Positions 1 to 32,000 of a DNA stretch of 32,000 bases are shown in pieces. The notes below the pieces were generated by a model. That model did not search any database and was not told where the DNA came from. It saw only the letters and a list, made by a program, of their open reading frames with translations. The stretch is from Methanopyrus kandleri AV19 (GTDB taxonomy: Archaea; JAADCQ01; Methanopyri; Methanopyrales; Methanopyraceae). How positions within the stretch are numbered: the first letter of the stretch is position 1; the number at the start of each line of letters is the position of its first letter. The position numbers and the translations under genes are program-made. Location of the stretch: positions 390,001 through 422,000 of the forward strand of contig NC_003551.1 in the NCBI RefSeq assembly GCF_000007185.1, written 5' to 3'.

Positions 1-1
1 T

Positions 2-271
2 GAAACTCGAACGTACGAGAAATACCTAGAGGACCCGGATGCCGCCGGTATCCTGCTCGCGTTCGTGACGAACGATACGGAATTACAGATAGCGGTCACC
101 CTGAAGGAGGTATCGGAACCCGACGACGCGAGGGCGGTATGTACCGAGGAGTTCGAGGATCGGCTCGAGGACTGCGGGTTCCTTACCGCACCGGTAACTG
201 GTCGGCGGTGGAAGCACGACCCGAAGAGATGGGTTAAGGCGGTCGAGGACGTGCTGGGGGCGAGTCGATGA
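2..271 (+). CDS. hypothetical acidic protein, 5' end outside window
   Basis: The frame stays open from the window edge (ETRTYEKYLEDPDAAGILLAF...) into listed ORF 65..271. Its stop overlaps the next start (ATGA at 268-271). No family recognised. Confidence 0.4.
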   Translation, partial: ETRTYEKYLEDPDAAGILLAFVTNDTELQIAVTLKEVSEPDDARAVCTEEFEDRLEDCGFLTAPVTGRRWKHDPKRWVKAVEDVLGASR

Positions 272-561
272 CGTTCTGCCTCGAGGAGCGGGAGTACGAG
301 ATACTAATGGCGAGAAGGCCGTTCGACGACTGTGCGAGATACATCGAATCGAAGTTTGGAAACATCGTCAAGTTACAGCCTGGTGAGGAGATTCTGCCGG
401 GACTTCGAGCGATAGGATACGGGAAAATCCCGGTGGCGTACGGGGATGAATGGATTGTACTACCGATAACGAAACCGTGCCACGGGAGCTTCGTCGTGAA
501 GATAGAAGTTAGTGCAGAAGAACTCGAGTGGTTCCTGAAGAAGCATGTAAGCGGGCGTTAG
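268..561 (+). CDS. hypothetical protein (97 aa)
   Basis: ATG overlaps the upstream stop, suggesting translational coupling. Composition looks protein-like. The 3' end overlaps the convergent uL2 stop by 4 nt. No family recognised. Confidence 0.4.
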   Translation: MTFCLEEREYEILMARRPFDDCARYIESKFGNIVKLQPGEEILPGLRAIGYGKIPVAYGDEWIVLPITKPCHGSFVVKIEVSAEELEWFLKKHVSGR

Positions 562-1289
562 CGGCGTCCACCACGACCTGTCTTCCGGGCCGCGATGTGA
601 CCGACCTTCCTACCCGGCGGGTCACCTCTGGCGATCGTCGTGGGCTTACCCGGGCTCTGGTGGTTACCTCCACCGAACGGGTGGTCGACGGCGTTCATCG
701 CGACGCCACGTACCTTCGGCCACTTACCACCCTTGCTGCGCATGTGGTAGTACTTCTTACCCGCCTTCACGAACGGCTTCTCGCGCTTACCACCACCGGA
801 CATGACGCCGATCGTGGCCCGACACCGTGGGTCGAACGTACGTACCTTACCAGAGGGGAGCTGCACGTAGGTACGTCCGACATCGTGGGCGATGATGGTG
901 GCGTAGCATCCGGGCGCCCGCGCGAACTTACCGCCGTCACCCGGCTGTCCCTCGATGTTGAATATTGGGACTCCTTCCGGGATCTCCGCGAGTGGAAGCG
1001 TGTTGCCGGGCTTGATCTCCGCGGACACACCGCACTCTATGATGTCGCCCACCTTGGTTCCCTCGGGCACTAGTATGAGTCGCTCCTCTCCGTCCTCGAA
1101 CCTCACTCTAGCCACAGGAGCGTTGCGTGCCGGATCGTGGAGCAGCTCGACTACCTTACCGACGACCTTGCCCTTCTTTTCCTGTTCATCGTAAGGCCTG
1201 TGCTCTATACGACCACGGTAACGGTGAGATGGAGCGCGGTACGTAGGCCCGCCACGTCCCAACCGCTGCGGGCGGATACGCTTGCCCAT
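558..1289 (-). CDS. rpl2: 50S ribosomal protein uL2 (L2P)
   Basis: MGKRIRPQRLGRGGPTYRAPSHRY... and ...VAMNAVDHPFGGGNHQSPGKP are hallmark uL2 motifs. It sits in the L3-L4-L23-L2 order. Confidence 0.97.
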   Translation of the reverse strand: MGKRIRPQRLGRGGPTYRAPSHRYRGRIEHRPYDEQEKKGKVVGKVVELLHDPARNAPVARVRFEDGEERLILVPEGTKVGDIIECGVSAEIKPGNTLPLAEIPEGVPIFNIEGQPGDGGKFARAPGCYATIIAHDVGRTYVQLPSGKVRTFDPRCRATIGVMSGGGKREKPFVKAGKKYYHMRSKGGKWPKVRGVAMNAVDHPFGGGNHQSPGKPTTIARGDPPGRKVGHIAARKTGRGGRR

Positions 1290-1301
1290 CTCGGGAACCC
1301 C

Positions 1302-1589
1302 CTACAGGATCCCTAGATCGACCGCGACGTCCTCGGCGCGGTACTCCGGCTTTAACTTGACGTAAGCTTTCTTCTCCCCGGTCGGGGTTATTAGGGTATT
1401 TACCTTTTCCACCTCGACGTCGAACAGCTCCTCGACGGCCTTTTTAATGAGCGGTTTGTTAGCGTCCCGCCGCACGATGAACGTGAGCTTGTTCTCCGCC
1501 TCCATCAACCGCATCGCCTTCTCAGTGGCCACTGGGTACAGTAGGACGTCGTGTGGGTCTTCGATCTTAGGACCGTATCTCTTGGCCAC
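1302..1589 (-). CDS. rpl23: 50S ribosomal protein uL23 (L23P)
   Basis: 95 aa. [39 protein letters not shown] is typical of uL23. Position is between uL4 and uL2. Confidence 0.95.
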
Positions 1590-1592
1590 GGT

Positions 1593-2375
1593 TTACTCCC
1601 CCAGACGCTCTTCCAGTACCTCCAGGGCTCCGGGTGTGAACACAGTCAGTCGCCCGGGATGCGCACCGGGAGCCAGGTGTTCGACGCCCAGGTGCATCGC
1701 CTCGACCACGTCGACACCTGGATGGTTTCTAGCACCTAACTTGATACCCTCGTCCTCGTCCACCACGATGAGCACGCTCTTCGGCTTTACGTACCGTCGA
1801 CCGCGCCGCTTACCCTTACCTGCCCGGATGCGTCGATTGCTCTTGGCCCGCTCTACGTCGGCCCACAACCCGACGCTCTTGAAGAATTCCCGGACCTCCC
1901 GAGCCTTGTTCAGGCTTTTCAGCTCGTCCACGACCACCACCGGGAGGTGTGGAACATCGTCGATCACATGGCCGCGCTCCTTCACGAACTCGGGCTTGGC
2001 TGTCGCCGCCAGAGCGGATCTGAGCGCTGCACGTCGCTCCTTCCTGTTAACCCGCTGGGTCCAGTCCTTCTCGGGTGTCGGTGCGTGGGCCTTCTGTCCT
2101 CCGACCGCTTGGGCGACCCTGGCAGCCCTACCGGCCGCCGGGTGCCTCCGTCCCTTGACCCTCGGGACCATCGCCACGCCGTGACCGGCACCCCAGGACT
2201 CGGCGCTCGTCCTGAAACCTGCGCGCGGGTCGGTACCGTAGGGTTGGCGGCGGTTAGCCTGAGCTGCCAGCACCGCGCGCCGGATGAGGTCCTTACGGAC
2301 CGGCTCCTCGAAGAAAGACGGTAGCTCGACCGTGTCGACCTCTTCACCCTCGAGGTTGAAAACGGGAGCCTCCAC
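1593..2375 (-). CDS. rpl4: 50S ribosomal protein uL4 (L4P)
   Basis: The archaeal L4 pattern RQPYGTDPRAGFRTSAESWGAGHGVAMVPRVKG is present. Operon context agrees. Confidence 0.95.
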   Translation of the reverse strand: MEAPVFNLEGEEVDTVELPSFFEEPVRKDLIRRAVLAAQANRRQPYGTDPRAGFRTSAESWGAGHGVAMVPRVKGRRHPAAGRAARVAQAVGGQKAHAPTPEKDWTQRVNRKERRAALRSALAATAKPEFVKERGHVIDDVPHLPVVVVDELKSLNKAREVREFFKSVGLWADVERAKSNRRIRAGKGKRRGRRYVKPKSVLIVVDEDEGIKLGARNHPGVDVVEAMHLGVEHLAPGAHPGRLTVFTPGALEVLEERLGE

Positions 2376-2389
2376 TATCTACTACCCCC

Positions 2390-3475
2390 TTAGGCACTCG
2401 CGGGACCTCCGAGCTGCTCCACGATCTCATCCTCGGAGGCCTTCGGCCGGACACCCTGCTGCGACGTCCGACTGATGTACAGGATCTCAGGCGCTCCCTC
2501 GGGCGCGTTCTTCGGTGGTCGTACGGCGGGTCTTACCCGGATCAACCGCTTCTTCGGTCCGGGAACCGTGCCGTGGATCATGATGTAATCACCGCGGACG
2601 ACTCCATAGTTAACGAAACCTCCGCGTGGAGTGACTTCCTCACCGTCCTCTCCGATCTTGAGGATGCGCTTATTGTGCTCGGTGCGCTGGTGGTAACCCA
2701 CCTGACCCGCCATCGGGACAGTCCACCTTACCCTAGAGGGTGTGATCGGACCTATCGATCCGATGTGTCGTCCCTTCTGCTTCCGCTGGGTCTTACGGTC
2801 CTGGATCGTGACACCCCAGCGCTTCACCACGCCCTGGAAGCCCTTACCCTTCGTGATCGCAGAGACGTCCACGATCTCGCCCTCGTCGAAGACGTCCTTG
2901 GCCCTGATCTCCTCGCTGAGGATCTCTACGGCGTACTCGAAGCGCTCCCGTACGTCCTTGCCGCCGATCCTGTACTCCATAACGTCGGGCTTCTTCTTCG
3001 GGACTCCAGCCTTCTTCGGCTGTGTGGCCACGATGACCCTGATCTCCTCCACAATACCCTCGTCGACGAGCTCCTCGATCTTGTCCAGGTCTCCAGCCTC
3101 GCCGTCCTTGGGTACCGTGAACACCCGGTCCATCTCCAGCTCCTCGGGAATCTCGGCCCATGCCTCGGTCACGCACCTGTAACCGTCCGGCGTGGGCGCG
3201 TAAGCACGGATAGCGGCGACGTACATCGGAGGAGCGTCGAGGATCGTTACGGGCACCGAGATTTCCTCACCTTCGGTCGGACTGTTGGGCCAGTCGTCGA
3301 TCATGATGGCATGGGTCATTCCGGCTTTGTAACCCGCGAATCCTTGCACGCGCACTCTCTCCTCGTCCGGCCAACTTCGGATCCTAGGAACGGGCCGTGA
3401 GGCACGCTTCCTCGGGCTGAAGGCCAGAGAACCGCGTCTTGGCCTACCTGGATTCCTGCGTCCACCGCGTCCCAT
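2390..3475 (-). CDS. rpl3: 50S ribosomal protein uL3 (L3P)
   Basis: The protein is uL3-like throughout (FAGYKAGMTH..., KGKGFQGVVKRWGV). I chose the ATG at 3475 (MGRGGRRNPGRPRRGSLAF...) over the ORF-track start at 3577. The extra 34 codons look non-coding and run into the promoter region. Confidence 0.93.
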   Translation of the reverse strand: MGRGGRRNPGRPRRGSLAFSPRKRASRPVPRIRSWPDEERVRVQGFAGYKAGMTHAIMIDDWPNSPTEGEEISVPVTILDAPPMYVAAIRAYAPTPDGYRCVTEAWAEIPEELEMDRVFTVPKDGEAGDLDKIEELVDEGIVEEIRVIVATQPKKAGVPKKKPDVMEYRIGGKDVRERFEYAVEILSEEIRAKDVFDEGEIVDVSAITKGKGFQGVVKRWGVTIQDRKTQRKQKGRHIGSIGPITPSRVRWTVPMAGQVGYHQRTEHNKRILKIGEDGEEVTPRGGFVNYGVVRGDYIMIHGTVPGPKKRLIRVRPAVRPPKNAPEGAPEILYISRTSQQGVRPKASEDEIVEQLGGPASA

Positions 3476-3532
3476 CGGCCGTTTCCCCCAATCCTCCGCC
3501 GTTTTCTCGGCTCCGGCGGGACGGGTCCGACC

Positions 3533-3543
3533 GTATAAAGTTT
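3533..3543 (-). promoter_or_regulatory. candidate BRE/TATA element for the uL3 operon
   Basis: On the - strand this reads AAACTTTATAC. It is the only AT-rich box in the 143-nt divergent spacer and lies about 60 nt upstream of the uL3 ATG. Not verified. Confidence 0.3.
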
Positions 3544-3618
3544 GAGCGCGCGGCGAGGTTTTTGAGTTCGGACGCAAGTTGATCTGGGGAGAAAAGGATC
3601 GGTCGGGGCTCGGAGGCA

Positions 3619-4368
3619 GTGGACGTCAGATCCGCCGAGCGCTTGCTGGAAGACCTGAAGGAGTTCGCTGAACGCGTGAACAAGGCTTTCTCCAGGATCA
3701 ACCCGCAGATCATGGAGCGTCGGACTCCCAGAGGATGGCTACGTGAGATGGTACGGGAATACTTCGAGAACCTAGGAGCCGAAGTGCTCCGTGAGGCGTG
3801 CGAGATTGCCAAGGAGGATATCAGAAGTTACCGAGAACTGGATGAACTACTCCAAGAGATCGAGCGCTCCACCGATCGAGAGGAGGACGTTTTGTACGTA
3901 CGTCGGGCCCTCCTCAGGTACATGTTCTGCAGGACGTACACGCTCCAGCGATTGTTAGTCCGACTGTACTGGAGCCTGAGCGCCGGAACGGCGGACGTCG
4001 CCGAGCTCGTGGGAATGCTTCGTAGAATGGACCTGTTCGCGGAGGAAGCCCAACTCATCTACCCCGTGACGCCGGATGTAGAGGACCTACGTGAAGCGGT
4101 GAAGGACGCGATCCAGGTTATCGGGGAGGAGGTCGGAGCCGGAACCGAAGAAGAAGACGACCGTTTAGAACCGGAACCCAAGCTCGAGGTGTGCGTTGTT
4201 CGCGGGAAGCTACCCGCTTTTGTGGATCCGGATACGGGCGCGGAGGTGCCGCCCTCAAAGGAGGGAGATTTATTAATGGTCGGGGAGACGGCCGCGCGGA
4301 TCCTCTCGGAACGGGGGCGTCGATGGGGCGGTCCCTTCGCGGAACACGTCCGGAGGTGGAGGGGGTGA
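3619..4368 (+). CDS. probable GINS subunit (Gins51/Gins15-type, A-domain then B-domain)
   Basis: GTG start. The N-terminal half is helical, followed by an acidic linker ([14 protein letters not shown]). The C-terminal small beta domain, [45 protein letters not shown], fits the archaeal GINS B-domain pattern (V.V....P.F.G.DG....L.K.D...LP...A..L...G). Confidence 0.5.
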
Positions 4369-4372
4369 GTCG

Positions 4373-4654
4373 TTGGCTAAGATCCCGAAGAAAATCCGGA
4401 CGTACTGCCCGTACTGCCGGAAACACACCATCCACGAGGTAGAGCGCGCCAAGAAGAACCCCGCGAGAAAGATGTCGTGGGGACAGCGTCAGTTCGAGCG
4501 CGTCCTGAAAGGATACGGTGGATTCCCACGTCCCAAGCCGTCGGGCGAGAAACCCACGAAGAAAGTGGACCTGCGCTACCGGTGCACCGAGTGTGGTAAA
4601 GCTCACACCCGGAAGGGTTGGCGAGCCGGCACCCTCGAGATCACCGAGGAGTAG
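4373..4654 (+). CDS. rpl44e: 50S ribosomal protein eL42 (L44e)
   Basis: TTG start. Zinc-ribbon cysteines are present (CPYCRKHT...CTECGK). The protein is typical L44e, in the conserved archaeal L44e-S27e-aIF2alpha-Nop10 cluster. Confidence 0.95.
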
Positions 4655-4668
4655 GGGGTGAGATCGCT

Positions 4669-4890
4669 TTGGATGAGAAGCGATTCCTGAAGAGGTTCAC
4701 CGAGTCCGATCTCGTACCGCAGCCTCGTAGCAGGTTCCTCCGCGTGGAGTGCGTGGATTGTGGTAACGAGCAGATCATATTCGGAAACGCGAGCACCGAG
4801 GTAAAGTGCCACATCTGCGGCCGCACCCTAGCCAAGCCGACCGGCGGTAAGGCCAAGATCCTCACTAAGATCAAGGAGGTGCTCGAGTAA
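4669..4890 (+). CDS. rps27e: 30S ribosomal protein eS27 (S27e)
   Basis: [24 protein letters not shown] is the S27e zinc ribbon. I prefer the TTG at 4669, which is preceded by GGGGGTGA (SD-like, about 7 nt upstream). The ORF-track start at 4618 lies inside rpl44e. The start remains uncertain. Confidence 0.88.
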
Positions 4891-5693
4891 TGCCCCGGAA
4901 GTTACGCGATCTTCCCGAAGAAGGCGAGATAGTGATGGCCACGGTAGAGCGTGTCGAGGACCACGGAGCCTTCGTCACGCTGGACGAGTACCCGGGAGTG
5001 GACGGGTACATCCATATCTCGGAGGTAGCGAGCGGTTGGGTCAAGAACATCAGGGACTACGTCAAGGAGGGTCAGAAGGTAGTCGCCAAGGTTATCCGCG
5101 TGAACCCGAAGCGCAAGTACGCCAACCTATCCCTCAGGAAGGTCACCGACCACCAGCGCAAGGAGAAACTGAAGGAGTGGAAGCGTGAGCAGAGGGCCGA
5201 AAAGCTCCTAGAAATGGCCGCAGAAGAGCTCGGCAAGGATCTGGACGAGGCTTACGAGGAGGCTGGGTACAAACTGATCGAAGAATACGGATCCCTTTAC
5301 GATGCACTGGAAAGGGCGGCCGCCGAGGAAGGGCCGGAACCACTCCTCAAGGCCGGAGTACCGGAAGAATGGGCCGAAAAGCTCGCGGAGCTGGCGATTG
5401 AGAACATCGAGCCGGGTCGCGTGAAGATCGAGGCGTACGTCGATCTCACATGCCCGGCTCCGAACGGTGTGGAGATAATCCGTGAGGCACTCGAGAAGAT
5501 CGAAGAGTTCCAGCAAGGCGACGTGAAAATGGAAGTACAGTACGTAGGAGCTCCCCGGTACCGGATCACCGTGGACGCTCCGGACTACCGAACGGCAGAG
5601 AAAATGGTCAGGAAGGCAGCTCAGGCCGCGATCGACCACGTGGAAGAGCACGGAGGCGAGGGCGAGTTCCACCGGGAGATCGAGGAGGGGTAA
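4890..5693 (+). CDS. eif2a: translation initiation factor aIF2 alpha subunit
   Basis: The N-terminal S1 domain reads EGEIVMATVERVEDHGAFVTLDEYPGVDGYIHISEVASGWVKNIRDYV. Length is 267 aa and the cluster context is conserved. Confidence 0.95.
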   Translation: MPRKLRDLPEEGEIVMATVERVEDHGAFVTLDEYPGVDGYIHISEVASGWVKNIRDYVKEGQKVVAKVIRVNPKRKYANLSLRKVTDHQRKEKLKEWKREQRAEKLLEMAAEELGKDLDEAYEEAGYKLIEEYGSLYDALERAAAEEGPEPLLKAGVPEEWAEKLAELAIENIEPGRVKIEAYVDLTCPAPNGVEIIREALEKIEEFQQGDVKMEVQYVGAPRYRITVDAPDYRTAEKMVRKAAQAAIDHVEEHGGEGEFHREIEEG

Positions 5694-5696
5694 AGC

Positions 5697-5897
5697 GTGC
5701 CTAAACGACTACGCAGGTGTAAGGAGTGCGGGGAATACACGCTTCAAAGGGACAAATGTCCGCATTGCGGTGGAGATCTGGAGGTGCCGCACCCGCACCG
5801 ATTCTCCCCGGAAGACCCGTACGGTAAATATCGAAGGAAGCTGAAGAAAAGGGTGTGGGCCGAGAAATTCGGCCCGCCTTCCGGCGAGGGGGATTAA
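5697..5897 (+). CDS. nop10: H/ACA RNP component Nop10
   Basis: GTG start. Zinc ribbon CKECGEYTL..CPHCGG followed by PHPHRFSPEDPYGKYRR is the Nop10 signature. Confidence 0.9.
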   Translation: MPKRLRRCKECGEYTLQRDKCPHCGGDLEVPHPHRFSPEDPYGKYRRKLKKRVWAEKFGPPSGEGD

Positions 5898-5900
5898 AAG

Positions 5901-6710
5901 TTGGACCTGCTGAAGCTGGCCCGCGGAAACACCGTGATCAAGTTCGATTTCGAGCCAGAAGTGGAGGAGCCGGTCCTCGTGGAGGGGCTTCCCGGCATCG
6001 GGCACGTAGGCAAGCTAGCCGCCGAGGCGATGATCGAGGACTTAGGCGCCGAAAAGTTCGCGGAGCTGTACTCACCGTACTTCCCACCACACGTATCCGT
6101 GAATGAGGATGGCATCGTGGAAGTAATGAGGAACGAGTTCTACGTGTACGAATCCGAAGGTGATGAACCGGACATCATCTTCCTCATCGGCGAGGCGCAG
6201 GCGCAGGGTGAGCTCGGACAGCATGAGGTCACCATCCGCATACTGCAAACCGTTAAGGAGTTCGGAACGGAAATGATCTTCACACTCGGAGGCCTCGGAA
6301 CCGGGACCGTCCCGACGGAACCCAAGGTCGTTGGGGCGGCTACGCACAAGGAGCTTATCGACCTGCTGAAGGAGCACGGTATTGAAGTCCGCAGCGGCGA
6401 CAAAGGCGGCAACATCGTAGGAGCTTCCGGTCTGCTGCTCGGCTTCGGGAAGATGATGGGCATGAAAGGAGTCTGCCTGATGGGTGTAACTCCGGGGCAC
6501 GTTATCGACCCACGGGCCGCGATGGCCGTCGTCGAGAAACTGTCCACGATTCTGGGGGTTGAAGTCGAGGCCGATTCGTTGAAGAAGCGGGCCGAGCGAT
6601 TCGAGCGCGAATTCGTGGCACAGCTGGAGGAGATGCCTTCGGCGCTCGAAGAGGCGCAGCAGGAGGCGGAGGAGGGTAAGCCGGAAGAAGACCTCAGGTA
6701 CATCGGGTGA
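5901..6710 (+). CDS. PAC2-family proteasome assembly chaperone-like protein (COG1938)
   Basis: TTG start. LVEGLPGIGHVGKLAAEAMIEDLGAEKFAELYSPYFPPHV matches the PAC2/COG1938 N-terminus. The gene usually follows Nop10 in archaea. It has an acidic C-terminal tail. Confidence 0.75.
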   Translation: MDLLKLARGNTVIKFDFEPEVEEPVLVEGLPGIGHVGKLAAEAMIEDLGAEKFAELYSPYFPPHVSVNEDGIVEVMRNEFYVYESEGDEPDIIFLIGEAQAQGELGQHEVTIRILQTVKEFGTEMIFTLGGLGTGTVPTEPKVVGAATHKELIDLLKEHGIEVRSGDKGGNIVGASGLLLGFGKMMGMKGVCLMGVTPGHVIDPRAAMAVVEKLSTILGVEVEADSLKKRAERFEREFVAQLEEMPSALEEAQQEAEEGKPEEDLRYIG

Positions 6711-6716
6711 GCCTCG

Positions 6717-7583
6717 TTGGGATCACATTGGCGACACGCCGTCCGCGCTATTTCCTCGGCACTCTCCCCCTTCATCCCCCCCTCACTGTCCCCTTGGATC
6801 GCCTTGGTTTCCGTATGTGTGGAAGAGTACGGTCCGCCTCTCACAGCCGTAGCCTCAGGAATCACGGCAGCAGCTATCACCGGACACCCCATATTCGCAA
6901 TGGTTTCTGCCCTAATAGGCGAATTTACCGTGGGAGCCGCGCTTCGCAGGAAGCTCCCACGAAATCCCGTTTCAACCCTGCTGTACTCCGCCGTGGGAGG
7001 AGCCGCAGTAGCTCCATTGGTACTCCGAGCTACGTTAACTCCCCTTCACGCCTTGATCTTCGGACTCACACTCTTTACGGCTTTCATCCGGCCCCCACTC
7101 GCCCCCATAATCTACGAGAAGCGGGAACGGTACGACCCGTGGAATTCGATCGTCCTGGCCGCGCTGATGATATACGGTCTTGCACCGCTCGTAGGTCTCG
7201 AGAACTCTTGCTTGGCCTTCCTCGTCGCTAAGGGCGTAGATGGAGCCGGCGGTCTCGCACAGTTCATCCCGGGATCGATCAATCCCGTAGTGTCGCTCAA
7301 GGGGTTTCGGATCCGTGAGGTTGAGGAGGGAATCAGCCCGATCGGAACGTTCTTCGAGTTCTTAGCGGCGTTGGGGTTAGGATGGCTGATCACCGGAAGC
7401 ACTCAAGGTGCCTTAGTGATGGGTATCGCCGTAACCGCGGCGGACATCCTCTCGAACGTTACCGGAGTCGAAGACCACCACAAAGGAGACGACCTGCTCA
7501 TGATGCTATCGGCGGCGTGGGTGATCCAAACCTTCGGAGTCTCGGGCTTAATGCGGCTCCTAGGGCTGATGCCGGGGTGGTGA
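6717..7583 (+). CDS. polytopic integral membrane protein, family not recognised
   Basis: The 288-aa ORF has many hydrophobic segments and stops 3 nt before the next gene. The true start is uncertain (TTG at 6717 or an internal GTG/ATG). Confidence 0.5.
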   Translation: MGSHWRHAVRAISSALSPFIPPSLSPWIALVSVCVEEYGPPLTAVASGITAAAITGHPIFAMVSALIGEFTVGAALRRKLPRNPVSTLLYSAVGGAAVAPLVLRATLTPLHALIFGLTLFTAFIRPPLAPIIYEKRERYDPWNSIVLAALMIYGLAPLVGLENSCLAFLVAKGVDGAGGLAQFIPGSINPVVSLKGFRIREVEEGISPIGTFFEFLAALGLGWLITGSTQGALVMGIAVTAADILSNVTGVEDHHKGDDLLMMLSAAWVIQTFGVSGLMRLLGLMPGW

Positions 7584-7586
7584 GGG

Positions 7587-8081
7587 GTGGACCTAAGGTA
7601 CCTAACCAGCGCCATCTCGGTATCGCTGTTCGTTTACTCGGGCATAGACACAGAGCCGCTCCAGTACGTGACGGCCCAGTGGGTGGAAAGTGTGCTCCAC
7701 TTAATGGGGCTCACCGTTCCCAAGGCCGGCTACACGTTCCAAGTCGGAACCGTAAGTGCGATGATCGTGAAGGGATGCGTCGTCTGGCCCGCTATCTCGC
7801 TGTTCGTAGGATTGATCGTCGCCACTCCCGGCCCATCCGTACTCCGGAAAATCGCCGCCCTCGCCGCGTCCGTAGCACTGCTCACGGCCGGCAACGTGCT
7901 AAGGCTGGCGAGCATGTTCTACATGATGGAGGTGTGGGGAGTAGGGTTCCGACTAGCCCACGATGTGATCGGTCAGTTGGTGGGACTCGCCATCGTCATA
8001 CTAGCGGCGTGGGTGGCGTTCTATATCGTGCCGGAAACCGAAGATAAGCTCCGTGAAATAATCCCTTGGCCGGGTGAGTGA
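7587..8081 (+). CDS. exosortase/archaeosortase-family protein (short form)
   Basis: 164 aa, all transmembrane helices. The ordered Cys/Arg/His triad of the EpsH domain is present: MIVKGCVVWPAISLF, AGNVLRLASMF, LAHDVIGQLVG. Confidence 0.7.
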   Translation: MDLRYLTSAISVSLFVYSGIDTEPLQYVTAQWVESVLHLMGLTVPKAGYTFQVGTVSAMIVKGCVVWPAISLFVGLIVATPGPSVLRKIAALAASVALLTAGNVLRLASMFYMMEVWGVGFRLAHDVIGQLVGLAIVILAAWVAFYIVPETEDKLREIIPWPGE

Positions 8082-9336
8082 AGTGGGAGAACAATACGAC
8101 TCGGACCTACATCTACACTCCCAGTACTCGGGCGGTACCTCACCGAGAATGGTGATACGGGAGATAGCACGAGGAGCCGCCAAGAAAGGCCTAGATCTCG
8201 TCGGCACGGGCGACATACTGCACCCGAAATGGAGGCGCCACGTGCGGAGGGAGCTCGTGGAAGACGAATACGGACTCCTTAAGGAGCCGAAAACCGGTGT
8301 ACTGTTCGTCCCGACGGTAGAGGTTGAAGACGAGCGCCGCGTGCACCATTTAATCATCCTACCATCACTCGATCACGCCGAAGAACTGCACGGAGAACTT
8401 TCCAGGTACTCCGACGACATCGATGCCGAAGGCCGGCCGCATCTGCGCATGACTGGGGCGGAGCTGGCGGATTTACTCAAAGATCACGATTGCCTCTTCG
8501 GACCCGCCCACGCCTTCGTGCCGTGGACGAGCGTTTTCAAAGAGTACGACTCGCTGAGGGAATGCTATGGTAGCGCCATGGACCGTGTGGACTTCGTGGA
8601 ACTCGGACTTTCGGCAGATTCCGATTACGCGGACCGGATATCGGAACTTCACGAGTACACGTTTCTCACGTGCTCCGATGCCCATTCCCCATACCCGCAT
8701 CGTCTGGGCCGCGAGTTCGTGAGGTTCGAGCTAGAGGAGCCGTCGTACGACGTTCTCAAAGCGGCGATCAGAAGGAAACCGGGTGGCCGCGTGGTACTCA
8801 ACGTGGGACTCATCCCCGAGCTGGGTAAGTACAACCGAACCGCCTGTGCTCGGTGCAAGCGCCAGTTCGAGCTCGAGGAGGCAGAACGCCTTAATTGGAG
8901 ATGCCCTGAATGCGGAGGTACGATTAAAAAAGGCGTCCGGGACAGGGTCTTAGAACTGGCTGACCTCGAGAAGCCGAAGCATCCGAACCATAGACCACCT
9001 TACCTCAGAATTATCCCTCTAGCCGAAATAATCGCGAAAGCCCTCGGACTCTCGACTATAACCGCCAAGAAGGTCAGGGCTGTTTGGAACTCGTTGGTCC
9101 GACGCTTCGGTAGTGAAATAGACGTACTAATCGAAACACCGATCGAGGAGATAGCAGAAGTCGATGAGCGGGTTGCTGAACTGCTGAAATCGTTCAGGGA
9201 GGGAACCGTGAACATTCGACCGGGTGGAGGCGGAGAGTACGGGAAAATAATCACGGAAGAGGAATCGGAACGCGAGGAGCCCAGAAGTCGCAAGCCCGTC
9301 CAGCGCACACTCGACGAGCTGATAGGCCGGGGGTGA
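8074..9336 (+). CDS. endoQ: endonuclease Q (PHP domain plus Zn ribbon; cleaves 5' of deaminated bases)
   Basis: Motifs present: DLHLHSQYSGG, EVEDERRVHHLIILP, GPAHAFVPWTSVFKEYDS, CSDAHSPYPHRLGREF, CARC...CPECGGTIKKGVRDRVLELAD. These closely follow the EndoQ/COG1379 architecture as I recall it. Confidence 0.85.
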   Translation: MSEVGEQYDSDLHLHSQYSGGTSPRMVIREIARGAAKKGLDLVGTGDILHPKWRRHVRRELVEDEYGLLKEPKTGVLFVPTVEVEDERRVHHLIILPSLDHAEELHGELSRYSDDIDAEGRPHLRMTGAELADLLKDHDCLFGPAHAFVPWTSVFKEYDSLRECYGSAMDRVDFVELGLSADSDYADRISELHEYTFLTCSDAHSPYPHRLGREFVRFELEEPSYDVLKAAIRRKPGGRVVLNVGLIPELGKYNRTACARCKRQFELEEAERLNWRCPECGGTIKKGVRDRVLELADLEKPKHPNHRPPYLRIIPLAEIIAKALGLSTITAKKVRAVWNSLVRRFGSEIDVLIETPIEEIAEVDERVAELLKSFREGTVNIRPGGGGEYGKIITEEESEREEPRSRKPVQRTLDELIGRG

Positions 9337-10784
9337 CAAGACTGTTTTTCAGGCGACGAAGCGTGGAATCCTTCGCGGAGAGAATCGAAGTCAAGGTAGG
9401 GGTGGAAGAGGAGCTTTTCCTCATCGACCGGGACGGATCACTGACTCGGGCTGCAGACGATGTAATCGTGAAGGCGGCGGAGCTGTTGGAGTCAGACTCG
9501 AATCTCCTAGAGGATTGCTGGCGAACCGTTCTGGGGTTGGATCCCGAACCCAATCCGGCCCAAATCGAATACCTGACCCAGCCTTTACCTCCCGATGAAG
9601 TGATCGAGGCCTGTGAGATAGGCAGGGAACTCATAAAGAAAGCCGCCGAGGAGTTGGGACTACAGGTTATGTTAGAAAGTATGCATCCTTTCGAGAGCGA
9701 CCCGCTACCTATTAACGGAACCCACATCAACGTGATGGTGAAACTTAAGGATCAACCGTACATGACTCCAAAGCAGATATTAGTAGTTTACAATTGGTTG
9801 TGGCATAACTTACCAATTATAATCGCAGCAACTGCGAACACACCATATTGCTGTGGCGGAAAAAATCTCGCAGCTAGTTGTCGCCTCCTCAAAAGCAGGG
9901 TACTCAAACCGAATTACTACGCAGCGATAAAGCGTCTGGAGAAGCGCCCATACTTGACGAAAACCCAGTATTATGGAAGGTTGAGGTACAGACTGAGACT
10001 TAGGAAGGATACTGAGTTCGAGGAGCGGGTCGTAGCGCACCCCGACGGTCGAAGGCTCGTGGACATAACCCCCAGAGGACCCGCATCGAACGTCACGGGA
10101 GACGAGAACGACAGCCCGACTAGGAACAGAGTTGAGGTGCGGGTAATCGATAATCAAAAGTCCATGAAATATTTACATGATGTGGTAATGCTTATAGTAG
10201 GATTATCTTTGGAAGCACTATATATATATGAAGTAGAGGGTAAATTACCGCCAAATGATCCTAATCATTTTGATAATAGAAGAGAAGCCATAGAGAAAGG
10301 TATTAACGCTACTTTCGTTATTAACGGTAGGGAAATTGATGCTGAAGACGCCTTACTAAAAATTATAAGTAGAGTAGATAAATTTTTAGAGCATTTGGGA
10401 TTACGTTTCGTATCTCCTCTTAAGAATGGAAAAGTAGAGTTACAAGAGAGGCCAAAACTAAATGTAGAGTATGTACATAAGGATGTCATAAAGTATATCG
10501 GAAATTACGCAGAGGTTATATTAGGGTCGAATAAAACTGTTGAAATTAAAGGGAAAAGGTACACAATTCCGAAAGGTACTAAAGTAATCGGTAAGTTAGT
10601 TCCGATGGCATCTTACAAGTACAGAGTTGATAACAAGGGTTTTGTTAAGGATATAATTAAGGGCGTTGTAACACTCGGAATAAAGCGAAACGGTGTAGAA
10701 ATTCCCTTAGACGAGAGTGACAGAATAGTAAACGTAATGTCAGAGCTGGAGTACTTAATGCGTTCGATGAGGGGATTGTTGTGA
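9333..10784 (+). CDS. GCS2/YbdK-like ATP-dependent carboxylate-amine ligase with about 100-aa Lys-rich C-terminal extension
   Basis: GTG start overlaps the endoQ stop. VGVEEELFLIDRDG and RVEVRVIDNQ match family motifs of glutamate-cysteine ligase family 2. The ORF stays open through about 640 nt of roughly 33% GC DNA, which supports coding. Confidence 0.65.
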   Translation: MTRLFFRRRSVESFAERIEVKVGVEEELFLIDRDGSLTRAADDVIVKAAELLESDSNLLEDCWRTVLGLDPEPNPAQIEYLTQPLPPDEVIEACEIGRELIKKAAEELGLQVMLESMHPFESDPLPINGTHINVMVKLKDQPYMTPKQILVVYNWLWHNLPIIIAATANTPYCCGGKNLAASCRLLKSRVLKPNYYAAIKRLEKRPYLTKTQYYGRLRYRLRLRKDTEFEERVVAHPDGRRLVDITPRGPASNVTGDENDSPTRNRVEVRVIDNQKSMKYLHDVVMLIVGLSLEALYIYEVEGKLPPNDPNHFDNRREAIEKGINATFVINGREIDAEDALLKIISRVDKFLEHLGLRFVSPLKNGKVELQERPKLNVEYVHKDVIKYIGNYAEVILGSNKTVEIKGKRYTIPKGTKVIGKLVPMASYKYRVDNKGFVKDIIKGVVTLGIKRNGVEIPLDESDRIVNVMSELEYLMRSMRGLL

Positions 10785-10785
10785 A

Positions 10786-11517
10786 ATGATCATAGACGTG
10801 CATAACCATCTAGGAGAGGATATCGACAGTACAGTTCAAACACCCCAGATGCTGTTGGCAAGGATGGAAGCGGCGGGCGTAGACATCGCGGTAGTGTTTC
10901 CGTTCAATGACGTCGATCCGGGAGTGTGTTTCTCGAAAGCCAATGATCGAATCGCGAAGGCGTGCGAAGAGTACGATGAGTTCGTGGGATTCTGTCGGGT
11001 AGATCCGAACTACGAGGAACGCGCCGTAGAAGAAGTGGAAAGATGCATAGAGGAGCTGGGGCTTAAAGGCGTAAAACTCCATCCCCGGAGCCAGTCGTTT
11101 TACCCCGACGATCCCGAGGCCGTGAAGGTCGTTGAAAAAGCCGCAGACCTGGGAGTACCCGTGATACTCCACACTGCACGCGGTGAACCGTTCTCCGATC
11201 CCGTCCGCGTCGGTAAGTTAGCGGAGGAAGTTCCTGACGTTCAGCTGATCATGGCGCATATGGGTAAGGAGCTAGGATATGATGCGGCGATTGAAGTAGC
11301 GGAAAACTACGAGAATGTTTACCTCGAAGTATCGTTGGTAAAAGACCCCAAAGTAATTGAGAAGACGGCCGAACGTGTGGGTGATGATCGGATAATTTTC
11401 GGGTCTGATTCACCTTATGGTAGCCCATCAGTACAACTTGAAATCGTAAAAGAAGCGGATGTTAATCACGATAAAATCTTGGAGGAAAATGCTGCAAATA
11501 TATTGGGGTTGCGGTGA
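10786..11517 (+). CDS. TIM-barrel metal-dependent hydrolase (Amidohydrolase_2 / COG2159 type)
   Basis: N-terminal MIIDVHNHLG (HxH), VKLHP, VILHT, AHMG and the C-terminal FGSDSPYG metal-ligand pattern are present. The gap from the upstream gene is 1 nt. Confidence 0.75.
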   Translation: MIIDVHNHLGEDIDSTVQTPQMLLARMEAAGVDIAVVFPFNDVDPGVCFSKANDRIAKACEEYDEFVGFCRVDPNYEERAVEEVERCIEELGLKGVKLHPRSQSFYPDDPEAVKVVEKAADLGVPVILHTARGEPFSDPVRVGKLAEEVPDVQLIMAHMGKELGYDAAIEVAENYENVYLEVSLVKDPKVIEKTAERVGDDRIIFGSDSPYGSPSVQLEIVKEADVNHDKILEENAANILGLR

Positions 11518-11520
11518 AGA

Positions 11521-12249
11521 TTGCTTCGTACAAAGGTTATAGAGTTAGTTTTACATGATGGACCAATAACTGTCGATGAAATTTCAAAGAAGTTAAAAAT
11601 TGATTCAGAGTCGGTATTAAAGATAGTTCGAACTACTCCTGATTTGAAACTAGAAGATGGGAAGGTCAGCGCCCAGATGGGTATTAACGGATATATAGAA
11701 CTCACCGGGACGCGGCCAGTGCTGATAACAGCACCTCACGCTCAAGGTCCAGGTGCGGATGTATTTACGGGTGAGATCGCGTGGAAGGTGGCCCAAGCTA
11801 CCGGAGCGTACGCTTTAGTGGCCACCGTCAGCAGGCGAGCCAAGCTGGAAGACGGGAACCCGGCGGATTACAACCGCGAGTGGGCCCGGAACACTCCATT
11901 TCGGCGTCGCATCGACGAGCTAATCAAAAGGTACGGCGTTCGGTTCATAATCGACGTGCACGGGATGGAGTCCGATCCAGTGCGACCGGACGTAGACTTG
12001 GGGACCTTAGGTGGCCGATCCGCGAAAGGGAAGCTCGTATCCAAGATTGTGAAGCGGTTGGAAGAGGCCGGTTTCGACGTAGGATTCGAACAGGAATTCC
12101 AAGGTGGGGACATACTCGAGTACCATTGCGACGGAGAGCGTGTTCAAGGCGTTCAACTGGAGCTCTCCGAGGAGCTAAGGGAGTTAGGAGAATATAGAGC
12201 CATACAGGCTGTACTCGTGGTCGTTAATACAGTACTGGAGGAGGTGTAA
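11521..12249 (+). CDS. winged-helix DNA-binding domain fused to an N-formylglutamate amidohydrolase / poly-gamma-glutamate hydrolase-like zinc hydrolase domain
   Basis: The N-terminal roughly 55 aa (VIELVLHDGPITVDEISKKLKIDSESVLKIV) look like an ArsR/MarR-type wHTH. The rest carries VLITAPHAQGPGADVFTGEIA and FIIDVHGM, resembling FGase/PghP-fold metal sites. Assignment is tentative. Confidence 0.5.
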   Translation: MLRTKVIELVLHDGPITVDEISKKLKIDSESVLKIVRTTPDLKLEDGKVSAQMGINGYIELTGTRPVLITAPHAQGPGADVFTGEIAWKVAQATGAYALVATVSRRAKLEDGNPADYNREWARNTPFRRRIDELIKRYGVRFIIDVHGMESDPVRPDVDLGTLGGRSAKGKLVSKIVKRLEEAGFDVGFEQEFQGGDILEYHCDGERVQGVQLELSEELRELGEYRAIQAVLVVVNTVLEEV

Positions 12250-12253
12250 TACC

Positions 12254-12685
12254 ATGGTAGCGGTGGTGTTGGTCGGGCACGGGAGCCGGCTTCCCTACAG
12301 TCGGCAAGTCGTCGAAAAAATCGCTGAATACGTCGAAGAGATGGGCGACTTCGAGACCGTCGAAGTAGGTTTCATGGAGCTATGTGAGCCTACCGTTCAG
12401 GAAGCCGTAAAGAAGGCGGCAGAGTCCGGTGTCGACAAGATAGTCGTCGTACCGGTGTTCCTGGCCCACGGTGTGCATACGAAGAGAGATATCCCGAAGA
12501 TGCTAGGGCTGGAACCGGAGTGGGACGATGACGAAGACGACCACGACCATCATCACCACCATCACCGCGACTACACGCCCGTAGACGTAGACGCGGAAAT
12601 AGTGTACGCGGAGCCGCTCGGGGCTGATCCCAGAATCGCCGAGATAGTCATCGATAGGATCAAAGAGGCGCTAGGCGAGGAATAA
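12254..12685 (+). CDS. cfbA: small class II chelatase CbiX(S)/CfbA (sirohydrochlorin cobalto-/nickel-chelatase)
   Basis: 143 aa. VVLVGHGSR and VVPVFLAHGVHTKRDIP are present. The protein carries an Asp/His-rich insertion. Confidence 0.85.
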   Translation: MVAVVLVGHGSRLPYSRQVVEKIAEYVEEMGDFETVEVGFMELCEPTVQEAVKKAAESGVDKIVVVPVFLAHGVHTKRDIPKMLGLEPEWDDDEDDHDHHHHHHRDYTPVDVDAEIVYAEPLGADPRIAEIVIDRIKEALGEE

Positions 12686-12698
12686 CCGGGGCCTCCGC

Positions 12699-13346
12699 TT
12701 GATCATCGCCACTCTTACAGGCAGAACCATCGAGGATATGGTGGAACTGGCTATAGAAGCCGTAGAGCAGGGTGCGGACGCTCTGGAGGTCAGGCTCGAT
12801 TACTTGGAGAACTTAGACATGTCGACGGCGCTCAGAGCCGTGCGAGAGTGTACTAGGTACGAACGCGTAGTGGCGACGCTCCGACGCGAAGAGGAGGGAG
12901 GACTGTACAAAGGCGATGAAGATCGGAGGCTCGAAATCCTGGAGCGGGTGTCCTCCGAGGCCGACTACGTGGACTTGGAGCTCGACGTAGCGGAGGAAGA
13001 GATCATAAGCCCGTCCTGTGAGACGATCGTGTCGTACCACAACTTCGAAAATACGCCGCCTAAGGAGGAGCTGATCGGCATCAGGGACCGGTGCGCCGAA
13101 TTAGGAGACGTTGCGAAGGTCGTCACTATGGCCAGGGGACACGAAGACGCACTGCGGATCCTGGAAGTAGTACGAACGGCAGAAGCACCCACTATAGGAT
13201 TCGCGATGGGAGAGGAGGCCAAGTACACCAGGGTAGTGAGTGTTCTGATCGGCGGGTTCGCGACTTACGCCGCTGTGAGGAAGAAAGCGGCACCAGGGCA
13301 GCTGACGGTCGAGGAGACACGCAAGTTGCTGGAACTACTCGGTTAG
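12699..13346 (+). CDS. aroD: 3-dehydroquinate dehydratase, type I
   Basis: TTG start. ADALEVRLDYL, SYHNFENTP and AKVVTMA are type I DHQase motifs. Confidence 0.9.
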   Translation: MIIATLTGRTIEDMVELAIEAVEQGADALEVRLDYLENLDMSTALRAVRECTRYERVVATLRREEEGGLYKGDEDRRLEILERVSSEADYVDLELDVAEEEIISPSCETIVSYHNFENTPPKEELIGIRDRCAELGDVAKVVTMARGHEDALRILEVVRTAEAPTIGFAMGEEAKYTRVVSVLIGGFATYAAVRKKAAPGQLTVEETRKLLELLG

Positions 13347-14072
13347 CCGCTCGAGGATCTCCTCCGCCGCTTTCTTCCCTGACTCGAGCATCCCGCCGAA
13401 GATGGGCCCCATCCTGTACGCGCCTTTCACCGCCGACGCTGCCATGCCGGCGACGAACAGTCCGGGCTTCACCTCCTGGGTATGCTTCACTACGAGTTCT
13501 TCCCCGCGCTCAGCCCACATGGGCCCCTCGCCCTTCACTTCGATGCCCGCTAGCTTGCAGACTGCAGCCTCGTGTCCGGTCGCGTCTACAGTATACTCGG
13601 CTTCGAGAGCTAGCGGGTCGACGTGCATGTTGGCAGCTTTCACCGCCGTCCAGTTCACCACTACCCCACACACCCTTCCGCGGCGCTCGATGACGTCCTC
13701 AACCTCTATACCTACTAGGATCCTAGCTCCGGCCTCAAGGGCCGCGTTCGCTAGCTTAATGGCGGCTTCGACGGGGTTGAACGCTAGGAGACCTGCCTCA
13801 GCGGGACGGAGTTCGACTCCGACTTCTTCCAGCACCTCAGCGGTTTCTTCCATGATAACGCCCGCTGGGAACAGCATTCCTCCGCCGGTCATGCCGCCTC
13901 CCACGTACAGTTTCCGCTCCACTATTGTAACGTCGACGTCGCTCTTCGCGAGCTCGTAGGCGCAGGTCAGTCCGGCCGGCCCTGCTCCTACTACGATGAC
14001 GTCACTCTCGGAGCAATCGTTAATGAATTCATAACCTTCCCTAAGAACAATAGGGGTGATTTCCCTCTCCAC
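13335..14072 (-). CDS. thi4: thiazole synthase Thi4 (archaeal type)
   Basis: DVIVVGAGPAGLTCAYELAK and ERKLYVGGGMTGGGMLF are present. The protein is Thi4-like over its full length. The 3' end overlaps aroD by 12 nt (convergent). Confidence 0.9.
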   Translation of the reverse strand: MEREITPIVLREGYEFINDCSESDVIVVGAGPAGLTCAYELAKSDVDVTIVERKLYVGGGMTGGGMLFPAGVIMEETAEVLEEVGVELRPAEAGLLAFNPVEAAIKLANAALEAGARILVGIEVEDVIERRGRVCGVVVNWTAVKAANMHVDPLALEAEYTVDATGHEAAVCKLAGIEVKGEGPMWAERGEELVVKHTQEVKPGLFVAGMAASAVKGAYRMGPIFGGMLESGKKAAEEILERLTE

Positions 14073-14094
14073 GCGTATGGACCCCTGAGAGGGT

Positions 14095-14466
14095 TTACTC
14101 GGAGGAGAGCTCCCGTAATCGGCTTTCCAACCGTTCGATTTTGCGACGGATGTCGTTACGGAACTCGTTAAACCTCTGTTCTAGTTCATTCAGCTTACGG
14201 TCGAGAGCGTCGACACGCTTCTCGACCTTTTCGACGTCTTCGGTCGTGGCCAAGCCCCAGCTGTCGATAAGCTCCTCCACGCGACACTCGATCAGCTCGT
14301 CGACCTTTTTGGTTATGACGTCTGACCTAGTAGTCAAGGAAATCTTGTCGCGAAGCATCGAGAGACCCTCCCCTTCAGGAACCTCCCGACTGCGAACTAT
14401 GAGCGCGATCGCAACGATAATAGCTAGCGTGAGTACGCCAACTGCTACGAACTCGGCTATCGTCAT
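14095..14466 (-). CDS. N-terminally membrane-anchored coiled-coil protein
   Basis: One TM helix (FVAVGVLTLAIIVAIALIV) is followed by RSR and a heptad-rich helical region (EKVEKRVDALDRKLNELEQRFNEF...). The start overlaps the upstream stop (ATGA). Confidence 0.6.
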   Translation of the reverse strand: MTIAEFVAVGVLTLAIIVAIALIVRSREVPEGEGLSMLRDKISLTTRSDVITKKVDELIECRVEELIDSWGLATTEDVEKVEKRVDALDRKLNELEQRFNEFRNDIRRKIERLESRLRELSSE

Positions 14467-14861
14467 TCATTCTCACCGCCTCTAACATCTCCCTCCACGC
14501 GCTCTAGGTCCTTCAAGATCTTCTCGAGACGCTTTAATTCGGTTTCGAGTTCGACCACGGTCAACCGAGTCTCAACGTCCATATATTTTTCCGCCAAGCG
14601 TGTGAGCAGCGAGCGGATTTCACCCACTCGCTTCATCAGACGCGTGTCTTCCGGGAGGTAAAACAACAGATCCAAGAGCTTTCGACGCTCGAGGTCCGCC
14701 CTGACGAGCTCGACCTTCTCACGTTCGACCTTCAGTTCGAGTTCCCTGATACGTAGCTTCTTCGAGTAAGTTTTGAGGGCTATGAGAACTATTATCACGG
14801 CCGCGGTCGAGCCGATGAGTACGGAGACGACCATAGGTTGCAGCAGGACCTCCGCGAGCAA
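14463..14861 (-). CDS. N-terminally membrane-anchored coiled-coil protein
   Basis: A TM helix (VVSVLIGSTAAVIIVLIAL) is followed by KTYSKKLRIRELELKVEREKVEL and further coiled coil. An alternative ATG start lies at 14834. Confidence 0.6.
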   Translation of the reverse strand: MLAEVLLQPMVVSVLIGSTAAVIIVLIALKTYSKKLRIRELELKVEREKVELVRADLERRKLLDLLFYLPEDTRLMKRVGEIRSLLTRLAEKYMDVETRLTVVELETELKRLEKILKDLERVEGDVRGGENE

Positions 14862-14864
14862 CCT

Positions 14865-15650
14865 TTATCCCCGCAGGGCACGCCGGAGCTCCTTGATAAC
14901 GTTTTCCGCAGCGTCCAAGTCTCCGGTGACGTCGGTCGTCAGAGGTGTGATTACTATGGAGCCCCGCTGGAGTTCGTACAGGTCGGTTCCCTCGGGCGGA
15001 TCTTGGATAATCTCGCCGTCGATCCAGTAGTATCGACGCCCACGCGGATCGTATCGTTTTTCTATTCTGGGCCGGTACATCGTGAAAGCTAATGGAACCA
15101 CTTTAATTTCGCCGTTCCAGCGATCCGGATCCGGCACGTTGACGTTCAAGACACCTTCCCAATTCGCCCCTCGAATCGCTTCGAGCAGGGCCTTCAAGAC
15201 TCTGATGGCCAAGGTGAAGTCGACGTTCTTGGCGTTGTTGTCCACGCGTGCTCTGGCGTCACGGACCTCTTGCGAGATCGCTATGGCCGGAATGCCGTTC
15301 CCGTAAGCTTCCAGCGCTGCGCCGACGGTCCCCGAGGTCGTGACGTCAGCGCTGACGTTCTCTCCGAGGTTGATCCCCGAGACCACCAAATCGGGTGGCT
15401 CATCCATGATAGAGAACGCTCCGATGAGGACGGCGTCCGCCGGCGTACCGGAGATCGCGAGCGCGTCGACGCCTTCTACCTCTATCTCTTCCACCCGCAC
15501 TGGCTCGAGTAAAGAGATACTGCGCCCTACACCACTTTGCTGCGTCGCGGGAGCTACTACGGTAACTTCACCGACACTCCTGCAGGCGCGGACGGCCGCT
15601 CGGAGACCGGGAGAGGCTATGCCGTCGTCGTTGGTGATCAGTATTCTCAC
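14865..15650 (-). CDS. surE: 5'/3'-nucleotidase SurE
   Basis: (M)RILITNDDGIASPGL is the canonical SurE N-terminus. The GTG at 15650 is preceded by GGGGTGAT (SD-like, 5 nt spacing). The ORF track extends to 15671. Confidence 0.9.
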   Translation of the reverse strand: MRILITNDDGIASPGLRAAVRACRSVGEVTVVAPATQQSGVGRSISLLEPVRVEEIEVEGVDALAISGTPADAVLIGAFSIMDEPPDLVVSGINLGENVSADVTTSGTVGAALEAYGNGIPAIAISQEVRDARARVDNNAKNVDFTLAIRVLKALLEAIRGANWEGVLNVNVPDPDRWNGEIKVVPLAFTMYRPRIEKRYDPRGRRYYWIDGEIIQDPPEGTDLYELQRGSIVITPLTTDVTGDLDAAENVIKELRRALRG

Positions 15651-16407
15651 GCCAATCACCCCGCAGTTCACCCTTGTACACGATCTCAGCCCTCCCTATC
15701 AGCAGCGGTCCGTCGGAAAGCGACACGCGCAGGCAGCCTCCGGCCGTCCGGACACTCACTTCCTCGAACGGTCCGAAGATCTCTGAGTACACCAGAGAAG
15801 CCGCGACGACTCCGGACCCGCAAGCCGGCGTCCAGCCGACGCCACGCTCGAACGTCCTGACTCTCAGCTCGTCCACCGAAGGTGCTGCGTAGGTTACGTT
15901 AACGCCTCCCTTCGGTTCATATTCGGAAAAAATAGTCTTGGCCTCGTCGGTCAGGCCTCCGAAATCATGAATCGGGTCCCGCTCAGTGAGCCGGACGAAA
16001 TGGGGGACACCAGCGTCCACCTCGTAACCTAACTCGACCACCTTCTTGATCTCGGCTTCGGGCACCTCGACGGCGATCCAACCTCCCTGCACCTCAACCC
16101 GATGGGCTCCGGATAACGTTCTCAAGATCTTAACGTTCTCTCCCCGTACCTCCGTCACGTACTTCACGACACACCGCGCGGCGTTCCCACAGAACTCGGC
16201 CTCGGAGCCGTCCCGGTTGAATATCCTCATCTCTACGCTCGGAGGATCGGAACGTATGAACACCACGCCGTCGGCACCTACGCCGGACCGCCGGTCACAC
16301 GCCCACCTCGCGAAGTCGGGCTTATCACTCTCGGGAACCACTTCTTCCTCTGTTTCATCGACTAAGACGAAGTCGTTCCGAGCGCCATGGACTTTCCAGA
16401 ATTGCAT
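15568..16407 (-). CDS. dapF: diaminopimelate epimerase
   Basis: MQFWKVHGARNDFVLVDE, FCGNAARC and WTPACGSG (the two catalytic Cys regions) are present. I chose the ATG at 16407. The C-terminal 31 aa overlap surE. Confidence 0.9.
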   Translation of the reverse strand: MQFWKVHGARNDFVLVDETEEEVVPESDKPDFARWACDRRSGVGADGVVFIRSDPPSVEMRIFNRDGSEAEFCGNAARCVVKYVTEVRGENVKILRTLSGAHRVEVQGGWIAVEVPEAEIKKVVELGYEVDAGVPHFVRLTERDPIHDFGGLTDEAKTIFSEYEPKGGVNVTYAAPSVDELRVRTFERGVGWTPACGSGVVAASLVYSEIFGPFEEVSVRTAGGCLRVSLSDGPLLIGRAEIVYKGELRGDWRENTDHQRRRHSLSRSPSGRPRLQECR

Positions 16408-16435
16408 GGTACTTCCCCCAGGTAGTGGCAGGGTT

Positions 16436-17173
16436 TCAGAGGCAGCGGAGCGCATCGACTATCTGGGTCTTAGCCTCGGTCTTCTTGTCCACGTCTTTGA
16501 CAACTCGCGCGGGTACGCCGGCCACCACTTTACTCGGCGGCACATCCTCGGTGACGACGGCGCCGGCCGCGACCACGGCTCCCTTTCCTACCCTCACCCC
16601 CTCGAGAATGACGGCGTTCGCCCCGATGACGACGTCGTCTTCGATCACGACGGGTTTAGCGCTAGGGGGCTCGAGAACACCGGCGATGACCGCGCCGGCG
16701 CCGATGTGTACGTTCTTCCCGACCTCCGCCCGGGAACCCACGACCGCGTTCATGTCGACCATGGTACCGTCGCCTATCTTGGCACCGATGTTGATCACGG
16801 CACCCATCATCACCACGACTCCTTTACCCAACTTCACCTTCTCCCGGATTATCGCACCCGGCTCGATCCTGACGTCCTCGAACTCGGAGTAATCCGCCAA
16901 CGGCACGGCCCTGTTGCGGTGATCCAGCTCTTTGTGATAGTACTCCACCGAGTCCTCGCTCTCGAGCACTTCGACAACATCGTCGTGCTCGCCGATCACG
17001 ATGACGTGGTCGACACCCGTGAACACCTTGGCATCCTCCAGGCGCTCCTCCAAGCGCTCGGCCAGTCCTTCGGGATCGTCCGTTTTGACGTAGAATTTGG
17101 CGATCGTACGCTTGGGACTCTCGGAAATGTATCGAATTAGCTCTTCTGGATCCAGCTCCGACAACGGTCTCAC
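16436..17173 (-). CDS. dapH: 2,3,4,5-tetrahydropyridine-2,6-dicarboxylate N-acyltransferase (DapH-type)
   Basis: Left-handed beta-helix hexapeptide repeats are present. IEPGAIIREKV...GTMVDMNAVVGSRAEVGKNVHIGAGAVIAGVLEPPSAKPVVIEDDVVIGANAV is near-collinear with Bacillus-type DapH as I recall it. Confidence 0.85.
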   Translation of the reverse strand: MRPLSELDPEELIRYISESPKRTIAKFYVKTDDPEGLAERLEERLEDAKVFTGVDHVIVIGEHDDVVEVLESEDSVEYYHKELDHRNRAVPLADYSEFEDVRIEPGAIIREKVKLGKGVVVMMGAVINIGAKIGDGTMVDMNAVVGSRAEVGKNVHIGAGAVIAGVLEPPSAKPVVIEDDVVIGANAVILEGVRVGKGAVVAAGAVVTEDVPPSKVVAGVPARVVKDVDKKTEAKTQIVDALRCL

Positions 17174-17748
17174 CCCAGCAGCTCTAGGAAGTTGCGGGCG
17201 ATCCGATCCCCGCCCTCGGTCATGAAGCTTTCAGGATGGAATTGCACCCCGTACACGTCGTAGTCGGCGTGCCTGACGGCCATGAGTTCTCCGTCGTCTC
17301 CCGACCATGCGCACGGTAGCAGCTCTTCGGGCAAGGAGGATTCCTCGATGACCAGTGAGTGGTACCTCATCCCTTGGAAGGGGCTTTCGAGCCCTGAGAG
17401 GATCCCGGACCCGTCGTGTTCTATCGGCGACGTCTTCCCGTGGACGATGCGTTTAGCCCGGCGGATCTGCGCTCCGTACGCCACTCCGATGCACTGGTGA
17501 CCTAGGCACACCCCCAGGATCGGGATCTCTCCCGCGAACCTCCGGATAGCTGGCACGGACACTCCAGCGTCTCGTTCCGGGTGTCCGGGCCCGGGACTGA
17601 CGACGAGACCGTCGGGACGCAGCCGCTCGAGCCTGGAGAGCGGAACCTTGTTGGAGACAACTTTCAAATCGAGATCATATGAGGCGAACAAATGGTAGAG
17701 ATTATACACGAAACTATCCTTGTTATTTATCAGAACTAGTCTCCTCAA
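17170..17748 (-). CDS. trpG: anthranilate (or aminodeoxychorismate) synthase component II, glutamine amidotransferase
   Basis: The class I GATase triad context is present (GVCLGHQCIG, VQFHPES). The gene overlaps dapH by 4 nt and trpE by 26 nt. Confidence 0.9.
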   Translation of the reverse strand: MRRLVLINNKDSFVYNLYHLFASYDLDLKVVSNKVPLSRLERLRPDGLVVSPGPGHPERDAGVSVPAIRRFAGEIPILGVCLGHQCIGVAYGAQIRRAKRIVHGKTSPIEHDGSGILSGLESPFQGMRYHSLVIEESSLPEELLPCAWSGDDGELMAVRHADYDVYGVQFHPESFMTEGGDRIARNFLELLG

Positions 17749-19141
17749 GGATAGCTCCCACCATCGCTTTCATTTTATTTTCAGTTTCGAACCACTCGTT
17801 TTCGGGCACCGAGTCGTACACGATACCGGCACCCGCCTGCGTGAACCATCGACGGCCCGTCGAGAAAATGGTACGGATCGATATCGCGAAGTCCATATCC
17901 CCTGTCCAGCTGACGTATCCGACGCCTCCGGCGTACGGGCCTCGCTTGTACACCTCCAGCTCGTCGATGATTTCCATAGCCCTCACCTTCGGGGCCCCGG
18001 AGACGGTTCCGGCCGGGAACGTCGCCCGGAGTACGTCCCAGGGGGTAACTCCCTCCTTTCTCTCACCCACCACCTCGGACACGATGTGCTGCACGTGACT
18101 GTACTTCTCGATCTCCATGAGCCGCGTGACTTCGACCGTTCCGGGTCTCGAGACCTTACCCACGTCGTTTCTGGCGAGATCCACGAGCATCGCGTGCTCC
18201 GCGAGCTCTTTCTCATCTTCGAGCATCTCACGGGCCAGCTCTTCGTCCTCTTCTGGGGTACTACCACGGGGCCTGGTGCCGGCTATGGGTTTCGTGATGA
18301 TGCGATCACCTTCCAGCCGGACGAGCGTCTCGGGACTGGACCCGATGATCCTCCGCTCGCCGAACTCCAAGCAGTACATGTACGGGGACGGGTTGATGTC
18401 GCGGAGCCTTCGGTACACCTCGAGCGGATCCGCGACCGCTCGCACCTCCACCCGCCTCGAGAGTACAACCTGGAAGATGTCCCCCGAGATTATGTACTCC
18501 TTCGCCCGCTCGACGATCCCCTCGAACTCCTCTTTCTCCAGGTCCCGCTTCAGCTCCCCCGTCCGGTGCACCTTAGGGGCCGTCTGTCCGCTCACCTCTC
18601 GGACACACTCCTCGATCGCCTCCGCCGTCCACTCGACCTCGTAGTCGTCGGGATGGACGGAGATCAGCTCGACTCTGTCCTCGTAGTGGTCGAAGCGCAC
18701 CACCGAGTCGTAGAGGCACAGCTCGAAGGACGGCCACTCCGGGTCGGCGACGGTGGTCGATTTGACGTCCAGCCAGTCTTCGACGACGTCGTACGATATG
18801 TAGCCCACGAGACCGCCGACGAAGCCGGACCCCTCGACCTTCGGGATTCGGGAGAACACGCGGCGCATGAGCTGGAAGTGGTCCTCATCCGTTTCCTTTC
18901 GACCTTCAACCACTAAATCGGCGTACTCCGGGTCACCGACGTCCACGCGGACTCGACCGTCGACGCACTCTATCCTAAGCGCCGGTGAGAAGCCTACGAA
19001 GGAGTACCGGCCGCTGGCACCGATCTCGGCCGACTCGAATAGGAACGTGTGTGAGGACAGCGTCCTCAAGGCCGCGTAGACCTCGTCGGGAGACCTGTCT
19101 ATATCTAGCTCCCTTACAGTCAAGCGCACTTCATCACACAC
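17723..19141 (-). CDS. trpE: anthranilate synthase component I (TrpE/PabB family)
   Basis: The chorismate-binding domain is present: LVDLARNDVGKV, SGAPKVRAMEIIDELE, RGPYAGGVGY, AGAGIVYDSVPENEW. Confidence 0.9.
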   Translation of the reverse strand: MCDEVRLTVRELDIDRSPDEVYAALRTLSSHTFLFESAEIGASGRYSFVGFSPALRIECVDGRVRVDVGDPEYADLVVEGRKETDEDHFQLMRRVFSRIPKVEGSGFVGGLVGYISYDVVEDWLDVKSTTVADPEWPSFELCLYDSVVRFDHYEDRVELISVHPDDYEVEWTAEAIEECVREVSGQTAPKVHRTGELKRDLEKEEFEGIVERAKEYIISGDIFQVVLSRRVEVRAVADPLEVYRRLRDINPSPYMYCLEFGERRIIGSSPETLVRLEGDRIITKPIAGTRPRGSTPEEDEELAREMLEDEKELAEHAMLVDLARNDVGKVSRPGTVEVTRLMEIEKYSHVQHIVSEVVGERKEGVTPWDVLRATFPAGTVSGAPKVRAMEIIDELEVYKRGPYAGGVGYVSWTGDMDFAISIRTIFSTGRRWFTQAGAGIVYDSVPENEWFETENKMKAMVGAILEETSSDK

Positions 19142-19872
19142 CCTGCCACTATCGGTGTTATATGAACTTCTAAGTACGCGGCGACGGTCAGGCCTGCGAT
19201 ACAGGCGGCCGTGTTACGGATTACCCAACTCGGTACCTCCAAGTTCCCATGAGGCCACCGCTCATGGAGTCGGACTCTGTAGATCAGGTAATCGGCCAGA
19301 TGCACGCCCATGGCTCCCGCGATGATTAGTGTCGGGAACTCGATTACCCCGTGAGGTAGTAAAGCCGCACCCAGCAGGAAGACCGGACCGAAGTTCTGCA
19401 GTACCCACATCCCGAAGGCCCCAGCGGCGAACCCGTTGATCGCTGGGATCAGCAGCGGTCCGAGCTTCAACGTCAGTATCACGTCGGCCTCTTTGTACCG
19501 CCGTACGTCGAACCCGAGCTTACGAGCTAGCTTCACGAGAATCGGGGCGTACGGAGGATTGTTCATGCTTCTGCGGAGGACGTCGGGAGCGTACCTCGTC
19601 ACCAGTCGGTCCAGGGTCAGCGCTATCAGGCCACCGAAGGTGGTTATGAGTATCGTCATAGTGTTCCATAGGGTAATGGAGAGCATGAACCGCTCCATCG
19701 GAAAGGGCAGAAGGCGTGCGAGGGCCTCTACCTTCTGACACGTCGTTTTAAGGATAATGTCCGGGAGAGAGGGGAACATGAAGTACGCGATCATCCCCAG
19801 GAACCCTGAAATAAGGAAGACGTCGGCTACCGTCACGATGTAGCGCCAAGGACTTCCCACCGATGCATGCAC
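19120..19872 (-). CDS. integral membrane protein, SpoIIM/DUF95-like
   Basis: GTG start and several TM helices. LLPHGVIEFPTLIIAGAMG resembles the PHG..E motif of the stage II sporulation protein M family. The 3' end overlaps trpE by 22 nt. Confidence 0.55.
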   Translation of the reverse strand: MHASVGSPWRYIVTVADVFLISGFLGMIAYFMFPSLPDIILKTTCQKVEALARLLPFPMERFMLSITLWNTMTILITTFGGLIALTLDRLVTRYAPDVLRRSMNNPPYAPILVKLARKLGFDVRRYKEADVILTLKLGPLLIPAINGFAAGAFGMWVLQNFGPVFLLGAALLPHGVIEFPTLIIAGAMGVHLADYLIYRVRLHERWPHGNLEVPSWVIRNTAACIAGLTVAAYLEVHITPIVAGCVMKCA

Positions 19873-19874
19873 CC

Positions 19875-19938
19875 CCGGATGATGAGTACGGCGGATTGCG
19901 GAAATGTGATGATGAGGGACCCAGTCACCTGACCTCGG
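19875..19938 (+). ncRNA. candidate C/D box sRNA (2'-O-methylation guide)
   Basis: C box ATGATGA at 19879-19885. A 13-nt spacer follows, then degenerate D' CGGA at 19899-19902. C' ATGATGA at 19909-19915, a 13-nt spacer, then D box CTGA at 19929-19932. Short flanking complementarity (CCGG / CC..GG). It lies in the 52-nt gap between two - strand genes. Confidence 0.55.
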
Positions 19939-21559
19939 CTCTGAGGGTCACGAACACCGGCCCCTTGATTTCGATCTCACCTCCTTTTTTGGTTACGTAG
20001 CGTAACAGCTTCCGAGGAAGACTCAGGTTGACCTGCGAGGGGCGACTCACCTTACGGACCGACACGGTGGTCTCCCCTCCTCCAGTCGCGAGCAGCTCCT
20101 CCACCTCGTAGGCCAACCGCGCCGCCAGTCCTTCTTCGAATGACACCCCAGAGTACACGCCCTCCTCGCGGATCTCACGGCCGAAGTCGCCCTCGGGCGG
20201 GACGGCGTAGAGGTTACCATCGAGGACGTAAACGCGGTTGAAGGCCGCGGGCCCCGCGAGAGGTTCTCCCTTCTCTTCCTCGACGGCGTGGACTACCACC
20301 TCCCGATCGCCAAACTCCCCGCGGAACAGCTCGACTTCCACGGGCCCCTCCTCGTCGGCGTGCTCGTGAAGCCCCCGCACCACCTCACGAACCAGCCGTT
20401 CCCCGAACGACGTAGCCGGCTTCCGCTCGTAGTCGATCATCCTGGCCAGCTCCAGATCTGAAGGTTCCCACGGTTCGTACTCGACGTACGCGAGGGAACG
20501 CACGTCGTCGATACCGTGGAGGACCATGCACAACCGCTCCACGCCGATCCCGAGGTTCATGACCGGGTAGTCAATCCCGTACTCCGCCAGCGCCACCGGT
20601 GAGTACAGCCCGAACGTCGCTATCTCCACCCAACCCGGTCCCAGCTCCTCGTCCTCGATGGAGTCCTCCAGGTCGGGGTGGTAAGCGTACACCTCGGTCT
20701 GTGTTCCGGGTACGTAGTATTTGGACATTTTCTCATCGGGAACGAACTCGAAATCCTCGAACCCGAACTGCCGGAGGATCGCCTCCGCTACTGCCTTCCC
20801 GGTGTCCACGGTCACGTCGTCGCTGACCACGACGCACGACGCGGAGTGGTACGTCATCAAGTGGCTCTCGTCCTCCCGCTGCTCGCGTCGGAAGCACCTG
20901 TCGATGGAGAACAATTTCAACGGCGGATCCTCACGCTTCAGTATCTCGGATAGCGTTATAAACCAACCCGCGGTCATGTGCGATCGGAGGGTGAGCGGAG
21001 GCTCCAGCGGCTCGGGCTTCAGGCGCTTGAGCTCGGGGAAGACCTCGTCCAGTATCCTCACCGCCGTCCCGTCGTCCGTGTCCAGGGCCTCCGCGATCTC
21101 GTGTGTCAGCTCGTCACCGTCGATCTCGCCCTTCTTGTACGCGTGCAGGGTTTCCCTCAGTCGTTCCACCTCGTCTTCGGATGGCTCCCGACCCAGCACC
21201 TCCGCCAACTTCTCGACCTTGTCCGCACCCAATCCTACGTCCGGACGCGGGAGTCCGGCGAGGTAGAAGCACCTGTCCAGCACGGCCGCCGCCTCCGGAC
21301 CGAACTGCTTGTACACCTCCTCCTCCGGGATGATGACGGGGTTCACGACCTCTCTGAAGCCCGCACGCAGGTACGCCTCCCTCAGCTGCTGAATAGTTTC
21401 GAACAGCGGATGGGGCTCGCCCGTCTCCACCTTAAGCCTCGGGTACCGGTCCCGGAGGCCGGGCTCCCGGACCAGCTTAGCACCCTCTTTCCAGGCTCGA
21501 TCGAAATCGCGCTGGGCCAGGGACCTCAGTTCCTCCAGCTTGTCACGGTCGAACGGCAT
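19925..21559 (-). CDS. sepS: O-phosphoserine--tRNA(Cys) ligase (SepRS)
   Basis: 544 aa. The class II PheRS-like core includes LRSHMTAGWFITL and FSIDRCFRREQRED. Length and layout are typical of methanogen SepRS. Confidence 0.9.
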   Translation of the reverse strand: MPFDRDKLEELRSLAQRDFDRAWKEGAKLVREPGLRDRYPRLKVETGEPHPLFETIQQLREAYLRAGFREVVNPVIIPEEEVYKQFGPEAAAVLDRCFYLAGLPRPDVGLGADKVEKLAEVLGREPSEDEVERLRETLHAYKKGEIDGDELTHEIAEALDTDDGTAVRILDEVFPELKRLKPEPLEPPLTLRSHMTAGWFITLSEILKREDPPLKLFSIDRCFRREQREDESHLMTYHSASCVVVSDDVTVDTGKAVAEAILRQFGFEDFEFVPDEKMSKYYVPGTQTEVYAYHPDLEDSIEDEELGPGWVEIATFGLYSPVALAEYGIDYPVMNLGIGVERLCMVLHGIDDVRSLAYVEYEPWEPSDLELARMIDYERKPATSFGERLVREVVRGLHEHADEEGPVEVELFRGEFGDREVVVHAVEEEKGEPLAGPAAFNRVYVLDGNLYAVPPEGDFGREIREEGVYSGVSFEEGLAARLAYEVEELLATGGGETTVSVRKVSRPSQVNLSLPRKLLRYVTKKGGEIEIKGPVFVTLRAEVR

Positions 21560-21635
21560 CCGCAGTGCCCCTCACATGCCGGGTCTGCGGGCCGGGTCAT
21601 GGTTTTTCCCGGAGGTGTTAACGTGACGGAACCGG

Positions 21636-21646
21636 AAAGAATATGG
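21636..21646. promoter_or_regulatory. AT-rich box (AAAGAATATGG), possible TATA element in the divergent spacer
   Basis: This is the only AT-rich element in spacer 21560-21680. It lies 35-45 nt upstream of GTG 21681, which is preceded by GAGGGTGGGG (SD-like). It is flanked by the imperfect inverted repeat CGGAACCG/CGGTTTCCG. Confidence 0.25.
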
Positions 21647-21680
21647 ACGCGGTTTCCGAAGGGTAACCGAGGGTGGGGCG

Positions 21681-22184
21681 GTGAGGCCCCTCCCTCTGAT
21701 CGTAGCTTGTGCGGTCGCCCTTGCAAGTCCTGCACTGGCGTGGGAACGGACGGAAGTCAGCGTGGACACGTACGTCCTGAATTATGAAGGCGACGCTCCG
21801 AACCACTTGATGTTGGACGTCGATATCGCGGACGAGAACGGTAACGTGTTCGTAGGCTGGCTCCTGGACGGCCTGGAAAGTAAATCGGAACCGAGAGTCT
21901 GGGAGGGACTCATGGATCGTGTTACGGTGATACTGAACGCCATTTACGACGACGGGAAGCTGAGGCTTGAGATGAGGAAAACGTTCACGGTGCACTTCGA
22001 TTACGATGGAAACGACGGAGTGCACGTATACGTAAAAGGGGACGACGCCCCAATCATCAGGACCGAGGACGGCCGAACAGTGCTCGTATGGGAAAGGTGT
22101 CAAAGACGGCGAATCCGAAGTTCTGAGGATAATGGTAGAAGGTGTGAACGGTCGGAGATGGAAGGTAGAACGTGGAGAAGGTGA
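21681..22184 (+). CDS. secreted protein, N-terminal fragment (frame disrupted near 22090-22097)
   Basis: The signal peptide MRPLPLIVACAVALASPALA|WE precedes an acidic beta-rich domain. After ...TVLVWE the frame gives Arg-rich, off-frame-looking sequence. Confidence 0.6.
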   Translation: MRPLPLIVACAVALASPALAWERTEVSVDTYVLNYEGDAPNHLMLDVDIADENGNVFVGWLLDGLESKSEPRVWEGLMDRVTVILNAIYDDGKLRLEMRKTFTVHFDYDGNDGVHVYVKGDDAPIIRTEDGRTVLVWERCQRRRIRSSEDNGRRCERSEMEGRTWRR

Positions 22185-22410
22185 ATACGTCGTCGTGCAC
22201 TGGATCGCGGAAGGGTGGGCACGGATTAGGGTCAAAGTGGCGGCTTCGAACAGCGGAAAGGTCCTTAGGGTCTTGGACATTTCGTGGCACTACGACAAAG
22301 AGGAGCGACGAGAAGAGAGGCAGGAACGGGGAGTCCCAGTGGGCGCGGTGGCATCGCTGACGGGGGTCGTTCTCGCGTGGATGCTGCGATCCTCACGGTC
22401 TCGGTACTGA
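22132..22410 (+). CDS. C-terminal fragment of the same secreted protein (+1 frame), with C-terminal TM plus basic tail
   Basis: The frame is protein-like from about 22096 (GVKDGESEVLRIMVEGVNGRRWKVERGEGEYVVVHW...). It ends GVPVGAVASLTGVVLAWMLRSSRSRY. Confidence 0.55.
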   Translation: MVEGVNGRRWKVERGEGEYVVVHWIAEGWARIRVKVAASNSGKVLRVLDISWHYDKEERREERQERGVPVGAVASLTGVVLAWMLRSSRSRY

Positions 22411-23771
22411 GCCTGTGCGTCGATCTGAACAAGCAAGCCGACCGACTGGAAACCCACCTTCCACCGTTTCGACTCTCCTCTCCCTACCCCACCCCCTTCC
22501 GTTACGTACTGGCCCGACCCGAAAGTATAGAGGTTCATCCTCCCATGGATCCCGAAGGCGAGCTGCGGATCGAGGTGTTACCTTCGGGATCGAAGGTGCT
22601 GTTCGACAGCCGCGAGTACGGCGCGCGGACGGTGGTCGAGTTCCGAGGACCTTACCTGATGGTAACGCGCCTACCAGTGGTCGGATTACCGAGGGACTTA
22701 CCCCGAGCTGCTGTGTTCTTCTCGGACGGGCGTAGGAACTACGCACTGATCAGCTACCGAGACGTCGCGACGGGTCGGGCCTACGTGGCCCTGTGTGAAA
22801 TAGCCCTGAACTTGCACGAGCTCGTCCGCGTACCGGTACCGATCTCACTGGACCTGGGAGAAAGGCTCTCCGAGTTCACGCTATACGATAACGGTACGTT
22901 CTCCGCGAAGTTTGAAGCCGGAGGGGGCGAACTCGTCGTCCGGGGTTCCCTACGACCTCCCGGCCTCTCCGTCGAATGGGACGGGGAGGGTGAGCTCATA
23001 GGGGAGAAGCGACCCATACTCGTACCGGGGACGTCCTGGGCGCTGTTGAACAAGTGTCCCGTGATCGTGTTTGGACAGGGTACGAACGACCTCTTGTGGC
23101 CGGACCGAGAGTACTTGGTATGGCGGACCCTGACATCGTACCGGTCCGAGTTGGAGGACGTCGTCGAGGAGATTGTCAAACGTTCGAAACGTTCGATAGA
23201 CCTGGGTCCGGCGCTCCTGTGCGCTTACTCGACGCTAGCCGGGCTCACTGTCGATACACTGTCTCAAGTCCGGCCACCTCGGTTATGGAGTGGTCCGTGG
23301 GCGTGGTTGGGAGCGGTGGTGGAGACCGTGGTGGGGATACCCGTGCTCGAGTGGGGAGTACTCCTGCCGATCGTCACCCGAACGGGGGAGCTCATCGGAA
23401 CTGTGGCACCGACGGTCGATCGCAGCGGGGTCGTCACGGGGATCTATTGGTTAACGGTCGAATGGTACGAAGCCTGGTTGCGCAGGGTCATCATGCGGAC
23501 GTGCGGGCTATCGTGGTGGGAAACTGGTATGCTCTGGGGAGCGTTGGACGCTCTCTTCAACTCCCTCAAGGAAAGGTCGTTGAATCCACATGACTTGATG
23601 CGTCGCCTGACTTTTCACGTAGCGGCTTCCTTATCGCCGGTCCTCGAAGTCGCTTTATACGCGGAGAACGCGGAGGACACGGGAGGCGATGTCATCACGT
23701 ACTACAGCTCGATCCTGGCGGCGATGGTCCGATGGCCGGAGCAGTCACTCCCGCTCCAGCGTCTTCTTTAG
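22377..23771 (+). CDS. hypothetical Trp-rich membrane-associated protein
   Basis: The GTG at 22377 gives a hydrophobic N-terminus (MDAAILTVSVLSLCV). The ORF-track start at 22284 adds Arg/Gly-rich sequence overlapping the upstream gene. Hydrophobic segments occur in the C-terminal third. No family recognised. Confidence 0.55.
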   Translation: MDAAILTVSVLSLCVDLNKQADRLETHLPPFRLSSPYPTPFRYVLARPESIEVHPPMDPEGELRIEVLPSGSKVLFDSREYGARTVVEFRGPYLMVTRLPVVGLPRDLPRAAVFFSDGRRNYALISYRDVATGRAYVALCEIALNLHELVRVPVPISLDLGERLSEFTLYDNGTFSAKFEAGGGELVVRGSLRPPGLSVEWDGEGELIGEKRPILVPGTSWALLNKCPVIVFGQGTNDLLWPDREYLVWRTLTSYRSELEDVVEEIVKRSKRSIDLGPALLCAYSTLAGLTVDTLSQVRPPRLWSGPWAWLGAVVETVVGIPVLEWGVLLPIVTRTGELIGTVAPTVDRSGVVTGIYWLTVEWYEAWLRRVIMRTCGLSWWETGMLWGALDALFNSLKERSLNPHDLMRRLTFHVAASLSPVLEVALYAENAEDTGGDVITYYSSILAAMVRWPEQSLPLQRLL

Positions 23772-24398
23772 CTCCTCGGTTTTACCCGCGATGGTGACCT
23801 CGCTCCTGGTCCTCTCTAGGAGGGACCGGGCCACGTCCTGCTTCCTCTTGAGGTTGGGGACAACAGCCCTCGGGTAGTCGAACGTCATCGTCAGCGAGTA
23901 GATCTCCTCCATCACGTTGAGGAACTCCTCGGCCCTGTCCAGATCACCCTCCCGCAGCGCGTCCACCACGATCCTCCGGAGCTCGCCCACGGCGTCCAGC
24001 AGTCCCAGCAGGTAAGCCCGTGGGCTCACGTTGATCTCCTCGGGCGAGGGTGCCCTACGGTCTTTCACGATCGAGTACAGGATCTCCGCCTCAGCGTACT
24101 CCTGTAGGTGGTTCTCGGCGAATCCCGTGCGGAGCAGCTCAGGGAAGTCGCCCAGGAGATCGTGCAGTTCTGAGACCAGTTCGGCGGCCTCGTCCAGCTT
24201 ATCCCGGGCCTCCTCCAAGTTCCCACGGTGCACCTCGTACACTGCCTCCGAGCTCAGCTTGTGGAGGTCCCGCAGGATCACCTGCGCCTCGTCCCTGGCC
24301 TCGTCCAACGCGTCGAGCTCCTCGCGGATGTTCTCGATGGTCTCACGCAGGTTCTCGATCTCGGACACGGACGTCCCCCTATGGTGAAGGTCCTCCAC
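23745..24398 (-). CDS. translin-family nucleic-acid-binding protein (COG2178)
   Basis: All-helical, 217 aa. PRAYLLGLLDAVGELRR and the surrounding pattern are typical of archaeal translin/TRAX-like proteins. Confidence 0.75.
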   Translation of the reverse strand: MEDLHHRGTSVSEIENLRETIENIREELDALDEARDEAQVILRDLHKLSSEAVYEVHRGNLEEARDKLDEAAELVSELHDLLGDFPELLRTGFAENHLQEYAEAEILYSIVKDRRAPSPEEINVSPRAYLLGLLDAVGELRRIVVDALREGDLDRAEEFLNVMEEIYSLTMTFDYPRAVVPNLKRKQDVARSLLERTRSEVTIAGKTEELKKTLERE

Positions 24399-24418
24399 CG
24401 GGATAAGCCATCATCGCG

Positions 24419-25777
24419 CTAGCTCCGGACCAGCCGGGCTACGAAGAACCCCTCCGTACGGTGCCGATGCGGCCAGAACCTACGTACTCGATCCGCCCAC
24501 GGGTACCTCTCGTTCATCCAGGAGTCGAAGCCGGGCGAGCCGAACCCGAAAGGTTCCTCCACCTCGAACTCGTCGAACTCGCGCAAGAAGCGGCGTACCA
24601 CGGACTCGTCCTCCACTACGGTGACCGAGCACGTGGAGTACACGAGGGTTCTTTCCACCAGCGGCGCGACGCCACGTAGGATCGAGAGCTGGCCGCGGGC
24701 ATACCTCTTCACGTGTCTCCACTTGACGGTCCACTTGGCCTCGGGGGCCCGAACGTAAGCCCCGGAGCTCGAACACGGTGGGTCCACGAGGGCGAGGTCG
24801 AACGTCTCGTCGGTCTCCCGGTAGAGCCGGGAGGAGTCCGCCCTGCGGAGCCTGGCTTCGATCCCCCATCGGCGGAAGTTACGACGCATCTCCCTGAGGC
24901 GCCTGGGGTTCACGTCCACACACGTGAGCTCGATCTCGCCTTCCGTCAGCGCATACAGGTACGCCGACTTCCCACCGGGGGCCGCACAAGCGTCGAGCAC
25001 ACGATCTCCGGGCTCCGGCCGCAGCGCGTAAGCGGCGGCCGCGGACGCCTTGTCTTGGTAAGCCACCCAACCTCGGCGGTAAGGCTCGGTCCTGACGGGC
25101 GGTACATCGTGATCCACCACCCGCAGCATGAACGGCAGATCGGGATCTTCCTCCACGGCCACCCCGTCGTCCTCCAGCGCCAGTATAGCCTTGTCCGGGT
25201 CCACCATGTGGGCATGTACGCGGAGGTAACGCTCGGGCTCGCGGTTGTTAGCGTCCATCAACTTCGTCAGCTCGTTTTCACCCAGTAGGTCCATCAGGTG
25301 CTTGACGAACCATTCCGGATGGGAGTACTCGATCGCCAGGCGCTCTACGGTGTCCTTAGCCCGGTTCAATACGTCGGAGAGCTCGAGCCGCTCGACGTCG
25401 TAGAGGACGGCGTTCACGAACCGGGCGGGGCCCTCCCCGACACACTCCACGACGATCTTCACGGCCTCGTTCGTGGCGATCGCGGGCTTCACGTCGTTGA
25501 ACTTCATCTCGAACGTACCGACCCTGAGGGCGTTCCTAACCCACGGGTCCAGGTCGAAAAGCTTCGCGTTCCGTATCGTCGCCTCCAGGAACGCGTCGAC
25601 CGTGCGGAGGCGCTTCATCAGCTCGAAGCAGTACGCGTGGATGGTGCCCCAGACGCGATGGTCCCGGACTCCCTCGTTCAGCAGCACCTTCTTAACGCAC
25701 TCACGGAGCGAACGTCGCGTCTCCTCCCACTCGACGAACACGCGTGCCGTGAGCTCCTGTCGGCTGAGGCTGCTCAA
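24419..25777 (-). CDS. RNA cytosine-C5 methyltransferase, NOL1/NOP2/Sun (RsmB-like) family
   Basis: An N-terminal NusB-like region is followed by the SAM motif VLDACAAPGGKS and the catalytic motifs VDPPCSSSG and YSTCS. Confidence 0.9.
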   Translation of the reverse strand: MSSLSRQELTARVFVEWEETRRSLRECVKKVLLNEGVRDHRVWGTIHAYCFELMKRLRTVDAFLEATIRNAKLFDLDPWVRNALRVGTFEMKFNDVKPAIATNEAVKIVVECVGEGPARFVNAVLYDVERLELSDVLNRAKDTVERLAIEYSHPEWFVKHLMDLLGENELTKLMDANNREPERYLRVHAHMVDPDKAILALEDDGVAVEEDPDLPFMLRVVDHDVPPVRTEPYRRGWVAYQDKASAAAAYALRPEPGDRVLDACAAPGGKSAYLYALTEGEIELTCVDVNPRRLREMRRNFRRWGIEARLRRADSSRLYRETDETFDLALVDPPCSSSGAYVRAPEAKWTVKWRHVKRYARGQLSILRGVAPLVERTLVYSTCSVTVVEDESVVRRFLREFDEFEVEEPFGFGSPGFDSWMNERYPWADRVRRFWPHRHRTEGFFVARLVRS

Positions 25778-25802
25778 CAGATCACCCCGGGGTCCTAGTG
25801 AC

Positions 25803-26762
25803 TTGTACTTGGCCGAAGTGGCCGGGATCGAGGAGCTTAGTGCCGTCGCCGTCCTGGGTATCGGAGGCGGTGGCGATGTCGTCGGAGCCTGTCACACGTA
25901 CCGATGGATAAGGGAAGGGATCGAGCCGGAGCGCTTGGTCCTCGGAGGGCTCACCTGGGAGCGTGCCGTCGTCGATCCGGAGCCCGGTCCTCGATCGCGC
26001 GACGAGATCGTGGGAGACGTCGAATGGATCCACGAGCGTATTGGAATACTACGCGGAAGGGCGAGGCCTAGACGGGGTCAAGAGTTCGCGGAGTCACGCG
26101 TCCGACGCGTGTTGAGGAGGATGGGACACCGCGACGTGGAGATCGTACTGGTGGACGTCAGTGGAGGCGTGAAAGGGACCGTGGACGGTCTCAAGGCGCT
26201 GATCGAACACTTCGAGCTGGACGTCGTCTTCGGGATCGATGTCGGTGGGGACGCGTTAGCGAGGGGTGACGAGCCCGGAGTCGAGAGCCCACTGGCCGAT
26301 TCTATCATGACCTGTTCGCTGTCGAAGCTCGAGGAGACCGTGCTCGGGGTATTCGGGTGGGGGTCCGACGGTGAGCTGACCCGAGAGGAGCTCCGGCGGA
26401 GGTTCTCCGAGATAGCGGCTGAGGGCGGTTACCTCGGGGCGATCGGACTCACCGGACGCGATGTGAAGTTCCTGAAGAAATTGGCAGAGGTGGTGGAGAC
26501 GGAGGCCAGTTTGATCCCCCTCAGGGCGGCTGTCGAGGGCGAGCTCGGACCGCTGGAGATTCGAGGAGGGTACAGAACCGTGGAGCTCGGGCCGGCATCG
26601 GTGTGTACCTTTTACTTCGACCCGGAAGTCGTCGCGCGTGGTAGTATCCTATGCGAGCTCGTGGACGGCACCGAGAGCGTGGAGGAAGCCCACGAACGCA
26701 TCCGGAAGGAGCTCGGCATCAAAACCGAGCTCGACTGGGAGCGTGAGCGGGCCGAGCGCTGA
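25803..26762 (+). CDS. DUF1152-family protein
   Basis: AVLGIGGGGDVVGA near the N-terminus and GIDVGGDAL are typical of archaeal DUF1152. The start is uncertain (TTG 25803 or 25809, or GTG 25818). The ORF-track start at 25473 lies antisense inside the methyltransferase gene. Confidence 0.6.
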   Translation: MYLAEVAGIEELSAVAVLGIGGGGDVVGACHTYRWIREGIEPERLVLGGLTWERAVVDPEPGPRSRDEIVGDVEWIHERIGILRGRARPRRGQEFAESRVRRVLRRMGHRDVEIVLVDVSGGVKGTVDGLKALIEHFELDVVFGIDVGGDALARGDEPGVESPLADSIMTCSLSKLEETVLGVFGWGSDGELTREELRRRFSEIAAEGGYLGAIGLTGRDVKFLKKLAEVVETEASLIPLRAAVEGELGPLEIRGGYRTVELGPASVCTFYFDPEVVARGSILCELVDGTESVEEAHERIRKELGIKTELDWERERAER

Positions 26763-26912
26763 ACTCAGTTACGGAGTGACGCACCGCGACCTTCCTCGTA
26801 TTCGACGCTATCTGCCGAAAGTACAATCGTGGAGGTTTAGATCCACACCGACGTCGAGTGACGCTGTGCATTTGATCCCTCCCATCCGTCGTTACGATAG
26901 GGGCGGTCGGTC

Positions 26913-27761
26913 GTGCTCCTGAACGAGGTTAAGGTTCGGAAGATCGTGGAGCTAGCACTGACGGAAGACGTCGGCCGTGCGGATCTGACCTCCTCCATTG
27001 TGGAAGGTGAGCGGGCGGAGGCGGAGATCGTGGCAAAAGAGGAGGGCGTCGTTTCGGGAACGCTCCCGGCCCGACTGACGTTCGAACTCCTAGACTGCGA
27101 AGTCGACGTGCTCGTGGAAGACGGCGAACGAATTCAACCCGGCGACATCGTGCTGAAAGCCTATGGGGAGGCTACGGCCCTTCTCGCGGCGGAGCGAGTG
27201 GCGCTCAACTTCCTCATGCGGCTGTCCGGGATCGCGACGGCTACGCGGAAGGTCGTCGAGAGAGTCCGTGAGGTGAATCCGGACGTTATTGTAGCCGCGA
27301 CCAGGAAAGTCCATCCGATCACGGGATTTCTCGAGAAGAAGGCGGTATCGGATGGGGGCGGAGACCTCCACCGGTTCGGCCTGGACGATGCCGTTCTGAT
27401 CAAAGATAACCACCTGGCGCTGGTCGGGTCGGTCCGGGATGCCGTGCGGCGGGCGAGGGAGCGGGTGGGTTTCACCAAAGTAATCGGCGTGGAAGTCGAG
27501 TCGATCGAAGACGCCGTTGAGGCCGCGAAGGCGGGCGCGGACCACGTGTTGCTGGATAATATGAAACCGGCGGAGATCCGGCGGGCGGTGAACGAAGTTC
27601 GGAAAGTCCGTGAAGATGTGATCCTGGAGGCTTCCGGTGGCATCACGCCCGAGAACGCACCCGAGTACGCGGAAACCGGAGTTGATGTGATCTCGCTCGG
27701 GTGGTTGACACACTCCGCGCCGGCCTTGGACCTGAGCATGCGGGTTCGACGGATGACATGA
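26913..27761 (+). CDS. nadC: nicotinate-nucleotide pyrophosphorylase (quinolinate phosphoribosyltransferase)
   Basis: GTG start. LTEDVGRADLTS, ERVALNFLMRLSGIAT, ATRKVHPI, LIKDNH, LLDNM and EASGGIT are NadC motifs. Confidence 0.92.
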   Translation: MLLNEVKVRKIVELALTEDVGRADLTSSIVEGERAEAEIVAKEEGVVSGTLPARLTFELLDCEVDVLVEDGERIQPGDIVLKAYGEATALLAAERVALNFLMRLSGIATATRKVVERVREVNPDVIVAATRKVHPITGFLEKKAVSDGGGDLHRFGLDDAVLIKDNHLALVGSVRDAVRRARERVGFTKVIGVEVESIEDAVEAAKAGADHVLLDNMKPAEIRRAVNEVRKVREDVILEASGGITPENAPEYAETGVDVISLGWLTHSAPALDLSMRVRRMT

Positions 27762-27778
27762 AGAGTGTCGGGATATCC

Positions 27779-28756
27779 TCACTTCCGAGACCGGTACTCG
27801 AGCTCGCGGACGAAATCGCTCAAGGTCATCACGAACCGGGCGTCGGCGACGCGGTGAGCGTACGCGTCGGGATCCGGATTGACGGAGACCACGAAGTCGG
27901 AGCGGAAGTCGACGGCGAATGTGTCGTAAGAAGCGCCGACGAGGACCAGCAGTTCCTCCTCGACGACGTTACCCGTGTTGACACCCGTCGGCGGGATCCC
28001 GGGCAGGAACTTGGAAGCGTGTTTGGTGCAGTACAAGCGGACGTCGAGGCCTAAGCTTTCGAGAATTTCGACGAGGCGGTCCAGTGCATCCCGGTCGTCA
28101 TTGAGGGAAGACGTGAACGCCGGTAGGTCCCTCGAAATGTCACCTAGCACACCCTTACCGACGACTACGGCGACGGTGTCGTAGAAATCAATGGCACGGA
28201 GGAGCTCGTCCCAATCGGCTTCGCCGGTAGGTTCGACCTCAGGCTTTCCAGGCGGATGGCTCGAGAGCAGAAGGTCCTCGGTGAGGACTACGCAGGCGAG
28301 CCTGTGCTCATCTCGGGAGGATTCGGCGGCGTCGAGGATGGTCTCGTAGATATCATCTTGAGTCTCGGGGATCTCGACGCGGAGTTTCAGGTCGCGTAGG
28401 ACGTCGGGGAGCTCGACGGAGCAGGTGTAGGAACCGCGGCCATCGGCATCCAAGCCGATGATGAGGAGTCCGGGCCAGTCACCCTCCTCGGCTAGGAGTT
28501 GGGCGGCGACGTAGGCACCCTTATCCTTGAGCACGGCGACACCGTAGCCGTCGGCTTGGGCGAGACCGATCACGATCCCGACCGCGTCGAACTCGGAGGC
28601 GACGGGTACGACCTCGAACGGATGATCACTTTCCTCCAGTGCGCGGACGACCTCGTTGAGCGGAAATCCCGGCAGGTACGCCACGACGTCGGGTTCGAGG
28701 TCGTGAAGGGCGCGGATGACCTCGTGTGACCCTATAGGAAGGTAATCGGTCGACAT
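27779..28756 (-). CDS. ThDP-dependent enzyme subunit: pyrimidine-binding (Pyr) domain plus central DHS-like domain
   Basis: I chose the ATG at 28756 (MSTDYLPIG...). The Pyr domain carries the conserved Glu (VPVASEFDAVGIVIGLAQADGYGV...WPGLLIIG). The C-terminal half fits the ThDP-enzyme central domain pattern (VAVVVGKGVLG...LGLDVRLYCTKHASKFLPG...LLVLVGAS). Confidence 0.7.
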   Translation of the reverse strand: MSTDYLPIGSHEVIRALHDLEPDVVAYLPGFPLNEVVRALEESDHPFEVVPVASEFDAVGIVIGLAQADGYGVAVLKDKGAYVAAQLLAEEGDWPGLLIIGLDADGRGSYTCSVELPDVLRDLKLRVEIPETQDDIYETILDAAESSRDEHRLACVVLTEDLLLSSHPPGKPEVEPTGEADWDELLRAIDFYDTVAVVVGKGVLGDISRDLPAFTSSLNDDRDALDRLVEILESLGLDVRLYCTKHASKFLPGIPPTGVNTGNVVEEELLVLVGASYDTFAVDFRSDFVVSVNPDPDAYAHRVADARFVMTLSDFVRELEYRSRK

Positions 28757-29226
28757 CTCATCTCCACTAGACTCGGTCCTTCCTTCCGACACCGCTTCAG
28801 CACCTCCAGTGCCTCTTCGACGCTTTCGGCGATCTCGGCGGGGTCGAAACCCATGGAACGGGCTATATCGGCCGGCGAGGTGTGAACGGCCGGGTTCTCC
28901 TGGCCTCCCGTCATCCCCCACGCCGCATCGGTCACGACCACCACCGTCAAGTTCTCGAAGCGATCGCGGTTCTGAGCCACGGTAGCCAAAGTGTGTAAAT
29001 GCATGAAGAAGCCACCGTCGCCGACGATACAGTAGACCCTCCCACCGTCGGTTCCGAGGCAGTGACCCAACGCCACGGACATCGAGCCGCCCAGCGCGCC
29101 AGTGCCTCCGTCCGGATCCAAGCCTACCTTGGCCGCGGCGATGGTGTGATCGCCTAAGTCCACGATCACCCGATCCTCCTCTTTCAAGACCTTCCGAAGT
29201 GCGAGGAGAGCTTCCTCCGGCCGCAA
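28732..29226 (-). CDS. ThDP-dependent enzyme subunit: diphosphate-binding (PP) domain, sulfopyruvate/phosphonopyruvate decarboxylase beta (ComE)-like
   Basis: GGSMSVALGHCLG and the IVGDGGFFMH...VVVVTDAAWGMTGGQ ThDP/Mg motif are present. The ...TGGQ pattern is ComE/Ppd-like. The gene overlaps the downstream Pyr-domain gene by 25 nt. Confidence 0.72.
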   Translation of the reverse strand: MRPEEALLALRKVLKEEDRVIVDLGDHTIAAAKVGLDPDGGTGALGGSMSVALGHCLGTDGGRVYCIVGDGGFFMHLHTLATVAQNRDRFENLTVVVVTDAAWGMTGGQENPAVHTSPADIARSMGFDPAEIAESVEEALEVLKRCRKEGPSLVEMRCRPITFL

Positions 29227-29242
29227 CGTCGTTCCCTCACTA

Positions 29243-29641
29243 TCATTCCAGCAGGTACACTATACCCTTGTCCAGATCCACCTCCACTTCGCTACCCTCT
29301 GGGGGCATGAGGTGCTCATGCTCTTCGCCGTGACAGGGTGCATCCTCGGGGATCTCGGGCTCTACTAGGAGGTCCTTTACATCATCGTCGATGGGTTTCG
29401 CCTCCCTTACAACGGGGATGGTACCGTCCTCGGAGAGCGTCCGAACGTCTCCGGTACAGATTATGGCAACGGCACCCATCACTTCGGGGTACGTGTCGTA
29501 GGCTCCCCCGAGGTCTTGGGTGAAGACTGCTTGTCCCTCTTCGATCTCGACTATGCGGTCCGGGTGGGTTATGTGGATGACCTCACCGCTTACCTTACCC
29601 TTGCCGCGCACGGTTTCCCCTCGCAGCACCGGTGTCGGCAA
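29243..29641 (-). CDS. small protein with possible swivelling beta/beta/alpha domain (PEP-utiliser mobile / AcnX-swivel-like), acidic His-containing tail
   Basis: TTG start preceded by GGGGGA. GKGKVSGEVIHI and MGAVAIICTGDVRTLSEDGTIPVV loosely resemble swivel-domain patterns, but no phospho-His motif is present. The gene lies 16 nt upstream of the ThDP genes. The family call is weak. Confidence 0.35.
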   Translation of the reverse strand: MPTPVLRGETVRGKGKVSGEVIHITHPDRIVEIEEGQAVFTQDLGGAYDTYPEVMGAVAIICTGDVRTLSEDGTIPVVREAKPIDDDVKDLLVEPEIPEDAPCHGEEHEHLMPPEGSEVEVDLDKGIVYLLE

Positions 29642-29672
29642 GTCGGTTCCCCCGTCAGCTCGGGACCGGCAT

Positions 29673-29683
29673 CCTTATTTGGG
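29673..29683. promoter_or_regulatory. AT-rich box CCTTATTTGGG, candidate shared TATA element in the divergent spacer
   Basis: This is the only AT-rich element between the divergent starts at 29641 (-) and 29733 (+). It lies about 35 nt from the first and about 55 nt from the second. Confidence 0.25.
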
Positions 29684-29732
29684 TTCTTCATTCCGGATAG
29701 CCTGCGACACTTGCCCTCGGAGGGGTAGTCCG

Positions 29733-30248
29733 TTGGAAGAGCGAATCAGATGCGAGATATGCGGACGCGTGATCAACGGTCGACCTAAGGTCGTGAAGGT
29801 GGAAGGATCGGAACTGCGGGTGTGCGAGGAGTGTGCCAAGTTCGGTCGTGAGGTGGTCAAGCCGCGACCTCGCCGTGAGACCGGACGGGTGCAGCGTGAG
29901 CGCCGCCCACGGCGCAGACCCACCGGCGCGAGACGAAGACCGAGAGGGTTCGATCCCTTCAGCGAGGGGCTGGAGGTAGTTCCGGATTACGACGAGCGTG
30001 TCCGCGAGGCTAGGGAACGTAGAGGTTGGAGCCAGGAGGACCTAGCCAAGAAGATCGGAGAGAAGGTTTCGGTGATCCGGCGTATTGAATCGGGCAAGAT
30101 GGAACCGGACGTCGAGCTGGCGCGCAAGCTGGAGAGGGTCCTGGAAATAGAGCTCCTAGAGCGGGTGAGTGAAGAGGACACCGGATCCGTGGGGATCGGG
30201 AGCGGCGAGCTGACGCTGGGTGATGTAGTGGAGATTAGGAAGAAGTGA
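29733..30248 (+). CDS. archaeal MBF1 (Zn ribbon plus Cro/C1-type HTH)
   Basis: The TTG at 29733 is preceded by GGAGGGGT. The N-terminal zinc ribbon is CEICGR...CEECAKFG. The C-terminal HTH is RERRGWSQEDLAKKIGEKVSVIRRIESGK. Confidence 0.85.
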   Translation: MEERIRCEICGRVINGRPKVVKVEGSELRVCEECAKFGREVVKPRPRRETGRVQRERRPRRRPTGARRRPRGFDPFSEGLEVVPDYDERVREARERRGWSQEDLAKKIGEKVSVIRRIESGKMEPDVELARKLERVLEIELLERVSEEDTGSVGIGSGELTLGDVVEIRKK

Positions 30249-30251
30249 GCG

Positions 30252-30884
30252 TTACACCGGAGACGTGCGAAGTATCAGCGTAACCACGACGATCGCTAGG
30301 GCAACCGAGACCAGGGCGAATCCGTAAGTTCGAATGTCGATGTGCGCGCTCCGACGCTCCTCCACCACGCGCTCTGCCACTTTCATGCAGAGCTCCCGAG
30401 CCTTATCTTCAACCTCATCCTCGTCACCGTTCGCGTATATTCGTAGCCGACCACGATCGCTGTCGATGACGAGGAGAACGTCCGCTTCCACACCCCGCTC
30501 GTAGTCGCACACTTCTTTGAACTGCTCTTTGACCAGGGAGAGCACCTCGTTGATCGTGTACTCGTCCGCGGGAACGTCCAGGAGAAGCTTCCCATCGACC
30601 TCCGTGTCTTCATCAACTATCGCCACATCACAACGCTTGATCGGAAGCGATTCCTCGGAAGTTTCGAGTTTCTCATCGATGGAGAATTTATTGAGATAAT
30701 CCTTACCGAACAGGATCACCTTCCCGGTTTCTTTGCACACCGAAGAAAGGACACCTTTGTTGAACTCGTCGATGTCCTCACCGACCACTATCACCACATC
30801 GTTCTTCGCGGACTTAACGAGGCTCATTACCTCCGGAATCGTCCAGCCCCTCCTTAAGACCAGTAACGTTGCCCGCCGTCTCAC
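30252..30884 (-). CDS. tail-anchored hypothetical protein
   Basis: The GTG at 30884 is preceded by GGGTGGAG (SD-like). There is no N-terminal signal peptide. A single C-terminal TM helix is present (YGFALVSVALAIVVVTLIL). The gene overlaps the upstream actin-fold gene by 71 nt. Confidence 0.55.
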   Translation of the reverse strand: MRRRATLLVLRRGWTIPEVMSLVKSAKNDVVIVVGEDIDEFNKGVLSSVCKETGKVILFGKDYLNKFSIDEKLETSEESLPIKRCDVAIVDEDTEVDGKLLLDVPADEYTINEVLSLVKEQFKEVCDYERGVEADVLLVIDSDRGRLRIYANGDEDEVEDKARELCMKVAERVVEERRSAHIDIRTYGFALVSVALAIVVVTLILRTSPV

Positions 30885-32000
30885 TTACTCCACCCTCGAC
30901 CTCTTGGAGTTCGTCTACCGGGATGAGGATGGGCCCCATCTCCTTAACTTGGACTATTTTGTACTCCTTCGGGAGCGTGTCCACGGTATCTTCCACTTCC
31001 GACCCACTGACGTTCACCTTAACGCCATCGACGTCGTCCGTGCTGTCTACACCCTCGAACTTGATAGTTACCGTACCAGCGTACGCCCGGCCACGGAGTT
31101 CCGCTGTTACGGGCGCTGGTTGCATCAGGATTATCTCCTTAATGGCACTAATGATGGCTTCCTTCAGCCCCGTCCTCCTCGGGATCTTTACGGAATCTTC
31201 GATCCGGCCCCCTACTTCGAGGTAATACCGACCTTCGGGGGCTCGGAACTCATCGATGACCACTTTCACATCACGACCGGAGCACTGCTGACATAGGGCG
31301 GTATCGCGGAGTACGGAGACCGCCACCACACGCATGGGTCCCGCGAGTTGCTTTCCGATGTGTGGTATCTTCGAAGCTTCGAGCATCTCCACTCTGGGTA
31401 CTATCCCTAGGTAATCACGATAGGCATCAAGAATAGCTTCCCGAACGGCCGTTTCAGCCTGATCGAGCAAGACTCCGCCTCCGTACAACTCGACCCGCTC
31501 CGGGACGTTCATGTCTAAGCTCCTGATGATACTCTTAACGGCCGACCTCACGGCGTCCCGGACGTACTCCGCGACCTCTTCGATGGCCTCCAACACCTCA
31601 CGGCGGGTAAGGTCGTACCGTGAGAGTTCCGAATCGGCCATCGGCGAATTGATCTTCTTTTTGATATTTTCCGCTTCTTCATATGTTAGTCCTAAATCAT
31701 TAGCTATGGCTAAGGTAAAATCACGTCCGCCAACTTTAATAGAATGACACACTTCCACAAGTGTGTTACGCACAACGGAGATATCCGTAGTACCTCCACC
31801 GGAATCAATTAGGAGGCAGTTCTCGATTTTGTAATCTCTGATCGCTTTGGCCACGGCGAGGGGTTCAACCGATATCGTGATTAACTTCATATTAAGGAGC
31901 CTAGCGATGCGCTCTAGGTTATTAATGAGCCCCAAGCTTGTATTCGATACTATGGCCCTGAACTGCAAGTGAGTGACTTGAGAACCGATGAGACCGTCGG
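30814..32000 (-). CDS. FtsA/PilM-type actin-fold (ASKHA) ATPase with about 150-aa C-terminal extension; 5' end outside window
   Basis: The frame stays open to the window edge (DGLIGSQVTH.QFRAIV...). EPLAVAKAI, LLIDSGGGTTDISVV, IKVGGRDFTLAIANDLGLTYEEAENIKKK and VELYGGGVLL follow the order of the FtsA/PilM/EutJ phosphate and adenosine motifs. Confidence 0.7.
   Translation of the reverse strand, partial: DGLIGSQVTHLQFRAIVSNTSLGLINNLERIARLLNMKLITISVEPLAVAKAIRDYKIENCLLIDSGGGTTDISVVRNTLVEVCHSIKVGGRDFTLAIANDLGLTYEEAENIKKKINSPMADSELSRYDLTRREVLEAIEEVAEYVRDAVRSAVKSIIRSLDMNVPERVELYGGGVLLDQAETAVREAILDAYRDYLGIVPRVEMLEASKIPHIGKQLAGPMRVVAVSVLRDTALCQQCSGRDVKVVIDEFRAPEGRYYLEVGGRIEDSVKIPRRTGLKEAIISAIKEIILMQPAPVTAELRGRAYAGTVTIKFEGVDSTDDVDGVKVNVSGSEVEDTVDTLPKEYKIVQVKEMGPILIPVDELQEVEGGVSETAGNVTGLKEGLDDSGGNEPR

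Follow-up and report, generated by a model that had tools for sequence, protein, structure and literature searches.

The closest described relatives of the system presented here are ligases with a GS fold and the hydrolases associated with them. In the Puu pathway, PuuA is a gamma-glutamylputrescine synthetase and PuuD a gamma-glutamyl-GABA hydrolase. This pathway and the gamma-glutamyl-amine synthetases GmaS and GlnA3 illustrate a logic where a gamma-glutamylating ligase of GS fold is combined with a glutamyl-removing hydrolase. The pupylation enzymes PafA and Dop belong to the same ligase superfamily as the protein P1 studied here and also associate a ligase with an amide-cleaving partner. 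The best sequence and fold matches of P1 are the YbdK/GCS2 ligases (PF04107; structures 1r8g and 1tt4), with which it has in common the GS fold and five catalytic motifs. The N-formylglutamate amidohydrolase HutG and the phage poly-gamma-glutamate hydrolase PghP (PF05013 and PF05908) represent the domain family of the protein P3, with which they have His/His/Glu residues in common. Finally, a GCS2-sized GS-fold family was described as the "new CAL" family (Iyer, Burroughs and Aravind 2008, PMC2588565; C. perfringens CJD_1902). According to the part of that paper considered here, its genes are found next to GATase-like thiol peptidase or AIG2 cyclotransferase genes, with no Pup-like ORF, and a synthesis of peptides or metabolites was predicted. 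This gene context (class-I GATase-like and/or gamma-glutamyl cyclotransferase neighbour, no Pup-like ORF) is also that of the P1 homologs of Asgard archaea. However, the new CAL family is bacterial and the P1 family archaeal, the comparison being one of descriptions, and the same part of PMC2588565 mentions neither FGase, ATP-grasp, wHTH or histone partners nor the C-terminal domain found in P1.

The window, i.e. the whole stretch of 32,000 nucleotides analysed from Methanopyrus kandleri AV19 (NC_003551.1, positions 390,001 to 422,000), contains three consecutive ORFs on the + strand, P1, P2 and P3, separated by 1 nt and 3 nt (Table 1). This arrangement, already described with its motifs in an earlier note made from the sequence alone, was borne out by the ORF coordinates, and the families proposed there were recovered by profile searches (GCS2 for P1, Amidohydro_2 for P2, FGase and HTH_24 for P3). 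The eight successive junctions from 5901 to 13346 all range from -8 to +13 nt, and the tight spacing of the trio, previously taken as a sign of coupling, therefore carries no weight. The longest ORF of P1 and the upstream PHP-like gene share 4 nt. The start codons of P1 and P3 are uncertain, the public annotations giving 483, 473 or 460 aa for P1 and 242, 201, 190 or 176 aa for P3. The trio is flanked by PHP-like, CfbA and AroD genes, which are clearly unrelated housekeeping genes, and a PAC2 homolog located 2.6 kb upstream belongs to this conserved housekeeping flank. The GC3 values of the three genes (0.47, 0.53 and 0.54) are the lowest among the 31 ORFs of the window (versus 0.71 +/- 0.06); this signal is weaker in the Methanopyraceae locus L006 and absent in L041. 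The order of the trio is retained in Methanopyraceae loci down to 60-63% identity of P1.

Table 1. Features of the P1-P2-P3 locus (positions in the window).
Feature	Positions	Strand	Length	Remarks
P1	9333-10784	+	483 aa	M. kandleri AV19 AAM01640.1 / Q8TY80
P1 catalytic core	9333-10454	+		divergent GS-fold carboxylate-amine ligase, distantly YbdK/GCS2-like
P1 C-terminal domain	10455-10784	+		residues ~375-483; beta-rich, Lys-rich, family-specific
P2	10786-11517	+	243 aa	small Amidohydro_2 (COG2159-type) TIM-barrel metal-dependent enzyme
P3	11521-12249	+	242 aa	
P3 wHTH (probable)	11521-11685	+		present only with translation start at TTG 11521
P3 FGase/PghP-like domain	11686-12249	+		zinc amidohydrolase domain, conserved partner of P1

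P1 is a divergent GS-fold carboxylate-amine ligase, in which the motifs VGVEEELFLIDRDG and RVEVRVIDNQ are recognized. The AF2 model of the whole protein (pLDDT 91.8) displays its best Foldseek matches with 1tt4 and 1r8g, followed by glutamine synthetases, and also matches gamma-glutamylmethylamide synthetase in the PDB fold search. A profile of the P1 family recovered the YbdK structures 1r8g (4e-8) and 1tt4 (6e-7) from the PDB; the A1 profile of this family gave no match with the PafA and Dop chains at E <= 1. PMC2588565 defines five motifs of carboxylate-amine ligases, which correspond in P1 to GhExE (G23-E25-E27), the acidic residues E72 and E79, H131-x-N133, R241/R248 and E268-x-R270-x2-D273. 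All are invariant or nearly so across 27 aligned members of the family, except N133, which is replaced by Ser in some of them. P1 nevertheless differs from the YbdK/GCS2 ligases by a marginal Pfam GCS2 match (22.3 bits for a cut-off of 21) restricted to the N-terminus (residues 22-121), by NCBIfam scores far below the cut-offs, by its gene partners and by about 110 additional residues that form a C-terminal beta domain without known relative. This extension, noticed earlier as Lys-rich and beta-rich, is real: it is beta-rich in the AF2 models (pLDDT 88.9 when modelled alone), it contains 12.8% of Lys versus 5.9% in the core, and it is kept in every full-length member of the family, where G420 and D463 are invariant. 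It matches no Pfam family, and a Foldseek search with its model detected nothing significant in PDB and BFVD. A role in amine/acceptor recognition or in assembly is probable.

P3 displays the motifs APHAQGPGAD and DVHG and matches the Pfam families FGase (3e-14) and Gamma_PGA_hydro (6e-7), the alignment with the FGase model being limited to the C-terminal half of this model. The residues H73, H147 and E214 are invariant among 47 members of its FGase subfamily. P3 differs from HutG by an equivalog score of 14.7 for a cut-off of 278.75 and by the lack of hut genes nearby. A profile search for solved FGase relatives gave no significant match (2q7s, E = 0.29). The closest FGase relatives (44% identity) belong to unrelated operons, and the contigs examined contain no P1 gene; the FGase subfamily is therefore not exclusive to the P1-type ligase.

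The P1 family is small (64 clusters), with a length always of about 480-490 aa. Outside Methanopyraceae, it is found in Asgard archaea, Korarchaeota and other non-methanogen metagenome genomes, and this mostly non-methanogen distribution argues against the tail of a methanogen cofactor suggested previously as target. A FGase homolog adjoins the P1-family gene in Korarchaeota (L003-5), in L020, which appears related to these loci, in L019/L043 and in L036. Counting Korarchaeota, these neighbours thus occur in three or more unrelated lineages of archaea outside Methanopyraceae, the flanking genes differ between lineages, and the two genes overlap in L003. Outside Methanopyraceae the pair is usually accompanied by the gene of an ATP-grasp ligase matching the TTL, RimK and YheCD families. 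In Korarchaeota, the best match of this ligase is with the MptN/RimK alpha-L-glutamate ligases, and that of an enolase-superfamily neighbour is with L-Ala-D/L-Glu epimerase. Among 13 Asgard/Bathyarchaeota P1 loci, the place of the FGase is taken by a class-I GATase (12/13) and a GGACT (9/13); the Cys and HPE triad is present in the GATase of L001, the one locus checked. A GGACT domain is moreover fused to one member of the FGase subfamily, which therefore ties both kinds of partner together. All these partners point to glutamyl-amide chemistry, echoing the gamma-carboxyl amide logic of the earlier note. The GATase could also supply ammonia to the ligase, leading to amidation instead of gamma-glutamylation. 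A conserved small ORF was sought near P1 and none was found, contrary to the idea of a Pup-like tag; pupylation differs as well in that Dop is a paralogue of PafA and not a FGase.

The whole is best explained, with moderate confidence, by a functionally coupled pair P1-P3 that makes and cleaves a glutamate-type amide. The folds, catalytic motifs and synteny of the pair are observed, and its substrate class, the direction of its two steps and the binding to DNA are inferred. Since their genes are neighbours in three or more archaeal lineages that are unrelated to one another, the two proteins probably form and remove one and the same bond. P1 would phosphorylate a carboxylate and join an amine to it, and the gamma-carboxylate of glutamate or of a glutamyl compound is the most likely substrate. 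P3, as a Zn-dependent FGase/PghP-type amidohydrolase, would cleave this amide or a close relative and free glutamate, so that the product could be turned over or recycled. As acceptor, a small amine or peptide is more likely than a protein tag, possible examples being polyamines, amino acids and short Glu-peptides. The Asgard version would combine the ligase with a gamma-glutamyl(amine) cyclotransferase and a Cys-His-Glu class-I GATase-type hydrolase; in Korarchaeota and related lineages a RimK/TTL-like glutamate ligase would be added to the pair. In comparison with Puu, GmaS and GlnA3, which are of GS type I/III, P1 lies in the YbdK-like branch; the hydrolase of the window is of FGase type and not a class-I GATase as in Puu, and no oxidase or dehydrogenase steps are encoded nearby. 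In agreement with the earlier note, a literature search found no described pathway for the P1 family. P1-P3 is thus an uncharacterised ligase/amidohydrolase pair, of a kind related to one already predicted in bacteria.

GGACT-fold enzymes participate in the breakdown of gamma-glutamyl peptides, and P1 could be a GshA-like gamma-glutamylcysteine ligase making a low-molecular-weight thiol, in a divergent form of the known thiol metabolism where the FGase, GGACT and GATase partners are degradation enzymes of the gamma-glutamyl cycle. The YbdK/GCS2 glutamate-cysteine ligases are indeed the sole named families matched by P1, several of its homologs are annotated as such in databases, and a review counted GshA-family InterPro matches in Asgard and TACK archaea (PMC7278568). 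We consider this explanation unlikely: P1 scores 34.6 with the equivalog TIGR02050 (cut-off 176) and 20-28 with the NF0100xx models (cut-offs 330-430), the C-terminal domain and the RimK-like ligase and dipeptide-epimerase-like neighbours are foreign to gamma-glutamylcysteine synthesis, and the literature search found no such thiol reported for Methanopyrus.

Unlike HutG and PghP, P3 is fused to a predicted DNA-binding module. Its N-terminal region matches Pfam HTH_24 (9e-5, 22.4 bits for a cut-off of 21.9), MarR, TrmB, HTH_11 and TFIIE-alpha giving sub-threshold matches on the same residues 3-38. The HTH matches of this region in a profile search against the PDB are weak (E above 0.01), and a wHTH is probable, as a borderline assignment. 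It exists only in the 242-aa form starting at TTG. This form is supported by a frame open and conserved in three other Methanopyraceae lineages and by the changes per codon position (0.60, 0.40 and 0.69 for positions 1, 2 and 3), position 2 changing least. A second, independent fusion occurs in another lineage, where the opposite end of the FGase carries a genuine archaeal histone (match with HMfB, E = 1.4e-9, RKT motif kept); a predicted tethering to DNA therefore recurs. The closest relatives of P3 are beta-propeller fusions found amid VWA, CDC48_N and LRR genes, i.e. protein-interaction modules. By analogy with the TTLL glutamylases and the CCP deglutamylases, the pair could write and erase a glutamyl-type modification carried by a DNA- or chromatin-associated macromolecule, with P1 (and the ATP-grasp ligase where present) adding it and a FGase delivered by the wHTH or histone fold removing it. 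The two fusions, the interaction modules, the TTL, RimK and YheCD matches and the extra domain of P1, which could dock the target, favour this view. It is nonetheless slightly less probable than the thiol, with no target identified, no conserved small ORF found, small-molecule-type partners in Asgard archaea (GGACT and GATase) and a borderline wHTH. Furthermore, enzyme-HTH fusions are more often autoregulators, e.g. BirA and PutA. In the preferred reading of a small-molecule pair, the module of P3 may likewise be a substrate-responsive autoregulator, or may place the hydrolase on DNA.

A meaningless adjacency of three unrelated enzymes packed in a dense genome, suggested by the equally tight junctions, the housekeeping flanks and the unrelated contexts of P2 homologs, is very improbable, given that P1 and the FGase are also adjacent, with differing flanks, in Korarchaeota and two or more additional lineages outside Methanopyraceae, and that the lowest GC3 values are common to the three genes. 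The coupling of three genes proposed by the earlier note thus stands for P1 and the FGase in distant archaeal lineages, and P2 joins them only in Methanopyraceae, to which its linkage with the pair is restricted. The P2 gene separates those of P1 and P3 in the window, L006 and L041, and none of the 16 other P1 loci (with sequence up to 10 kb on each side) yielded a homolog of it. Its nearest relatives outside Methanopyraceae (44-52% identity) adjoin pntAB/mdh/nadE or feoB. For P2 alone, an adjacency due to chance or to lineage-specific recruitment is quite possible, if somewhat less likely than not. P2 would have been gained in the ancestor of Methanopyraceae and may process a pathway intermediate, a role unsupported outside this family. 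It matches Amidohydro_2 over its full length (1e-39) and TatD_DNase (5e-8), with the HNH motif included in MIIDVHNHLG. Its nearest solved structures are decarboxylases and one hydratase, in disagreement with the amide hydrolase proposed earlier.

The ORF list confirms that the three genes presented in the earlier note as a candidate amide-bond system, coding for a ligase (P1), an Amidohydro_2 protein (P2) and an FGase/PghP-like protein (P3), lie on the same strand with gaps of 1 nt (P1/P2) and 3 nt (P2/P3). All the motifs that had been quoted for them are present in the translated ORFs. These gaps are not distinctive, since overlaps of up to 8 nt and gaps of up to 13 nt occur among the eight same-strand junctions between 5901 and 13346. 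The coordinates of the trio, of its flanking genes and of features of homologous loci from other genomes are listed in the table.

Coordinates of the genes and regions discussed (positions of the window, unless a locus name is given)
Feature	Position	Strand	Size
P1, predicted ligase	9333-10784	+	483 aa
P2, Amidohydro_2 protein	10786-11517	+	243 aa
P3, putative wHTH-FGase protein	11521-12249	+	242 aa
PAC2 proteasome-assembly-chaperone homolog	5901-6710		
Counterpart of an exosortase/archaeosortase-like (Exosortase_EpsH) gene	7587-8081		
CfbA homolog	12254-12685		
P0071, FGase with histone fold	L036:5820-6677		
Region of activator and HGD-D genes	L001:3136-7901		
ADP-forming acyl-CoA synthetase alpha-type gene	L003:4216-5790		
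P0240, GGACT and FGase domains	L044:238-1524		428 aa
P0192, FGase with beta-propeller	L046:7001-8974 (contig L046:1-11723)		

The Pfam model GCS2 matches P1 with 22.3 bits (cut-off 21) and aligns only residues 22-121 with the profile positions 1-91 of 291, and TIGR02050 gives a score of 34.6 versus a cut-off of 176.4. The P1 family is represented by only 64 clusters among 5.8 billion proteins searched, nearly all of full length (470-492 aa). These members come from Methanopyraceae (60-92% identity), from the Asgard Hod-, Loki-, Thor- and Promethearchaeota together with one Bathyarchaeota genome (about 38% identity), and from Korarchaeota and further lineages (29-36% identity). In Iyer et al. 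2008 (PMC2588565), the carboxylate-amine ligase (CAL) superfamily, which has the GS fold, is defined by five motifs: strand 1 has GhExE or Ex[EH], strands 2 and 3 carry acidic residues, strand 4 has [HD]x[NH], two Arg lie on strand 5 and in the loop before it, and strand 6 has Ex[RK]x2D. An alignment of 27 sequences of the P1 family reveals that the strand-1 motif G23-V-E25-E-E27 is nearly invariant and that no variation occurs at E72, E79, H131, R241, R248, E268, R270 and D273; N or S follows H131-x. The residues were placed on strands by the secondary structure of an AF2 model. This model, obtained from the same alignment (pLDDT 91.8, pTM 0.88), was compared with the PDB using Foldseek. The best matches are the YbdK-type structures 1tt4 (1e-14) and 1r8g (3e-13); many glutamine synthetases and a gamma-glutamylmethylamide synthetase come next. 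P1 thus carries the motifs and the predicted fold of the CAL superfamily, and we predict from them a catalytically intact GS-fold ligase forming a distant branch near YbdK. Residues 375-483 (approximately) are modelled as a compact beta-rich domain with a helix at its end. This C-terminal domain is found in all full-length members aligned, and its Lys content is 12.8% in P1 versus 5.9% in the core.

The neighbourhoods of 19 loci containing a P1-family gene were compared by tblastn and all-against-all clustering of ORFs, and fall into three arrangements. In Methanopyraceae (the window, L006 and L041), P1 is associated with the Amidohydro_2 and wHTH-FGase genes, with the same housekeeping flanks each time, down to a P1 identity of about 63%. 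In Korarchaeota and relatives (L003-5, L020), the set is composed, in this order, of an ATP-grasp gene, an FGase gene (about 300-325 aa) and P1, and the FGase and P1 genes overlap in L003. The same arrangement occurs in a genome labelled 'Nitrososphaerota' (L019, the same as L043), and a further lineage (L036) displays FGase and P1 genes in divergent orientation. At the 13 loci from Asgard archaea and one Bathyarchaeota, P1 is followed by a gamma-glutamyl cyclotransferase-type gene (GGACT; 9 loci) and/or a class-I glutamine amidotransferase-type gene (GATase; 12 loci), and no FGase gene was detected within the sequence available around these P1 genes. We infer from these partner sets that FGase and GGACT/GATase replace each other as partners of the ligase. 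The flanking genes are not the same across the groups outside Methanopyraceae. The Asgard GATase of L001, the sole one checked, retains the Cys nucleophile and the HPE motif. The best matches of the Korarchaeota ATP-grasp protein are the MptN/RimK alpha-L-glutamate ligases and the TTL and YheCD families, and that of the enolase-superfamily protein encoded beside it is L-Ala-D/L-Glu epimerase, all with scores under the equivalog cut-offs. All recurrent partners of P1 belong to families whose characterised members act on glutamate-containing amides.

The FGase model (PF05013) matches P3 with 54 bits (cut-off 28.9), only over the profile positions 113-217 of 219, which correspond to its C-terminal half, and Gamma_PGA_hydro (PF05908) gives 29.5 (cut-off 22), also with the C-terminal half of the model. 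The HutG equivalog TIGR02017 reaches 14.7 versus a cut-off of 278.75, and the window contains no hut genes. No solved structure has a significant sequence match to P3. Among 1.84 billion representative proteins, a search with a profile recovered 695 relatives, only 13 of them below 1e-30. In the 47 best of these 695 relatives, H73, H147 and E214 are invariant; they are the putative equivalents of the Zn ligands and of the general base of solved enzymes.

The N-terminal 55 residues of P3 are matched by HTH_24 (22.4 versus a cut-off of 21.9) and, over the same residues 3-38, by several sub-threshold HTH families. A profile of five P3 orthologs recovers HTH proteins weakly from the PDB (E-values of at least 0.026). 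Only a start at the TTG codon at 11521 includes this region. The frame beginning there stays open in L006, L041 and other Methanopyraceae and is conserved in them, with the fewest changes at codon position 2, and for these reasons we accept the putative fusion of a wHTH to the FGase domain as likely, not as proven. A second fusion is represented by P0071, an FGase extended C-terminally by a true archaeal histone fold (match to HMfB with E = 1.4e-9; RKT motif kept), whose gene is divergently adjacent to that of a 490-aa ligase of the P1 family in L036. The protein P0193, from a second cluster, has the same FGase-histone architecture. Taken with the probable wHTH fusion of Methanopyraceae, the histone fusion of L036 indicates that FGase has been joined to a DNA-binding module at least twice. 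By analogy with BirA and PutA, such fusions suggest an enzyme that is also a regulator, or else localisation of the enzyme on DNA. The repeated fusion of a hydrolase to a probable wHTH and to a true histone is unusual, and would point to enzyme-coupled transcriptional control or chromatin-localised chemistry in archaea. Archaeal TATA-like motifs and inverted repeats were sought 5' of P1 as a promoter or operator for the wHTH, and none was found there; the few matches fall inside the AT-rich part of P1, and their number (9) is what chance would give (8.3 expected).

On the reading best supported by the data, P1 and P3 are a pair of ligase and amidohydrolase that share one glutamyl-type amide as their target. 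GGACT and GATase would stand in for FGase in other lineages and the RimK-like ligase would be an optional extra. The acceptor is more likely a small amine or a peptide than a protein. PuuA and PuuD form a gamma-glutamylation pathway, which the P1/P3 pair resembles. The pairing also follows the logic proposed for a bacterial CAL family in Iyer et al. 2008 (PMC2588565), where ligases with GATase-like or AIG2 neighbours were assigned to peptide or metabolite synthesis and protein tagging was disfavoured owing to the absence of a Pup-like ORF. The neighbourhood described there is like that of the Asgard and Bathyarchaeota loci, whereas the window has FGase and Amidohydro_2 in place of GATase and GGACT. 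The general kind of system, a GS-fold ligase with enzymes removing gamma-glutamyl amides, has been predicted before. In the literature searched, which did not include the amidoligase paper of Iyer et al. 2009 that perhaps covers related neighbourhoods, we found no earlier description of the archaeal P1 family, of its extra domain, of its partnership with FGase or of the fusions of FGase to DNA-binding modules.

Synthesis of gamma-glutamylcysteine is a possible, though less likely, function of the P1 locus; the match to GCS2 is accompanied by scores of 18-28 for all the glutamate-cysteine ligase equivalogs, versus cut-offs of 332-437. It is improbable, in our estimation, that P1 and P3, with the TTL/RimK-like ATP-grasp protein in Korarchaeota and related lineages, are an archaeal writer and eraser of a glutamyl-type amide on DNA-associated targets, either polyamines bound to DNA or proteins of chromatin. 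A wHTH or histone-fold domain would then bring the eraser to DNA, and the ligase would recognise its target through the previously unseen beta domain; if true, this would be a prokaryotic counterpart of the eukaryotic TTLL/CCP glutamylation. A Pup-like tag is not supported by the neighbourhoods. A Pup-type locus would be expected to have an adjacent 50-90 aa ORF ending in G[EQ] and to be linked to proteasome genes; among ORFs of at least 40 aa in the 5 kb on either side of P1 at the 19 loci, there is no conserved small ORF except antisense shadows. The defence models of PADLOC have no matches in P1, P2, P3 or the Korarchaeota and Asgard partners, which thus show no sign of a known defence system. 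The methanogen cofactor tail advanced in the earlier note is rejected because the P1 family is found mostly outside methanogens. Under the preferred reading of a pair acting on a glutamyl-type amide, these data define a small family of archaeal ligases, scattered phylogenetically over Methanopyraceae, Asgard archaea, Korarchaeota and further uncultured lineages. Its members share a conserved extra domain, the fold of which is not recognised, and their partners, which can replace one another, all point to glutamyl-amide metabolism. The family offers a concrete and testable handle on a predicted archaeal metabolite or modification.

P2 is matched by Amidohydro_2 (PF04909) with 137.4 bits (cut-off 26.4) over positions 1-289 of 289, and contains the metal motif H6-N-H8. 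Its family is large (359 matches, many of them 40-52% identical, in other archaea and bacteria). The three closest homologs outside Methanopyraceae that were looked up are located beside pntAB, mdh and nadE, or beside feoB, with no ligase or FGase gene near them. In favour of a link to the pair, P1 and P3 flank P2 in each of the three Methanopyraceae lineages, and P2 shares the low GC3 of the trio in the window. No P2 homolog was detected within the surrounding sequence available for the 16 other P1 loci. We regard P2 as an addition specific to this lineage. The solved proteins closest to it are the decarboxylases LigW and ACMSD, gamma-resorcylate decarboxylases, and the hydratase LigJ; hydrolysis of an amide by P2 is therefore not to be assumed, and the family name does not imply it.

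The GC3 values of the trio (0.47, 0.53 and 0.54) are the three lowest among the 31 ORFs of the window, where the background is 0.71 +/- 0.06 with a minimum of 0.60, and the GC content of the window falls to 0.33-0.34 at 10200-10600. The low-GC3 signal is weaker in the orthologous region of L006 and absent in L041, the genome position being unchanged. A recent horizontal-transfer island as its cause is weakened by the absence of the signal in L041 and by the presence of the trio at the same position in lineages where P1 identity is only 60-65%. The low GC3 agrees with a history or an expression level common to the three genes, rather than with a recent insertion.

P1, P2 and P3 are matched exactly in the databases by AAM01640.1, AAM01641.1 and WP_148679498.1. 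The start codons are uncertain, with public models of 483, 473 or 460 aa for P1 and of 242, 201, 190 or 176 aa for P3. In GenBank, the AV19 ligase (AAM01640.1/Q8TY80) is labelled 'Predicted metal-dependent hydrolase of the TIM-barrel fold', a label that suits its neighbour P2, and the first model of P3 (AAM01642.1, 176 aa) has neither the wHTH region nor the conserved stretch GY.E..G. The present analysis corrects this public annotation, in which the ligase bears the name of its neighbour and the FGase gene model is without its N-terminal domain. The longest P1 ORF overlaps by 4 nt an upstream PHP-like gene (TIGR00375), and the genes located 3' of the trio are CfbA (nickel chelatase of F430 synthesis) and AroD. 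The homolog of CfbA (sirohydrochlorin nickelochelatase) contains an acidic, His-rich insert, DDDEDDHDHHHHHHRD. The 5' housekeeping flank (5901-8081) is conserved in L006 and L041, where an exosortase/archaeosortase-like gene is called at the same position as its counterpart in the window. This flank also includes the PAC2 homolog, whose location near a ligase of the PafA superfamily appears to be a coincidence. Rfam and tRNA scans of the window gave no matches.

Several other features were observed in the neighbourhoods. In 6 of the 13 Asgard loci (L001, L011, L013, L016, L018 and L021), a BcrAD/BadFG-type activator gene and two HGD-D genes lie directly 5' of the ligase; the best NCBIfam match of these HGD-D genes is 'double-cubane-cluster-containing anaerobic reductase'. 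An IS605 OrfB/TnpB gene is located between the activator and HGD-D genes in L001 and L002. An ADP-forming acyl-CoA synthetase alpha-type gene (CoA_binding/Succ_CoA_lig) is present within about 4 kb 5' of P1 at five loci (L003, L020, L008, L015 and L017), in both FGase-type and GATase-type contexts.

Concerning the FGase relatives, P0240 unites in a single protein the two kinds of partner that alternate beside the ligase. The closest relatives, at 44% identity, carry either a fused PQQ-type beta-propeller or a 430-aa N-terminus without assignment. A GCS2-FGase fusion among the long relatives was considered and rejected, P0192 being the PQQ-type beta-propeller fusion and the N-terminus of P0194 being unassigned. 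No P1 homolog occurs on the contigs of these closest relatives, so this FGase subfamily is not exclusive to the P1-type ligase. In L046 and L047, the genes of these closest relatives belong to an operon that also comprises LRR, VWA+CDC48_N, CDC48_N and Zn-ribbon genes and a conserved 297-aa gene of no assigned function, which may represent a different FGase-based system.
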